A stretch of 64,000 nucleotides of DNA from Obrimoposthia wandeli. Its lineage: Eukaryota. The notes beneath the pieces were generated by a model. That model was given only the letters and a program-made list of their open reading frames with translations, did not search any database and was not told where the DNA came from. The position numbers were made by a program, and so were the translations under genes. This document shows, piece by piece, positions 1-64,000 of the stretch; positions within the stretch are counted from its first letter, which is position 1, and the number at the start of each line of letters is the position of its first letter. The stretch covers positions 1,302,001 through 1,366,000 of the forward strand of contig CDROCS010000253.1 of the NCBI GenBank assembly GCA_977020255.1, in the 5' to 3' direction.

Positions 1-1455
1 CTTTTTTTAATTGCAATTTTAATTATTGATCCGGCAACATCAAAAGCTTTTTTAGACGGTATAAAATGGCAGATTATAGGAGCATTTGACGGCCTCTTTA
101 TGTGGTCTGCTAATTTTTTCGTACTCTTCTGTTTGACATTAATTGTCTCTCCTTTCGGTAAAATCCGTTTAGGTGGCGACGATGCAAAAGCGGATCATTC
201 AAGACTTTCCTGGATAGCGATGCTATTTGCAGCAGGCATGGGGATTGGTTTGATGTTTTGGGGGGTTGCTGAGCCCGTAGCTTATTACACCGGCTGGTAT
301 GAAACGCCACTTAATGTCATCGCTAATACACCGGCAGCAGCAGAGCTTGCACTGGGTGCAACTATGTTCCACTGGGGATTACACCCTTGGGCAATTTATG
401 GCGTGGTCGCTTTATCGTTATCCTTCTTTGCTTACAATAAAGGTTTACCGCTTTCCATACGATCTGCTTTTTATCCGATATTAGGAGACCGCACCTGGAG
501 TTGGCCTGGACATATCATTGATATTTTAGCCGTCATAGCCACATTATTTGGTCTTGCAACATCGTTAGGTTTAGGTGCCCAACAAGCTGCGGGTGGTTTC
601 CAGCATGTGTTTGGTATTGAAGGCGACCTATCCCTGCAAATCACTATTATTGTCGTGGTTACCATGCTTGCCATTATCTCTGTGGTACGCGGGCTTGAAG
701 GTGGTGTCAAAGTAATTAGTAATATCAATATGTTAATTGCTGCTGTTTTAGTTGTTTTTGTTGCGCTTGTGACCGCTGCTGTTTCCATGGGTACTATTCC
801 TACAACCATAATGGGTTATGTTAAGAATATTATCCCGTTGAGTAATCCAGTGGGTCGAGAAGATGAAGCTTGGATGCACGGCTGGACTGTCTTCTATTGG
901 GCATGGTGGATTTCATGGTCTCCATTTGTCGGTATGTTTATTGCTCGTATTTCGCGCGGCCGTACGGTACGTGAATTTCTTACCGCAGTATTAATTATAC
1001 CAACATCGGTTACTATTCTATGGATGTCTGTCTTTGGCGGCGTAGCTATTGACCAGGTTGTCAATAAGATTGGTACATTGGGCAGCCAGGGCTTAACTGA
1101 AGTTCCTCTTGCGATGTTCCAGATGTTTGATGCACTGCCATTAGGTAATATTTTATCAATGCTTGCTGTGCTGCTGGTACTGGTTTTCTTTATCACCTCT
1201 TCCGACTCCGGCTCACTGGTAATAGATAGTATTACCGCCGGCGGTAAAGTTGATGCGCCGATTCCGCAACGTATTTTTTGGGCATCAATAGAAGGTGCCA
1301 TTGCAGCTGTATTACTTTGGGTTGGTGGTACTGAGGCGATTGAGGCGTTACAAGCGGGTGCAATTTCGACAGCGCTACCCTTTACCATTATTTTATTAAT
1401 AATGTGTGTCAGTTTGTTGATGGGTATGCGCACTGAAAAGCATAATAGCAGGTAG
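1..1455 (+). CDS. BCCT family (betaine/choline/carnitine) transporter, 5'-truncated by the window edge
   Basis: Frame is open from base 1 (LFLIAILIIDP...). BCCT motifs AMLFAAGMGIGLMFWG, FHWGLHPWAIY, WTVFYWAWWISWSPFVGMFIARISRGRT; many TM segments. Confidence 0.93.
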   Translation, partial: LFLIAILIIDPATSKAFLDGIKWQIIGAFDGLFMWSANFFVLFCLTLIVSPFGKIRLGGDDAKADHSRLSWIAMLFAAGMGIGLMFWGVAEPVAYYTGWYETPLNVIANTPAAAELALGATMFHWGLHPWAIYGVVALSLSFFAYNKGLPLSIRSAFYPILGDRTWSWPGHIIDILAVIATLFGLATSLGLGAQQAAGGFQHVFGIEGDLSLQITIIVVVTMLAIISVVRGLEGGVKVISNINMLIAAVLVVFVALVTAAVSMGTIPTTIMGYVKNIIPLSNPVGREDEAWMHGWTVFYWAWWISWSPFVGMFIARISRGRTVREFLTAVLIIPTSVTILWMSVFGGVAIDQVVNKIGTLGSQGLTEVPLAMFQMFDALPLGNILSMLAVLLVLVFFITSSDSGSLVIDSITAGGKVDAPIPQRIFWASIEGAIAAVLLWVGGTEAIEALQAGAISTALPFTIILLIMCVSLLMGMRTEKHNSR

Positions 1456-1470
1456 TATTTACTAACTATG

Positions 1471-1503
1471 AAAAAAGCCGATGAATAATCTATCGGCTTT
1501 TTA
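1471..1503. terminator. Bidirectional intrinsic terminator between convergent BCCT and exonuclease genes
   Basis: AAAAAAGCCGAT-N9-ATCGGCTTTTTT. Confidence 0.85.
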
Positions 1504-1511
1504 TTTCTCCC

Positions 1512-2228
1512 TTATAACCACAATTTTTTGATCGCGGTATCCGGAGTAAAATGATGTTTAATCTGCGCCTGTAATAACTCAGCAGTTGCAATCGCATCAG
1601 TTAACGCGTCGTGAGGTTGATAAGTGGGTAAGTTGTAACGTAAGCGACTGTTTGCAAGACGGATAGATTCAGGACGTTTTCCCTTAAACCAGTTAATGAT
1701 CCGCTGCGACTGTGTTCGCTGTAGATCGGCCTCAATCTGCATTGTATCAATAACCGGAAAGATAATACCTTCATTAATCAGCGCACGTAAATTTCGATCG
1801 AAAAAATCCCGCTCAATTCGGCGATAATGAACCACCACCACTTTTCCTGCCAGCTCATCTAAAAGCTGCTCCAAAATCCGCAGCAAATCAGGCGCACCTT
1901 GTAAATCAGAGTGAGTGATTCCATGGATAATAACCGAGTTTTCTTGTAAATTATCCTGCGGATTGATATACCATTTTTTTGCTTTGCGACAAAAAATGCG
2001 TTGTAGATTAAAAGGTACTAGCCCAATACTGATAATACTGTTCAGTTCTGAGTCCAGTCCGGTTGTTTCGAAATCAAGTGCCACAAAATCAATGTCTTTT
2101 AATTTGCTTTCATCATGATAAGTCCCGGCATTATAAAAATTCTGCAAACGCAAGTCTTTACTTTCTCGTGCCTTTATCTGCAGAAAAGCAGCCCAATTTA
2201 ATATCTCTTTGTTGGTGGAATTATGCAT
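1512..2228 (-). CDS. DEDDh 3'-5' exonuclease (Pol III epsilon-like family, partner of DUF294 protein)
   Basis: ExoI ALDFETTG, ExoII HYRRIE, ExoIII HDALTDA. Confidence 0.88.
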   Translation of the reverse strand: MHNSTNKEILNWAAFLQIKARESKDLRLQNFYNAGTYHDESKLKDIDFVALDFETTGLDSELNSIISIGLVPFNLQRIFCRKAKKWYINPQDNLQENSVIIHGITHSDLQGAPDLLRILEQLLDELAGKVVVVHYRRIERDFFDRNLRALINEGIIFPVIDTMQIEADLQRTQSQRIINWFKGKRPESIRLANSRLRYNLPTYQPHDALTDAIATAELLQAQIKHHFTPDTAIKKLWL

Positions 2229-2237
2229 TATTAACCT

Positions 2238-4115
2238 TTAAAGTTTGTTAGCACTATAACGATATTTTAAAAAATTTTGTGCATTGCTTAAAACTAAAAA
2301 GGCATCTTTAAGAGTGCGCCTTTCAAAATCAGACATATTTTCAGGTTCTATATTATTATCTGGCTCAATTTCAGACTCAATATCTAATGCTTGATGGCGT
2401 AACCGTACTAAAGAGATAAGCTCCATTGCATGTTGTAAATCTTCTCCTTTGGACTGTGGCAGAATACCTGCTTCGATAATATCATCTAAGCGTTCAAAAG
2501 AGTTTTGTGATTGTGAGCCAATAGCAAGTGCGTGTACACGAATTAGATCCGCAAGAGGTGCTGTACCACGACGTTTTAAATTAATCGAATTATTATGACG
2601 GCCGTCTTTTTCCATCACAAAGTCTTTAAAGAAACCCAGTGGCGGAGTGCGATTAAGTGCATTATGAGCAAGGCAGGCTAAAAATCTATTATTTTTCTTG
2701 GCTCTGCGCATAATATGCGCATTTAATTGTTCAGCCCATTTTACACGACCATAAACGCCAGTAAGATCAAAGAAAATATTACAGTTTAATAACGCTTGTG
2801 GATTGGGATTATCTATCCAATCGCTAAAACAATCTTCCCATTGTGATAGGGTCTTACGATATGTTGGATTTGTCGCCATAATATCACCGGAGCAATAGCT
2901 ATAACCGCATGCCGCCAGTCCATCGCAAACAAAGCTGGTTAATTTTGCAAAATAATCACCATGTTTACTCGCCTCATAACTATTATCGAGAATAATTGCA
3001 TTATCTTGATCCGTTACTATCAGTTGCTCATCTCGGGCCATTGAGCCGAGCGCTAAAAAGCAATATGGGATAGGAGGTGGGCCTAATTTATCTTCAGCTA
3101 ACTCTAATAAACGTTGCTTAAAGCTACGACCTATTTCCGACATGGCGCGTCCAACCATATGAGAATTGGCGTCTTCATTAATCATGCGTACAAAACAACC
3201 TTTTAATTGCGCAGAAAGAAGGACTAAATCCTCCGTACTTTGTTGCTGGAAGATACTGCTTACAAATAATAAACTATTTTGTGATTCGTAGCGGATAATA
3301 TCAGCAACTTCAATCAGACCAATGGGTTGTTTGTTTTTAAGGATAGGTAGATGGTGAACATTATAACGAAGCATAATTAGCATCGCTTCAAAAATATAGG
3401 CGTTATGATCCAGTGATATTAATTCCGTTGACATTACTTCTGAAGCCGGTCTATCAACGCTTAATCCGCGTGCAATTACTTTCGAACAGAGGTCACGTTC
3501 AGTAATAATGCCGACGAAACTGCTCTCCTGATCATCATTTATATTAGGATCATTAATCAGTACTGCGGAAATATTTTCTTCCGCCATGATTTGTGCAACC
3601 GATTGAATAGTGCTGCAACTGGGAAGTATCAGCGCTTCTCTAGTCAGCAATGTTTTCACTTTGGAAGTAGTCAGTGCATTTGCATCATCACTTTTACTTG
3701 CTAACGCTTGTTTTAAGCGCATAGTGTCTTCTACCTCAACAAAGTCAGCAAAAGCCTCATAGCGTTCACAAAAGTCAAGAAATATAGACTCGGGAATACA
3801 ATATAACAACGTATCTTTGACGGATTTGGCAGGAAAACGCACTCTATTGTTGGTTAACAAGCCCATTTGCCCGAATAACTTACCTTGATCGAGACGGTTA
3901 TAAAGTTCACCTTTGCGGCGATATATTTCTACCACACCACTGCGTATCATATAGAGTTCATTAATTTTGTCATTAATGTCAATAATGGTGCTATCAGCAC
4001 GGTAATAACAGATCTCAACATTTTTAGCTACTTCATGTAATGCTTCTTCTGGAAGTTGATCAAACGGGGCATATTGGTTAATGAAATTCTGAATTTCTAA
4101 TAGTTCGACATCCAT
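2238..4115 (-). CDS. cNMP-binding + tandem CBS + DUF294 nucleotidyltransferase + DUF294_C protein
   Basis: N-terminal cNMP-like domain (FGQMGLL), CBS pair (VGIITERDL; HHLPI), NTase motif LGSMAR..EQ...DQDNA, C-terminal INLKRRG. Confidence 0.9.
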   Translation of the reverse strand: MDVELLEIQNFINQYAPFDQLPEEALHEVAKNVEICYYRADSTIIDINDKINELYMIRSGVVEIYRRKGELYNRLDQGKLFGQMGLLTNNRVRFPAKSVKDTLLYCIPESIFLDFCERYEAFADFVEVEDTMRLKQALASKSDDANALTTSKVKTLLTREALILPSCSTIQSVAQIMAEENISAVLINDPNINDDQESSFVGIITERDLCSKVIARGLSVDRPASEVMSTELISLDHNAYIFEAMLIMLRYNVHHLPILKNKQPIGLIEVADIIRYESQNSLLFVSSIFQQQSTEDLVLLSAQLKGCFVRMINEDANSHMVGRAMSEIGRSFKQRLLELAEDKLGPPPIPYCFLALGSMARDEQLIVTDQDNAIILDNSYEASKHGDYFAKLTSFVCDGLAACGYSYCSGDIMATNPTYRKTLSQWEDCFSDWIDNPNPQALLNCNIFFDLTGVYGRVKWAEQLNAHIMRRAKKNNRFLACLAHNALNRTPPLGFFKDFVMEKDGRHNNSINLKRRGTAPLADLIRVHALAIGSQSQNSFERLDDIIEAGILPQSKGEDLQHAMELISLVRLRHQALDIESEIEPDNNIEPENMSDFERRTLKDAFLVLSNAQNFLKYRYSANKL

Positions 4116-4936
4116 TACTTGCTCGATTTGTGAATTATGGAATAAGATTTTGTGTTTGATAGTATACGACTTATTTGTGAAAAGACATAACGCTTAGGTA
4201 CTGTCAACTTAACGAACATGTTTCGAATTATGTGATAATCTGCTGATGAAAAATTCAAATATTTACGCAGGTTATCGTTATTCTGCACCAATCATTAGCC
4301 AGGCAAATTGGCTTTATCACCGTTTACACTTAGCTTTCGATATATCGAAAATAAATTAACTAAATTAACTAGGACATCCAAAGTTAAAGCAATCCATATA
4401 AAAATATGACCACAAGCTCAACCCCCCTCAAAGTAGATTCGATATAATTATCGATACCCTGAAAAGTGTTCAAATATATTCAATTTGAAAAATAATGGTG
4501 TGATTCGTGTTTTTAGTCCAATAGGGGTCATCTACCCCGTTATTTTGTAGATAAGGAGTGCTTAATCTGAGACTAATACGCGAATAGTTTTTCATAGCAA
4601 CTCAGGTTTTGTCGTCGCTTTAACCCTTGATGGAGAAAATAATCAATAAGTACATCACCATGACCTATTGCCCATGAAATAAGTTTCAAAAGCGATTTTG
4701 GGAACGTCTGCTATGCCGATAATTTTTAATTCCGCTGTCGACTTGCTTAGGTCAACCAACTGATGTTCAGTTGACCTCGGCGAACACTCAAAATTTCAAA
4801 ACCTTACTTCTATATAGCGCACGAAGTGATCGTTAATATTTTTCAGTCTCAACAACTTCTGAAACAGTTGGTTTTGCTTCTATTTTTTGTTGAGACAAGA
4901 TCACTACTAATGTCTATTCACATAGTTAACTCAATT

Positions 4937-5692
4937 TCAGCTACGACTGTTTTTAAATGGTTTGAATAACCTAGCTTTAACTGAGCGCCAATGTGTTTTT
5001 GGTATTTTAGGTGCTAATAATAATAAATGTTGGTAATCATCTTCTGTTGGAGTTACTTCACCGCCATGGGCAAGAATAATACTCTGTGGTTTTAACTCGA
5101 TTATTTTATGGAGCGAAGCTCGATAACGATTAGGGTAAAAAATAGGGAAGGGCGGTATGAATTTATTCTTTACCTTAACCATTAAATCAGCGACATACAC
5201 TTTATTGCTGGGTAAGTGGTGCAATGATAAATCTCTATCTGTATGACCTTGAGTCGCTAAAGCAATCCACTCAGAAAACCCGGGCAATTGTTCACCATCA
5301 TCAAGTTTATAATCGGCTATTAACTGACTAGAATACCAAAGGTTAAGGCGGGGTTTTTTCATGCGTTTTGCTACCCATTTAGCCAAGAGTATATCGGTAA
5401 GGTGCATGATCCGACCGTCTATACCTGAGTACCATTGGCCACTGACGTTGGCTGCGGCAATTTTACAGCCAGTTAGTTTACGTAGTTTATTGGCGGCACC
5501 AGCATGGTCAGGATGCATGTGTGTTACAACTACCAAGGTTAAATCATTAAAAGTACGTTGTAAGGTCTTGGTGATAAAATGCTCTAACATTGAAATATCT
5601 GAGCGACAGCAACCATCAAGTAATAGCAGTTTATCAGGGTACTCTGCGAGTAAAATTGTTTGGATATGTCCGTTTATGTGATGTAACTTCAT
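4937..5692 (-). CDS. MBL-fold metallo-hydrolase
   Basis: THMHPDHAG metal motif, GHT, VADL, AHG. Confidence 0.88.
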   Translation of the reverse strand: MKLHHINGHIQTILLAEYPDKLLLLDGCCRSDISMLEHFITKTLQRTFNDLTLVVVTHMHPDHAGAANKLRKLTGCKIAAANVSGQWYSGIDGRIMHLTDILLAKWVAKRMKKPRLNLWYSSQLIADYKLDDGEQLPGFSEWIALATQGHTDRDLSLHHLPSNKVYVADLMVKVKNKFIPPFPIFYPNRYRASLHKIIELKPQSIILAHGGEVTPTEDDYQHLLLLAPKIPKTHWRSVKARLFKPFKNSRS

Positions 5693-6036
5693 AATGATAA
5701 AACAGTTCAGTCGTAATCTAATTATCGCTTTATACAGTAAAAGAAAAGTCTTCAGGCTGCACTCTATTTAAATGTTATACACGGAATTTATTTTGAACGA
5801 TTTTAATAAAGCCGTTATTCATTATTGTTATCAAAGAAATATTTGATAACTTTATTCATGATAACTCTATTGCCCTTATGTTTTTTAAGGATTTTATAGC
5901 ACTCGCATAATAGAAGAAACACTTTCTTATACAGATTGGTAGTACACTAGTATCAGTTTATATACCTGATATTGAGGTTCACGTAAGCGATTAGTCTTAA
6001 CCAACAAAGTAAAAAGCTTACTAGGAATAAATTACT

Positions 6037-7137
6037 ATGTTTAAAGCAGTACTCAAACTCTTATTTTCCGGTAGAAAAGGTAATAATAAACCTAATTATT
6101 TTTATTATGAAGAGGATAAAAATCTCGAAGCAGAAAGACAGCAAACAGCGCTCAAAAAGGAGCAAAGTTTTAGCGCCTTAAAGCCACTGCGTTTAGCAAG
6201 CGTAGAGGAAATACATCAGCAAGATTTTTATGACTTTCTATTTGGCCAATCATCGATAACAACACAGCACGACGACCTATCACTTTATGTTGCTGAAAAA
6301 ATTGAAGCGGTATTGCGAAAACCTAATACCATTATAGAAGCAATGCCGGTATTACCTGCCTCGCTCAGTAAGGTAATTGATCAATTGAGTGATAATAACT
6401 TTGATACTCAAGAGTTGCTTGATTTGATTCAGCAAGAGCCTTCAATTGCCGCTAAAGTGATTGAGCTAGCCAATTCCGCTTTTTATAACCGGACAAATAA
6501 AGAAGTCACTGACCTTAAAATGGCTTTTATGCTATTGGGTAGTAACGGTCTTATTGAAGGCGTAATTAATGGTTTTGTCAGTAAAATGACTCCTCAGTCA
6601 CAGATTTATTTTAAACAGTATGGTAATAAAATTTGGCAACATAGTCTTGATACCGGTGTTATTACTAAAGCATTAATAAAGGCGTCTCCACATAAAACTG
6701 ATGCAGCACAAGGTTATCTTATTGGCTTGATCTGTAACTTGGGTGATATGATCATTTATCAATTACTGATGGAAGCTTTTTCTTTTGTTCATCCAGATAG
6801 CCAGCCAAATTCTTATGCTTTTAAAGAGTTAATGCAGAAAAAATCTAAACATTTAGCTTATCACATCGCTAAACATTGGCAGTTTCCTCAATCAATTTTA
6901 GATGCACTAGCCTTACAAGTTAAGCTAACGAAATCTTCTATGTTGCCGGTAGTTTTTCCAAAAAGAGCTATGGCCTGTTTTGTCTATGAAGCCAATATTA
7001 TTAGTGAACTTATGATGATGTTTGAGCGCAATAATAAAACAGAAGAAGAGATCAACGAGGCGGTAACAATATTACTTTATAGCAGTGAAGCTAAACAGTA
7101 TATCGAACAATTAGTAAAAGATAAAAGTATGGCCTGA
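6037..7137 (+). CDS. HDOD domain protein
   Basis: MPVLP, QEPSIAAKVIELANSAFY, WQHS, GLICNLG, AKHWQFP match the HDOD pattern. Confidence 0.85.
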   Translation: MFKAVLKLLFSGRKGNNKPNYFYYEEDKNLEAERQQTALKKEQSFSALKPLRLASVEEIHQQDFYDFLFGQSSITTQHDDLSLYVAEKIEAVLRKPNTIIEAMPVLPASLSKVIDQLSDNNFDTQELLDLIQQEPSIAAKVIELANSAFYNRTNKEVTDLKMAFMLLGSNGLIEGVINGFVSKMTPQSQIYFKQYGNKIWQHSLDTGVITKALIKASPHKTDAAQGYLIGLICNLGDMIIYQLLMEAFSFVHPDSQPNSYAFKELMQKKSKHLAYHIAKHWQFPQSILDALALQVKLTKSSMLPVVFPKRAMACFVYEANIISELMMMFERNNKTEEEINEAVTILLYSSEAKQYIEQLVKDKSMA

Positions 7138-7148
7138 TTTAGCGTAGC

Positions 7149-7187
7149 TTGAATATCATCCACATATCCTACGTGGATGATATTCAA
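7149..7187. terminator. 15-bp perfect hairpin between convergent HDOD and RND genes
   Basis: TTGAATATCATCCAC-N9-GTGGATGATATTCAA. Confidence 0.65.
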
Positions 7188-7193
7188 AACATG

Positions 7194-10100
7194 TTAATTA
7201 GCTACTTTCTGTAAAGCTGCTTCAGAGACTTGCATCTCTTCACCGGTAATTTTTTCTCTCTTTTCGGCTAAGAGTAAATAGAAGCTCGGTAAAATAAACA
7301 AGGTAAAAATAGTACCAATAAACATACCTGCCACTAAAATAATACCAATACTATTACGCGCTTCTGCACCCGCTCCGGTAACAAGTACTAAGGGAAAATG
7401 TCCCAAAATAGTGGCTGCTGTGGTCATCAAAATAGGACGTAAGCGTGTGGTTGCCGCTTCAGTTACTGCCGCCAGTTTATTAGCGCCAAGTTCTTGTGCA
7501 TGATTAGCAAATTCCACAATCAATATGCCATTTTTAGCAATTAAACCTATTAAGGTGATTAACCCTATTTGCGAATAAATATTAATCGTGGTTAATTCAA
7601 TATAAGGGATAAGTAGGGCACCTGATAAAGCTAATGGTACACAGCCAAGCAATACGACTAACGGGTCTCTAAAGCTATTAAACTGTATCGCTAAGACCAG
7701 AAATACAATCAATAAAGAAATACCTAATACCATCACTAAGGTATTACCTTCTTTGCGTAACTGTCTTGATTCTCCAGCATAATCGATTGAATATCCTAAA
7801 GGTAATATTTCTTTTGCTGCATCTTCAATAGCGGATAACGCCGCTTCTTTATTCGAACCTGGCGCAACACCACCGTAAATTCTAAACGACGCTTGCTGAG
7901 CAAAAGTACCCAATGCTCTGGGTACTGTTTTCCACTTTAAATCGGCGACGGCTGAAACGGGTAATAACTCCCCGCTAGGTAATTTAATATCCAATGATAA
8001 AATTGCTTCAGTTTTACTGCGTACATCATCATTAATAATAGGAATAACTCGATACGCTTTACCATTAGCATCAAAGCGATTAACAAAGTTGCTCGACAAT
8101 AAAATACCCAATTGTTCACTAACTTCGCCGACATTCATGCCTAAGTCAGCAATTTTATCACGATTTAATTGTAACTCTACTTGCGGTAAATCTATTTTCA
8201 AATCGGTATCAGCAAACAGGAATTTACCACTGGAAAAGGCAGCACCAACAAGTTGATCCGCATATTGCTTCATTTCGCTATACGGAGCAGTTGCTTTAAC
8301 AATCATTTCTATTTCAAACTGACCCGAACTCGGTAATGAGGAAGGTAAAATAGGAAACATGTTAAGCCCTGGGATTTGCGATAATTTACCATAAATTTGG
8401 GGTACCAGTGATTGTGCACTGTAGTCACGCTCGTCTGCATTCACTAACTCTAAACCGCCAAATCCGCCGCCGCCAAAGATTATTTGCCAAACTTTCTTAC
8501 CGCCTTCAATTTCTTGTAAGCTTTTAACAACGGGGTTCATTTGTGCGACGTTATAGGCCATTGATGCATCAGGCGGTGATTGAATTACAAACATAACGGA
8601 GGCTTGATCTTCTATTGGCGCTAATTCCTTTTTTGAGGACAGGTAAAAAGGTACGGTGAGCAGTGAAACGACGAAGGCAATTAAAAATACTTGTCCCTGC
8701 CACTTAAAAATCTGGTTTAACAATTGGCCATATCTTCGCTGCATTCTTTCAAAGAGATGGTTTACTTTAGTAGTTAACCAGCTTTCTTCACCACCTTTAG
8801 GTGAAACATAAGCGCTCATGATGGGTGATAAAGTAATCGCAACAATACCTGAAATGATGACGGCAATGGCGAGCGTAAATGCAAACTCTTTGAACAATAC
8901 GCCGGTTAGCCCTGATAAGAAGCCGATAGGCGCATACACTGCTGCCAGTGTTAATGTCATTGAAATAATAGGTACAAGCAGTTGGCGAGAGCTAATGAGT
9001 GCAGCATCAAACTTCGACAACCCTTGGCGCATTAGTCGAGCAACGTTTTCTACCACAACAATGGCATCATCTACCACTAAACCAACGGATAACACGATAG
9101 CTAATACGGTTAATAGGTTTAACGAAAAGCCCATCATGCCCATAGCGGCAATCGCGCCTAAGATAGAGATAGGTATGGTAATTAAAGGCACTATGGCACT
9201 TCTAAATGAGCCCATAAGTAGTACAACAACCAAGCCAACTAAAATAACGGTTTCGATCAGGGTGGTAAAGATTTCCTTTAATGCATCGCGCATATATAAA
9301 GTGCCGTCATAGGCGTAATCAATTGAGATGCCGTGGGGTAGGGTTTTATTCAGTTCATCAACTGTTTTATATAATCTATCACCAATGGCAATTTCATTGG
9401 CGCCAGGTAAAGGCCAAATAGAAATATAGACAGCATCTTTATCGTTTAATCTGGCGGTGACACTGGTATCTTCAGCGGCGAGTTCTATTTTTGCGACATC
9501 TTTTAAATAAATAGTAGCGCCATCAATCTCACTAATGACCAGTTGTTGAAACTCTGTAACACTACGGAGTTGTGTATTGGCAACGATATCAATTTTTTGT
9601 CGACTATTTTCTACATAGCCCATAGTGGCTATGGTGTTATTTTTTGCTAAGGCTTGATAAACATCACTAGCACTTAAGTTAAATACTTGTAGTGCCTGCG
9701 CATTAAGCCACACACGCATTGCCGGTGTTCTTGCACCTTCAATGCCTACACGTTGTACACCTTCAATGGCATTTAAAACCGGGTTTACTTGGCGAGTTAA
9801 ATAGTCAGTAATACGTGATAAGTCATTACCATTGGCTTGCACGTTTAAATAAAAGACGGCAAAGGGTCTGTCGGCACGACTGACTGATACGACAGGATCT
9901 TGGGCACCTTGTGGTAATTCGAAACGAATTTGTCCTAATCTTGCCGTTAATTCAGCTAATGCTAGTGTTGAATTCTCATTTAACTTGAGCCAAGCGGTTA
10001 CTTTAGAGCTGCCAGAGGTACTTGTTGAGTCTACGAATTCAACGCCAGGCACAGTCGCGGCCGCACGCTCAATGGGTTCAGTTATGAAGCCTTTTACTAC

Positions 10101-10289
10101 GTCAGCTGAAGCGCCAATATAATAGGTTTCAATAACTAGTGAGGCACTGTCTATTTTGGGAAATTGCAGTACAGGAATTTTACTTGCTGACCAAATGCCG
10201 GCAATACAAATAATGATAGATAAGACAATCGCAACGACTGGTCGTCTTACGAATATGTCCATTACAGATGGTTTACTTTCTTGCATCAT
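7194..10289 (-). CDS. RND efflux permease (AcrB/AcrD/AcrF family)
   Basis: 1031 aa; IFVRRPV, LQFPKID, GLVVDDAIVVVEN, KNGILIVEFA, RLRPILMT. Confidence 0.95.
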   Translation of the reverse strand: MMQESKPSVMDIFVRRPVVAIVLSIIICIAGIWSASKIPVLQFPKIDSASLVIETYYIGASADVVKGFITEPIERAAATVPGVEFVDSTSTSGSSKVTAWLKLNENSTLALAELTARLGQIRFELPQGAQDPVVSVSRADRPFAVFYLNVQANGNDLSRITDYLTRQVNPVLNAIEGVQRVGIEGARTPAMRVWLNAQALQVFNLSASDVYQALAKNNTIATMGYVENSRQKIDIVANTQLRSVTEFQQLVISEIDGATIYLKDVAKIELAAEDTSVTARLNDKDAVYISIWPLPGANEIAIGDRLYKTVDELNKTLPHGISIDYAYDGTLYMRDALKEIFTTLIETVILVGLVVVLLMGSFRSAIVPLITIPISILGAIAAMGMMGFSLNLLTVLAIVLSVGLVVDDAIVVVENVARLMRQGLSKFDAALISSRQLLVPIISMTLTLAAVYAPIGFLSGLTGVLFKEFAFTLAIAVIISGIVAITLSPIMSAYVSPKGGEESWLTTKVNHLFERMQRRYGQLLNQIFKWQGQVFLIAFVVSLLTVPFYLSSKKELAPIEDQASVMFVIQSPPDASMAYNVAQMNPVVKSLQEIEGGKKVWQIIFGGGGFGGLELVNADERDYSAQSLVPQIYGKLSQIPGLNMFPILPSSLPSSGQFEIEMIVKATAPYSEMKQYADQLVGAAFSSGKFLFADTDLKIDLPQVELQLNRDKIADLGMNVGEVSEQLGILLSSNFVNRFDANGKAYRVIPIINDDVRSKTEAILSLDIKLPSGELLPVSAVADLKWKTVPRALGTFAQQASFRIYGGVAPGSNKEAALSAIEDAAKEILPLGYSIDYAGESRQLRKEGNTLVMVLGISLLIVFLVLAIQFNSFRDPLVVLLGCVPLALSGALLIPYIELTTINIYSQIGLITLIGLIAKNGILIVEFANHAQELGANKLAAVTEAATTRLRPILMTTAATILGHFPLVLVTGAGAEARNSIGIILVAGMFIGTIFTLFILPSFYLLLAEKREKITGEEMQVSEAALQKVAN

Positions 10290-10295
10290 AACCCC

Positions 10296-11444
10296 TTAAT
10301 CTTGCGCGCTTGCATCAGCAGCTACTGCTTTATTTTTTTCTTTGGTAATTTCTTTAGCAAGGTATACTTTCATGCCTGGAAACAATTTGAATGCGCCTTT
10401 ATTGGCAATAAGTTGTCCTGCTTCTACACCAGCAAGAATCATCACTTGCTCACCTTGCCGCTCACCCAACTCAACAGGAACTTGTTTAGCACGATAGCTA
10501 CCTGCTCCATCAGCTTCTAAAACAAAAACATAATTGCCTAATGCATCACGTTTTATCGCTAAATCAGGTACAACAGTAAGCGTTGCTTTATTCGCTATAG
10601 GCACAATCACCGACACCAAGGTATTTGGTTTTAATGCTAATGTTGCAGAGGGCAATTGCGCGCGATATTTTAAGTGACGTGAAAGACGAGATAACTGTGG
10701 GTTGATAGCTATAATTTTTGCATCAAACACTGAATCTTGACTGATAGGACTAATTTTTACCGTCGATGCTAAATCAAGCTCTTGGTAAAGCTGTGGTAGA
10801 TTAAAGTCAATCCAAGTGAAATCATTAACCCCGACAAGCTCAAGTACCTGACTATTTTTATCTAAATATTGACCAACTTCTAGAGTATGAATACTTACTT
10901 TTGCGGTAAATGGCGCAGTTAATGTTTTTTTATCGATAGCGGTGGTAATTACCGTGATCTCAGCTTGGGCTATTTGTACTGCAGCGCGTGCTTCATCAAC
11001 TTTGTCTTCACTAATACCGCGATTTTTTTGCAGTTCAATATTACGATTTAGCGTTTGCTGGCGTAATACTAATGTTGCTTTAGCAGCCATTAAACGAGCA
11101 TCTTCGTCACGATGATCTAATTCAAGTAACATCTGACCTTTTTTAACAACTTGTCCAGACACTGCATTTAAACGGGTGATTGCACCAGCGAGTTCGTTGT
11201 TGAGCATTAAAAATTTGAATGCTTGTACTTCGCCGCTGACTTGAATACTTTTTTGGTAGCTCATATTAGCTACTTTCACTGCGGTGACTGTTGCCGCCAT
11301 CTCAGGCATACTGGCTGCTTGGTCATTCGCCGCTTGTTGTAACGATGATTTGTAGCTGTGTAAGCCAAAAATGGTGCCGGCTAATATTATAATCACTAAA
11401 AGCCATTTAGTTATGTTCATGATTGTTCCTTGATTTTTATTCAA
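10296..11444 (-). CDS. RND efflux periplasmic adaptor (membrane fusion protein)
   Basis: N-terminal anchor, lipoyl halves (G.I..L....GQVVKKGQ.L; LTAPF), adjacent to RND gene. Confidence 0.92.
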   Translation of the reverse strand: MNKNQGTIMNITKWLLVIIILAGTIFGLHSYKSSLQQAANDQAASMPEMAATVTAVKVANMSYQKSIQVSGEVQAFKFLMLNNELAGAITRLNAVSGQVVKKGQMLLELDHRDEDARLMAAKATLVLRQQTLNRNIELQKNRGISEDKVDEARAAVQIAQAEITVITTAIDKKTLTAPFTAKVSIHTLEVGQYLDKNSQVLELVGVNDFTWIDFNLPQLYQELDLASTVKISPISQDSVFDAKIIAINPQLSRLSRHLKYRAQLPSATLALKPNTLVSVIVPIANKATLTVVPDLAIKRDALGNYVFVLEADGAGSYRAKQVPVELGERQGEQVMILAGVEAGQLIANKGAFKLFPGMKVYLAKEITKEKNKAVAADASAQD

Positions 11445-11538
11445 ATACTTAAATGCTATGTTTAAGTGATTTTGTGTTTGTCAGCTGTACCGATTTTATT
11501 TTCTTAGTTGTAGTAAATAAATGCGGACTCTTTGTTTG

Positions 11539-12273
11539 TTACCTAAGCTCTGCGCCTACCAAATGCAGGCAGACTTTTTCAATATCTTCATCGGCAATTT
11601 TTTGTTGCCAGTCGTACGAGTTCACTAAACGCTTCATAGTAAGAATGTGTGCATTATCTGTGGCTAGCACCAGCGATTTATTTTCATTACCTTCATCGGT
11701 ATTTTCATCAAGGCCATTGTGCCAACATTGATGCAAGCGTACCGTTTGAAAGTAACCAACGGATAGCGACCAAGTGCCTAAGTTTATTTCTTCAATATCT
11801 CGGCTACCTGAGATTAATTCACCAGAATCAGCCGCGGTTTGCAAAAGTTGTTGAAACATCGTTTGACATCGTTCTCCGCACGCCTTCATTTGCGTTAACC
11901 AACGCTCCGAGCATCGCTTCATCATCGCCTCGGTATTAACAATACTTTCGAGCTGATTATCAAAGTTATACATTTGAGCTTTAGAAAAATCTAACAAGCT
12001 CGTTGCTAGAATGCGCTCTGGTGTTGTTAAGGGTAAAGCGTGTACTTTTTTGAAAACTGATTGACGCTCTTGATACATGCGAGTAGCTAAGGCAATAAGA
12101 ACATCTTCTTTACATTGTACAAACTTGTAAACGGATCCCATAGACAGACCGGCTAATTTGGCAATAGTTGACATAGAAAAGTCTAATAAACTACTTTCTT
12201 CAATTGCCTTAATTGCCGCACATATGATTAATCTTTCTTGTTCTTCTGCACTAAATCGTGGAGCTGGAGCCAT
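11539..12273 (-). CDS. TetR/AcrR family regulator
   Basis: HTH SMSTIAKLAGLSMGSVYKFVQCKEDVL; co-oriented upstream of MFP-RND. Confidence 0.9.
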   Translation of the reverse strand: MAPAPRFSAEEQERLIICAAIKAIEESSLLDFSMSTIAKLAGLSMGSVYKFVQCKEDVLIALATRMYQERQSVFKKVHALPLTTPERILATSLLDFSKAQMYNFDNQLESIVNTEAMMKRCSERWLTQMKACGERCQTMFQQLLQTAADSGELISGSRDIEEINLGTWSLSVGYFQTVRLHQCWHNGLDENTDEGNENKSLVLATDNAHILTMKRLVNSYDWQQKIADEDIEKVCLHLVGAELR

Positions 12274-12303
12274 GCGTAACCTATGTTAGACCTATTAAAA
12301 ATA

Positions 12304-12326
12304 TCATTCGAATACTGTTCGAATGA
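12304..12326. promoter_or_regulatory. Candidate TetR operator palindrome
   Basis: TCATTCGAA-TACTG-TTCGAATGA, about 30 bp upstream of the TetR start codon. Confidence 0.55.
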
Positions 12327-12494
12327 AGTTGAGTGTCATCTTAACTTACTTTTTGTTAAGTTCAAGTACAAAATTATTCTGGGTATCTTATTGCTGTTTG
12401 CAGTTGAAATGTTTGTTCTAATCGGAATCAGTTTAAGATCTCATACCATTCAAAGCGTAAACCATGCAATTTTTTATGGGATAGGGTGACTAAT

Positions 12495-12953
12495 TTAGCT
12501 AATGTTTTTAGTCATAAAAGCACTGTAGGGATTTTCTTGATAATTAGCAAAAGGCTGGCAAACTTGAAAGCCAAGCTGTTGGTATAGTCTTTGTGCGGGT
12601 AAAAACGCGACCATAGTACCCGTTTCTAAGCTTAGTTTTTGGTAGCCAAGGCTAGTTGCTTGGCTGATTATATGTTCCAAGAGTCGTTTAGCCACGCCTT
12701 GGCGTAAAAAGTGTCGTGAAGTTCGCATAGACTTAATTTCACCATGAGTGCCGTTTAATTCTTTTAAGGCACCACATCCGGCCAGCTCGTTATTTTGCCA
12801 AACACTCCAGAAGGTAATGCCTTCTTGTGCTAGTGCGGATAAATCGAGTGCATGCACACTTTCTGGCGGTGAGTGTAACAACATATCTTGATGGTGTTCT
12901 TCTAACAGCGTTATAACTGCAGGGTGTGTTAGTGAACCTATACAAATTTCCAT
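12495..12953 (-). CDS. GNAT N-acetyltransferase (YedL-like)
   Basis: SPPESVHALD, GEIKSMRT, RQGVA, LETG. Confidence 0.88.
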   Translation of the reverse strand: MEICIGSLTHPAVITLLEEHHQDMLLHSPPESVHALDLSALAQEGITFWSVWQNNELAGCGALKELNGTHGEIKSMRTSRHFLRQGVAKRLLEHIISQATSLGYQKLSLETGTMVAFLPAQRLYQQLGFQVCQPFANYQENPYSAFMTKNIS

Positions 12954-13049
12954 GATTACCTTGTATACTAACTTGAAAGGAATGCTCTTGTGGCCAAGCG
13001 CATTCCTTATACCAATAAATTATTCTGTTTGGTCTTAGAGATAAGCGCT

Positions 13050-13442
13050 TTATTTTCGGTTTTGTTTCTTAGTTTCTTTTAGTAAGGCTTCTTCAAATTC
13101 TTCAGGAAATAACACTAAACCTTCATTATCTTGATTCGGAAAAGTAACCAAAGCGAGTTCATCATCAACTAAGCCAGTACTCCAGTGGCTGTACCATTTA
13201 CTTAATGAGATAGCCTCTGCCTTGCAATGTTGCCATTCATCGGTTGCCCAGCGCTGTGCAAACTCTTCGTTTGGCCATACAGGTACGCAATCTTCCTCTT
13301 CAGTATTTAGCATTACACAGCCATGCTCATCAGCTAATATCCAAATTTCTTTGTTGCTAACTACTTGTTGAAGCAAGTAGCTTAAGCGCTTTTCTTCATC
13401 GTATTTTTCTATGGTATTAAGTTGTTCGCTGCTGATTGACAT
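13050..13442 (-). CDS. DUF2750 family protein
   Basis: EIWIL...G, VPVWPNEEFAQRWA, ISLSKW pattern; 130 aa. Confidence 0.75.
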   Translation of the reverse strand: MSISSEQLNTIEKYDEEKRLSYLLQQVVSNKEIWILADEHGCVMLNTEEEDCVPVWPNEEFAQRWATDEWQHCKAEAISLSKWYSHWSTGLVDDELALVTFPNQDNEGLVLFPEEFEEALLKETKKQNRK

Positions 13443-13602
13443 AGTTGCCTAGGAGGTTTGTATAGATGGCTAATATTTTACCGTGTTAGGGCTGAGCAAA
13501 CAACTTGATTGTATATGTTTAATATCTTGTCAGGTGTGGGTAAAAAGTGATTACAGCACGGGTAGGTAATTGGCTAATATCATGTTAATGACAAAAATTA
13601 GA

Positions 13603-13726
13603 CAAAAAAAACCGATAGCAAAGCCATCGGTGAGTTAGCTATGAGGAAAGCTAAAATATTCAATTATTACAACAAGCGTTCGCATTAGGGAACGAGATAA
13701 GTATAGAGTAGATGCTCTATACAGGC
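13603..13726 (-). ncRNA. Candidate orphan small RNA with four hairpins and an intrinsic terminator
   Basis: Minus-strand terminator ACCGAUGGC-UUU-GCUAUCGGU + U8 with no CDS ending upstream; three further hairpins; TACAAT -10 at 13740-13735. Confidence 0.55.
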
Positions 13727-13934
13727 AAGCTTAAATTGTAGTTTTATTTCATTTGTGTTGCTTTATTACATCTATTTTATTCTATATAAATGACTTTTAA
13801 GTGTTTATTGCTGATTTATGACACGTTTGCTTTAGTTAGATCAATAAAAAATCAGTAGGGTATTTGGTGATTTAGCATGCATACAGTAAACTATCGGTAA
13901 TTATAGTTTTAATATTGCTTTAAGTGAAAATATC

Positions 13935-14762
13935 ATGTCTCCCACAGATCAAAATTCTCAAGCCAATGACTTACCAAAAACCCCACAAGCGCCAGTCGAT
14001 GCGGATACTTCAGTTGAGAGTAATAGTACGACGCATTTTGGTTATAAAACCATAGAGAAAGATGACAAAATTTCTATGGTGGCAGGGGTATTTCACTCGG
14101 TTGCTAAGCAATATGATGTGATGAATGATTTAATGTCATTTGGTATTCATCGTTTGTGGAAACGTTTTACTATTGATGCCAGTGGCGTACGTCCAGGTAA
14201 TAAAGTATTGGATCTAGCGGGTGGCACGGGCGATTTAACCGCTAAGTTTTCTAAATTAGTTGGTCGAGAAGGTCAAGTTGTTTTAGCGGACATTAACAGC
14301 TCAATGTTAAATGTCGGTCGTGATAAATTACGTGATAAAGGTTTAGTGCAAAATATAGAATATGTGCAAGCAAATGCTGAATATCTACCTTTTGAAGAGA
14401 ATACTTTTGATATTGTCACCATTGCCTTTGGCTTACGTAATGTAACGGATAAAGATAAAGCCTTGCGCTCAATTTATTCAGTCTTAAAGCCAGGTGGACG
14501 TTTACTTGTTTTAGAGTTTTCAAAACCAGAACATGAGTTATTGAATAAAGCCTATGATTTCTATTCATTCAATATATTGCCTAAAATGGGCGAACTGGTA
14601 GCAAAAGACGGTGAAAGTTATCAATACTTGGCCGAATCAATTCGCATGCACCCTGATCAAGAAACATTAAAAGGTATGATGGAAAATGCCGGCTTTGAAC
14701 AAACGAGTTTTAAAAACTTAACTGGCGGGGTTGTTGCCTTACACAAAGGTTATAAGTTTTAA
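13935..14762 (+). CDS. ubiE: Ubiquinone/menaquinone C-methyltransferase
   Basis: [40 protein letters not shown]. Confidence 0.97.
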
Positions 14763-14764
14763 CC

Positions 14765-15496
14765 ATGAAAGCTTTTAATAACCAGGCCGTTACTCAATTA
14801 AGTAGTCAGCTAAGTAGTCAATTCAGTAATCAACGAACTACTCAGTTAAGCACCAAGTTGAGTGACAGTCTATTATTACCACAAATGGCAACGGCAACAC
14901 TTGAGTTGATTATTAATAAAGCGTTAAGCTTAAATAATAAATCACTCTCTTTTGCTGCGATAGCACACAAAACGTTAACGCTTGAGTTGGCAGAACTGCC
15001 CTTCCTGCTATGTTTTACTGTTGATAATAGCGCTAACCCAGTTGGTATCATTGTCAGATCTAATACTGAAAGCAGTGATTGCACCATAAAAACGAGCATA
15101 AAGACCCTTGAAAAATTAAAAGCTAAGCAGTCTCTGACGCAATTAATTAAACAAGATGAGCTTGATGTTAGTGGTGATATTAAAATAGCGCAACAATTTG
15201 CCAACATCGCACAATCACTGGAAATAGATTGGCAAACAGAGCTTGCTAAACATCTTGGTGATGTACCTACTCATAAACTTTTACAGTTTGGTAATAAAAT
15301 TACCAAATCGCTTATGGCTACAGGTAAGCAACTTGAAGCGGATGTTAGCGAGTATCTTGTCCATGAAAAACGTTTAGTAGTAACAAGTAGTCAAATAAAT
15401 GCTTTTAACCAACAAACTAAAGACGTTGCGAGTAAGGTTGATAGCTTGTCTGCGCGCATCGATAAACTTGTTACCGATATAGCAGACGAACAGTAA
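14765..15496 (+). CDS. ubiJ: Ubiquinone biosynthesis accessory factor (SCP2 domain)
   Basis: Lies between ubiE and ubiB; EIDWQTELAKHLGDV, EYLVHE. Confidence 0.88.
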   Translation: MKAFNNQAVTQLSSQLSSQFSNQRTTQLSTKLSDSLLLPQMATATLELIINKALSLNNKSLSFAAIAHKTLTLELAELPFLLCFTVDNSANPVGIIVRSNTESSDCTIKTSIKTLEKLKAKQSLTQLIKQDELDVSGDIKIAQQFANIAQSLEIDWQTELAKHLGDVPTHKLLQFGNKITKSLMATGKQLEADVSEYLVHEKRLVVTSSQINAFNQQTKDVASKVDSLSARIDKLVTDIADEQ

Positions 15497-15565
15497 AAAT
15501 TTAGTTAGCGAAGACTATTAATAACGCTAACTAGCACTAATAAAATATAGGAAATAATAACCGCC

Positions 15566-17134
15566 GTGAGTAGCCAACGTCTTTATCAAATAGTTAAAAC
15601 TTTCTTGAATTTCGGTTTAGACGAAATGGTACCAGCGAGACTGTTGCCTTGGTATGCAAAAGCCGGTAGACAAAGCTTATTTTGGTTGAGAAATAAACAT
15701 AAAGATAAAAGCCCAGAACAACGTTTTCGTTTAGCCATAGAGGTGTTAGGGCCTGTTTTTATTAAGTTTGGCCAAATGTTATCAACCAGACGTGATTTAC
15801 TGCCACCTGAGTTAGCCGATGAACTCGCTTTATTACAAGATAAAGTCACCCCATTTGATGGTGAGCAAGCAAAAGATATTATTGTTGCAGCGATGGGCGC
15901 AGATATTTTTGAACAGCACTTTAAAGACTTTGACCTTACTCCTTTAGCATCAGCTTCTATCGCGCAAGTTCATACCGCTACATTACTTATCGCTGAGCAA
16001 GAGAAAGATATTGTTATTAAGGTATTACGACCTAATATCAGTAAAACAATTTTAGCCGACATTAAAGTGATGTCACTGTTTGCTGGCATCGTCGCGCGTT
16101 GGTTACCTGATGGTAAGCGCTTACGACCAAAAGATGTGGTCGAAGAATATCGAAAAACCATTTTAGATGAATTAGATCTTAATCGTGAAGCAGCCAATGC
16201 TATCCAATTAAAGCGTAATTTTGAACAAGGAAGCGAGTACGATAAAGCACTTTACGTACCTGAAGTTCATAGTGAATATAGCTTTGAAAATGTTATGGTC
16301 ATGGAACGTATTTATGGCATCGGTGTGGGTGAGGTAGATACCCTTAACGAGCTTGGCGTGAATATGAAATTATTGGCTGAACGCGGCGTAGAGGTGTTTT
16401 TCACCCAAGTATTTCGTGATAGTTTCTTTCATGCAGATATGCATCCGGGTAATGTTTTTGTTGATGCGACTAATCCTACTGATCCTACTTGGATTGCTAT
16501 TGATTGCGGTATTGTTGGTACCTTAAATCGAGAAGATAAACGTTACTTAGCCGAAAATTTTGTTGCCTTTTTTAACCGTGACTATCGAAAAGTTGCGCAA
16601 CTGCACGTCGATTCAGGTTGGGTGCCAGCCAATACCAGCGTTGATGAATTTGAGTTTGCTATTCGCACCGTTTGTGAACCTATCTTTAACAAACCACTGT
16701 CAGAGATATCTTTTGGCCAAGTCTTGGTGAACCTATTTAATACCGCGCGTCGCTTTAATATGGAAGTGCAACCGCAGCTGGTATTGTTGCAAAAAACCTT
16801 GTTGTATATTGAAGGTTTAGGTCGTCAGTTGTATCCGCAGTTGGACTTATGGCAAACTGCCAAACCCTTTTTAGAAAATTGGGTGAAAGAGCAAATGGGC
16901 GTTAAAGCCGTCTTTAGTAAAATTAAAGCCAACTTACCTTTTTGGAATGAAAAACTGCCTGAAATGCCGGATTTAATTTACGACTATTTAAAAACGAGTC
17001 GTGAAAACCAGCATCAGCAAACGCAATTAATGCAAGTTATGTTGGCGAGTCAAAGCAAAAACAATCAACGAATCATCTATAGCATTGTTGCCGCTGCCAT
17101 GATCATTGCTGGCGCTATTCTTTTAAGCCACTAG
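15566..17134 (+). CDS. ubiB: Ubiquinone biosynthesis ABC1 atypical kinase
   Basis: [37 protein letters not shown]; GTG start. Confidence 0.97.
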
Positions 17135-17222
17135 AATTTTATTACTAGTGGCTGGTTCGTCTTAAGCGGGTCATCGTGCTTAAAGAGCAATCAAATTTAA
17201 ATAGTTTACGTTTAGGTGTGGA

Positions 17223-19256
17223 CTATTTTTTAGCTTCTTTAGCTTTAGCTAGCTGAGCGCGTAACCCAGCCATGCCTTGCTTATTTGATTGCTCAACATG
17301 CTCAACCGTTTTTTTCTTCGCCGCACCTAATTCCCAATTTAAATCATCTTGGGGTAATTCATGTAGGAATCGGCTTGCTTCAGTACGAGACAATTCACCA
17401 AACTGTCGGCGCTCTCTCGCGTAAGTGAATATTAACTCACGTTGAGCGCGGGTAATACCTACATAAGCAAGGCGGCGTTCTTCTTCAACACTGCCTTCAT
17501 CAATACTGGTTTGATGGGGTAATAAACCTTCTTCCATACCAATTAAGAATACATAAGGAAACTCTAGGCCTTTAGAAGCGTGCAGTGTCATCAATTGAAC
17601 TTGATCGTTACTGTCTTCCTCTTCATTGCGTTCCATCATGTCGCGTAAGGTTAAACGCGTAACAATTTGCGGTAAGGTCATCGGCTCTTCGTCATCACTA
17701 CCTTCAAGCATTTGGGTAACCCAGCTGAAGAGTTCGGTGACATTTTTCATACGCATCTCGGCCGCTTTAGCACTCATCGAGGTATCGTATAGGAAGTCTT
17801 CATAATTAATTTGACGGATCATAGAACGTAATACTGCGGCAGTATCACCGCGTTCAGCCTGATCAGCAATATCAACCACCCATTGGGTGAATGCTTGCAT
17901 CTTCATTAAGCTGCGACCCGTTAAGGTTTGTTCTAAGCCAAGTTCAAAACTGGCCGCAAACATACTAATTTGGCGCATGTTAGCGTAAGTGCCTAATTTT
18001 TCTAAGGTAGCAGGCCCTAATTCACGTTTAGGCACATTAACAATACGTAAAAACGCATTATCATCATCAGGGTTAACCAGTACGCGTAAATAGGCCATGA
18101 CATCTTTTATTTCTGGACGGGAGAAAAACGACGTGCCACCACTGATTTTATACGGAATACGGTTTTGCATCAGTGCTTTTTCAAGCAAACGAGATTGGTG
18201 ATTACCACGATAAAGTACCGCGTAATCTTTGTATTGGCTGCGGTTCATAAAGCGATGACCAATTAACTCGCCAATAACACGCTCAATTTCATTCTCTTCA
18301 TTTTTCGCTTGGATAACTCTGAGTTCAACGCCGTAGGCAAGTTCACTAAATAACGCTTTGTCATAAACATGCGGGTTATTGGCAATCAGTACGTTGGCAC
18401 ATTTTAAGATACGACCACTAGAGCGATAATTTTGCTCCAGTTTAATCAATTTTAGATCGGGGAAGTCTTTACCAAGTAATATTAAATTTTCTGGTTTAGC
18501 GCCACGCCATGAATAAATAGATTGATCGTCATCACCTACTACGGTTAGGCGACCACGATCGCCGGCAATATTTTTCACTAATTCGTATTGGCTCGCGTTA
18601 GTATCTTGGTATTCATCCACCAATAAATAACGAATTTTGCTCTGCCAACGCTCACGCACTTCAGGATAGTTTTTCATTAACAGCGTAGGAATAAGAATGA
18701 GATCATCAAAATCCAAGGCATTATAGGCTTTCATGTGTTTATGATAGCGCTGATAAAATTCTGCATATTCACTGCTGTCTGCATCATTGGCTGCTTTTAG
18801 AGCATCATCAGGTAAGAATAAATCATTTTTCCAATTGGAAATTTTACTTTGCAATTTACTGAGTAAATCTTTATCGCCATCAAGTTCATCAAGGGTTAAT
18901 TCTTTCAGTAATGCGAGCGAGTCTTGATCATCAAATAAAGTGAAACCCGGTTTGTAACCTAGGGTTTTAATTTCGCGACGGACAATATCAAGCCCTAGCG
19001 AGTGAAAGGTAGAAACCGTTAAACCACGGGTAAGCTCACGGCCAAGCATTTTTTGAATACGCTCTTTCATTTCACGTGCTGCTTTATTGGTAAAGGTTAC
19101 CGCGGCAATATTACGTGCTTTGTAATCACATTTTTGAATGAGGTAAGCGATTTTTTGACAAATAACACCGGTTTTACCTGAGCCAGCGCCTGCCAATACG
19201 AGGCATGGGCCACTTACAAATTTTACTGCTTCATTTTGTCCGGGATTTAGTTTCAT
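17223..19256 (-). CDS. rep: ATP-dependent DNA helicase Rep
   Basis: [47 protein letters not shown]. Confidence 0.96.
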
Positions 19257-19368
19257 TACTTTTTCGCAACTTTATTCGAATAAACGCTCGTGTGGTAGAT
19301 TTTACCTGTTTTTAGTCATGTGCAAAACAGTTACAATGCCTCTAAGTGAAAATCGATGAGAAATTATT

Positions 19369-19620
19369 ATGATCAATGCTAAAAAAATTGAAGAAATTGC
19401 CAAGCAAGTAACAGATTCTATACCGCCTAGCTTAAAAAATATGGCGAGTGATTTTGAAGATAAAGCTAAATCTGTTTTACAAAGTAAATTATCACAACTT
19501 GATGTGGTAACACGCGAAGAGTTTGATGTACAAACGCAAGTGTTGATTAAAACGCGGGCTAAAATATCGGAACTTGAAGCTAAACTAGTTGAACTCGAAG
19601 AAAAAATAGCAGCAAGCTAG
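19369..19620 (+). CDS. ubiK: Ubiquinone biosynthesis accessory factor UbiK (YqiC)
   Basis: LDVVTREEFDVQTQVLIKTR coiled-coil signature. Confidence 0.9.
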   Translation: MINAKKIEEIAKQVTDSIPPSLKNMASDFEDKAKSVLQSKLSQLDVVTREEFDVQTQVLIKTRAKISELEAKLVELEEKIAAS

Positions 19621-19700
19621 GGTCAAGTGCGATCTGTTAAATTATAACCATACAGCTATTCACAAATTCATCCATACAATAACAAGGACGAGAATATTCC

Positions 19701-21113
19701 ATGTCAGCATCTAAAGTTGCCTTAACGTCAGGCCCTTCTAAAATTACCTGTTTCAAAGCTTATGATATCCGCGGAAAATTAGGCGAACAATTAAATACAG
19801 ATGTTGCTTATCGCGTTGGTCGTGCTTTTGCTCAACATACCCAAGCAAAAACCGTGGTAGTGGGTGGTGATATTCGTTTAACCAGTGAAGAGTTAAAGCA
19901 AGCGTTAGCTGAAGGTTTAATGGCTGGTGGCACCAACGTTATTGATTTAGGTTTGGCGGGCACAGAACATATTTACTTCGCGACCAGTCACTTAAAATGC
20001 GACGGTGGTATTGTCGTTACCGCAAGTCATAATCCGATTGATTACAATGGTATGAAGCTGGTACGCGAAAACTCAAAGCCTATTAGTGGTGATACGGGTC
20101 TTTTTGATATTCAAGCGCTTGCTGAGAAAAACGACTTTGTTGATGTTGAAGCAGTAGGTACGCTAACAACGGTTGATATTACTCAACCTTATACCGAACA
20201 CTTATTAACCTATATTGATGATAAAAATATCACCCCGTTGAAGCTGGTAGTAAACGCTGGCAATGGTACTGCAGGCCCTGCGCTTGATGCCATTGAAAGT
20301 GCCTTTAATGCGCTGAAGGTTCCTGTTGAATTTATTAAAGTACATCATCAGCCTGATGGTAGCTTCCCTAACGGTATTCCAAACCCATTACTTATCGAAA
20401 ATCGTGCAGCAACGCGTGATGCGGTAATTAAACATGGTGCTGATATGGGTATTGCTTGGGATGGCGATTTTGACCGTTGTTTCTTGTTTGATGAAAACGG
20501 CGAGTTTATTGAAGGTTATTATATTGTTGGTTTATTAGCCGAGAATTTTTTAAACAAAATTGAAGGCAGTAAAGCAGAAGCAAAAATAATCCATGACCCT
20601 CGCTTAACGTGGAATACTATTGATATTGCTGAAAAAGCAGGTGGTCAAGCCATTCAAAGTAAAACGGGTCATGCTTTTATCAAAGAACGCATGCGTAGCG
20701 AAGATGCTATTTACGGCGGTGAAATGAGTGCTCATCATTATTTCCGCGATTTTTTCTATTGCGATAGCGGTATGATCCCTTGGTTATTAATTGCTGAACT
20801 TGTTTGTTTGCGTAAACAGCCACTTTCTAGTTTAGTAAAAGAGCGTATAGCGGCTTACCCATCATCCGGTGAAATTAATAATACCATTGCCGATCCTAAA
20901 GCCGCTATTGCTCGTGTTTTTGCTTTTTATCAAGGACAAGCACAAGTGATCGATAAAACGGATGGTATTAGTATGGAGTTTGGTAACTGGCGTTTTAATT
21001 TACGTAGCAGTAATACTGAACCAGTGGTTCGTTTAAATGTTGAGTCTAAAGCTGATGTGGCATTAATGAAGGAAAAAACAGCGCAAGTATTAGCTTTGTT
21101 GTTAGCTGAGTAG
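19701..21113 (+). CDS. manB: Phosphomannomutase/phosphoglucomutase (CpsG/ManB)
   Basis: [34 protein letters not shown]. Confidence 0.93.
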
Positions 21114-21122
21114 TCTTCTTTT

Positions 21123-21846
21123 ATGGCTGAGAGCTTAATGACTGTGAGCAACGATTACTCTTATCGCATACTTTCTTTACTGAGTTTATTGACCTATATA
21201 AAACTCAGTATGAAAGCCTGTCTAAAGATAATATGCCTAAGGCGAGGTTATTGAAATTAACCCTGCCTTGGCTAGTTGCGACAGAAAAATATATGCATTT
21301 TGAAAACAGCAAAGTAATTGTGCATTGTTTATATCACACAACTACAGGGCAAGAGCTCGTATTAAAAATTGCTTGGCCTGTGGTTCATAACATTAATAGT
21401 AAGTCGTCTAAGCAGCAGATTACCTCACTCACTAGTTTTTATTCTTCCGTTGCAGAGCCAATATTTTTCATTCCCCCTCTAAGGAAAGTTTACATCAACT
21501 ATTGGCTAATATTGAACAACATCATTAGTGGCATAGTATGCAACTTGGTGCTTTTGAAGAGGGAATAGTTGCACAAGCATTGGTTGAGTACTTTCCTTTT
21601 CAAAGGATATTTTCTAAAACGGATAATGTCTATCAAACAAACATCAGTGATTACGCCAGTTATTATCAACAAAGACCTAGTCAATTACGTAATACGATAA
21701 AAAGACGCGAGAAAAAGCTGACTAGAGCGCATCAATATCGCACCGAAATAATTACCGATATAAACGCCTTTTTCGCTGCATTTACCGTTTATAAAACGAT
21801 TTACCAACAAAGCTGGAAAGGTGATGAGTTTAGCTTCGGTTACTAG
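21123..21846 (+). pseudogene. Broken GNAT-family (CelD/BcsL-like) gene of the exosortase-A/EPS locus
   Basis: One protein can be stitched across frameshifts near 21170 and 21475 and a TAG at 21526; contains QLRNTIKRREKKL...YQQSWKGDE, then is cut off. Confidence 0.65.
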
Positions 21847-21877
21847 TTTAACCGAACTAGTGCTTGAACGTAGCTAA
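21836..21877 (+). pseudogene. Possible C-terminal remnant of an acyl carrier protein (SVTSLTELVLERS*)
   Basis: 13 codons plus TAA directly before hydrolase 2, where an ACP usually sits in XrtA loci; short, so weak. Confidence 0.35.
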
Positions 21878-21889
21878 CCTTTTTTGACT

Positions 21890-22200
21890 ATGGTATCAAC
21901 TCACGTTGAATTCTATCAAGGCACTAAAGGTCCGTTATTTCGTATCATTCGAACGCCAGAAAAAGTGCTTGCGCAGCTATTATTTATTGCACCATTATTT
22001 GAACAGGCTAATCAAACTCGTCATCATATCACCCGTTCAGCCATTAATGCTTATCATCAAGGGTTGCAAAGCATTATTTTTGATCACTATGGTACCGATG
22101 ATAGTGCTGGTCAACTCATTGACGCTAATCTGGCCTTATGGCAGCAAGATATTCTACGCCAACTCAGATCCCTTAAAGCTCAGTCTTCACAAGCTATTTA
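21890..22200 (+). pseudogene. N-terminal half of exosortase-A-associated hydrolase 2
   Basis: APLFEQANQTR, FDHYGTDDSAG, WQQD; similarity stops at about 22200 before the nucleophile region. Confidence 0.65.
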
Positions 22201-22641
22201 TTTATCGTTGTTGGCGGCCCACAAACGCGTGTTGGTAGTCACAGGTTATTTGTTTATTTGGCTTGAGCGTTAGCCAAAAAAGGGCTTGTAGTATTTCGTT
22301 TTGATTATAATGGTGCAGGATATAGTGAAGGCACTGTTAGCTCTTTTACCTAAAATCAGCAAAGCCAAGCCAGTAATGATATTGATAAACAAGACAATTT
22401 TGTAATACAAATGCTACAAGGGTTAACTAAGTTTCCCGGTACGGCTGATATATTGCTGAGCGGTAATGATTTAACCGCTGATGAATTTAAGTTATTAGTT
22501 AAAAGTAATAAGCACTGGCGTGAGGTAATGGCTCGGGCTACTATAAATCAACACATAATTAGTCATGCGGACCACACTTTTTCTCAACGAGATAAACAGA
22601 GTCAGCTAATTAAATTAGTAGGTAAGGTTTTAGCAAAGTAA
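22201..22641 (+). pseudogene. Fragments of exosortase-A-associated hydrolase 1
   Basis: In one frame: IVVGGPQTRVGSHR, TGA 22264, RFDYNGAGYSEG, TAA 22351, then LLSGNDLTADEF and ADHTFS; middle deleted. Confidence 0.75.
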
Positions 22642-22755
22642 ATAGTTAACAGATAGTTAAGAAATTCACTCAAGCTATGTTACTTGCATCCATAAATGCT
22701 TTACAATTATATAATAAAATTTACCTGCATAAATTTAACAACATAAGGAAGCAAA

Positions 22756-25038
22756 ATGAAAATAGGGATTATCGTTGGCACTCGCCCAGAAATAATCAAA
22801 ATGGCACCCGTTATTCGTGAATGTAAAAAACGCGGTATTGCCTATTTTATCATCCATTCTAATCAACATTACTCGCAAGAGATGGATAGCATTTTCTTTA
22901 AAGAATTGGAATTACCTGCACCAGATTATAATTTGGGGGTTGGCTCTGGTTTACATAGTAATCAAACAGGTAATATTTTAATTGAGATGGAGCCCATCTT
23001 ATTGCAAGAAAAGCCTGATGTGGTTTTAGTGCAAGGAGATACCAATACCGTATTAGCTGGCGCATTAGCGGCGTCTAAACTGGATATCAAGGTAGGTCAC
23101 ATTGAAGCGGGTTTACGCAGTTATGATCGCACTATGCCAGAGGAAACTAACCGTATTCTGACTGACCATATGAGTGAGTACTTATTTGCGGTGGGACCAA
23201 ACCAACATGCCATTTTGGCGAAAGAAGGGATTGATAGTGATAAAATATTCACTGTTGGTAATACTGTTTCAGATTCTTTATTTCAGCATTTAGATATTTC
23301 AGCTAGCACAAGCACCATATTAACTGATTTAGGTGTCACTTCAGGTGAGTTCTTCTTAGTTACTGCTCATCGTGCCTCTAATGTTGATATCCCAGCAAAC
23401 TTATTAGAATTGTTAGCATTATTTGATAAATTACACGCAAAATATAGCCAAACTATTGTCTGGCCGATTCATCCAAGAACTCAATCTAAGCTAAAAGAAT
23501 TCTCGATAGAATTACCAAGTTACTTACAGCTTATTCCACCTATTGGTTATTTAGACTTTATTCAATTACAAAAACACGCGCAGTTAATTTTAACTGACTC
23601 TGGTGGTATTCAAGAGGAAGCCTGCTTATTGGGCGTGCCTTGTATTACTTTACGTGAAAATACTGAACGCCCTGAATCAATTGAAGTAGGCGCGAATGTC
23701 TTGGTTGGCCGTGATGCCGATAAAGCGTTAGCTGCAGCAGATAAATGGCTTGCTAGTGATGCCGCTAGTTTTAGTTGGAGTAACCCTTTCGGCGATGGTC
23801 ATGTTGCTGAAACTATTTTAGATATAATCACTAATACAGTACCTAGTACGCTTGAGTCTGAAATCGTTGCTAAAAATGAAACACTAAGTGTTATTGGCAT
23901 GGGTTATATGGGCTTGCCGATTGCGAGTTTATTAGCTGAAGCGGGTTATAAAGTAACAGGTGTTGATTTAAACAGTGATAAAGTAGTTGCTATTAATGAA
24001 GCACAATGTCCTTTTGATGAAGCTGGTTTACCCGAGCTCATTACTAAGGTTGTTTCACAAGGTTTTTTAACAGCCAGTACTGACATACCCTCAAGTGAAA
24101 CGTACTTAGTTGCTGTGCCGACACCACACAAAAATAACAGCTGCGATCGTAGTTATGTTTTTAGCGCAGTTGATGCTATCGCTAAAGTGGCCAAAAATGG
24201 TCAAACCGTGATTGTTGAGTCAACCATTTCGCCACAAACAAGTGTTGCTGTTGCACAACGATTCGCAGATGCTGGTTTAACTATTGATGTTGTTCATTGT
24301 CCGGAGCGGGCAATTCCAGGCCAAACCTTGCATGAACTTGTTCACAACGACAGGATCATCGGTGCCGCTAATCCGACAGCACAACAGAAAGTTAAAACGA
24401 TTTACCAAAGCTTTGTTAAAGGTGAAGTGTTCTTAACAGACTTAACTACGGCAGAGTGTATCAAGTTAGTAGAAAATACTTCACGTGATGTTGGTATTGC
24501 CTTTGCAAATGAATTATCACAAATATGTGTAGAGCTTGACGTTGATGTTTATGAAGTCATCCGTTTAGCAAATCGTCATCCAAGAGTAAATGTGTTAACA
24601 CCAGGTCCTGGTGTCGGTGGACATTGCATTCCAATTGACCCTTGGTTCTTAGTTGAAAACACTAAAGCGGGTGAATTTGTTCGTTTAGCACGAGAAATTA
24701 ATGATAAACGTCCAAGTATAGTGGCAGAGCAAGCACTCGCATTACTCGGTGATACTAAAGCTAGCTTAATAGGTAAAAAAGTAGGTATCTTAGGCGTGGC
24801 ATATAAGGCCAATGTTGATGATTGTCGTGAGTCTCCCGCGGATGCAATCCTTGATCACTTTAAGGAAGCGGGCGTTGAAGTTAATTACCATGATCCTTTT
24901 GTACCAAACTGGCATTGTGATCGCCAAGAAATTATTAGCGATATAGATAACTGGGCAGACGTTCTTATTTTGGTAACAGACCATGAATGCTACAGCAACT
25001 TGAAGGTCTCCAGTCTATTGCTCAATACACGAGCTTAA
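22756..25038 (+). CDS. Fused UDP-GlcNAc 2-epimerase (WecB) and UDP-ManNAc dehydrogenase (WecC)
   Basis: WecB motifs GTRPE, HIEAGLRS, TDSGGIQEEA, NPFGDG; then WecC motifs VIGMGYMGLP, PERAIPG, GPGVGGHCIP, in one 760-aa ORF. Confidence 0.9.
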   Translation: MKIGIIVGTRPEIIKMAPVIRECKKRGIAYFIIHSNQHYSQEMDSIFFKELELPAPDYNLGVGSGLHSNQTGNILIEMEPILLQEKPDVVLVQGDTNTVLAGALAASKLDIKVGHIEAGLRSYDRTMPEETNRILTDHMSEYLFAVGPNQHAILAKEGIDSDKIFTVGNTVSDSLFQHLDISASTSTILTDLGVTSGEFFLVTAHRASNVDIPANLLELLALFDKLHAKYSQTIVWPIHPRTQSKLKEFSIELPSYLQLIPPIGYLDFIQLQKHAQLILTDSGGIQEEACLLGVPCITLRENTERPESIEVGANVLVGRDADKALAAADKWLASDAASFSWSNPFGDGHVAETILDIITNTVPSTLESEIVAKNETLSVIGMGYMGLPIASLLAEAGYKVTGVDLNSDKVVAINEAQCPFDEAGLPELITKVVSQGFLTASTDIPSSETYLVAVPTPHKNNSCDRSYVFSAVDAIAKVAKNGQTVIVESTISPQTSVAVAQRFADAGLTIDVVHCPERAIPGQTLHELVHNDRIIGAANPTAQQKVKTIYQSFVKGEVFLTDLTTAECIKLVENTSRDVGIAFANELSQICVELDVDVYEVIRLANRHPRVNVLTPGPGVGGHCIPIDPWFLVENTKAGEFVRLAREINDKRPSIVAEQALALLGDTKASLIGKKVGILGVAYKANVDDCRESPADAILDHFKEAGVEVNYHDPFVPNWHCDRQEIISDIDNWADVLILVTDHECYSNLKVSSLLLNTRA

Positions 25039-25040
25039 TC

Positions 25041-25080
25041 AAAAGCCCATTAGCTTTGCTGTTAATGGGTTTTATTTTTT
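25041..25080 (+). terminator. Intrinsic terminator after wecBC fusion
   Basis: AAAAGCCCATTA...TAATGGGTTTT followed by a T-rich tract. Confidence 0.75.
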
Positions 25081-25166
25081 TTTAGCTATTGATATAGTTA
25101 GATTATAAATGCAATGCTTACAGGCATTGCATTTATAACAATGATAACCGCAAAAGGAAATTTGAC

Positions 25167-27911
25167 ATGAAGTTTGTAAAAGCCTCCCTCTATCTAAGTA
25201 TCGCTCTGGCAGTCTCGGCCTGTGGTGAACAAGTATCCGTTGAATCCCATCTAGAAAATGCCAAAAGCTATCTGAATGAAAACAAAGTTAATGAAAGTAT
25301 TATTGAATTAAAAAATGCTATTCAAGTTGATAATAAAAATGCGGAAGCACGTTTTTTGTTAGGTCAGATCTATTTAAATTTAGGTGATGGTCTTACTGCG
25401 GTTAAAGAACTAGAACGAGCGAATTCGTTAAAATATTCAGATAATAAAGTTTTACCGCTACTAGCACGTGCTTACATCTTAACTGACAGCGATAGTGATG
25501 TTATCGCATTAAGCACGGCAGCTACAGGACTCGACGTTGAGGAAAAAAGCCAATATTTAGCTTACCAAACACTCGCGGCACTACGTAGTGAGGAGCCTGA
25601 ATTAGCAAAGCAAAGTGTTGAATTAGCGCAGTCGATTGCCCAACAAAGTCTTTATAGCATGCTGGCTTTGGCATACTTTCAGTTATCAGAAAATAAATAT
25701 GATGAAGTAAAAACGCTTGTTTCGAGAATTCTAACCATAGATGCTAAGCAAGTTGATGCCCTGATGTTGCAGGGACAAGTGGCGATGGTGACTACTGAAT
25801 ATCAACTTGCGGTAGACAGCTTTAAGCAATATATGGAGCTACAACCTCGATTTGGTATGGTGCAACTATTATTGGCTAATGCATTACTTAAAGCGGGCCA
25901 TGATGAGGAAGCGGAGGGGCATGCTGATGCCATATTAGCTAAAGTTAATAACCAACCTTTTGCACACTATATTAAAGCCATGGTGCGCTTTCAAGCAAAA
26001 GACTTTGCCGGCGCCAGTGAACATGCCGAAGCCGCATTATCGGCAGACTTTAATCAATTTAATTTAAAATTAGTGGCAGGAGCTAGTGCTTTTTATCTTA
26101 AAAATTGGCAACAAAGCTATCATCACTTAAGTGTTATCGTTAAGTCTTTACCTAATGACCACCAAGCGCGTCGTATGCTTGCCGTTACTCAGTTAGAGCT
26201 AGGTTTAATCGATGAGATTAGTGCTACTATTGGCGATTTTGATGGCAATGATGAGGGGAATTCTCAATTTTTATCCTCTTTGAGTTATAAGCTATTAGAG
26301 TTAGGGGCAACTACAGAAGCGAAGAAGTTACTTGCTCAAAATGATCAAAACAGCTCAAAAAATGCCTCTCATAATGCCCGTCAAGGGATTTTAAAGTTGA
26401 TGATGAATGACCCTTCTGGCATCGAGAATTTGCAAGATGCCGTAAAACTCAACCCTGAGCTTATTGAGGCTGAATTAGCATTAGCATTTGCAGCATTACA
26501 AAGAGGAGATATCGCAAAGGCGAAGGTCATTGCTGATAAATGGCAAAACCAATACCCAGACAAAGCTAGCGGTTTTAATTTATTGGCGAGTATTGCCATA
26601 AAAGAACAAAGATATGATCAAGCAGAGCAAGCACTTAAAAAAAGTTTAGACTTAGAGCCAGACAACTTTTTTGGGTTGACTGAGCAGTTACGAATTGCTC
26701 GTAAACAAAAAAACGATCCTTTAAGTCAACAACGTGCTGATTATTTAATAACTATTAAGCCTGATAACAACAAGGTATTAAGACAATATTTTGGTGTTTA
26801 TCGAAATGAAATGGCGCTAGCAAAACTGACTGCTGCTTATGAGCTTAATAAAACTGATATCAATAAAGCTATATTATTGTCCGAAGCGATGGTGAGTTTA
26901 GGGCAATTAAAGCAAGCCGAAAATTTACTAGTATCGAAAGCTGATACGGCAAAATTACCTAAGCGTTATTGGCAATTGTTGTTATTCATGCACAAAAAGC
27001 AAAATGATGTCGAAAAAATACAGGCTACGCTAGAAAAGTGGTTAAAAAACAATCCTTATCATATTGAAGCGGTCGTGCTGTTAACTGATTTCTATGCGAG
27101 CCAAAGAAATTATGAGCGTGCTTTAACTGTGGTCAAACGAGGACTTGATAACCATAATGACAATTTGCTTTTACAGTTAATTCAAATGCAGTTATTGTTA
27201 AATAATAAGCAAATATCTCCTGCGAAAAGCCTTTATAAAACGTTAGCAATTAAAAATATTAACGACGCACTAAAGCAAGGGCTACTTGGTCGAATATTTC
27301 TTCTAGAAGAGAATTATGCTCAAGCTATACCTAAGTTAACCGTGCTTTACCAAGCTTACCCGAGTAGTCAGAATGCCATTTATTTAGCAGGATCTCATTT
27401 AGGAAATAAAGATAATGTCAAGGCGGTACAGGTGTTAGAGCACTTCCTTAGCATTGACCCACAAGAAAACCGCATTAAAACAATGCTTGCGGGCATATAC
27501 CTTGAAAATGATAGTAATAAAGCGATTGCGGTCTATGATGACATTGTTAAAAAACAGCCTAAAAATATTGTTGCCCATAACAACCTTGCCTGGTTATATT
27601 TGAAGCAAGACAATATCAGCAAAGCCCTAAAACATGCTGAAAAGGCATTTGAACTGGCGCCACATATTGCCAACATTGTTGATACTTACGGTAAGGTTTT
27701 ATTAGGCTCTGGCGATAAAAGAGCTGCCTTGAAATATGCCAGTAAAGCGTCTGAAATAGCCAAAGGCAATGATGTTGATATTCAATTGAATTATGTTGAG
27801 GCACTTATTGCTAATAGTCGAGCCAATGAAGCTAAAGACTTATTAAGCAAAGTAACAATAACAACCGATGAGCAGGAAAAGAAAAAATCAAAACTACTCG
27901 CTCAGTTGTAA
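25167..27911 (+). CDS. prsT: PEP-CTERM/XrtA system TPR-repeat lipoprotein PrsT
   Basis: Lipobox VSAC, IIELKNAIQ...NAEARFLLG, many TPRs, NNLAWL, DTYG; 914 aa. Confidence 0.85.
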   Translation: MKFVKASLYLSIALAVSACGEQVSVESHLENAKSYLNENKVNESIIELKNAIQVDNKNAEARFLLGQIYLNLGDGLTAVKELERANSLKYSDNKVLPLLARAYILTDSDSDVIALSTAATGLDVEEKSQYLAYQTLAALRSEEPELAKQSVELAQSIAQQSLYSMLALAYFQLSENKYDEVKTLVSRILTIDAKQVDALMLQGQVAMVTTEYQLAVDSFKQYMELQPRFGMVQLLLANALLKAGHDEEAEGHADAILAKVNNQPFAHYIKAMVRFQAKDFAGASEHAEAALSADFNQFNLKLVAGASAFYLKNWQQSYHHLSVIVKSLPNDHQARRMLAVTQLELGLIDEISATIGDFDGNDEGNSQFLSSLSYKLLELGATTEAKKLLAQNDQNSSKNASHNARQGILKLMMNDPSGIENLQDAVKLNPELIEAELALAFAALQRGDIAKAKVIADKWQNQYPDKASGFNLLASIAIKEQRYDQAEQALKKSLDLEPDNFFGLTEQLRIARKQKNDPLSQQRADYLITIKPDNNKVLRQYFGVYRNEMALAKLTAAYELNKTDINKAILLSEAMVSLGQLKQAENLLVSKADTAKLPKRYWQLLLFMHKKQNDVEKIQATLEKWLKNNPYHIEAVVLLTDFYASQRNYERALTVVKRGLDNHNDNLLLQLIQMQLLLNNKQISPAKSLYKTLAIKNINDALKQGLLGRIFLLEENYAQAIPKLTVLYQAYPSSQNAIYLAGSHLGNKDNVKAVQVLEHFLSIDPQENRIKTMLAGIYLENDSNKAIAVYDDIVKKQPKNIVAHNNLAWLYLKQDNISKALKHAEKAFELAPHIANIVDTYGKVLLGSGDKRAALKYASKASEIAKGNDVDIQLNYVEALIANSRANEAKDLLSKVTITTDEQEKKKSKLLAQL

Positions 27912-27921
27912 GCTGACTTAG

Positions 27922-28185
27922 CTAGAATTGAGCGTTAAAAACGCGGTACGATTAGCACCTAAAAACGCTGAAGCACGGTTAGGCTTAGGTAATGCGTACC
28001 TAAATCAAGGTAATTATATTAGTGCGGAAAAAGAATTAGACAGAGCTTCTGAATTAGGTGTCTATTTTACTGAAATAGCGACCCTGCAGGCACAAGTCAA
28101 AACGCGTTTGGATAAATTTACTGATATAGAAGAACTGGTAAAAAAGAGTGAAGACTTAGCTGGTGCGACCCGTCGTAAAGCGTAA
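27922..28185 (+). pseudogene. Stub of a second prsT paralog (first TPRs only, no signal peptide)
   Basis: KNAVRLAPKNAEARLGLGNAYLNQG...AEKELDRA aligns with PrsT KNAIQVDNKNAEARFLLGQIYLNLG...AVKELERA. Confidence 0.75.
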
Positions 28186-28230
28186 GTTTGCTTAATAGCG
28201 AATCTTGATTGATTTAATTATCAATTAAGG

Positions 28231-28276
28231 TTCAGACATAAAAAAACCTTCTGCGGAAGGTTTTTTTATGTCTGAA
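28231..28276. terminator. Bidirectional terminator with a 21-bp perfect stem
   Basis: TTCAGACATAAAAAAACCTTC-TGCG-GAAGGTTTTTTTATGTCTGAA. Confidence 0.85.
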
Positions 28277-28340
28277 ATATGAGTAGGGTACTTATGTATT
28301 ACAAGCATAACGCTCAAATTATGTTAGTAAAAACAACATA

Positions 28341-28378
28341 AAAAAAGCCCCAGCTTAACTCAGTTAAACTAGGGCTTT
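28341..28378 (-). terminator. Terminator of the cytochrome c gene
   Basis: Minus strand AAAGCCCTAGTTTAACTGAGTTAAGCTGGGGC followed by a T run. Confidence 0.75.
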
Positions 28379-28402
28379 GTATAGGACTTGAAAAGCGAAA
28401 GC

Positions 28403-28705
28403 TTATTTTAAGCTAGAGTAGTATGCTGCTAAGTTATCCGCGTCAGTAGGAGTAAGTGCTGCTGCCATACCTGACATTACAGGGTCTTTACGTTTTCCTG
28501 ATATAAAGTCTTTAAGCTGCTTAGCAAGATAAGCTTCTTTTTGACCCGCTAAGTTAGGGTACATTGGGATAGCAGAAATACCAGCAGCACCGTGACAAGC
28601 AGCACACATTCCAGCTTTTGCTTTACCAGCTGCTGCATCACCAGCAAATACAGGAGATGCCATCATAACCGTTGCTGTTGCAACAGCAAGCATAAGTTTA
28701 TTCAT
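28403..28705 (-). CDS. Periplasmic monoheme c-type cytochrome (c4/c553-like)
   Basis: Signal peptide, CAACH heme motif, PNLAGQ, distal Met (VMSGMA). Confidence 0.93.
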
Positions 28706-28907
28706 AGTTTCACTCTCTTTGGTTCAAAGGTATTTGTAACAGAGGTTAAATGCAAGCATGATAGCTAAGTTACAAAAATAAAATTCTCTTCTGAGTATAT
28801 GAAAATTATAGTAACTTGTCGTCGATTTTTTTTTCAAAATAGCTGATTAGCATCAAACTTTAGTCGTATAATTAACGATATTCTTTAATATATGAAAACT
28901 GGTAATT

Positions 28908-29219
28908 ATGAACCCCGTAACAGCTCCACAAAGTATTGAGTCGTTAACATGTCAAGTAGACCACTTGAACGTAACATTTAAAAACGGCTGGTACCAAGAA
29001 AATATTACAGCATTAATTGACTTGCTATTTTTAGCCATCATGCCAGTTACTATACAAGAGCATAATATTGGCGCTGATCGAGAAAACCTTCGCTTTAGCT
29101 GGGATGATCATTACTTTGTTCTGAATTTTGATTTCTATAGTCAATCATGCTGGATAGAAGGTCAAGACAGTACAAGTGCAGAGCAGTTAACAAGCCTTCA
29201 CTTGGCAATAGAAAAATAA
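28908..29219 (+). CDS. Small conserved protein, probably DUF3630 family
   Basis: GADRENLRFSW...LNFDFYSQSCWIE pattern; TAATG overlap with next gene. Confidence 0.55.
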   Translation: MNPVTAPQSIESLTCQVDHLNVTFKNGWYQENITALIDLLFLAIMPVTIQEHNIGADRENLRFSWDDHYFVLNFDFYSQSCWIEGQDSTSAEQLTSLHLAIEK

Positions 29220-29698
29220 TGAAAATAAGTGATCAACCAATAAAGAAGATTTTAATCAGTGCATGTTTTTTAGGTGAGCGTGTTCGTTATAACGGCGTAG
29301 TAAAACCGCTGGGGAGTAAGTTATTGCAACAATGGCAAAAACAAGGACGTTTATTTTCTATATGTCCTGAAGTTATTTCAGGGTTACCTGTACCGAGACC
29401 ACCCGCAGAAATAAACCCAACCACAAAGCAAGTTATTACCATTGAATCTATTGATGTCACCAATCAATTTGATAAAGGGGCGAAAATAGCACTACGTTTA
29501 TGCCAGCAACATAATATTCAATTGGCCTTATTAAAGGAATCAAGTCCCTCTTGTGGCAGTAATACCATTTATGACGGAACATTTCGCCAGCAAAAAATCA
29601 TTGGTGAAGGAGTAACAACCAAGCTTCTACGTGCGCATGGCATCAAAGTATTTTGTGAAAATTCTATTGAAAATTTGGCTGCACAAATTGATAAATAG
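29219..29698 (+). CDS. DUF523 / 2-thiouracil desulfurase-like Fe-S protein
   Basis: ILISACFLG..VRYNG, CPEV..GLPVPR, LKESSPSCG; likely start is ATG 29219. Confidence 0.85.
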   Translation: MKISDQPIKKILISACFLGERVRYNGVVKPLGSKLLQQWQKQGRLFSICPEVISGLPVPRPPAEINPTTKQVITIESIDVTNQFDKGAKIALRLCQQHNIQLALLKESSPSCGSNTIYDGTFRQQKIIGEGVTTKLLRAHGIKVFCENSIENLAAQIDK

Positions 29699-29758
29699 TA
29701 TTTTTATCGATAAGTGATCAATAAATTAGTCCGATTGGTATAATAATATAAAGAAAGC

Positions 29759-29821
29759 TATACCCGTTACCAATCAACATATATGTTTCAGAGTCCGGCA
29801 CTTTGAATGCCAACGGGTATA
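29759..29821. repeat. 63-bp miniature inverted-repeat (ERIC-like) element
   Basis: Ends TATACCCGTT ... AACGGGTATA, a perfect 10-bp TIR. Confidence 0.7.
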
Positions 29822-29864
29822 GTATAAAATATGGTTCAAGGGAACTGAACTATGTTGACGAGTA

Positions 29865-32789
29865 ATGAGTACAAATAAAACGGATAAAAAAGCAAATAAT
29901 TTACAGAGTAAACAGACTCTTCAAGTGGGGAGTAATGCTAAGCACTTTCATCAGTTTTTTACTGTCTATCTTCTTACTATATTCTTGGTCGTTGTCGTTG
30001 GATTATCCTCAATATTATTTTTTTTAGCGCAGCATTATAAACACTCTCAAACGTTAATAACGGAACAATTTGTTTCATTACAAACGCAGTTTTTACAGCA
30101 AAGCTACCTGATTAATGCTGATATGCTTATTGATGACATGTTGAAAAATACTAATTCGCATGAATTGATCACCTTGCAGCATGCGCTTTCCCTACAGAGC
30201 AAAAATCTCTCATTATTAAAGTCTGCGTATAAAAATAGCTATCAGCAATGGCTGTCCAGCAATAATCTTGCAATGAGCCTAATTACCCGTATTGAGTCAA
30301 GTCATGCAAATAATGATTTATTAAAATCTAAATCATTAATTCAGCTTGATACTTTACTTGATGCCATCCAAGTTCAATTGAGTGATCAACAGACAAACGC
30401 GAAGCAAGCAGTACTGCTATATAAAGTAGAAAATCAGCTGACTAACATAGTGAGGATGCTCAAACGTTTGCATTTGAAAACGCCACTTGGAGTATTTGAG
30501 CAGCTAAGTAAAAAAATGGATGAAATGTTTGTTACTGATTATGCCAAGCAACTGGCTAATCAACAGTATGAAAGTCAAGGCATGGCTGACATTGTCAGAG
30601 ACTTCATTCGTTTTGAAGATTTGATATTAAAAGATGATTTATTGGCTAAATGGCAAGAAAATTTACGCTTGATGGACGGTTATCAAAAACGGCTTAATGT
30701 CCAGCAGCAGCAATTGCAAAGTATTCTTGATGACCTCTCAGGAAATCAGCCAGAAGCTGACTTCACAATAAGTGATTATGCAGTAACCCAGAAGCTAACT
30801 AATAAAGTACTCATATTGATAAACCAATTACCAATATGGATCGTTATTATTTTTGCTTTTGTACTTATCAGCGTAGCAGGGTTACTTTGGTTAATTCGAA
30901 GGAGAATGAAAGCGGTTAGTCAATTTAATGTTAAGTGTATTAATTACGCATTAGGAATGGGCTCTGCCTCATTGATAAATAAAGAAGATAGTTATTTAAA
31001 ACACGATAAACAAGCCTTTTATAGTGCTGAATCTGAACAATTAGTAAATAAAATACAGCAACTAAATGCCAATAATTACAGTGAAGTAGAGTATTTAACG
31101 CTGACTGATAAAAATAAAATACTTGAAGATAAAGTAGCTACACAAGAGCAATTAAAAGTCGAATTAGCGTTGGTTAAGTTTAATGCATTGGAAAAATACA
31201 CTTCTCAGTTATTATTTGAACAACAACGTGGTAAATCCCTTCACCTAGCCGCTATCAAGCAATTAGTGTTATTAGGAAGTAGTGCGGTGATAACAACAAG
31301 TGATCATAATGAAAATAGCACCAGTATAAAAGAAAATTATTTGTATCAAGCTCATCTTCAAGGTCGAGACTTAGTTCGAAAATTAAGACAAGTGAGTTGT
31401 TACCAATACTTGCAAAGCAGTGAGGCGGTACTGACATTAAGCGATGTGAATCTTGCTGCACAAATACAGGCTATTTTACTTAATTTACGCAATAAACTCA
31501 TACTCTGTAAAAATAGGGTGTCATTAACTATTGATGAAAAAATTTTTACAGCGGTAAATCTAGATGCAGAATTATTTTCTGAAATGTTTAATACTTTCAT
31601 CAGACTGCTATTATCTCAAAAAACAGATAGACAGTTAGCGGTAAACTTACAGTTGGTTGATAAAAATAATGGCCAACAAAAAATATGCTTTACTGGTCAA
31701 GTGCAAGGTGAAGATAACATAGTACAGCTGTCACAAACACTACAAGGTTTTAATGATGAAAGTGCCGAAAAAGGTGAACTTGGTGATTATTTTACTACTT
31801 TATTACGATACCAGCATGGCGATGATGTTAGCGTCAAAGTAACCGAGCAAGCATATATTTTTAGTTTCACCATACCTTTAGCGGTCACTAATAGTCAACA
31901 AGAACGAAGTTATCCAGTGCTTTCGTTACCGGATTATTTAGCTGATATTGAAAATATTTGTGCAAAATTAGCCGTGAAGTACCTTGCTATGCCTATAGAG
32001 GTATTACTCGCCGTAAGAGCACCTGAAAAATATCAGCACTTACAGCAATTGTTGCAAGCTATGGGTTTACAAATTACGTTTGTTACCTGTGAATTGATGT
32101 TAGAACAACATTGGCAAAGTGGTCGCTTTGCCGTGTTGATGACAGAGATAGATTGTCAGCCTTTCACCGAATTTATGATTGACGAGGGTGAAAAATCCTC
32201 TAATAGAGTCGCCTTAACTCGTGGCGTTTTTAGTTTGTCAAACCTGATAAATATCACTTCAAAATCAGATGGGTACGCTCACTGGGTACTTGGCGAGTTA
32301 AATGCTAGCAGTGCCGTAGCTGAATTAATCACGGCAATGCAACCATGGATAAAAGAGCAAAAAATTGACATCATACTCTCTGAAAAAATAGCACAGTCTG
32401 ATATAAGTAAGAAGCTTGTTAATGCGAAAGTATTAGCAGGGAATTCACCAGTAAGCTTTAACTTTGAACGCTACTTAATACATCAAGGTTCCGCTGAATT
32501 GGCTATTTTTATGCTTGAGGAGTATACAACTGAAAATACTGCATTAGTCGATGAATTAAGCCAAGCGTTCACGGTTAATGATACTAAAAAAGCTGAGGCT
32601 GTTATTCTGGCATTACTGGTGAACGGCAAGATACTTGCGGCAGGTCGCTTATTGAACCTTTGTCAGCATTGGCAGAGATTACTTACCACTCAAGGGTTAG
32701 ATAACAGTGAAAAATTACAAATAATTCTATTAAATAAAACAAAAAAATCGGTTGACGATATTAGTCAACATGCAAATACTATTGCTTAG
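29865..32789 (+). CDS. Membrane protein with degenerate hybrid sensor-kinase architecture (TM-periplasmic-TM-HisKA/HATPase-REC-Hpt-like)
   Basis: Two TM segments (about aa 31-55 and 322-344); by-eye alignment to H-box, REC and Hpt with catalytic residues missing. Confidence 0.6.
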   Translation: MSTNKTDKKANNLQSKQTLQVGSNAKHFHQFFTVYLLTIFLVVVVGLSSILFFLAQHYKHSQTLITEQFVSLQTQFLQQSYLINADMLIDDMLKNTNSHELITLQHALSLQSKNLSLLKSAYKNSYQQWLSSNNLAMSLITRIESSHANNDLLKSKSLIQLDTLLDAIQVQLSDQQTNAKQAVLLYKVENQLTNIVRMLKRLHLKTPLGVFEQLSKKMDEMFVTDYAKQLANQQYESQGMADIVRDFIRFEDLILKDDLLAKWQENLRLMDGYQKRLNVQQQQLQSILDDLSGNQPEADFTISDYAVTQKLTNKVLILINQLPIWIVIIFAFVLISVAGLLWLIRRRMKAVSQFNVKCINYALGMGSASLINKEDSYLKHDKQAFYSAESEQLVNKIQQLNANNYSEVEYLTLTDKNKILEDKVATQEQLKVELALVKFNALEKYTSQLLFEQQRGKSLHLAAIKQLVLLGSSAVITTSDHNENSTSIKENYLYQAHLQGRDLVRKLRQVSCYQYLQSSEAVLTLSDVNLAAQIQAILLNLRNKLILCKNRVSLTIDEKIFTAVNLDAELFSEMFNTFIRLLLSQKTDRQLAVNLQLVDKNNGQQKICFTGQVQGEDNIVQLSQTLQGFNDESAEKGELGDYFTTLLRYQHGDDVSVKVTEQAYIFSFTIPLAVTNSQQERSYPVLSLPDYLADIENICAKLAVKYLAMPIEVLLAVRAPEKYQHLQQLLQAMGLQITFVTCELMLEQHWQSGRFAVLMTEIDCQPFTEFMIDEGEKSSNRVALTRGVFSLSNLINITSKSDGYAHWVLGELNASSAVAELITAMQPWIKEQKIDIILSEKIAQSDISKKLVNAKVLAGNSPVSFNFERYLIHQGSAELAIFMLEEYTTENTALVDELSQAFTVNDTKKAEAVILALLVNGKILAAGRLLNLCQHWQRLLTTQGLDNSEKLQIILLNKTKKSVDDISQHANTIA

Positions 32790-32810
32790 TTTAAGCTTAT
32801 AAGGAGTATC

Positions 32811-33023
32811 TTGAGTAATCATAATAGCGATAATCAAAAAAAATTAACTGATAGCCCCTGCGTGCGTAATTGCTGCTTAGATGGCGATGATGTTTGTCTC
32901 GGTTGTTTTCGTTACATTGATGAAATTACTTCGTGGCGAAGTTATTCTGATGAGGAAAAGCAACAAGTTACTACCTTGTGTCAACAACGGCGAGAAGATA
33001 TCCAGAGTAAATCCAATAACTAG
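32811..33023 (+). CDS. DUF1289 family small Cys-rich protein
   Basis: SPCVRNCCLD.DDVCLGCFRYIDEITSW. Confidence 0.85.
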   Translation: MSNHNSDNQKKLTDSPCVRNCCLDGDDVCLGCFRYIDEITSWRSYSDEEKQQVTTLCQQRREDIQSKSNN

Positions 33024-33145
33024 CTAATCAAAGCACAGAATAACTAGGCTTAAATTATTTTCCTCGTCTAAAGTGCTTTTAATTCTCCCTGACATCCTGC
33101 ATTTTGAATGGCAACGGGCCTAAACAAGTTTTATACCGTTATAGG

Positions 33146-34348
33146 CTAGGCATCTCTAGTAAGGCCCTTTTCAACAGAGCGGATCAAGCGCAGTGTTAAT
33201 CGATGGTTTTTCGCTTGCTCTGCTGCAACTTTCTCGGTAAGCATTTTTTTATTGCTCTGCTGTGTTAGTGCCCAGTTAATATGCTCAACAACGAGTTCAC
33301 TTACCTCAGGTAACCTTTCGGTTAACGCTGTTACAATAATATCACTATAGGGGGCATTACCTAATGCCACCGCAATATTGCGCAGCCAACTTTGAAAACC
33401 AATACGTCTTATGGGTGAGCCTTGTAAATAATTTAGGAAGTAGTCTTCTGACCAAGCGAATAACTCAAGTAAGCTGATATCATCTAGGTTATTTCTCGCT
33501 TGAAAGTCATCAACAAGACTAAGCTTAGCGTACTTATTCCAAGGACAAATTAATTGGCAATCATCACAGCCATAAATACGATTACCCATTAAGGGGCGTA
33601 ATTCTTCAGGTATGGCGTCTGGTGACTCAATAGTGAAATAAGAAATGCAACGCCGGGCATCAACAGTATAAGGCTCTACTATCGCTTTAGTGGGGCAAAT
33701 TTTAATACAAGCTACGCAAGTGCCGCAATCATTGATTTTAGTTTGTGTTTCAATGGCCTTAATAGCACTGACAGTATATTCATTGCTACTAACTGGCAGG
33801 GGAATATCAACAAATAGCTCACCTAGGAAAAACCAAGAGCCCGCTTCTTTATTGATTAATAAGGTATGTTTGCCAGCCCAGCCCAATCCCGCTTTTTCTG
33901 CTAGTGGTCTTTCCATTACTGGCGCTGAATCAACAAATGGTCGGCAGTTAAAGTCGCTGCAGTGTTCTGCTATTTTTTTTCCTAATTGCTGTAAGCGTTT
34001 ACGCATTAATTTATGATAATCACGGCCAAGTGCATACCGGCTGATATACGCTTTGTTTTTATCTTTTAGAATACTAGCAAATTTAGCATCTTGTGGCAGG
34101 TAATCTAAACGTACGCTAATGACTCTCATGGTGCCGGGCACCAATTCTGCAGGTCGAGCACGCATTAAACCATGGCGCGCCATGTAATCCATATTGCCGT
34201 GGTAGTTATTAGCCAACCAACGCTCTAACATATTTTCATGAGCAGATAAGTCAATATCACTGATGCCCAAATCAGAAAAACCTAATTCTTTGCCCCAACA
34301 CTTGATTTTTTCTGCTAATTCTTGATAGTTAATGGGAGACATTGTCAT
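33146..34348 (-). CDS. queG: Epoxyqueuosine reductase
   Basis: YISRYALGRDYHK, VDSAPVMER, CGTCVACIKICPT, RIYGCDDCQLICPWN; divergent from nnr. Confidence 0.96.
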   Translation of the reverse strand: MTMSPINYQELAEKIKCWGKELGFSDLGISDIDLSAHENMLERWLANNYHGNMDYMARHGLMRARPAELVPGTMRVISVRLDYLPQDAKFASILKDKNKAYISRYALGRDYHKLMRKRLQQLGKKIAEHCSDFNCRPFVDSAPVMERPLAEKAGLGWAGKHTLLINKEAGSWFFLGELFVDIPLPVSSNEYTVSAIKAIETQTKINDCGTCVACIKICPTKAIVEPYTVDARRCISYFTIESPDAIPEELRPLMGNRIYGCDDCQLICPWNKYAKLSLVDDFQARNNLDDISLLELFAWSEDYFLNYLQGSPIRRIGFQSWLRNIAVALGNAPYSDIIVTALTERLPEVSELVVEHINWALTQQSNKKMLTEKVAAEQAKNHRLTLRLIRSVEKGLTRDA

Positions 34349-34410
34349 AAAATAAAGTCGAGCTTGAGCTCGTTCGTTGAACCATTGATTGAGGTTAAAT
34401 TAATATCACC

Positions 34411-35985
34411 ATGAAATTATCATCAAGTTTATCACAAAAGCCACCGATGGCATCAGTGTATAGTGCTAACCAAGTTTTGAAAAATGAAGCGAATGTTGCG
34501 CGAAGTCAAGGTATAGCAATGTATGAACTTATGCAAAGCGCAGGCGCTGCAATTTTTACACAATTATTGAATTGCTGGCCTAACACTAAACATCTATTAG
34601 TATTGTGCGGTAAAGGAAATAATGGCGGTGATGGTTTTGTCGTTGCTAAATTAGCACACCAAGCAAAGATAAAGGTGAGTGTCTTACTTACCTGTGATCT
34701 GAGCCAGTTAAAAGGTGATGCCTTACTGGCGTATCAAGCTATGATCTCCGTAGGAGCATCCCTAATAGTTGAGAATATGTTGAATAAAAATGCTAATAGC
34801 TTAGCTGTTATCAACAAGTTTACTGGTGAGGTCATTGTTGATGCTTTATTTGGTATTGGTTTCACCGGCCAGCTGACACCATGTCTGCAAGCGCTTGTAT
34901 CGAGTATTAATCATCACAATGCCAAGGTAATAAGTATTGATGTACCTTCAGGGCTGTGCGCAACAACAGGTCAAGTACATGGGGTAAGTATATCAACACA
35001 AGCAATTATTGCAGACGTTACCTTAACGTTTATCGTTTATAAGCAAGGTTTATTAACGGGTCAGGCGGCCAACTTTGTCGGAAAGTTGCTTTTGGCGCCT
35101 TTGGCAATGAATAGCGCTTTTACAAAACAAGTAGAAACCAATAATTACTCTGCCCAATATACATTACCTTTGAGCCAGGCTAGGAGATTACCTGCCAGCC
35201 ATAAAGGAGATAGTGGTTTCTTATTAGCTGTAGGTGGTAGCGCAGGAATGCCAGGGGCAATACGCCTTGCCAGTGAGTCAGCTTTACGTTGTGGTGCGGG
35301 TTTAGTTGCCGTGAGTTGTCATGAGAGTAATCAGGCGTTTATCATGAATGGCCGACCTGAGTTGATGTTGGTACCATCAATCAGTGTTTTATTGGGAAAG
35401 TCTGCTCAATTGCATAAAGCAAGTGCTTTCCTCGTCGGTCCTGGGTTAGGGAAAAATGAAGAAGCACAGCAGTTATTTGAATTAATATGTAAAGCTAGCC
35501 AGGCACAGAATAAGAGCACAGTCCTTGATGCCGATGCTTTAATACTATTAAGTAAGACTAAGCAAAAATGCAACCATTGGGTATTAACACCACACCCTAA
35601 AGAAGCTGCGGCTTTGTTAGGATGTGATGTGCCCAGTATTGAGGCAGACCGTTTTTCTGCAGTACGTGCTATTGCTAATCAATACGGTGGAATTTGTTTG
35701 CTTAAAGGTGCAGGTACGTTAATTTCAGATGGTGAGCATGTTGTTATAAATAATTCAGGTAATGCGGGAATGGCATCGGGTGGTATGGGCGATGTATTAA
35801 GTGGGATTATTAGTGCTTTAGTGATGCAAAGTGATAATAATTTTTACTCAACATGCCTAGCGGCATATATTCATGGTGCTGCAGCTGATATTATAGCCAA
35901 TAATAATGGTCAGCGTGGCTTGTTAGCTAGTGATTTATTTATACCATTGCAGCAATTGCTCAATGGAAAAGTGCCTAATCATTAA
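34411..35985 (+). CDS. nnr: Bifunctional NAD(P)HX epimerase/dehydratase
   Basis: CGKGNNGGDG, DALFGIG, HKGDSG, DADAL, LTPHPKEA, GGMGDVLSG. Confidence 0.95.
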   Translation: MKLSSSLSQKPPMASVYSANQVLKNEANVARSQGIAMYELMQSAGAAIFTQLLNCWPNTKHLLVLCGKGNNGGDGFVVAKLAHQAKIKVSVLLTCDLSQLKGDALLAYQAMISVGASLIVENMLNKNANSLAVINKFTGEVIVDALFGIGFTGQLTPCLQALVSSINHHNAKVISIDVPSGLCATTGQVHGVSISTQAIIADVTLTFIVYKQGLLTGQAANFVGKLLLAPLAMNSAFTKQVETNNYSAQYTLPLSQARRLPASHKGDSGFLLAVGGSAGMPGAIRLASESALRCGAGLVAVSCHESNQAFIMNGRPELMLVPSISVLLGKSAQLHKASAFLVGPGLGKNEEAQQLFELICKASQAQNKSTVLDADALILLSKTKQKCNHWVLTPHPKEAAALLGCDVPSIEADRFSAVRAIANQYGGICLLKGAGTLISDGEHVVINNSGNAGMASGGMGDVLSGIISALVMQSDNNFYSTCLAAYIHGAAADIIANNNGQRGLLASDLFIPLQQLLNGKVPNH

Positions 35986-36023
35986 CGTTGTAATAATAGT
36001 CGTAATAAACATAGAAAAGTAAA

Positions 36024-36506
36024 ATGAAGCAATTAGAATATTTTTTAGCTGATGAAGCTGCCACCATTGCCATTGGTTCAGGACTGGCGCAAGTACTTAA
36101 AAGTGCCACAGTTCAGCAAGCATTAGTGGTTTATCTTAACGGTGATTTAGGCGCAGGAAAAACGACTCTTACTCGAGGATTTGTCAGAGGTATGGGGCAT
36201 AAAGGTAATGTAAAAAGCCCTACTTATACTTTGGTTGAACCTTATGAATTAGGGGAGTGGCGAGTCTTTCATTTTGATTTATATCGTCTTTCGGATGCTG
36301 AAGAATTAGAATATATGGGGATTCGAGATTATTTTAATAATGACTGTTGCTGCTTTATTGAATGGCCAGAAAAAGGAACTGGGCTATTGGCTAAAGCAGA
36401 TTTAATCATTAATATAGCTTATCAAGATGAACAAAGAATCATCGAGCTGCAAGCAGAATCTGTTCATGGTGAACAGGTGATGACAGCGCTTGCACAAATT
36501 ATATAG
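36024..36506 (+). CDS. tsaE: tRNA t6A biosynthesis ATPase
   Basis: GDLGAGKTT, VKSPTYTLVEPY, HFDLYRL, IEWPE. Confidence 0.97.
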   Translation: MKQLEYFLADEAATIAIGSGLAQVLKSATVQQALVVYLNGDLGAGKTTLTRGFVRGMGHKGNVKSPTYTLVEPYELGEWRVFHFDLYRLSDAEELEYMGIRDYFNNDCCCFIEWPEKGTGLLAKADLIINIAYQDEQRIIELQAESVHGEQVMTALAQII

Positions 36507-36814
36507 CCGCTCCACTTGAAGATGCAGGATTCAACTGGAATTAGAAACGCCTTTAGGCAAGACATTGATTGAAGAGAATAGTTATTCAGGAGAATATGCT
36601 CCTGAATTTTCTAATAAGCTACATCCGTGTAGCGTTATTATCGAAATCAATAACGCAGCATAAAGCGTTTCTAAACCAGTCCCTTGGGGAAGTCTGAGCA
36701 AATCATACTCAGCGTTACATTTCTTTTTAAGGGAATGACCCTTAATAAAAAATGCGCCTTGATTATGAATCGCTCAGACTTCCTGAAACGAGCATCTTCA
36801 AGTAGAGCGGGTAT
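36502..36814. mobile_element. 313-bp ERIC-like/MITE-like element with nested inverted repeats
   Basis: TIRs TATAGCCGCTCCACTTGAAGATGC / GCATCTTCAAGTAGAGCGGGTAT; two internal long hairpins; no ORF. Confidence 0.8.
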
Positions 36815-36841
36815 CAAGTTATAAAAATTGGGGGTAGTTGG

Positions 36842-38176
36842 ATGTATCGGAGAATTCTCCTAGCGATATCAAAGTTACGTGTGCTAAGTTTGCTATGTAT
36901 TATTGCCGTATCAAGTTTATTTTCAGCGAGTACCTTTGCAGCCAATAGCATTGACGGCATTCGTGTGTGGCCAGCGCCAGAAAATACCCGTATTGTGTTT
37001 GATGTTAAGCAAAAGCCAGACTATAAATTTTTTACCCTCAGTAAGCCAAATCGATTGGTGATTGATTTTACCAATACAAAAAATACCGTCGACTTAACAA
37101 CCCTTGTCACTAACGACCCACGGGTAAAGCGTTTCCGTTCAAGCGTGAGTAAGGGTAAAACCCGCTTGGTATTAGAATTAACTAAGTCTTATCAGCTTAC
37201 CGTTTTTAAGCTAGAACCTGCTGGACAATACGGAAATCGTTTGGTAATTGATCTTTACGATAAAAACCGTAGTAAAAAGAATATATCTAAACCAAAGCAG
37301 AGTGTTGGCGATATCATTATTGGCATTGATGCTGGCCACGGTGGCGAAGATCCCGGCTCAATTGGTGGTAAAGGTACTTATGAAAAAAGAGTTACTTTAG
37401 CGATCGCTAAAAAACTACAAAAAGTGATCAATAAAGAAAAAGGCATGAAAGCGGTGATGATCCGCAGTGGTGATTATTATGTTGATTTGAATCGTCGTAC
37501 TAGTCTGGCTAGAGATAAACATGTCGACTTTTTAGTCTCAATACATGCGGATGCTTTTCATACGCCAGGGCCAAATGGTGCCTCGGTTTGGGTGGTAACT
37601 AAAAGCCGCGCAGAATCAGAATTATCACGATGGTTAGTAAATAGAGAGAAAAAATCAGAATTACTTGGTGGTGGTGGTGGTGTCATTAAAAATACTTCAG
37701 ACAACCATTTAGCGTTAACTTTAGCTGATATGAGCAAAGAGCATTCTCTGGGCGTAAGCTTTGGTGTGGCTAATAATGTTATAAAAGAGCTTAAAAAAAT
37801 CACGAAAATGCATAAAAAAACACCTCAAAATGGTAACTTTGCGGTACTTAAATCATCAGATATACCGTCAATATTGGTGGAAACTGGCTTCATTTCTAAT
37901 CATAAAGAAGAGAAAAATTTAACCTGGTCTAAACACCAGCAACGTTTAGCTGATGCAATTCATCGAGGTATCAAAAATCACTTTTTGGCACATCCGTTAA
38001 CCGGATCTTATTTTGCGTCTGTTGGGTATAAAAAGCATAAAGTACGCAGTGGTGAATCGCTATCGGTACTAGCCAAACGTTACAATATATCTATGAGTAA
38101 GCTGAAAACTATCAATAAGTTAAAGTCTAATTCATTACGAATTGGTCAAACATTAAAAATTCCTCGCACCGGATAA
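36842..38176 (+). CDS. amiB: N-acetylmuramoyl-L-alanine amidase (AMIN + Amidase_3 + LysM)
   Basis: IDAGHGGEDPG, SIHADA, SILVETGFISN, C-terminal LysM; between tsaE and mutL. Confidence 0.93.
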   Translation: MYRRILLAISKLRVLSLLCIIAVSSLFSASTFAANSIDGIRVWPAPENTRIVFDVKQKPDYKFFTLSKPNRLVIDFTNTKNTVDLTTLVTNDPRVKRFRSSVSKGKTRLVLELTKSYQLTVFKLEPAGQYGNRLVIDLYDKNRSKKNISKPKQSVGDIIIGIDAGHGGEDPGSIGGKGTYEKRVTLAIAKKLQKVINKEKGMKAVMIRSGDYYVDLNRRTSLARDKHVDFLVSIHADAFHTPGPNGASVWVVTKSRAESELSRWLVNREKKSELLGGGGGVIKNTSDNHLALTLADMSKEHSLGVSFGVANNVIKELKKITKMHKKTPQNGNFAVLKSSDIPSILVETGFISNHKEEKNLTWSKHQQRLADAIHRGIKNHFLAHPLTGSYFASVGYKKHKVRSGESLSVLAKRYNISMSKLKTINKLKSNSLRIGQTLKIPRTG

Positions 38177-38182
38177 ACCCTT

Positions 38183-40147
38183 ATGACTATTGCTATATTG
38201 CCTGCACGTTTGGCTAACCAAATTGCTGCTGGTGAAGTGGTTGAGCGCCCTGCGTCTGTTATTAAAGAACTGATTGAAAATAGTTTAGATGCGGGTGCAA
38301 CATCAATTCACATTGATGTTGATAAAGGTGGCATCAAAAAGATAAAAATTACTGATAATGGACATGGCATTGTTAAAGAAGAATTAACCTTGGCATTAAG
38401 TCGTCATGCAACCAGTAAAATTAAGAGCTTAAATGACTTAGAAGCCATTGATAGTTTGGGGTTTCGTGGTGAAGCATTAGCCAGCATTAGCTCTGTTTCT
38501 CGATTAACGTTAACTTCTAAACCGCAATCTCAAGCAATGGCGTGGCAAGCTGTTGCTGAAGGGCGGGATATGTCAGTTAATATAAAACCTGCTGCTCACC
38601 CGGATGGTACGAGTATTGAAGTGCTCGACTTGTTTTTCAATACACCGGCGAGGCGCAAGTTCTTACGTACGGAAAAAACAGAATTCAATCATATTGACGA
38701 GGTGGTACGCCGTATCGCGCTTGCTCACTTTGCCGTTAGCTTTACCCTAACACATAACAGTAATACTGTTCGTCAATATCGTATGGCGAGTACTCATGCA
38801 CAATGTACTAAACGTGTTGCTATGGTCTGTGGTCCAAAGTTTATTGAACATGCCGTTGAAATAGATTGCCCACACGATAATATGACACTCTCGGGTTGGT
38901 TAGCTAAACCAAGTTTCTCGCGCAGTCAAAACGATCTTTGTTATAGCTATGTCAATGGCAGAATGATGCGTGATAAATTAATTAATCATGCTATTCGGCA
39001 AGCGTATGCAGATTTATTACCGCCAGATACTTATCCTGCATTTGTTCTTTTTTTACAGCTTGAACACCGAGAAGTGGATGTAAATGTTCATCCATCAAAA
39101 CATGAAGTACGCTTTCATCAAAGTCGTTACGTTCATGATTTTATCTATTCTGTTTGTCATAAAGCGTTAACGTCAGCCTTAGCAGGCGAAGCGTTATTTA
39201 TTACAGAGGATAGTGATATTACATTAGTACCTGAGCAGTCCTATTCTTCTGTGGGCGCAAATGAAACACAAGCCAACCCTTTACCAAACGCTAGTCACCC
39301 TACAGTAAACTACCCACGTGCTGATTATGTTAGACCATTACAATATGTCAATGATACTAGTCATAATCAATCTGCTTATAGTTCGAGTGGCAAAGGGCAA
39401 CGGGCAAAAACTAATGTAATCTCCCCGATTGCAGCAACTAACTATCAAGCATTAATGACACCTCATGAAGGGACTTCTGCTCAAGTTCAAAATGTTAGTG
39501 GCTCACATCAAGAAATCGCACAAAACCATGAGATTATTAACCTGGAAAATTCCCCTAGTCAGAGTATATTTTTAAGTATATATCAGCCAGGTTATGCACT
39601 TTATAAAGCGGAAAGTGGTATCAGAGTTTTATCCTTATTTAAATTAGCGCAACGTACTTATGGTAAACTTGTCGCACAAAGTTGGCAGAAAAAAAATGAG
39701 CAATCAGATGGGTCTATTGCATGCTTAGTTAGTCAACCGTTGTTGTTACCTGTAATGTTAAGCCTTTCTGAGGAGCAACTAAGTCTTGCATTAGCGGAAC
39801 AAGAAATACTCGAAAACGCGGGCATAGTGTTTGTTGAACAGAGTAAAAATAAAATACAAATTAGGCAATTTCCCGCGTTATTACGTGAGCAAGATGTAAG
39901 TAGCGCGCTTGTAGTTATTATTGATGAGCTGATCAAAAAGCTAAGTATTAGCGATGGTGAGGCACTTTGTGAAACTGACTTTCATCAAAGTATTGGTTTA
40001 GCAATGGTTTTGACTCAGTATGATGATATACAAGCTGATATTTTATTAAAACTCTCAAAAAAATTGTTTCATGAACAACTTAGTCAACAATTACTCTTGA
40101 ATTCTATCCCTCTTGACCTTACATCACATATTAAGACGTTATTTTAG
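38183..40147 (+). CDS. mutL: DNA mismatch repair protein MutL
   Basis: LANQIAAGEVVERPASV, GFRGEAL, LFFNTPARRKFL, DVNVHPSK. Confidence 0.97.
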   Translation: MTIAILPARLANQIAAGEVVERPASVIKELIENSLDAGATSIHIDVDKGGIKKIKITDNGHGIVKEELTLALSRHATSKIKSLNDLEAIDSLGFRGEALASISSVSRLTLTSKPQSQAMAWQAVAEGRDMSVNIKPAAHPDGTSIEVLDLFFNTPARRKFLRTEKTEFNHIDEVVRRIALAHFAVSFTLTHNSNTVRQYRMASTHAQCTKRVAMVCGPKFIEHAVEIDCPHDNMTLSGWLAKPSFSRSQNDLCYSYVNGRMMRDKLINHAIRQAYADLLPPDTYPAFVLFLQLEHREVDVNVHPSKHEVRFHQSRYVHDFIYSVCHKALTSALAGEALFITEDSDITLVPEQSYSSVGANETQANPLPNASHPTVNYPRADYVRPLQYVNDTSHNQSAYSSSGKGQRAKTNVISPIAATNYQALMTPHEGTSAQVQNVSGSHQEIAQNHEIINLENSPSQSIFLSIYQPGYALYKAESGIRVLSLFKLAQRTYGKLVAQSWQKKNEQSDGSIACLVSQPLLLPVMLSLSEEQLSLALAEQEILENAGIVFVEQSKNKIQIRQFPALLREQDVSSALVVIIDELIKKLSISDGEALCETDFHQSIGLAMVLTQYDDIQADILLKLSKKLFHEQLSQQLLLNSIPLDLTSHIKTLF

Positions 40148-40173
40148 TTATTTTCAATAAGAGTTAAGTATTC

Positions 40174-41124
40174 GTGTCAGTTCAAAGTATCACAGCATTA
40201 AAACAGCCACCTGTTATTTGTTTAATGGGACCAACCGCATCGGGTAAAACCGCATTGGCTATGGCACTGAAAGACGCATTACCTTGCGATATAGTCAGTG
40301 TTGACTCTGCGCTTATCTATCGAGATATGGATATTGGTACAGCCAAACCAACAACCGCGGAATTGGCGGAATATCCTCATAAACTTATCAATTTACGTGA
40401 TGCGAGTGAAAGTTATTCAGCAGCCGACTTTTGTCGTGATGCACTAGTTGAAATTGCTGAGATCAGGAGTAATGGTCGAATTCCATTATTGGTCGGTGGA
40501 ACTATGATGTATTTCAAAAGTTTGATTGAGGGCATCTCCCCTCTACCGACAGCAAATCCAGAAATACGCCAAGCAATCGAAGCTGAGGCTTTATCAAAAG
40601 GCTGGCAAGCAATGCATGATCAGTTAGCTGAAATAGATCCGGTTTCAGCGGAACGCATACACCCGAATGACCCACAGCGTATAACGCGAGCGTTAGAAGT
40701 GTACAGGTTGACGAGTAACACTTTGACACAATTGACACAAATAAAAGGTGCTAAGCTCGCTGGCGATGTTCTACAATTAGCGATAACTCCACAAGAACGC
40801 AGCACGCTACATGAACGCATTGCCCTACGTTATCAGCAAATGATAGAGTTGGGTTTTGAGCAGGAAGTTGTTAAGTTAAAGTCTCGCGATGATTTACACC
40901 AAGATTTACCTTCTATTCGCTGTGTTGGCTACCGACAAATGTGGCAATACCTTGAGGGTGAATTTGATCATAATGAAATGATTTTTCGTGGTGTTTGTGC
41001 AACTAGACAGTTAGCTAAAAGACAGTTAACTTGGTTAAGGAATTGGCCTGATTTACATTGGCTGACAACAGATGATAAAAGTAATTTAGCCCAAGTTTTA
41101 TCTTTGCTTGATGCAAAGAATTAA
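40174..41124 (+). CDS. miaA: tRNA dimethylallyltransferase
   Basis: [39 protein letters not shown]. Confidence 0.97.
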
Positions 41125-41186
41125 AGGGTAGCAAATATAAAGCAATAGTTGAAAATTGATGTATAATTAATTCGTTAGCTATTTAA

Positions 41187-41543
<357 letters not shown>

Positions 41544-41588
41544 AGTTTTTTTGAGAGCGATTAATCATGGTAATAGGGTTTAACGCTA

Positions 41589-42875
41589 TTGTTTGAACGT
41601 TATCAAGCGGGTGAACAAGCTGTACTTGTTCATTTAGACTTTCCAGATGAAAGCAGTAGAGAAGACCTAAGCGAATTTAAAATGTTAGTGTCTTCTGCTG
41701 GCGTACAAGCGTTAACCGTTGTGACTGGTAAACGAAATACTCCTCACCCCCGTTTTTTTGTCGGCTCAGGTAAAGCAGAAGAAATTCGTGATGCTGTTCA
41801 CCTCGTTGGCGCAAATGTCGTTCTGTTTAATCATAGTTTAACGCCGTCTCAAGAAAAGAATATTGAAGCATTATGTGAATGTCGAGTAGTTGATCGCACA
41901 ACGTTAATACTTGATATCTTTGCGCAACGCGCCAGAACTCATGAAGGTAAGCTCCAAGTTGAGTTAGCACAACTGCGTCATATGAGCAGTCGCTTGATTC
42001 GAGGCTGGACTCACTTAGAAAGACAAAAAGGTGGCATCGGTCTGAGAGGACCAGGTGAAACTCAGCTTGAAACAGATAGACGCTTATTACGTGAACGCAT
42101 GGTGAATATTCGTAAACGTTTAGGTAAAGTTGAAGTACAAAGACAGCAAGGGCGAAGGGCGAGAACTCGAGCAGAGTTACCAACCTTATCTTTAGTTGGT
42201 TATACCAATGCAGGTAAATCAACGCTGTTTAATACCTTAACACAAGCTGACGTGTATGCTGCTGATCAGTTGTTTGCTACCTTAGATCCAACGTTAAGAA
42301 AAATTGATTTGTTCGGTATAGGACGCGTGATTTTAGCTGACACGGTTGGTTTTATTCGCCATTTGCCGCATGATTTGGTTGCTGCGTTTAAAGCGACACT
42401 TACTGAAACCCGTGAAGCTGAATTGTTATTGCATGTGGTTGATATTTCAGATGACAGGCGTAGTGAGAATATTGAGCAAGTAGAATATGTGCTTAAAGAG
42501 ATAGAGGCGAACGATGTGCCTCAGCTAATCATCTGTAATAAAATTGATAATTTAGATGATATTGAGCCGCGAATAGACAGAGACGAGCAAGGGTTACCAA
42601 TTCGTGTTTGGTTATCGGCACAAGCCAATATTGGTACGGAGCTGTTATTTACTGCACTCGCTGAACGTTTAGACATAAAGGTGGTTAATCACCAGTTAAA
42701 TATACCGCCAAGTGCTGGAAAATTACGTGGTGAGCTATACAAGTTAAATTGCGTTACTAGCGAGACTTTTGATGAGCAAGGTCATTGTCACCTAGAGGTT
42801 AATATGCCATCGCGGGAATGGGAGCGATTAATCGCTACTAAGTACAGTGAGTTAGTCGATTATATTGAACATTAA
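41589..42875 (+). CDS. hflX: Ribosome-splitting GTPase HflX
   Basis: GPGETQLE, VGYTNAGKST, LFATLDPT, DTVGF, NKID. Confidence 0.97.
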   Translation: MFERYQAGEQAVLVHLDFPDESSREDLSEFKMLVSSAGVQALTVVTGKRNTPHPRFFVGSGKAEEIRDAVHLVGANVVLFNHSLTPSQEKNIEALCECRVVDRTTLILDIFAQRARTHEGKLQVELAQLRHMSSRLIRGWTHLERQKGGIGLRGPGETQLETDRRLLRERMVNIRKRLGKVEVQRQQGRRARTRAELPTLSLVGYTNAGKSTLFNTLTQADVYAADQLFATLDPTLRKIDLFGIGRVILADTVGFIRHLPHDLVAAFKATLTETREAELLLHVVDISDDRRSENIEQVEYVLKEIEANDVPQLIICNKIDNLDDIEPRIDRDEQGLPIRVWLSAQANIGTELLFTALAERLDIKVVNHQLNIPPSAGKLRGELYKLNCVTSETFDEQGHCHLEVNMPSREWERLIATKYSELVDYIEH

Positions 42876-42938
42876 TATAAATAAATTTTAATTGTAGTGG
42901 CGATAACTTTACTTTCGCCGATTTTAGTGGAGAACAAT

Positions 42939-44087
42939 ATGGCTTGGAACGAACCGGGGAATAATGATAAAGACCCCTGGAAAAATAAAGGTGGCAAGAA
43001 TCAAGGGCCACCAGATTTAGATGAACTTCTTAATGATCTTGGTAAAAAAGTTACCGGTATTTTTGGAGGAAAAACCACTAAAGGTGGATCTGGATCAGGT
43101 AAAAGTTTTTCCACTATTGGAATATCTATCCTTCTTATTGTCGCGTCTGTCGTTTATGCATTTAGTGGTTTTTATACCATTAAAGAAGCAGAGCAGGGCA
43201 TTGTATTAAGATTTGGAGAATATTCAGGTACTGTTGAGCCAGGTATTAACTGGAAGTGGACCTTTGTTGATCGTATTATTCCTGTTGATATGCAAAGTAC
43301 CCGTGATATGCCTTCATCAGGTTTTATGTTAACCAAAGATGAAAATGTAGTGCGTGTTGAAATGCAAATTCAATATCGTGTAGTTGATGCTCGTAAATAT
43401 ATCTTTAGTGTTACTAATGCTGATGATAGTTTGAACCAATCACTTGATAGTGCACTTCGTTATGTTGTCGGTCACGCTAAGATGGATGATATTCTGACCA
43501 GTGGTCGAGAGTCTATTCGCCAAGCAGTTTGGGAAGAGTTAGATAAAATCATTGCGCCTTATAACCTAGGTTTAATTATTGTTGATGTTAACTTTAAAGA
43601 TGCTCGTCCACCAAATGAAGTGAAAGACGCTTTTGATGATGCGATTTCAGCACAAGAAGATGAAGTTCGTTTTTTACGTGAAGCAGAAGCTTATGCTCGA
43701 GGCATTGAGCCACGTGCACGTGGTCGTGTTAAGCGTATGGAACAAGAAGCCATAGCTTATAAGAGTCGAATAGTGCTAGATGCACAAGGTGAGGTTGCTC
43801 GTTTTGAGAAAATCTTACCAGAATATCAAGCGGCTCCGAAAGTAACACGTGAACGTTTATATATTGCCACCATGGAAAAAGTGTATGGCAATGTGAGTAA
43901 AGTAATGGTTGATGTTGAAGGTGGTAATAACATGATGTACTTACCATTAGACAAAATCATTCAGCAACAAAATACCAGTAATCGTAGTGGTAAAACTAAT
44001 TATGCACCGGTAAATGAACCTAACGTAAATACATCACCGACTTCATCATCAGATCGCTCTGATAGATTTAGTAATGGGAGCAACTAA
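42939..44087 (+). CDS. hflK: FtsH modulator HflK
   Basis: MAWNEPG...DPW...PPDLD, SPFH domain. Confidence 0.96.
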   Translation: MAWNEPGNNDKDPWKNKGGKNQGPPDLDELLNDLGKKVTGIFGGKTTKGGSGSGKSFSTIGISILLIVASVVYAFSGFYTIKEAEQGIVLRFGEYSGTVEPGINWKWTFVDRIIPVDMQSTRDMPSSGFMLTKDENVVRVEMQIQYRVVDARKYIFSVTNADDSLNQSLDSALRYVVGHAKMDDILTSGRESIRQAVWEELDKIIAPYNLGLIIVDVNFKDARPPNEVKDAFDDAISAQEDEVRFLREAEAYARGIEPRARGRVKRMEQEAIAYKSRIVLDAQGEVARFEKILPEYQAAPKVTRERLYIATMEKVYGNVSKVMVDVEGGNNMMYLPLDKIIQQQNTSNRSGKTNYAPVNEPNVNTSPTSSSDRSDRFSNGSN

Positions 44088-44090
44088 GAA

Positions 44091-44978
44091 ATGAAGAATT
44101 TTTCCATTGCTATATTATCGCTACTTCTCATTTTAGCTGTATCATCAGTTTTTGTTATTTACGAAGGTCAACGTGGCATCGTATTCCAATTCTCAAAAAT
44201 TAAGCGTGATAGTGCTACTGATGAAATGATGGTGTATGAGCCAGGTTTACATTTCAAGATTCCATTTATTGAGACCGTACGTAAATTAGATGCGCGTATT
44301 CAAACATTAGATGAACCAGCAGATCGATTTGTTACCTCAGAGAAAAAAGATTTAATGGTCGATTCATTTGTGAAATGGCGTATTGTTGATTTCTCTACGT
44401 ATTACTTACGTACTTCAGGCTCTGTAGATAATGCTCGTGCATTATTAAAGCAGAAAGTAAATAACGGCTTGCGTACAGAGTTTGGTAACCGCACCATTAA
44501 AGAAATCGTTTCAGGTGATCGTGATACCATTATGGCGCAAGCATTAGCAAGTGCAAAAAGTAGTCGTGAAGACTTAGGTATTGATGTAGTTGATGTCCGA
44601 ATTAAAGCCATTAATTTACCTACAGAGATAAGTAATTCTATTTATGAGCGTATGCGTGCTGAGCGAACTGCTGTTGCTAAAGAACATAGATCACAAGGTC
44701 AAGAGCAAGCAGAGATTATCCGTGCGACTATTGATGCTAAAGTGACCATAATGTTAGCTGAAGCACAAAAGAACTCTTTTACGGTTCGTGGTGAAGGTGA
44801 TGCACTGGCAGCAAAAGTTTATGCTGATGCTTACAGTAAAGATGCTGATTTCTACAGTTTTTATCGTAGTCTTGAGGCTTATGAAAAAAGCTTTAATAGT
44901 AAAAATGATATTATGGTGGTTAAACCTGATAGCGAATTCTTCCGTTTTTTAAAAGACGGTAGTGATACTAAAAAATAA
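44091..44978 (+). CDS. hflC: FtsH modulator HflC
   Basis: PGLHFKIPF, IYERMRAER, FYSFYRSLEAY. Confidence 0.96.
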   Translation: MKNFSIAILSLLLILAVSSVFVIYEGQRGIVFQFSKIKRDSATDEMMVYEPGLHFKIPFIETVRKLDARIQTLDEPADRFVTSEKKDLMVDSFVKWRIVDFSTYYLRTSGSVDNARALLKQKVNNGLRTEFGNRTIKEIVSGDRDTIMAQALASAKSSREDLGIDVVDVRIKAINLPTEISNSIYERMRAERTAVAKEHRSQGQEQAEIIRATIDAKVTIMLAEAQKNSFTVRGEGDALAAKVYADAYSKDADFYSFYRSLEAYEKSFNSKNDIMVVKPDSEFFRFLKDGSDTKK

Positions 44979-44995
44979 TAATCAGTCATATTAAT

Positions 44996-45023
44996 AAAAG
45001 CCAGCATATTTGCTGGTTTTTTT
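44996..45023 (+). terminator. Terminator after hflC
   Basis: AAAAGCCAGCA-TATT-TGCTGGTTTTTTT. Confidence 0.85.
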
Positions 45024-45126
45024 ATATTTAAAATTCACAATATAAAATTATTCTACATAAAACATCTGAATACATAGCTGTTATTTTGACATGAGCATAT
45101 AGAAATAAAATTGAAAAGGTAATGTA

Positions 45127-45726
45127 ATGAAAATAAAAATAGTTGGTATGTTTACGTTAGCCATCATTATGGTAACAAGTTCACTAATGGCTGCCGAAGC
45201 ACCATTAGTTTCAATTAATACTCAAGATGATTTTTTTAATAACATAAGTAAACATTGTGGTAAGTCTTATAAAGGTAAGGTAACCGTTGATAATGCTGCA
45301 GGAGACAGCTTCGCTAATAAAAAATTAATTATGCACGTACGAAAATGTACAGACAGTCAATTACAAATCCCGTTTCATGTCGGCGATGATGCATCGCGTA
45401 CCTGGATTATTACTAAAACAGGTTCAGGTTTATCGTTAAAGCATGATCATCGTCAAAAAGATGGAAGCAATGATAAATCAACTATGTATGGTGGCCATAC
45501 CAATGACGCTGGTTGGGCTGAAGTGCAATCTTTTCCAGCAGATCAGTACTCTAAAGAACTTTTTGTTAATCAAGGCATACCACAATCAATTGGTAATACG
45601 TGGCAAATGTATATCTATCCAAAAAAATTCACTTACCGTTTGATCCGCCAAGGTAGAGAGTTTAGAGTAGATTTTGATTTAACAAAGCCAATTAACACGC
45701 CAGTGGCGCCTTGGGGTTATGAATAA
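45127..45726 (+). CDS. Secreted hypothetical protein
   Basis: Signal peptide; 199 aa; LSLKHDHR..DGS...TMYGG; no function recognised. Confidence 0.8.
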   Translation: MKIKIVGMFTLAIIMVTSSLMAAEAPLVSINTQDDFFNNISKHCGKSYKGKVTVDNAAGDSFANKKLIMHVRKCTDSQLQIPFHVGDDASRTWIITKTGSGLSLKHDHRQKDGSNDKSTMYGGHTNDAGWAEVQSFPADQYSKELFVNQGIPQSIGNTWQMYIYPKKFTYRLIRQGREFRVDFDLTKPINTPVAPWGYE

Positions 45727-45860
45727 TTTCAAGCTAAGTTATTAACTTAATTCGTTATTTTTAAAAAAAGTTTAATTATAGTTTAAAAATATACTTTTTA
45801 ACTTGGAGTACAATTACTTTTTTGGTAAAATTCTCGCCTAATTCTCTTATGAAATAGTAA

Positions 45861-47159
<1,299 letters not shown>

Positions 47160-47216
47160 AGGATAACTTTAGCTGCCTTATCTAATAAAGAGAAGGAAAG
47201 CTAATTACTTCACAAT

Positions 47217-47246
47217 AAAGTCCAGCCAAGTGCTGGACTTTTTTTT
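47217..47246 (+). terminator. Terminator after purA
   Basis: AAAGTCCAGC-CAAGT-GCTGGACTTTTTTT. Confidence 0.88.
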
Positions 47247-47620
47247 GGAAAAATTTTAAGAGTATTATGAAGGTATTTTAAGTGATGAATCCATTTTATT
47301 TTCATCGTCTTTTGTATCGGGTTTGTCGTTAGATAATGTGTTTTAAAGGCCCTTCAGGCTATTTCATCTTCACTAAGTTACATTTGTAGTTAAATAGTTA
47401 GTTATAAATAGCCAATATTTATCAAATTGATATGATTTTATCGTATGCTAGCGTTACATTGGTTATAGCTTACGTGGAGTGTATATAGTAAAACAGACTT
47501 GTATTACTCTATCTATATGAAATACCATATAAGTAAGTAAAAGCTAGTGTTGATAACAATAATAAGAACATGGCCATACTTGCATTCACAATAAAACTAA
47601 CTCACGTATTAGGAACTCTC

Positions 47621-48862
47621 ATGACAGATCTACGCCAGCAAGCTTTAGATTACCACTCTCTACCTACTCCAGGTAAAATTAGCGTTGCATTGACAACATC
47701 AGCTGAAACAAGTTATGACTTGGCTCTCGCATATAGCCCAGGTGTTGCGGAACCTTGTCGAGAGATAGCAAAAAATCCAGACGATGTTTATAAATATACT
47801 GGAAAAGGTAACACTGTCGCTGTAATAACTAATGGCACAGCCGTATTAGGTTTAGGTAATATAGGACCTATGGCCTCAAAACCGGTTATGGAAGGCAAGT
47901 CTTTATTATTCAAGCGTTTTGCTAATATTGATTCTTTTGATATTGAAGTTAAGCATAAAACGGTTGAAGAGTTCGTTAATACTGTTGCTAATATAGCGGA
48001 TAGTTTTGGTGGCATTAATCTTGAAGATATTAAAGCACCAGAATGTTTCGCCATAGAAAAAGCGTTAATTGAACGCTGTAAAATCCCCGTTTTTCATGAT
48101 GATCAACACGGTACTGCCATAGTGACTGCTGCTGGTATGATGAATGCCTTAGATATTCAGGGTAAAGATATTAAACAAGCTAACATTGTATGTCTAGGTG
48201 CCGGTGCTGCAGCGATAGCTTGTATGGAGTTGTTGATAAAGTGTGGAGCTCAGCGAGAAAAAATTTACATGTTAGATACTAAAGGCGTGGTACATACGCG
48301 TCGTGATGATCTTAATGAATATAAAAAACTCTTTGCTAACAATACTGACAAAAGAACGTTAGATGATGCTATTGAAGGTGCTGATGTTTTTGTTGGTGTT
48401 TCAGGTCCAGATTTGCTATCACAAAAGCAAGTAAAAGCGATGGCAGCTAAGCCTATTATCTTTGCTTGTTCGAATCCTGATCCTGAAATCAAGCCTAAAC
48501 TTGCTTTGGCAGTCCGTGATGACTTAATTATGGCGACTGGTCGATCTGATTACCCTAATCAAGTTAATAATGTTTTATGCTTTCCGTTTATCTTTCGCGG
48601 TGCATTAGATGTACGAGCTCGTACGATTAATGATGAAATGAAAATTGCAGCAGTTCATGCCATTAGAGCGCTTGCAAAAGAGCCTGTACCTGCAGAAGTA
48701 CTTGAAGCAAGTGGTGAAAAAGATCTTAGCTTTGGTAAAAACTATATTATCCCTAAACCTATGGATCCTCGTTTATGTGCCGCCGTTGCCAAAGCTGTTG
48801 CACAAGCAGCGGTTGACTCTGGTGTTGCTGCGTTAGAAATGCCAGAAAATTATATGGTTTAG
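47621..48862 (+). CDS. maeB: Malic enzyme, short form without the PTA domain
   Basis: LAYSPGVA, NLEDIKAP, FHDDQHGTA, GAGAA, NQVNN; RBS AGGA before ATG 47621. Confidence 0.9.
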   Translation: MTDLRQQALDYHSLPTPGKISVALTTSAETSYDLALAYSPGVAEPCREIAKNPDDVYKYTGKGNTVAVITNGTAVLGLGNIGPMASKPVMEGKSLLFKRFANIDSFDIEVKHKTVEEFVNTVANIADSFGGINLEDIKAPECFAIEKALIERCKIPVFHDDQHGTAIVTAAGMMNALDIQGKDIKQANIVCLGAGAAAIACMELLIKCGAQREKIYMLDTKGVVHTRRDDLNEYKKLFANNTDKRTLDDAIEGADVFVGVSGPDLLSQKQVKAMAAKPIIFACSNPDPEIKPKLALAVRDDLIMATGRSDYPNQVNNVLCFPFIFRGALDVRARTINDEMKIAAVHAIRALAKEPVPAEVLEASGEKDLSFGKNYIIPKPMDPRLCAAVAKAVAQAAVDSGVAALEMPENYMV

Positions 48863-48906
48863 TGATTCTTGACTAACTAATAAGAAAGTGAATATTCACT
48901 TAACCT

Positions 48907-50127
48907 CACGGCTAGCGCATTTTAATCCCTGACTCTAACAGGGTTGAACGATATTCATCGTCTAACCCTGCCATCTTCTTTTTCCTCGCTATACTTACTG
49001 ACTTTGTTTCATCTTGCTTAAATAGCGCCATCGCTATTTTCCTCATCACATTAAAAACCAATGGTCCTTGCTTTTTTCTTATACGCGATTCATCCTCCCT
49101 AAAAGTCATATCAAGTACCCAGTGCATACTTTCAACTTGCCAATGATTACGTACAGCCTTCAATGCTTGCTCAGCATTTAAACCTAAAGAGCTGATAAAC
49201 CAACGGGTTTCCTCTGTATCTTTACCTGTTGATTTATCGTGGATTTGTGCATTAATTTTAATAACACTTCTTAATCCGGTCCATTGATAAGCTTTAGCTA
49301 ACCAGCCTTTATCAACCAATAATTGATGACACGTTCTCGTTTCTATACGACCATGACCTGTGCTAATTTCGGTATGTTTTTCAAATATACTTTCTGATAA
49401 ACCTTCTCGCTGGCTTTTATGCCACCAAGCTTCTAACTCTGCCTGCATGCCAGAATGATTACCTTTAAGTGCAAATACATAATCCGCTTTCTGTTTAATG
49501 ATTTGCTCAGCGATTGCTCTTTGACAGCCCATAGCATCAAGGGTAATGATACTATTTTCAATATCTAGCATGCTCAATAACTCGGGAATAGCAGTGATTT
49601 CATTACTTTTTTTGCTGACTGCCATTTGCCCTAAAACTAATTGATGTTGGCAACTCCAAGCACTTACTGTATGAAGTGCATTCTTTCTATCTTTCGTCGT
49701 AAAAGAGCGTCTAGCTGTTTTGCCATCAATCGCAATGACATCGCATCCTGTGACTTTGACAAGAGAAGATATCCATGACTGAAAGGCATGCTCTATCTCG
49801 TCTGCCTTTAAGCGACAGATAACTCTGGCAATCGTATCGTGCTTGGGAATACCCGCCTCAAAATCGCGATATTTTCTCAGCCAATCAAGCTTCAAGTGAC
49901 CAAAGTCCTCAATATCTTCCCAACCTTGTGCGCCAGATAATACGGCACTGATAGCCAGTAAAAGGATATCGAGTAAGTTATGTTTTTTACAACGCTCAAT
50001 TCGTGGATCAGTTATTGATTCAAAATGTTTTAAAAAAGTAGTGCTCATACTGGGAAACCAATGCTTTGTTAGGCATTGATTTGATCACAGCTACAACATT
50101 AATTCAATTTATAATGATCTTGCCGTG
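48907..50127 (-). mobile_element. ISAs1-family insertion sequence, 1221 bp, with a 10-bp target-site duplication
   Basis: Direct repeat CACTTAACCT at 48897-48906 and 50128-50137; imperfect TIRs CACGGCTAGCGCATTTT / CACGGCAAGATCATTAT (13/17). Confidence 0.93.
48912..50048 (-). CDS. ISAs1 family DDE transposase, intact
   Basis: DPR, IAIDGK, KSNEITAIP, ITLDAMGCQ, HGRIETR, HWQVESMHWVLD..F.ED. Confidence 0.96.
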   Translation of the reverse strand: MSTTFLKHFESITDPRIERCKKHNLLDILLLAISAVLSGAQGWEDIEDFGHLKLDWLRKYRDFEAGIPKHDTIARVICRLKADEIEHAFQSWISSLVKVTGCDVIAIDGKTARRSFTTKDRKNALHTVSAWSCQHQLVLGQMAVSKKSNEITAIPELLSMLDIENSIITLDAMGCQRAIAEQIIKQKADYVFALKGNHSGMQAELEAWWHKSQREGLSESIFEKHTEISTGHGRIETRTCHQLLVDKGWLAKAYQWTGLRSVIKINAQIHDKSTGKDTEETRWFISSLGLNAEQALKAVRNHWQVESMHWVLDMTFREDESRIRKKQGPLVFNVMRKIAMALFKQDETKSVSIARKKKMAGLDDEYRSTLLESGIKMR

Positions 50128-50173
50128 CACTTAACCTCTATTAGTTTTTGATTATTTTGACAACAATGAAAAT

Positions 50174-50209
50174 AAAGGTCATGGTATGAAAATTACTATG
50201 GCCTTTTTT
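50174..50209 (+). terminator. Intrinsic terminator, probably the displaced maeB terminator
   Basis: AAAGGUCAUGGUA-N7-UACUAUGGCCUUUUUU; 13-bp stem needing G-U pairs on the + strand. Confidence 0.7.
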
Positions 50210-50223
50210 ATTGGACAATTATT

Positions 50224-50628
50224 ATGAGAAAAAAACTAACACTATCTTTATCACTAAGCATTACGCTCTCAATATGTTTAATAGGTTGCTCACAAGCAAG
50301 TAATGATCAACTTCAAGCACAAAAGATATTAAAAGAAGGAAATAGCCAAGTGATAAATAAAAAAGAGCAAATTTGGCAAGAAGTTACCGTGAAGTATTAT
50401 GATTTTGAAGGCGGTTTCTATGGTTTAACTTCTAAAGCGGGAGATAAGTTTTTACCAATGAATCTCACCAAGCAATATAAGTTACCAGGCACAGTACTTA
50501 AAGTTAAAGGCGAAATTATTAAAGACATGATGACAACTCAACAGTGGGGTCAACCATTTAGAATTACCGATGTTGAATTGATTAAACTGGGTCAAAATGG
50601 TGAAACTAACAAAGGCGCTAAATACTAA
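50224..50628 (+). CDS. Hypothetical lipoprotein
   Basis: Lipobox LIGC; EGGFYGL...KFLPMNL. Confidence 0.75.
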   Translation: MRKKLTLSLSLSITLSICLIGCSQASNDQLQAQKILKEGNSQVINKKEQIWQEVTVKYYDFEGGFYGLTSKAGDKFLPMNLTKQYKLPGTVLKVKGEIIKDMMTTQQWGQPFRITDVELIKLGQNGETNKGAKY

Positions 50629-51125
50629 GGCTGCTTACAAGAGAAAGGCTGTTTAAATAGGGTTAGTTGGCTTTTCCCCTCAATAAACTGAATTTGATAT
50701 AGCGTTTGGTATTCTTTTTCGGTTAATTTCTCTACTTTTTGGTTGCTTAGTAACTGAGTAAGTTCAGGGGTAGTATTACTATGTCCAACAATTAGCGCAT
50801 TTTCTTTATGCTGTTTTAAATGCAAAGCAAACTGTTCAAGCTGTTTAGGATTATAATTATTGATAGAAATTTTTTGTCGGCTAGACAAAGGTGCTGCTGT
50901 CGACATAGTTCTTTGGTAATTCGTACTATAAATAGACTGTATATTCGCTGTACTTAGCAAGGTTGATAACTGTCTTGCTCTTTCCTTACCACATTGCGTT
51001 AATGGTGGGTTTTTGCTATCAGCTTGCTTTTCAGCATGCCTGACAAGATAAAGAGTAAAATTTTCGTTTGCGAAGCAAGGTTGGAGCAATAATATACCGG
51101 CAATCATTAAGCTGAATTTTTTCAT
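50625..51125 (-). CDS. Histidine phosphatase (phosphoglycerate mutase/SixA-like) with signal peptide
   Basis: LVRHAEK, STNYQRT, IVGHSNT. Confidence 0.88.
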   Translation of the reverse strand: MKKFSLMIAGILLLQPCFANENFTLYLVRHAEKQADSKNPPLTQCGKERARQLSTLLSTANIQSIYSTNYQRTMSTAAPLSSRQKISINNYNPKQLEQFALHLKQHKENALIVGHSNTTPELTQLLSNQKVEKLTEKEYQTLYQIQFIEGKSQLTLFKQPFSCKQP

Positions 51126-51153
51126 AGTGTATTTTTCTTAAAAAAAGAGTGTA

Positions 51154-51191
51154 TTACTAGCGTGATAAATACTTAGTTATCACGCTAGTAA
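51154..51191. terminator. 15-bp perfect hairpin downstream of sthA
   Basis: TTACTAGCGTGATAA-N8-TTATCACGCTAGTAA. Confidence 0.6.
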
Positions 51192-51207
51192 GAGAACTTC
51201 GTCATTA

Positions 51208-52635
51208 TTAAAATAGACGATTCAAACCATTTAAGGCTGCAACACGGAATGCTTCTGCCATAGTAGGGTAATTGAAGGTTGTTTCAACAAAATATTCTAT
51301 GGTATTACCGCCATTTTTTTGTTGCATTATCGCCTGACCAATATGAATAATTTCAGCAGCATTTTCACCAAAACAATGAATACCTAGAATTTCTTTAGTC
51401 TCACGATGAAAGAGAATCTTTAAAGAGCCAACCAAGTTATTAGAAATTTGTGCTCTTGCAAGATGCTTAAACTGCGCTCGGCCTACTTCATAAGGTATTT
51501 TAGCTTCTGTGAGCTCTTGCTCCGTTTTACCAACAGAGCTAATTTCAGGAATAGTGTATATGCCTGTGGGAATATCAACAATTAGCTTAGCTTTACTACT
51601 GCTATCAACCATAGCTAAAGCAGCGATTCGACCTTGATCAAAGGCAGCACTAGCTAAACTTGGGTAACCAATAACATCACCAACCGCAAAAATATTGTCT
51701 ACGTCTGTTTGATAACAATCGTTTACTTTTAACTGACCACGTCCGTCTGCTTTTAATCCAGCAGCAGTGAGGTTTAAGTCTGCGGTATTACCAGTACGAC
51801 CATTGGCATAGAGTAAGCAATCGGCACGCATTTTTTTACCCGATTTTAAATGTACTATTACAGCATCTTCATTAGCTTCAACACGTTCAATCTCTTCACC
51901 GTGTCTTATGACAACACCGCTGTTCCATAAGTGATAACTGAGGGAATCAGACATTTCTGCATCTAGAAAAGACAGTAAACGTTCACGGGTATTAATTAAG
52001 TCGACTTTTACCCCTAGCCCTCTAAAGATGGAAGCGTATTCGCTACCAATAACACCTGCACCATAAATAATGACATGTCTAGGCGCATGCTTAAGGCTTA
52101 ATATACTATCTGAGTCATAAACGCGAGAGTGATTAAAATCAATATTATGTGGTTGGTAAGGTCGTGAGCCTGTAGCAATAATAATTTGCTTAGCGGTAAT
52201 TTTGTCTACTGAACCATCAGGATGTAAAACACGTATTGTATTTGCATCTATAAAGGAAGCTTCACCTAAAATATGCTCAACACGATTACGGTTATAAAAA
52301 CCACTGCGTAAGCTAACTTGTTTTTGAATTACCGCAGAAGCATGACTTAAAATATCTTGGAAAGTAAGTTGTTTTACTTGATCATTTTGATTAAACAGTG
52401 GATTTGAATTGTACTCAATTAAACGACTTACTGATTGACGTAATGCCTTCGATGGAATGGTACCCCAATGAGTACAACCACCACCAACTTGGTGATAACG
52501 TTCAATAACGGCAACTTTCTTTTGGCGCTTAGCAAGGTTCATTGCCGCACCTTCTCCACCTGGGCCAGTACCTATGATAATTACGTCATAATCAAAACTT
52601 TTCTCTACAGTTTCACTTGTTTTTGATTTAGCCAA
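51208..52635 (-). CDS. sthA: Soluble pyridine nucleotide transhydrogenase
   Basis: [33 protein letters not shown]; TTG start. Confidence 0.96.
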
Positions 52636-52761
52636 CAGTAAGCCCTCGTATTATTTAATATAAAAATATAGCAGCATTTTATCAGAACTAAAACTGACAA
52701 TATTGAGCTAATTCAGTATTATGATAATAATACTGAATTTATGTCATAAAGAGCCTATTAG

Positions 52762-53394
52762 ATGAGTGGTGTAAGAGCACAACAAAAAGAAAAGACCCGT
52801 CGTCAGATAATCAATGCGGCTCTAAATCAACTGAGTGCTGAGCGTAGTTTCTCTAGTTTAAGTTTACGCGAGGTCGCAAAAGAGGCTGGATTAGCACCGA
52901 CATCTTTTTATCGCCACTTTTCAGATATGGATGAATTAGGTTTAACCCTAGTTGATGAAGCAGGTTTAACACTAAGACAACTGATGCGCCAAGCAAGACA
53001 ACGTATAGCTAAAGGCGGCTCTGTTATTCAAATATCAGTACAGACCTTCATGGAGTTAATTGAAAGTAATGGCAATATTTTTAGACTCTTGCTACGCGAG
53101 CGTTCAGGAACCTCTGCTGCTTTTCGTGCTGCTGTAATTCGAGAAATTCGTTATTTCACTATGGAACTTTGTGATTATCTTCAAAAAGCGAATCAGCTTG
53201 AAGCTGACGTTGCTTATATGCAAGCTAATGCAGCGGTAACCATTGTTTTTAGTGCTGGTTCGGATGCACTTGATATAGAAGATAAAGCGGAGCGACATCA
53301 ATTAGCTCAACAAACAATTCAGCAATTACGCTTTATTGCTCGTGGTGCTCTTGAACTAAGTGATCGTCGCAAAGTATCTAGAAAATCACGTTAG
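52762..53394 (+). CDS. fabR: Fatty-acid biosynthesis repressor FabR
   Basis: [29 protein letters not shown]; divergent from sthA. Confidence 0.94.
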
Positions 53395-53395
53395 T

Positions 53396-54490
53396 CTACT
53401 TTCTCGTTAATATTACACCAGTTTCAATATGGTCGGTGTAAGGAAATTGATCAAATAAAGCAAATTTATCAATTTGATGTGTTTCTACTAGTAATGCTAA
53501 ATTATCTTTTAATGTCTCTGGGTTACAAGAAATATAAATAATTTTATTAAAGCGTCTAACTAATTCAACACTGTCTTTATCTAATCCAGCACGTGGCGGA
53601 TCTACTAACACGGTATCGTAGTTATAAGTGGTTAAATCAAAGCCTTCTAAACGTCTAAACTTTCGTTCACCATTCATCGCTTGACTAAATTCCTCACTCG
53701 ACATACGGACAATATCGATATTATCAATATCATTTTTACTAATATTTATTTGTGCGGAGCGAACAGAGGTTTTCGATATCTCAGTACCCAATACTCGTTC
53801 AAAGTTTTCAGCAAGGGCGATACTAAAGTTACCATTGCCACAGTAAAGCTCAATGAGATCGCCTCCAGCATTTTGTGTTGCTTGCTGAGCCCATAAGAGC
53901 ATTTGCTCATTAACACCCGCATTTGGCTGGGTGAAACTATTTTCTACTTGTTGATAAACATAGGTCTTGCCTCCAACGTTCAAGGACTCCATTACATAAT
54001 CTTTATCAACTATAATTTTTTGTTTCTTTGCGCGACCAATTATATCTACAGGGGCTATTGTTGATAGTTGAACTTTTAACTTTTCCGCCTCAAGTTGCCA
54101 GTTATCTTCCAAAGGCTTGTGATACAACATGCTAATTAGTAGCTCGCCATTTAAGGTAGATAAGAAGTCAACTTGAAACAGCTTAAAACGCAATTCACGA
54201 TGATCTTTAATCGCAGCCAGTAAAGCTTTCATCGCCTTGTTAATTAATTCGCTAGCAACAGGGAAGTCATCTACTCTAAATTTTTCCTTAGTTTTACTAT
54301 CAAACATAATGTAATACAGATCATCACCGTCATGCCAAATTCTAAACTCTGCTCTTTGGCGGTAGTTCAATGGTACTGACGGATATAAGTCAGCGGCGGG
54401 TAGGTTGAAGTCACTAAATAACTTAGCCATATCTTGTTGTTTTTTTGATAATTGCGCATCGTAATTATCGGGGTGAATGTGACTAAACAT
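53396..54490 (-). CDS. trmA: tRNA/tmRNA m5U54 methyltransferase
   Basis: QVENSFTQPN, ELYCGNGNFS, VDPPRAG, YISCNP, DQFPYT. Confidence 0.97.
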   Translation of the reverse strand: MFSHIHPDNYDAQLSKKQQDMAKLFSDFNLPAADLYPSVPLNYRQRAEFRIWHDGDDLYYIMFDSKTKEKFRVDDFPVASELINKAMKALLAAIKDHRELRFKLFQVDFLSTLNGELLISMLYHKPLEDNWQLEAEKLKVQLSTIAPVDIIGRAKKQKIIVDKDYVMESLNVGGKTYVYQQVENSFTQPNAGVNEQMLLWAQQATQNAGGDLIELYCGNGNFSIALAENFERVLGTEISKTSVRSAQINISKNDIDNIDIVRMSSEEFSQAMNGERKFRRLEGFDLTTYNYDTVLVDPPRAGLDKDSVELVRRFNKIIYISCNPETLKDNLALLVETHQIDKFALFDQFPYTDHIETGVILTRK

Positions 54491-54826
54491 AGAGGTGCCT
54501 TGTATAAAAGAATAGAGATAAGAATAACAGCGCGAATTTTACTATCGACTTAGCTTTTGTCTAGCTCTTAATTAGTCTATTTCATAAATAAGTTAATATT
54601 AACTAGTTTGCTTAAGTTGTAGCCATAGTTACTGATAAATAGTTATCAGTGCAATATCGTATAGATGACTCTTATTGCTAGTTTTGATAATTTCTTTATT
54701 TTTAATGCTAGTGTTAATAAAAAATAGTAACAACTAACACAAACTAAGCTCAAAGGTAGCACTCGATTTTATAAAGCAGTATGGGTTATTGCAAAATATC
54801 GCGAAAGACATTTAATTTAAAATAAT

Positions 54827-54860
54827 AAAAAAGGCCGCTAACGTTAATTAGCAGCCTTTA
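54827..54860 (-). terminator. Terminator after the RRM gene
   Basis: Minus strand AAAGGCTGCTAA..TTAGCGGCC followed by a T run. Confidence 0.75.
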
Positions 54861-54878
54861 AATATATAGCTTCTAGTT

Positions 54879-55373
54879 TTACTCGTCTTGAGTATTATCT
54901 TCAGTTCGCTCAGGGCGCTCTTTTGCTTCTCTTACTTTAAGTGTACGTTGTTGAAACTCAGTATCGTTCAACGCAGCAATGGCTTTATCTAAATCATCAG
55001 AGGCCATCTCAACAAAACCAAAGCCACGGCGCTTTCCTGTATGTTTATCTTTCATTAAACGTACAGAGTGTACCGAACCATGTTCAGAGAAAAGTTCTCG
55101 TACAGAAGTTTCATTTGCTCTATAAGGTAAGTTACCAACATAGAGGGTTTTTACATCTTCATCTGAAGCTATAATTTCGCTTTTTGTAGATGTAGATGTA
55201 GATGTACGTGGAATGGCTGATGGATTACCAGTAAGTAAAGGTGCGAGAAACGCACTAACAAATACCAAACCGACAAGAAGGATAGAATTATCCGGTATAG
55301 CAAAACTGACAATATAAGCGATGATGGTAAAAACAACAGCGATTATGGCTGTTTGTAACGTTGGAGACTTCAT
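54879..55373 (-). CDS. Membrane-anchored RRM RNA-binding protein
   Basis: Two N-terminal TM helices; RNP2 LYVGNL and RNP1 RGFGFVEM. Confidence 0.9.
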   Translation of the reverse strand: MKSPTLQTAIIAVVFTIIAYIVSFAIPDNSILLVGLVFVSAFLAPLLTGNPSAIPRTSTSTSTKSEIIASDEDVKTLYVGNLPYRANETSVRELFSEHGSVHSVRLMKDKHTGKRRGFGFVEMASDDLDKAIAALNDTEFQQRTLKVREAKERPERTEDNTQDE

Positions 55374-55755
55374 ATAAAGATACCTAATTATTATTTTAAT
55401 AAACTAATTTAACTGCTTGAATATATGCAAATAGCAATTCTATGTTACGCAGCTTTTTATAATGTGCAACTATCAAGTGCAAACTTTATGCAATTAAAGA
55501 ATAATTATCAAGAATAGCTACTAGAATAGTTGTTTAAATAAACGTGTTGCTTTTTAAGTGAACGAACGATTGAATAAGTGAAAATAGTGCTTGTGCTACA
55601 CCAAGAACTCTTTACAATGCGCTCCAGTTCCAAGGGGTTCACGCAAAATGAATCATCAACGAACTGTTTTGATACGTTATCTACCCGCTTTAGCGAGAAA
55701 TAACGTAAGTTAACATCAAGTTTTAAACGTTTTTTAAAATAGTTTAAAATAAACG

Positions 55756-55791
55756 TTGACATTAAAACTTGGAAGCGTATTATGCGCATCC
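55756..55791 (+). promoter_or_regulatory. rRNA operon sigma70 promoter (P1-like)
   Basis: TTGACA-16 bp-TATTAT, GC-rich discriminator GCGCATCC, AT-rich UP element upstream. Confidence 0.85.
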
Positions 55792-55887
55792 AGTTCGGGG
55801 CAATAGCAGCGAACAACGCTACTTAGGTAGCTCAGGTGTAGAGCGAATGTGACTCTCATCTACGTTTACTTACTATATGTAACAAAC

Positions 55888-55901
55888 GTTTTCTTTAACA
55901 A
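55888..55901 (+). promoter_or_regulatory. boxA antitermination site in the rrn leader
   Basis: TTCTTTAACAA; second copy at 58051-58062 in the 16S-23S spacer. Confidence 0.75.
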
Positions 55902-56149
55902 TTAGTTATCATGCAATTTGTGTGAGCACTCACATTATGTTGTTTTACATAGTTTTCCTTTCGGGGAGAACAAAAAACGCTTAATGAATGCTGTTCATGC
56001 AAATAAATAATAGTTATTTATCTTTAGTTAGATAGGTAACGACTATGTAATGCGCTATTTATTTCCTTTTTATTAAGGGCGTAGATAGCACGACAGAATT
56101 CATTGAGCAGTAACACATCGCTTGCGATGAGGTTACACAAACGATTTTT

Positions 56150-56443
56150 AATTGAAGAGTTTGATCATGGCTCAGATTGAACGCTGGCGGCAGGCTTAAC
56201 ACATGCAAGTCGAGCGGTAACAGAGATAGCTTGCTATCTGCTGACGAGCGGCGGACGGGTGAGTAATGCTTGGGAATATGCCTTATGGTGGGGGACAACA
56301 GTTGGAAACGACTGCTAATACCGCATAACGTCTACGGACCAAAGGGGGGGATTCTTCGGAACCTCTCGCCATTTGATTAGCCCAAGTGAGATTAGCTAGT
56401 TGGTGAGGTAATGGCTCACCAAGGCGACGATCTCTAGCTGGTT

Positions 56444-56517
<74 letters not shown>

Positions 56518-56928
56518 CACAATGGGCGAAAGCCTGATGCAGCCATGCCGCGTGTGTGAAGAAGGCCTTCGGGTTGTAAAGCACTTTCAGTTGTGAGGAA
56601 AGGGGAGTAGTTAATAGCTGCTTCCTGTGACGTTAACAACAGAAGAAGCACCGGCTAACTTCGTGCCAGCAGCCGCGGTAATACGAGGGGTGCAAGCGTT
56701 AATCGGAATTACTGGGCGTAAAGCGTTCGTAGGCGGTCTATTAAGCAAGATGTGAAAGCCCAGGGCTCAACCTTGGAACTGCATTTTGAACTGGTAGACT
56801 AGAGTACTGTAGAGGGTGGTGGAATTTCCAGTGTAGCGGTGAAATGCGTAGAGATTGGAAGGAACATCAGTGGCGAAGGCGGCCACCTGGACAGATACTG
56901 ACGCTGAGGAACGAAAGCGTGGGGAGCG

Positions 56929-56969
<41 letters not shown>

Positions 56970-57064
56970 TCAACTAGCCGTTTGTGGACTTGATCCGTGA
57001 GTGGCGCAGCTAACGCACTAAGTTGACCGCCTGGGGAGTACGGCCGCAAGGTTAAAACTCAAAT

Positions 57065-57114
<50 letters not shown>

Positions 57115-57191
57115 CAACGCGAAGAACCTTACCATCCCTTGACATCCACAGAAGAGACCAGAGATGGACTTGTGCCTTCGGGAACTGTGTG

Positions 57192-57223
<32 letters not shown>

Positions 57224-57229
57224 TGTGAA

Positions 57230-57264
<35 letters not shown>

Positions 57265-57305
57265 ATCCTTATTTGCCAGCGCGTTATGGCGGGAACTCTA
57301 AGGAG

Positions 57306-57358
<53 letters not shown>

Positions 57359-57451
57359 CTTACGGGATGGGCTACACACGTGCTACAATGGCGTATACAG
57401 AGTGCTGCAATACCGCGAGGTGGAGCGAATCACACAAAGTACGTCGTAGTC

Positions 57452-57502
<51 letters not shown>

Positions 57503-57513
57503 TAGATCAGAAT

Positions 57514-57570
<57 letters not shown>

Positions 57571-57629
57571 GGATGCAAAAGAAGTGGCTAGTTTAACCTT
57601 TCGGGGAGGACGGTCACCACTTTGTGTTT

Positions 57630-57660
<31 letters not shown>

Positions 57661-57693
57661 CCTAGGGGAACCTGGGGTTGGATCACCTCCTTA
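56150..57693 (+). rRNA. rrs: 16S rRNA
   Basis: AGAGTTTGATCATGGCTCAG, GTGCCAGCAGCCGCGGTAA, 3' GATCACCTCCTTA; ends approximate. Confidence 0.99.
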
Positions 57694-57779
57694 TCTTGAA
57701 GTAAAATTGCTTAATGGAAACTTCGGTTTCACGAGTGTTCACACAAATTACATGATAACAAATTGAAAGATACCCTGAT

Positions 57780-57855
57780 GGGGCTATAGCTCAGCTGGGA
57801 GAGCGCCTGCCTTGCACGCAGGAGGTCAGCAGTTCGATCCTGCTTAGCTCCACCA
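57780..57855 (+). tRNA. tRNA-Ala(UGC)
   Basis: 76-nt cloverleaf GGGGCTATAGCTCAG...TTGCAC...GTTCGATCC...CACCA; the only tRNA in the spacer. Confidence 0.98.
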
Positions 57856-58373
57856 TCTTGATTTTTACTTCGTTACTTGAATCCTCGTGTAAGAGAAACT
57901 ACACGTCGCATTCAAAAGCCTTGTAAAACACAAGATAGCCACTTGATATCTTTTAACTAAAGAAAAAGACCAAACTTAAAACATCATTTGATGATGAGTT
58001 AAGTTTGGTTTTTTAAACCACTTTTTTAACCGAATGCGTGTTAAGAATGAGTTCTTTAACAATCTGGAAAGCTGATATAAATATCGGTATTTATATAACA
58101 AACACGGTGTCGCGCTGTTGTTTGTTACAGTATAAATACCAAGCTGTTATGACATTCTCTTATCGTGAATGTGGTAATGGTGATAGTGCATCCCCCAAGG
58201 ATGTATTATCGAATTCATACTACTCGAAAGAGTAAGATGTCTTATCAAGTAACTCATCCCATGTCTTCGGATATGGTGAGTACGTGAAAATGTCAGACTT
58301 TACAATTACCCCGGATTAGTCTCCGAGGTGTACTTCGTGTCAATTCTTCGGAAGAGACTACTTAGGGTTGTAT

Positions 58374-59338
58374 GGTTAAGTGACTAAGCGTATGTGGTGG
58401 ATGCCTTGGCAGTTAGAGGCGATGAAGGACGTGTTAATCTGCGAAAAGCTTTGGTGAGGTGATAAAAACCGTTATAGCCAAAGATGTCCGAATGGGGAAA
58501 CCCACTTACCATAAGGTAGGTATCGTTACGTGAATACATAGCGTAACGAAGCGAACCGGGAGAACTGAAACATCTAAGTACCCCGAGGAAAAGAAATCAA
58601 CCGAGATTTCGTTAGTAGCGGCGAGCGAACGCGAATCAGCCCTTAAGCTTATTGGGCGCTAGTAGAATGTTCTGGAAAGGACAACGATACAGGGTGATAG
58701 TCCCGTATACTAAAGCAACCTTTAAGTGAAATCGAGTAGGACGGAGCACGTGAAACTTTGTCTGAATATGGGGGGACCATCCTCCAAGGCTAAATACTAC
58801 TAACTGACCGATAGTGAACCAGTACCGTGAGGGAAAGGCGAAAAGAACCCCTGTGAGGGGAGTGAAATAGAACCTGAAACCGCATACGTACAAGCAGTGG
58901 GAGCCCGATTTAGTCGGGTGACTGCGTACCTTTTGTATAATGGGTCAGCGACTTATATTCTGTAGCAAGGTTAACCGATTAGGGGAGCCGTAGCGAAAGC
59001 GAGTGTTAACTGCGCGTTTAGTTGCAGGGTATAGACCCGAAACCCGGCGATCTACCCATGGGCAGGTTGAAGGTTGAGTAACATCAACTGGAGGACCGAA
59101 CACACGTATGTTGAAAAATGCGGTGATGACTTGTGGGTCGGAGTGAAAGGCTAATCAAGCCGGGAGATAGCTGGTTCTCCCCGAAATCTATTTAGGTAGA
59201 GCCTCGCACGAACACCATTGGGGGTAGAGCACTGTTAAGGCTAGGGGGTCATCCCGACTTACCAACCCTTTGCAAACTCCGAATACCAATGAGTGATATG
59301 CGGGAGACACACTGCGGGTGCTAACGTCCGTTGTGAAG

Positions 59339-59371
<33 letters not shown>

Positions 59372-60247
59372 AAAGTACTAGTTAAGTGGGAAACGATGTG
59401 GAAAGGCATAGACAGCTAGGAGGTTGGCTTAGAAGCAGCCATCCTTTAAAGAAAGCGTAATAGCTCACTAGTCGAGTCGGTCTGCGCGGAAGATGTAACG
59501 GGGCTAAACTAGTCACCGAAGCTGCGGATTTGCAATTTATTGCAAGTGGTAGGGGAGCGTTCTGTAAGCCGTTGAAGGTGAATTGAGAAGTTTGCTGGAG
59601 GTATCAGAAGTGCGAATGCTGACATGAGTAACGATAAGGGGAGTGAAAAACTCCCCGCCGAAAGACCAAGGTTTCCTGTCCCATGTTAATCAGGGCAGGG
59701 TAAGTCGGCCCCTAAGGCGAGGCGGAAACGCGTAGTCGATGGGAAACAGATTAATATTTCTGTACTTCTATATATTGCGAAGGAGGGACGGAGTAGGCTA
59801 GATGAGCACGGCGTTGGTAGTCCGTGTGAAAGATAGTAGGTGGTTGACTTAGGTAAATCCGGGTCTTCATTCAACACTGAGAGTCGAGACGAGTCACTAC
59901 GGTGATGAAGTCATTGATGCCATGCTTCCAGGAAAAGCTTCTAAGCTTCAGATATATAGGAACCGTACCCCAAACCGACACAGGTGGTTAGGTAGAGAAT
60001 ACTAAGGCGCTTGAGAGAACTCGGGTGAAGGAACTAGGCAAAATAGTACCGTAACTTCGGGAGAAGGTACGCTGCTCAACGTTAAACCCTTGCGGTGTAA
60101 GCGAAGAGTAGTCGAAGTAACCAGGTGGCTGGAACTGTTTATTAAAAACACAGCACTGTGCAAAATCGAAAGATGACGTATACGGTGTGACGCCTGCCCG
60201 GTGCCGGAAGGTTAATTGATTCGGTTAGTCCTCGGACGAAGCTGATG

Positions 60248-60342
<95 letters not shown>

Positions 60343-60603
60343 CATGGCCACACTGTCTCCACCCGAGACTCAGTGAAATTGAATTTGCGGTTAAGATGCC
60401 GTATACCCGCGGCTAGACGGAAAGACCCCGTGAACCTTTACTATAGCTTGACAGTGAACATTGCTCCTACATGTGTAGGATAGGTGGGAGGCGTTGAAAC
60501 TTTGTCGCTAGATGAAGTGGAGCCAATCTTGAAATACCACCCTTGTATGCGTGATGTTCTAACCTAGGGCCCTTATCGGGCTTGGGGACACTGTCTGGTG
60601 GGT

Positions 60604-60646
<43 letters not shown>

Positions 60647-60724
60647 ACGAAGGTTGGCTAAGTACGGTCGGACATCGTACGGTTAGTGCAATGGCATAAG
60701 CCAGCTTAACTGCGAGACAGACAC

Positions 60725-60823
<99 letters not shown>

Positions 60824-60852
60824 ACCGCCCAAGAGTTCATATCGACGGCGGT

Positions 60853-60895
<43 letters not shown>

Positions 60896-60897
60896 TC

Positions 60898-60930
<33 letters not shown>

Positions 60931-61099
60931 TGGTACGCGAGCTGGGTTTAGAACGTCGTGAGACAGTTCGGTCCCTATCTGCCGTGGGCGTTTGAGAATT
61001 GAAGAGGGCTGCTCCTAGTACGAGAGGACCGGAGTGGACGAACCACTGGTGTTCGGGTTGTCATGCCAATGGCATTGCCCGGTAGCTACGTTCGGAACT

Positions 61100-61130
<31 letters not shown>

Positions 61131-61266
61131 AGGCTTTGAGATGAGTTCTCACTGGGACTTTAAGTCCCCTAAAGGGTCGTTGGAGACTACAACGTTGATA
61201 GGTCAGGTGTGTAAGTGCTGCGAGGCATTGAGCTAACTGATACTAATTGCCCGTGAGGCTTAACCA
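58374..61266 (+). rRNA. rrl: 23S rRNA
   Basis: GGTTAAGTGACTAAGCG...GGATGCCTTGG, peptidyl-transferase region, 3' CTTAACC; about 2.89 kb with no obvious IVS. Confidence 0.99.
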
Positions 61267-61431
61267 TACAACACCCAAGTAGTTTTGCTGAAAAGTGAAC
61301 TGATAAGTGATTTGTATAAAGACTGACAACTACATAAAATGTAAAATCACGTACTTACGTGTTACTTGAATCCAGAAAACAAAACGATATTTATAGCTCA
61401 TTGAGCAAGCTTTCTAAGATTGTCCCTTTTT

Positions 61432-61549
61432 TGTTTAGCGACAATAGCGCTGTGGCCCCACCTGATCCCTTTCCGAACTCAGAAGTGAAACGCAGTTGCG
61501 CCGATGGTAGTGTGGGAGTTCCCATGTGAGAGTAGGACATTGCTAGACT
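61432..61549 (+). rRNA. rrf: 5S rRNA
   Basis: CCACCTGATCCC..CCGAACTCAGAAGTGAAACG...GATGGTAGTGTGGG. Confidence 0.97.
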
Positions 61550-61559
61550 TCTAATTAAA

Positions 61560-61589
61560 GAAACCCGTAGCTAACGCTACGGGTTTTTT
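61560..61589 (+). terminator. rrn terminator 1
   Basis: AAACCCGTAGC-TAAC-GCTACGGGTTTTTT. Confidence 0.92.
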
Positions 61590-61681
61590 GCTTTCTGGCA
61601 TTTGAAAAATCCTCTCGATGGGAGTATCACTTAGGCTAGTTAAGCCCATGTGAGCCTAGGACATCCCACACTTCACTTTAT

Positions 61682-61711
61682 AAAAGCCCGTTACGAAAGT
61701 AACGGGCTTTT
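61682..61711 (+). terminator. rrn terminator 2
   Basis: AAAAGCCCGTTAC-GAAA-GTAACGGGCTTTT. Confidence 0.9.
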
Positions 61712-61789
61712 ACTGTATGACATTTAAAAATTGTGTGGAGGGTCGTTTGATTAGGCTTATGTGGGCGAAGATTATCAACATTACTTTAG

Positions 61790-61819
61790 AAAAACCCGTA
61801 GCTAATACTACGGGTTTTT
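61790..61819 (+). terminator. rrn terminator 3
   Basis: AAAACCCGTAG-CTAATA-CTACGGGTTTTT, near copy of terminator 1. Confidence 0.88.
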
Positions 61820-62049
61820 GCTATCTGCGACTTGGATACTAAAAGCACAGGAAGGAGTAATATATTTCGCTATCAATTTAATTAAAACAGGCTATTGCTA
61901 GGAATAAGAGCTTATATGGAAGTCGATAGCGGATATAGTAGGCACTTTTTTGAATTAAATTGATATCTGGCTGTTTGATGACAATAGAGATTGTATAGAT
62001 AGAAGTGAATAGACCCTCTTAATATTAAAGAAGCCTTAAAGTTGAGGCT

Positions 62050-62142
62050 TTAGCTTTCAAAAACACCAACGACCATTGAGAGAAGAAACAGGGCTGAAGC
62101 TGGAATCATTGTTAATATGAATAATGTGTTTAAATCTAACAT
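62050..62142 (-). CDS. Unannotated 30-aa hydrophobic small protein MLDLNTLFILTMIPASALFLLSMVVGVFES
   Basis: AAGGA 6 nt before ATG; single TM helix; hairpin AAGCCT/AGGCTT right after TAA. Confidence 0.6.
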   Translation of the reverse strand: MLDLNTLFILTMIPASALFLLSMVVGVFES

Positions 62143-62403
62143 GGTTTTTCCTTGTGTATTTCGTATATATAATTAATCTAAAAATAATACGAAATGTGTG
62201 TATTTATTACTAAGTTGCAATAAGTATTACAAAGGTTGTGCCAAAGTTGATGTTAATTTTTAATATACTGATATATAAAGATATTTAATTTATGTCGTTA
62301 TTGTAATGGATGATAGTGGATTAATATATTTTGAGAAGTGGTTATAAGGGCTATTTAGTGGTTAAAAATATCGATTAATAGTTGAAACAGTAGGTTAGCA
62401 CTA

Positions 62404-62456
62404 TTTCTCTAATCTCACTATTGGGACAATCATTCCCAATAGTGAGATTAGAGAAA
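62404..62456. repeat. 23-bp perfect inverted repeat just downstream of dusA
   Basis: TTTCTCTAATCTCACTATTGGGA-CAATCAT-TCCCAATAGTGAGATTAGAGAAA. Confidence 0.9.
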
Positions 62457-62460
62457 GCAA

Positions 62461-63474
62461 CTAGAGCAAAGTAACCTTATTAAATGCATCAAGAAGAACT
62501 TGTCCACTGGCACCATCTTTACCTGCGCACTCACTCAGGTGTTGTCTGAATTTTCGTGCTCCTGATAAGCCATTACAAAGACCTAACATGTGACGTAATA
62601 CATGCCACGCCCGACCTCCATCTTTAATCGTTTCATCGATGTAGGGGACCATTAAATCAATCACTTCCGATCTTGTTAATTTTGTACTATTGGAATGGTA
62701 TATTTCATTATCTGCATCCGCTAGCATATACGGACTGTTATATACTTCCCGTCCAATCATTACACCATCAACATGTTGTAGATGAACATTCGCTTCAGTA
62801 AAAGTTTTAATACCACCATTAATGGATATTTCTAAGCTATCAAAATCATTTTTTATTTGATAGACACGTCCATAGTCTAATGGGGGAACATCACGATTCT
62901 GTTTAGGACTTAATCCGGTTAACCAAGCTTTTCTTGCATGGATTATGAAATGGCGGCAATCAGCTTTTGATACCTCTTCAATAAAATTATGTAAAAATTC
63001 GTAAGAGTCCAGGTCATCTATACCAATTCGTGATTTGACTGTAACAGGGATGTTGGTTGCTGCCTGCATCTGATTAACACATTCTGCAACGACGGCAGGT
63101 TCAGCCATCAAGCAAGCACCGAAACGACCATTCTGCACCCTATCAGAAGGACAACCAACATTAATGTTTATTTCATCATAACCATATTGTTCAGCAATTT
63201 TGGCACACTCAGTCATCGCTTTAACATCACTGCCGCCAAGTTGTAATACCAACGGGTGCTCGGCTTCGTTATATGATAAATAATCTCCTTTACCGCGTAA
63301 AACAGCTCCAGTAGTGACCATTTCAGTGTAAAGCACAGTGTGCTGAGTCATGAGTCGATAGAAAAATCGAGAATGTTTATCTGTCCAATCGAGCATGGGC
63401 GCAACGCTTAGCCTGTGATTGACTGTATTACTTGGTGTTAAAGGGGTTGAGTCTTGTTTTTGTTGGTTTGTCAT
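62461..63474 (-). CDS. dusA: tRNA dihydrouridine(20/20a) synthase
   Basis: SVAPMLDWTD, LYTEM, LQLGGS, NVGCPSDRVQNG.FGACLM, HARKAWL, NGGI. Confidence 0.97.
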   Translation of the reverse strand: MTNQQKQDSTPLTPSNTVNHRLSVAPMLDWTDKHSRFFYRLMTQHTVLYTEMVTTGAVLRGKGDYLSYNEAEHPLVLQLGGSDVKAMTECAKIAEQYGYDEININVGCPSDRVQNGRFGACLMAEPAVVAECVNQMQAATNIPVTVKSRIGIDDLDSYEFLHNFIEEVSKADCRHFIIHARKAWLTGLSPKQNRDVPPLDYGRVYQIKNDFDSLEISINGGIKTFTEANVHLQHVDGVMIGREVYNSPYMLADADNEIYHSNSTKLTRSEVIDLMVPYIDETIKDGGRAWHVLRHMLGLCNGLSGARKFRQHLSECAGKDGASGQVLLDAFNKVTLL

Positions 63475-63571
63475 AGTTGCTAAACTGCCTTGAATTACCT
63501 TGAGTTTCGTTATAGAGTCACCCTATAGTCACCCTAAATAAGTAGGATTGATTCTTTAATTAGGCTTAAAT

Positions 63572-63724
63572 ATGGCTTCTTTCAATATAGAAAAATGAAA
63601 ACTCGTAAGTGGTGATTATCGCTACAAATGTGTAGTGCGCGAGAAATCTAAGGGCAAGATTATACATAATGAAAGTAAAACTTTCAGTAAAAAATAATTA
63701 GCCAACACAGCATATTGGCAGTAA
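63572..63724 (+). pseudogene. 5' remnant of a dusA-associated tyrosine integrase
   Basis: MASFNIEK*KLVSGDYRYKCVVREKSKGKIIHNESKTFSKK*LA, with stops at 63596 and about 63695; divergent from the dusA 5' end. Confidence 0.6.
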
Positions 63725-64000
63725 CAGCATTACCAAAATATATCAATTTAACTGATGATGCATTACAAGCAGATGTGACTGATATTATCCTTAGCTATCA
63801 GTCATACAGATAGCTAAATTAGTCTTATAAACTATAAAAGGCATGCTAGATGGCGATTACATTTGGAGCTCTTCTTAAACGTATCTTTTTATAATGGTTC
63901 CAATAGTGTTCCATGAGAACTTTAAGACAAGTATATATCCAAACCACTTGAAGCTAGGTGTTTCAAGGGACAGCATTGGGCTGGTGTAGAAACACTTTAT

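What the first reader, a model, noticed from the sequence alone, without database searches (positions are those of the whole stretch)
13603..13740. Orphan four-hairpin sRNA candidate with an exposed anti-Shine-Dalgarno loop
This lies between the 5' ends of DUF2750 and ubiE, so no mRNA should end here. Yet the minus strand has a strong terminator, ACCGAUGGC-UUU-GCUAUCGGU-U8, whose G-U pair works only on that strand. Upstream are three more hairpins: GUAUAGAG/CUCUAUAC (8 bp), CGUUC/GAACG, and UUAGCU-[UUCCUCAU]-AGCUAA, whose loop is complementary to AUGAGGAA-like ribosome-binding sites. An AU-rich single-stranded stretch lies between them, and a TACAAT -10 sits at 13740-13735 with a poor -35. No plausible ORF. 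Known: a U-tail, an AU-rich Hfq site and a C/U-rich seed loop are hallmarks of Hfq-dependent base-pairing sRNAs. Inference: an ~124-nt trans-acting, possibly activator-dependent sRNA that I cannot match to a named family.
Basis: partly seen in the sequence, partly recalled or inferred. Interest (0 to 1): 0.7.

Follow-up and report, generated by a model that had tools for sequence, protein, structure and literature searches.

The report
Colwelliaceae small RNA in Spot 42's slot
This is very probably a real, stand-alone regulatory RNA gene of about 90 bases, conserved across the marine family Colwelliaceae; in most genera it sits just after polA, where E. coli and Vibrio keep Spot 42, so it may be a heavily remodelled version of that RNA.

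Summary
The minus-strand hairpins and terminator are real. The element is one conserved unit in 60+ Colwelliaceae sequences. The terminator covaries strongly, the CGUUC/GRACG hairpin has compensatory changes, and the UAGCU-[UUCCUCAU]-AGCUA hairpin and the 22 nt before it are almost invariant.

The conserved promoter is TTGCCT (13728-13723), a 17-bp spacer and TATACT (13705-13700). The "first hairpin" is therefore promoter DNA, probably an operator dyad (TAGAG-N6-CTCTA). The proposed TACAAT -10 is half of a conserved upstream dyad. The RNA is about 90 nt (about 13694 to 13604) with three hairpins, not about 124 nt with four.

It is not a leader. The downstream gene varies, and in about eleven loci it is convergent.

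No Rfam family matches, Spot_42 included. However, in Thalassotalea, Thalassomonas, Cognaticolwellia and "Colwellia" MEBiC06753 the gene lies right after polA on the same strand, the classical spf position. Only Colwellia proper has it beside ubiE. The E. coli spf promoter shares the upstream dyad at the same place, and Spot 42 shares a 13-nt block and the overall architecture.

Reading: a new sRNA family, about even odds a diverged Spot 42 orthologue. Expression is untested because no RNA data exist.

The parts
13757..13770 (-). Distal conserved promoter block (TGTAATAAAGCAAC), function unknown
   Evidence: Nearly invariant in the 12 synteny-derived Colwellia copies while sequence further upstream diverges. 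A CAAC-like core is also seen in polA-linked relatives and in the E. coli spf promoter alignment.
13737..13751 (-). Upstream 15-bp dyad TG(A/T)AA-N5-(T/C)TACA, about 7-8 bp upstream of the -35. It is a presumed transcription-factor or UP-type site.
   Evidence: Conserved across ubiE-linked and polA-linked copies. It is a perfect palindrome (ATGTAATTTAATTACAT) in many metagenome copies. E. coli spf has TGAAAAAAAATTACA at the same distance from its -35.
13723..13728 (-). -35 hexamer TTGCCT
   Evidence: Found by the promoter scan. TTG is invariant or nearly so in 57 sequences, with no indel between it and the -10.
13704..13719 (-). Dyad TAGAG-N6-CTCTA in the promoter spacer, overlapping the -10.
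   Evidence: The five inner pairs are kept but never covary, and the outer pairs break. The dyad is retained in polA-linked copies and in the diverged paralogues. It occurs once in the window.
13700..13705 (-). -10 hexamer TATACT (TATAAT in many relatives)
   Evidence: A2 and T6 are invariant; variation is at position 5 only.
13677..13694 (-). 5' hairpin CGUUC-[8 nt]-GAACG. The inferred transcription start is at about 13694/13693.
   Evidence: Pair counts are C-G 43 / U-G 8 / U-A 2, G-C 56 / A-U 1, and U-G 42 / U-A 15. Four sequences carry an 11-nt insertion in the loop that extends the helix. The U-G pairs fit this strand only.
13655..13676 (-). Conserved single-stranded AU-rich region (CUUGUUGUAAUAAUUGAAUAUU), the presumed Hfq contact and base-pairing region
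   Evidence: Unpaired in all folds. Nearly invariant in the 12 synteny-derived copies and the 4 polA-linked copies. It overlaps the 13-nt block shared with E. coli Spot 42.
13635..13654 (-). Hairpin UUAGCU-[UUCCUCAU]-AGCUAA with a CU-rich anti-Shine-Dalgarno loop, the presumed seed
   Evidence: The UAGCU/AGCUA stem and the loop are invariant in about 60 sequences, so there is no covariation. The stem is kept in paralogues whose loop is UCCCCAU.
13604..13631 (-). Rho-independent terminator: 9-bp stem, UUU loop, U8 tail
   Evidence: Seven of nine pairs show changes on both sides. 97.4% of cells are paired, against 18-52% when the partners are slid.

Best explanation
Window 13770-13604 (minus strand) is a complete small-RNA gene.

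Anatomy:
- A sigma-70 promoter: -35 TTGCCT at 13728-13723, a 17-bp spacer, and -10 TATACT at 13705-13700.
- Two conserved DNA dyads flank or overlap the promoter. One lies upstream of the -35 (13751-13737). One lies in the spacer and overlaps the -10 (13719-13704).
- The promoter drives an RNA of about 90 nt, starting near 13694/13693 and ending in the U-tract at about 13604.
- The RNA has a short 5' hairpin, a 22-nt invariant AU-rich single strand, a small hairpin displaying UUCCUCAU, and an intrinsic terminator.

Inferred mechanism: a trans-acting, Hfq-type base-pairing RNA. Its single strand and CU-rich loop pair with ribosome-binding regions (AUGAGGAA-like) of target mRNAs and repress translation. 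Its synthesis is controlled by proteins that bind the two dyads.

Evolution: the gene is family-wide in Colwelliaceae. Its older position is immediately downstream of polA on the same strand, the slot of spf (Spot 42) in Enterobacterales and Vibrionaceae. In Colwellia proper it has moved next to ubiE. I read it as the Colwelliaceae counterpart of Spot 42, at about even odds a true, strongly diverged orthologue whose 5' pairing regions have been replaced.

Status of each step:
- Shown: conservation, covariation, promoter geometry, independence from neighbouring genes, and the polA position.
- Inferred: transcription, the 5' end, Hfq dependence, targets, regulators, and orthology with spf.
For: Conservation:
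- Conservation in the intergenic region falls into three blocks. One spans exactly promoter to U-tail, and the flanks diverge.
- 57 distinct copies show TTG and TAnnnT invariant, with no indel between them.

Structure:
- RNAalifold keeps three helices and drops 'hairpin 1'.
- Nine pairs change on both sides, 97.4% of cells are paired, and no shuffle of 500 reaches the observed pairing or covariation score.

Independence from neighbours:
- The gene after the terminator is DUF2750, a NIT-domain chemoreceptor, a TonB/ECF-sigma cassette, a 222-aa gene, or a convergent gene only 31-107 nt away.

Position after polA:
- Model R1 finds full-length copies 150-360 nt after polA in Thalassotalea atypica, Thalassomonas actiniarum, Cognaticolwellia mytili and Colwellia sp. 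MEBiC06753, at 75-93 bits. It also finds one in metagenome contigs L102/L104.
- It finds none after polA in Colwellia sp. C1TZA3.
- The positions of polA and spf in E. coli and Aliivibrio come and PMC3295665.

Links to E. coli spf:
- The E. coli spf promoter aligns with the family promoter at the same register. It falls in the top 0.3-4% of AT-rich windows, and nhmmer gives E = 0.004 within the locus.
- The 13-nt block UGAAUAUUUUAGC is shared.
- Both RNAs have the layout 5' hairpin, single strand, small hairpin, terminator.
Against: - No transcript evidence. No RNA run holds this sequence.
- Rfam Spot_42 gives no hit even at E <= 10.
- The family model scores E. coli spf at only 12.5 bits. That is E = 0.035 within 1.1 kb, and an antisense decoy scores 0.056.
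- Nothing resembles Spot 42's 5' 48-nt hairpin or its SpfP reading frame.
- engB/yihA is not downstream in any Colwelliaceae locus.
- The promoter similarity is in A-rich, low-complexity sequence; nhmmer bias is 8.6.
- The polA-engB region hosts other sRNAs in Vibrio (VSsrna24), so position alone does not prove orthology.
- The seed hairpin shows no covariation.
- 45 of the 57 aligned copies were retrieved with a 27-nt pattern from the core, which inflates the apparent invariance there.
Confidence: 0.55

Rival explanations
1. A genuine stand-alone sRNA of the same anatomy, but unrelated to Spot 42. It would be a Colwelliaceae-specific family that arose in, or moved into, the polA-downstream intergenic region. 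The similarities to spf would be convergence: an AT-rich UP-like promoter element, an Hfq-type AU-rich module, and a chance 13-mer.
For: There is no RF00021 signal. The CM score on E. coli spf is near noise. The 5' half and the loop are unrelated to Spot 42. Vibrios already hold a second sRNA in that region.
Against: Three weak similarities are colinear. The promoter dyad lies at the same distance from the -35, the 13-nt block lies just before the penultimate hairpin, and the architecture is the same. They coincide with the same chromosomal slot and strand.
Confidence: 0.33
2. One reading: an RNA of about 124-130 nt started from TACAAT (13740-13735), with four hairpins including GUAUAGAG/CUCUAUAC.
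For: The hairpin is thermodynamically good in this one sequence, and the long form folds with z = -4.8.
Against: TACAAT is not kept in relatives and has no -35. The hairpin's outer pairs break without compensation, and its 3' arm is a conserved -10 at a fixed 17 bp from a conserved TTG. The consensus fold omits it.
Confidence: 0.05
3. A cis-acting 5' leader or attenuator of the gene downstream on the same strand (DUF2750 here).
For: It lies 160 nt upstream of DUF2750 on the same strand. A terminator preceded by alternative hairpins is the usual attenuator layout.
Against: The downstream gene differs among relatives and is convergent in about eleven loci, while the element stays with ubiE or polA. 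DUF2750 keeps its own conserved 69-nt proximal block. No anti-terminator alternative is conserved.
Confidence: 0.03
4. A very small protein gene, or a dual-function RNA: the 16-codon ORF from AUG 13684 to UAA 13636.
For: The ORF is intact in about half of the copies. E. coli Spot 42 is itself dual-function, encoding SpfP (PMC8916003).
Against: There is no Shine-Dalgarno. 23 of 63 copies lack the AUG, 7 read AUG-UGA, and polA-linked copies carry 1-nt indels inside the ORF.
Confidence: 0.03

Closest known systems
Spot 42 (spf; Rfam RF00021) of Enterobacterales and Vibrionaceae
   Same: - Chromosomal slot in most Colwelliaceae genera: just after polA, on the same strand.
- Own promoter, with a shared TGAAA-N5-TTACA element at the same distance from the -35.
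- Size class: about 90 nt against 109 nt.
- Layout: 5' hairpin, then a single strand containing GUAAU, then a small hairpin, then a terminator.
- A shared block, UGAAUAUUUUAGC.
   Different: - No covariance-model match.
- Spot 42's 48-nt 5' hairpin, with pairing regions I and II and the SpfP frame, is absent.
- The shared block is a hairpin loop in Spot 42. Here it is single strand plus the 5' arm of a new hairpin with a CU-rich loop.
- There is no engB neighbour.
- In Colwellia proper the gene has moved to ubiE.
- CRP control is untested.
Predicted divergent spf homologues of Glaciecola and Pseudoalteromonas (bioRxiv 10.64898/2026.07.10.737749)
   Same: Alteromonadales sRNA candidates that standard sequence and structure searches do not recognise. 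They are assigned through polA/engB synteny.
   Different: That work does not mention Colwelliaceae. None of the motifs of this RNA occur in its held supplementary text. Sequence relatedness could not be tested.
VSsrna24 of Vibrionaceae (second sRNA in the polA-engB region)
   Same: A small RNA encoded downstream of polA.
   Different: It is reported as about 60 nt and limited to Vibrionaceae (PMC3295665).
Generic Hfq-dependent anti-Shine-Dalgarno sRNAs. Weak sub-threshold Rfam matches were MicF, Hrs13, Pseudomonas P26 and Betaproteobacteria toxic sRNA.
   Same: Terminator hairpin with a U-tail, an AU-rich stretch, and a CU-rich loop.
   Different: All matches are far below the gathering scores: 21.6 against 79, 18.4 against 52, 25.1 against 36, and 21.8 against 50. 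They rest on the terminator and loop composition only.

Membership tests
Spot 42 (spf, RF00021) | Match to the Rfam covariance model at the gathering score | tested here: not met
   There is no RF00021 hit at gathering. There is none at E <= 10 on the window locus or on the polA-linked copy L104.
Spot 42 (spf, RF00021) | Gene immediately downstream of polA on the same strand | tested here: met
   Met for the family in L102/L104, L116, L117, L118 and L119. Not met for the window copy itself, which lies upstream of ubiE.
Spot 42 (spf, RF00021) | engB/yihA as the downstream neighbour | tested here: not met
   The downstream genes are patatin, an alpha/beta hydrolase, DUF3754 or Band_7 proteins.
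Spot 42 (spf, RF00021) | Conserved RNA sequence (91 of 109 nt invariant between E. coli and Vibrionaceae, PMC3295665) | tested here: not met
   Only a 13-nt block and GUAAU are shared. The family model scores 12.5 bits on E. coli spf, E = 0.035 within the locus, with an antisense decoy at 0.056. blastn against E. coli genomes finds nothing.
Spot 42 (spf, RF00021) | Promoter region related to the spf promoter | tested here: inconclusive
   The shared dyad lies at the same register. nhmmer gives E = 0.004 within the locus but with high compositional bias. The local alignment falls in the top 0.3-4% of AT-rich windows.
Spot 42 (spf, RF00021) | Repression by cAMP-CRP; Hfq binding | not testable with these tools
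   No expression or binding data exist. No CRP-spaced site was recognised: the dyads are 5-5-5 and 5-6-5 but read TGWAA/TTACA and TAGAG/CTCTA.
Spot 42 (spf, RF00021) | SpfP small ORF | tested here: not met
   There is no equivalent frame. The only small ORF is not conserved.
Stand-alone Hfq-type base-pairing sRNA (class) | Own promoter and own intrinsic terminator, independent of flanking genes | tested here: met
   A conserved -35/-10 at fixed spacing, a covarying terminator, and variable or convergent neighbours.
Stand-alone Hfq-type base-pairing sRNA (class) | Conserved single-stranded seed, plus a U-tail of at least 6 and an AU-rich stretch next to a 3' hairpin | tested here: met
   Note that 45 of the 57 aligned copies were found with a pattern from this very region. 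The 12 synteny-derived and 4 model-derived copies are the unbiased set.
Stand-alone Hfq-type base-pairing sRNA (class) | Discrete transcript; Hfq association; target regulation | not testable with these tools
   No RNA-seq run holds the sequence.
Cis-regulatory leader / attenuator | Constant linkage to the regulated downstream gene | tested here: not met
   At least five different downstream neighbours, several of them convergent.
Repeat element (REP / MITE) | Multiple copies per genome | tested here: not met
   There is one copy in the 64-kb window. Contigs hold one copy, and two contigs hold a second, diverged copy with its own promoter.

The most novel reading that the evidence does not exclude
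This is the true orthologue of spf. The promoter architecture, the Hfq module and the chromosomal slot were retained. The whole 5' targeting half of Spot 42 was replaced by a short hairpin, and a new CU-rich anti-Shine-Dalgarno loop was created. The gene was then relocated to ubiE in Colwellia and duplicated into sibling copies in some lineages. That would be a documented case of a core catabolite-repression sRNA rewiring its seed beyond recognition within the Gammaproteobacteria.
Probability: 0.45. Interest if true: 0.6.

Novelty: new member of a known kind. Interest (0 to 1): 0.45.

Why it matters
No sRNAs have been described for Colwelliaceae, a model group for cold and deep-sea adaptation. 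The literature search found none.

This locus offers a well-defined candidate with exact promoter, start and end predictions, two candidate operator sites, and a nearly invariant 45-nt targeting core. It can be tested directly by Northern blot, 5' RACE, Hfq pull-down and target prediction.

The occupancy of the polA slot also bears on an open practical problem. Spot 42 seems to vanish in Alteromonadales, where covariance models fail. If orthology holds, it shows how far a 'universal' sRNA can drift while keeping its regulatory context. It would also give a model (R1, alignment A5) for annotating the family.

Tried and rejected
- **Rfam.** Nothing at gathering or permissive thresholds on the window and on L104, beyond terminator-driven sub-threshold hits.
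- **Repeat or MITE.** Single copy.
- **Leader of DUF2750.** Rejected by the changing and convergent neighbours.
- **Small ORF.** Not conserved.
- **RNA-seq evidence.** Only four DNA-type runs hold the sequence and none is RNA; contigs cannot show RNA ends.
- **blastn of the RNA against E. coli genomes.** No match.
- **Pairing with the NIT chemoreceptor mRNA.** Duplex prediction between the conserved core and the leaders of the frequently adjacent NIT-chemoreceptor gene gave no consistent site in 12 loci. No window-wide target scan was attempted, because 64 kb is too small a target set.
- **Recent spf-homologue preprint.** Searching its supplements for this RNA's motifs or for Colwelliaceae genera found nothing.
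- **Two Spot 42 structure papers.** Not held in the library, so where Hfq binds on Spot 42 rests on my own recollection.
- **Naming the regulators of the two dyads.** CRP, NsrR, TyrR, ArgR and Fis-type consensus sequences, recalled from memory, do not fit in spacing or bases. No assignment is made.
- **Second copy in the window.** A weak R1 hit at 44938-45026 is simply the terminator of the ORF ending at 44978.
- **Sibling earlier findings in this genome.** They gave no usable detail.

Full report
**Setting.** The finding lies in the 492-bp spacer between two divergent genes. DUF2750 is at 13050-13442 on the minus strand, and ubiE is at 13935-14762 on the plus strand. The scan finds a 9-bp stem at 13631-13611 followed by eight U. 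The 146-nt stretch folds better than all 200 dinucleotide shuffles, z = -4.8. The terminator and the loop hairpin each occur once in the 64-kb window. The spacer holds no notable repeats.

**Conservation.** I fetched loci through the DUF2750 protein. Eleven Colwellia genomes hold the element at 83-91% identity. Conservation in the spacer falls into three blocks: about 100 nt next to ubiE, 69 nt next to DUF2750, and a block that begins about 75 nt upstream of the hairpins and ends at the U-tract. In three genomes about 2.1 kb of other genes is inserted right after the U-tract, and the element stays with ubiE. The insertions are a TonB/ECF-sigma cassette and a NIT-domain chemoreceptor.

A 27-nt degenerate pattern from the core retrieved 56 metagenome contigs. 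Together these give 57 distinct sequences (alignment A2). The pattern forces identity in those 27 columns, so invariance there should be judged on the 12 synteny-derived copies and the later model-derived ones.

**Where the RNA starts.** Three features mark an ordinary sigma-70 promoter.
- TTG at 13728-13726 is invariant or nearly so.
- TAnnnT at 13705-13700 is invariant at positions 2 and 6. It reads TATACT here and TATAAT in many relatives.
- None of the 57 sequences has an indel between the two, although indels are common just outside.

Its three outer pairs are broken without compensation in 40-65% of sequences. The five inner pairs (TAGAG/CTCTA) never vary. RNAalifold on the long version omits it.

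The proposed TACAAT -10 is not kept; relatives have TACAAA, TACAAG or TACATT. It coincides with the right half of a conserved 15-bp dyad, TG(A/T)AA-N5-TTACA, which is a perfect palindrome in many copies.

So transcription most likely starts at about 13694/13693. The RNA is then about 90 nt with three hairpins. The 16-bp dyad TAGAG-N6-CTCTA that overlaps the -10 is best read as an operator, which is an inference.

**Structure.** On 63 model-aligned copies (A5):
- 97.4% of cells form standard pairs, against 18-52% when the partners are slid.
- Nine pairs show changes on both sides.
- No shuffle of 500 reaches the observed pairing or covariation score.
- Seven of the nine terminator pairs covary.

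In the register CGUUC/GRACG, the 5' hairpin shows C-G to U-A and G-C to A-U changes and many U-A/U-G alternations that fit only this strand. Four sequences carry an 11-nt loop insertion that extends the helix. The UAGCU/AGCUA hairpin and its UUCCUCAU loop are invariant, which says nothing either way about pairing. The stem survives in two diverged extra copies whose loop is UCCCCAU. The 22 nt before it are unpaired in every fold.

**Not a leader, repeat or peptide gene.** The gene after the terminator varies. It is DUF2750, the chemoreceptor, the TonB cassette, a 222-aa gene, or, in about eleven loci, a convergent gene 31-107 nt away. The 16-codon ORF from AUG 13684 has no Shine-Dalgarno and is intact in only about half of the copies. 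polA-linked copies have 1-nt indels within it.

**Known families.** No Rfam family reaches its threshold. Permissive searches give only terminator-driven partial matches such as MicF, Hrs13 and P26, and never Spot_42.

**The polA connection.** Two metagenome contigs (L102, L104) lack ubiE. There the element follows the 3' end of polA on the same strand. That polA is 83% identical to the polA of Thalassotalea atypica.

I fetched the polA loci of five named Colwelliaceae and searched them with covariance model R1, built from the RNA-only alignment. The model finds full-length copies 150-360 nt after polA in four of them:

| Organism | Score (bits) |
|---|---|
| Colwellia sp. MEBiC06753 | 92.5 |
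| Cognaticolwellia mytili | 84.2 |
| Thalassotalea atypica | 80.5 |
| Thalassomonas actiniarum | 74.7 |

Colwellia sp. C1TZA3 has none after polA, and its polA spacer holds no remnant. The family is therefore Colwelliaceae-wide. The polA position is shared by four genera, and Colwellia proper has the ubiE position.

In E. coli and Aliivibrio, spf (Spot 42) is the gene right after polA (PMC3295665). A 2026 preprint notes that spf is hard to recognise in Alteromonadales. It predicts divergent homologues in Glaciecola and Pseudoalteromonas by synteny and does not mention Colwelliaceae.

**Is it Spot 42?** Evidence for:
- The chromosomal slot and the strand are the same.
- The E. coli spf promoter has TGAAAAAAAATTACA seven to eight bases upstream of its -35. 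This matches the family dyad in sequence and register. nhmmer gives E = 0.004 within the locus, and the local alignment falls in the top 0.3-4% of AT-rich windows.
- UGAAUAUUUUAGC, preceded by GUAAU, occurs in both RNAs just before the penultimate hairpin.
- Both RNAs fold as 5' hairpin, single strand, small hairpin, terminator.

Evidence against:
- There is no RF00021 signal.
- R1 scores E. coli spf at only 12.5 bits, E = 0.035 within 1.1 kb, and an antisense decoy scores 0.056.
- The 5' half, the SpfP frame and the engB neighbour are all missing.
- The promoter match is in A-rich sequence.
- Vibrios hold a second sRNA, VSsrna24, in the same region.

I put true orthology at about even odds. 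Membership in the Rfam family is not met.

**Mechanism.** The anatomy is that of an Hfq-type base-pairing RNA: a U-tailed terminator, an adjacent small hairpin, an AU-rich single strand, and a CU-rich loop complementary to AUGAGGAA-like ribosome-binding sites. Translational repression of several mRNAs is the likeliest action. Synthesis would be set by proteins that bind the two promoter dyads. None of this could be tested. No RNA run holds the sequence, and a small pairing test against the often-adjacent chemoreceptor leaders was negative.

**Verdict.** This is a real feature, and its anatomy is corrected here. It is a new sRNA family of a familiar kind, with an unexpected and testable link to Spot 42.

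Noticed in passing
L079:5890-5985 (-) and L087:2186-2280 (+): Second, diverged copies of the sRNA on the same contigs as the main copy (68 and 52 bits). They have their own TTTACA/TATAAT promoter and keep the TAGAG-N6-CTCTA dyad. They lack the upstream dyad, and their loop is UCCCCAU instead of UUCCUCAU. They look like sibling sRNAs.
   Followed up: partly
L001:754-2930, L006:826-2930, L014:690-2930 and about 15 metagenome loci: The site right after the sRNA terminator is a hot spot for gene insertion. It holds a TonB-like/ECF-sigma/TonB-like cassette, a 659-665-aa NIT-domain methyl-accepting chemoreceptor, or a 222-aa gene, placed between the sRNA and DUF2750. A NIT chemoreceptor gene also lies about 1.8 kb from the polA-linked copy in Thalassomonas (L117:7461-7739).
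   Followed up: partly
L059, L071, L077, L106 (5' hairpin loop of the sRNA): An 11-nt insertion in the loop of the 5' hairpin is itself partly self-complementary with the loop flank. It lengthens the helix, as happens in structured RNAs.
   Followed up: no
L116:5340-5400: In Thalassotalea atypica, 10 extra bases (one helical turn) sit between the upstream dyad and the -35. This would keep a bound protein on the same face of the DNA.
   Followed up: no
L115:541-555 (E. coli K-12, upstream of spf): The E. coli spf promoter carries TGAAAAAAAATTACA just upstream of its -35. This is distinct from the published CRP site at L115:505-526, and the same element is conserved in Colwelliaceae. I know of no assigned function for it.
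   Followed up: partly
window 11539-12273 (-): A 244-aa ORF two genes from the sRNA has no Pfam match at E <= 0.001. Its N-terminus looks like a helix-turn-helix by eye.
   Followed up: no
window 44938-45026 (+): The best secondary hit of the sRNA model in the window (21.8 bits) is only the intrinsic terminator of the ORF ending at 44978.
   Followed up: yes
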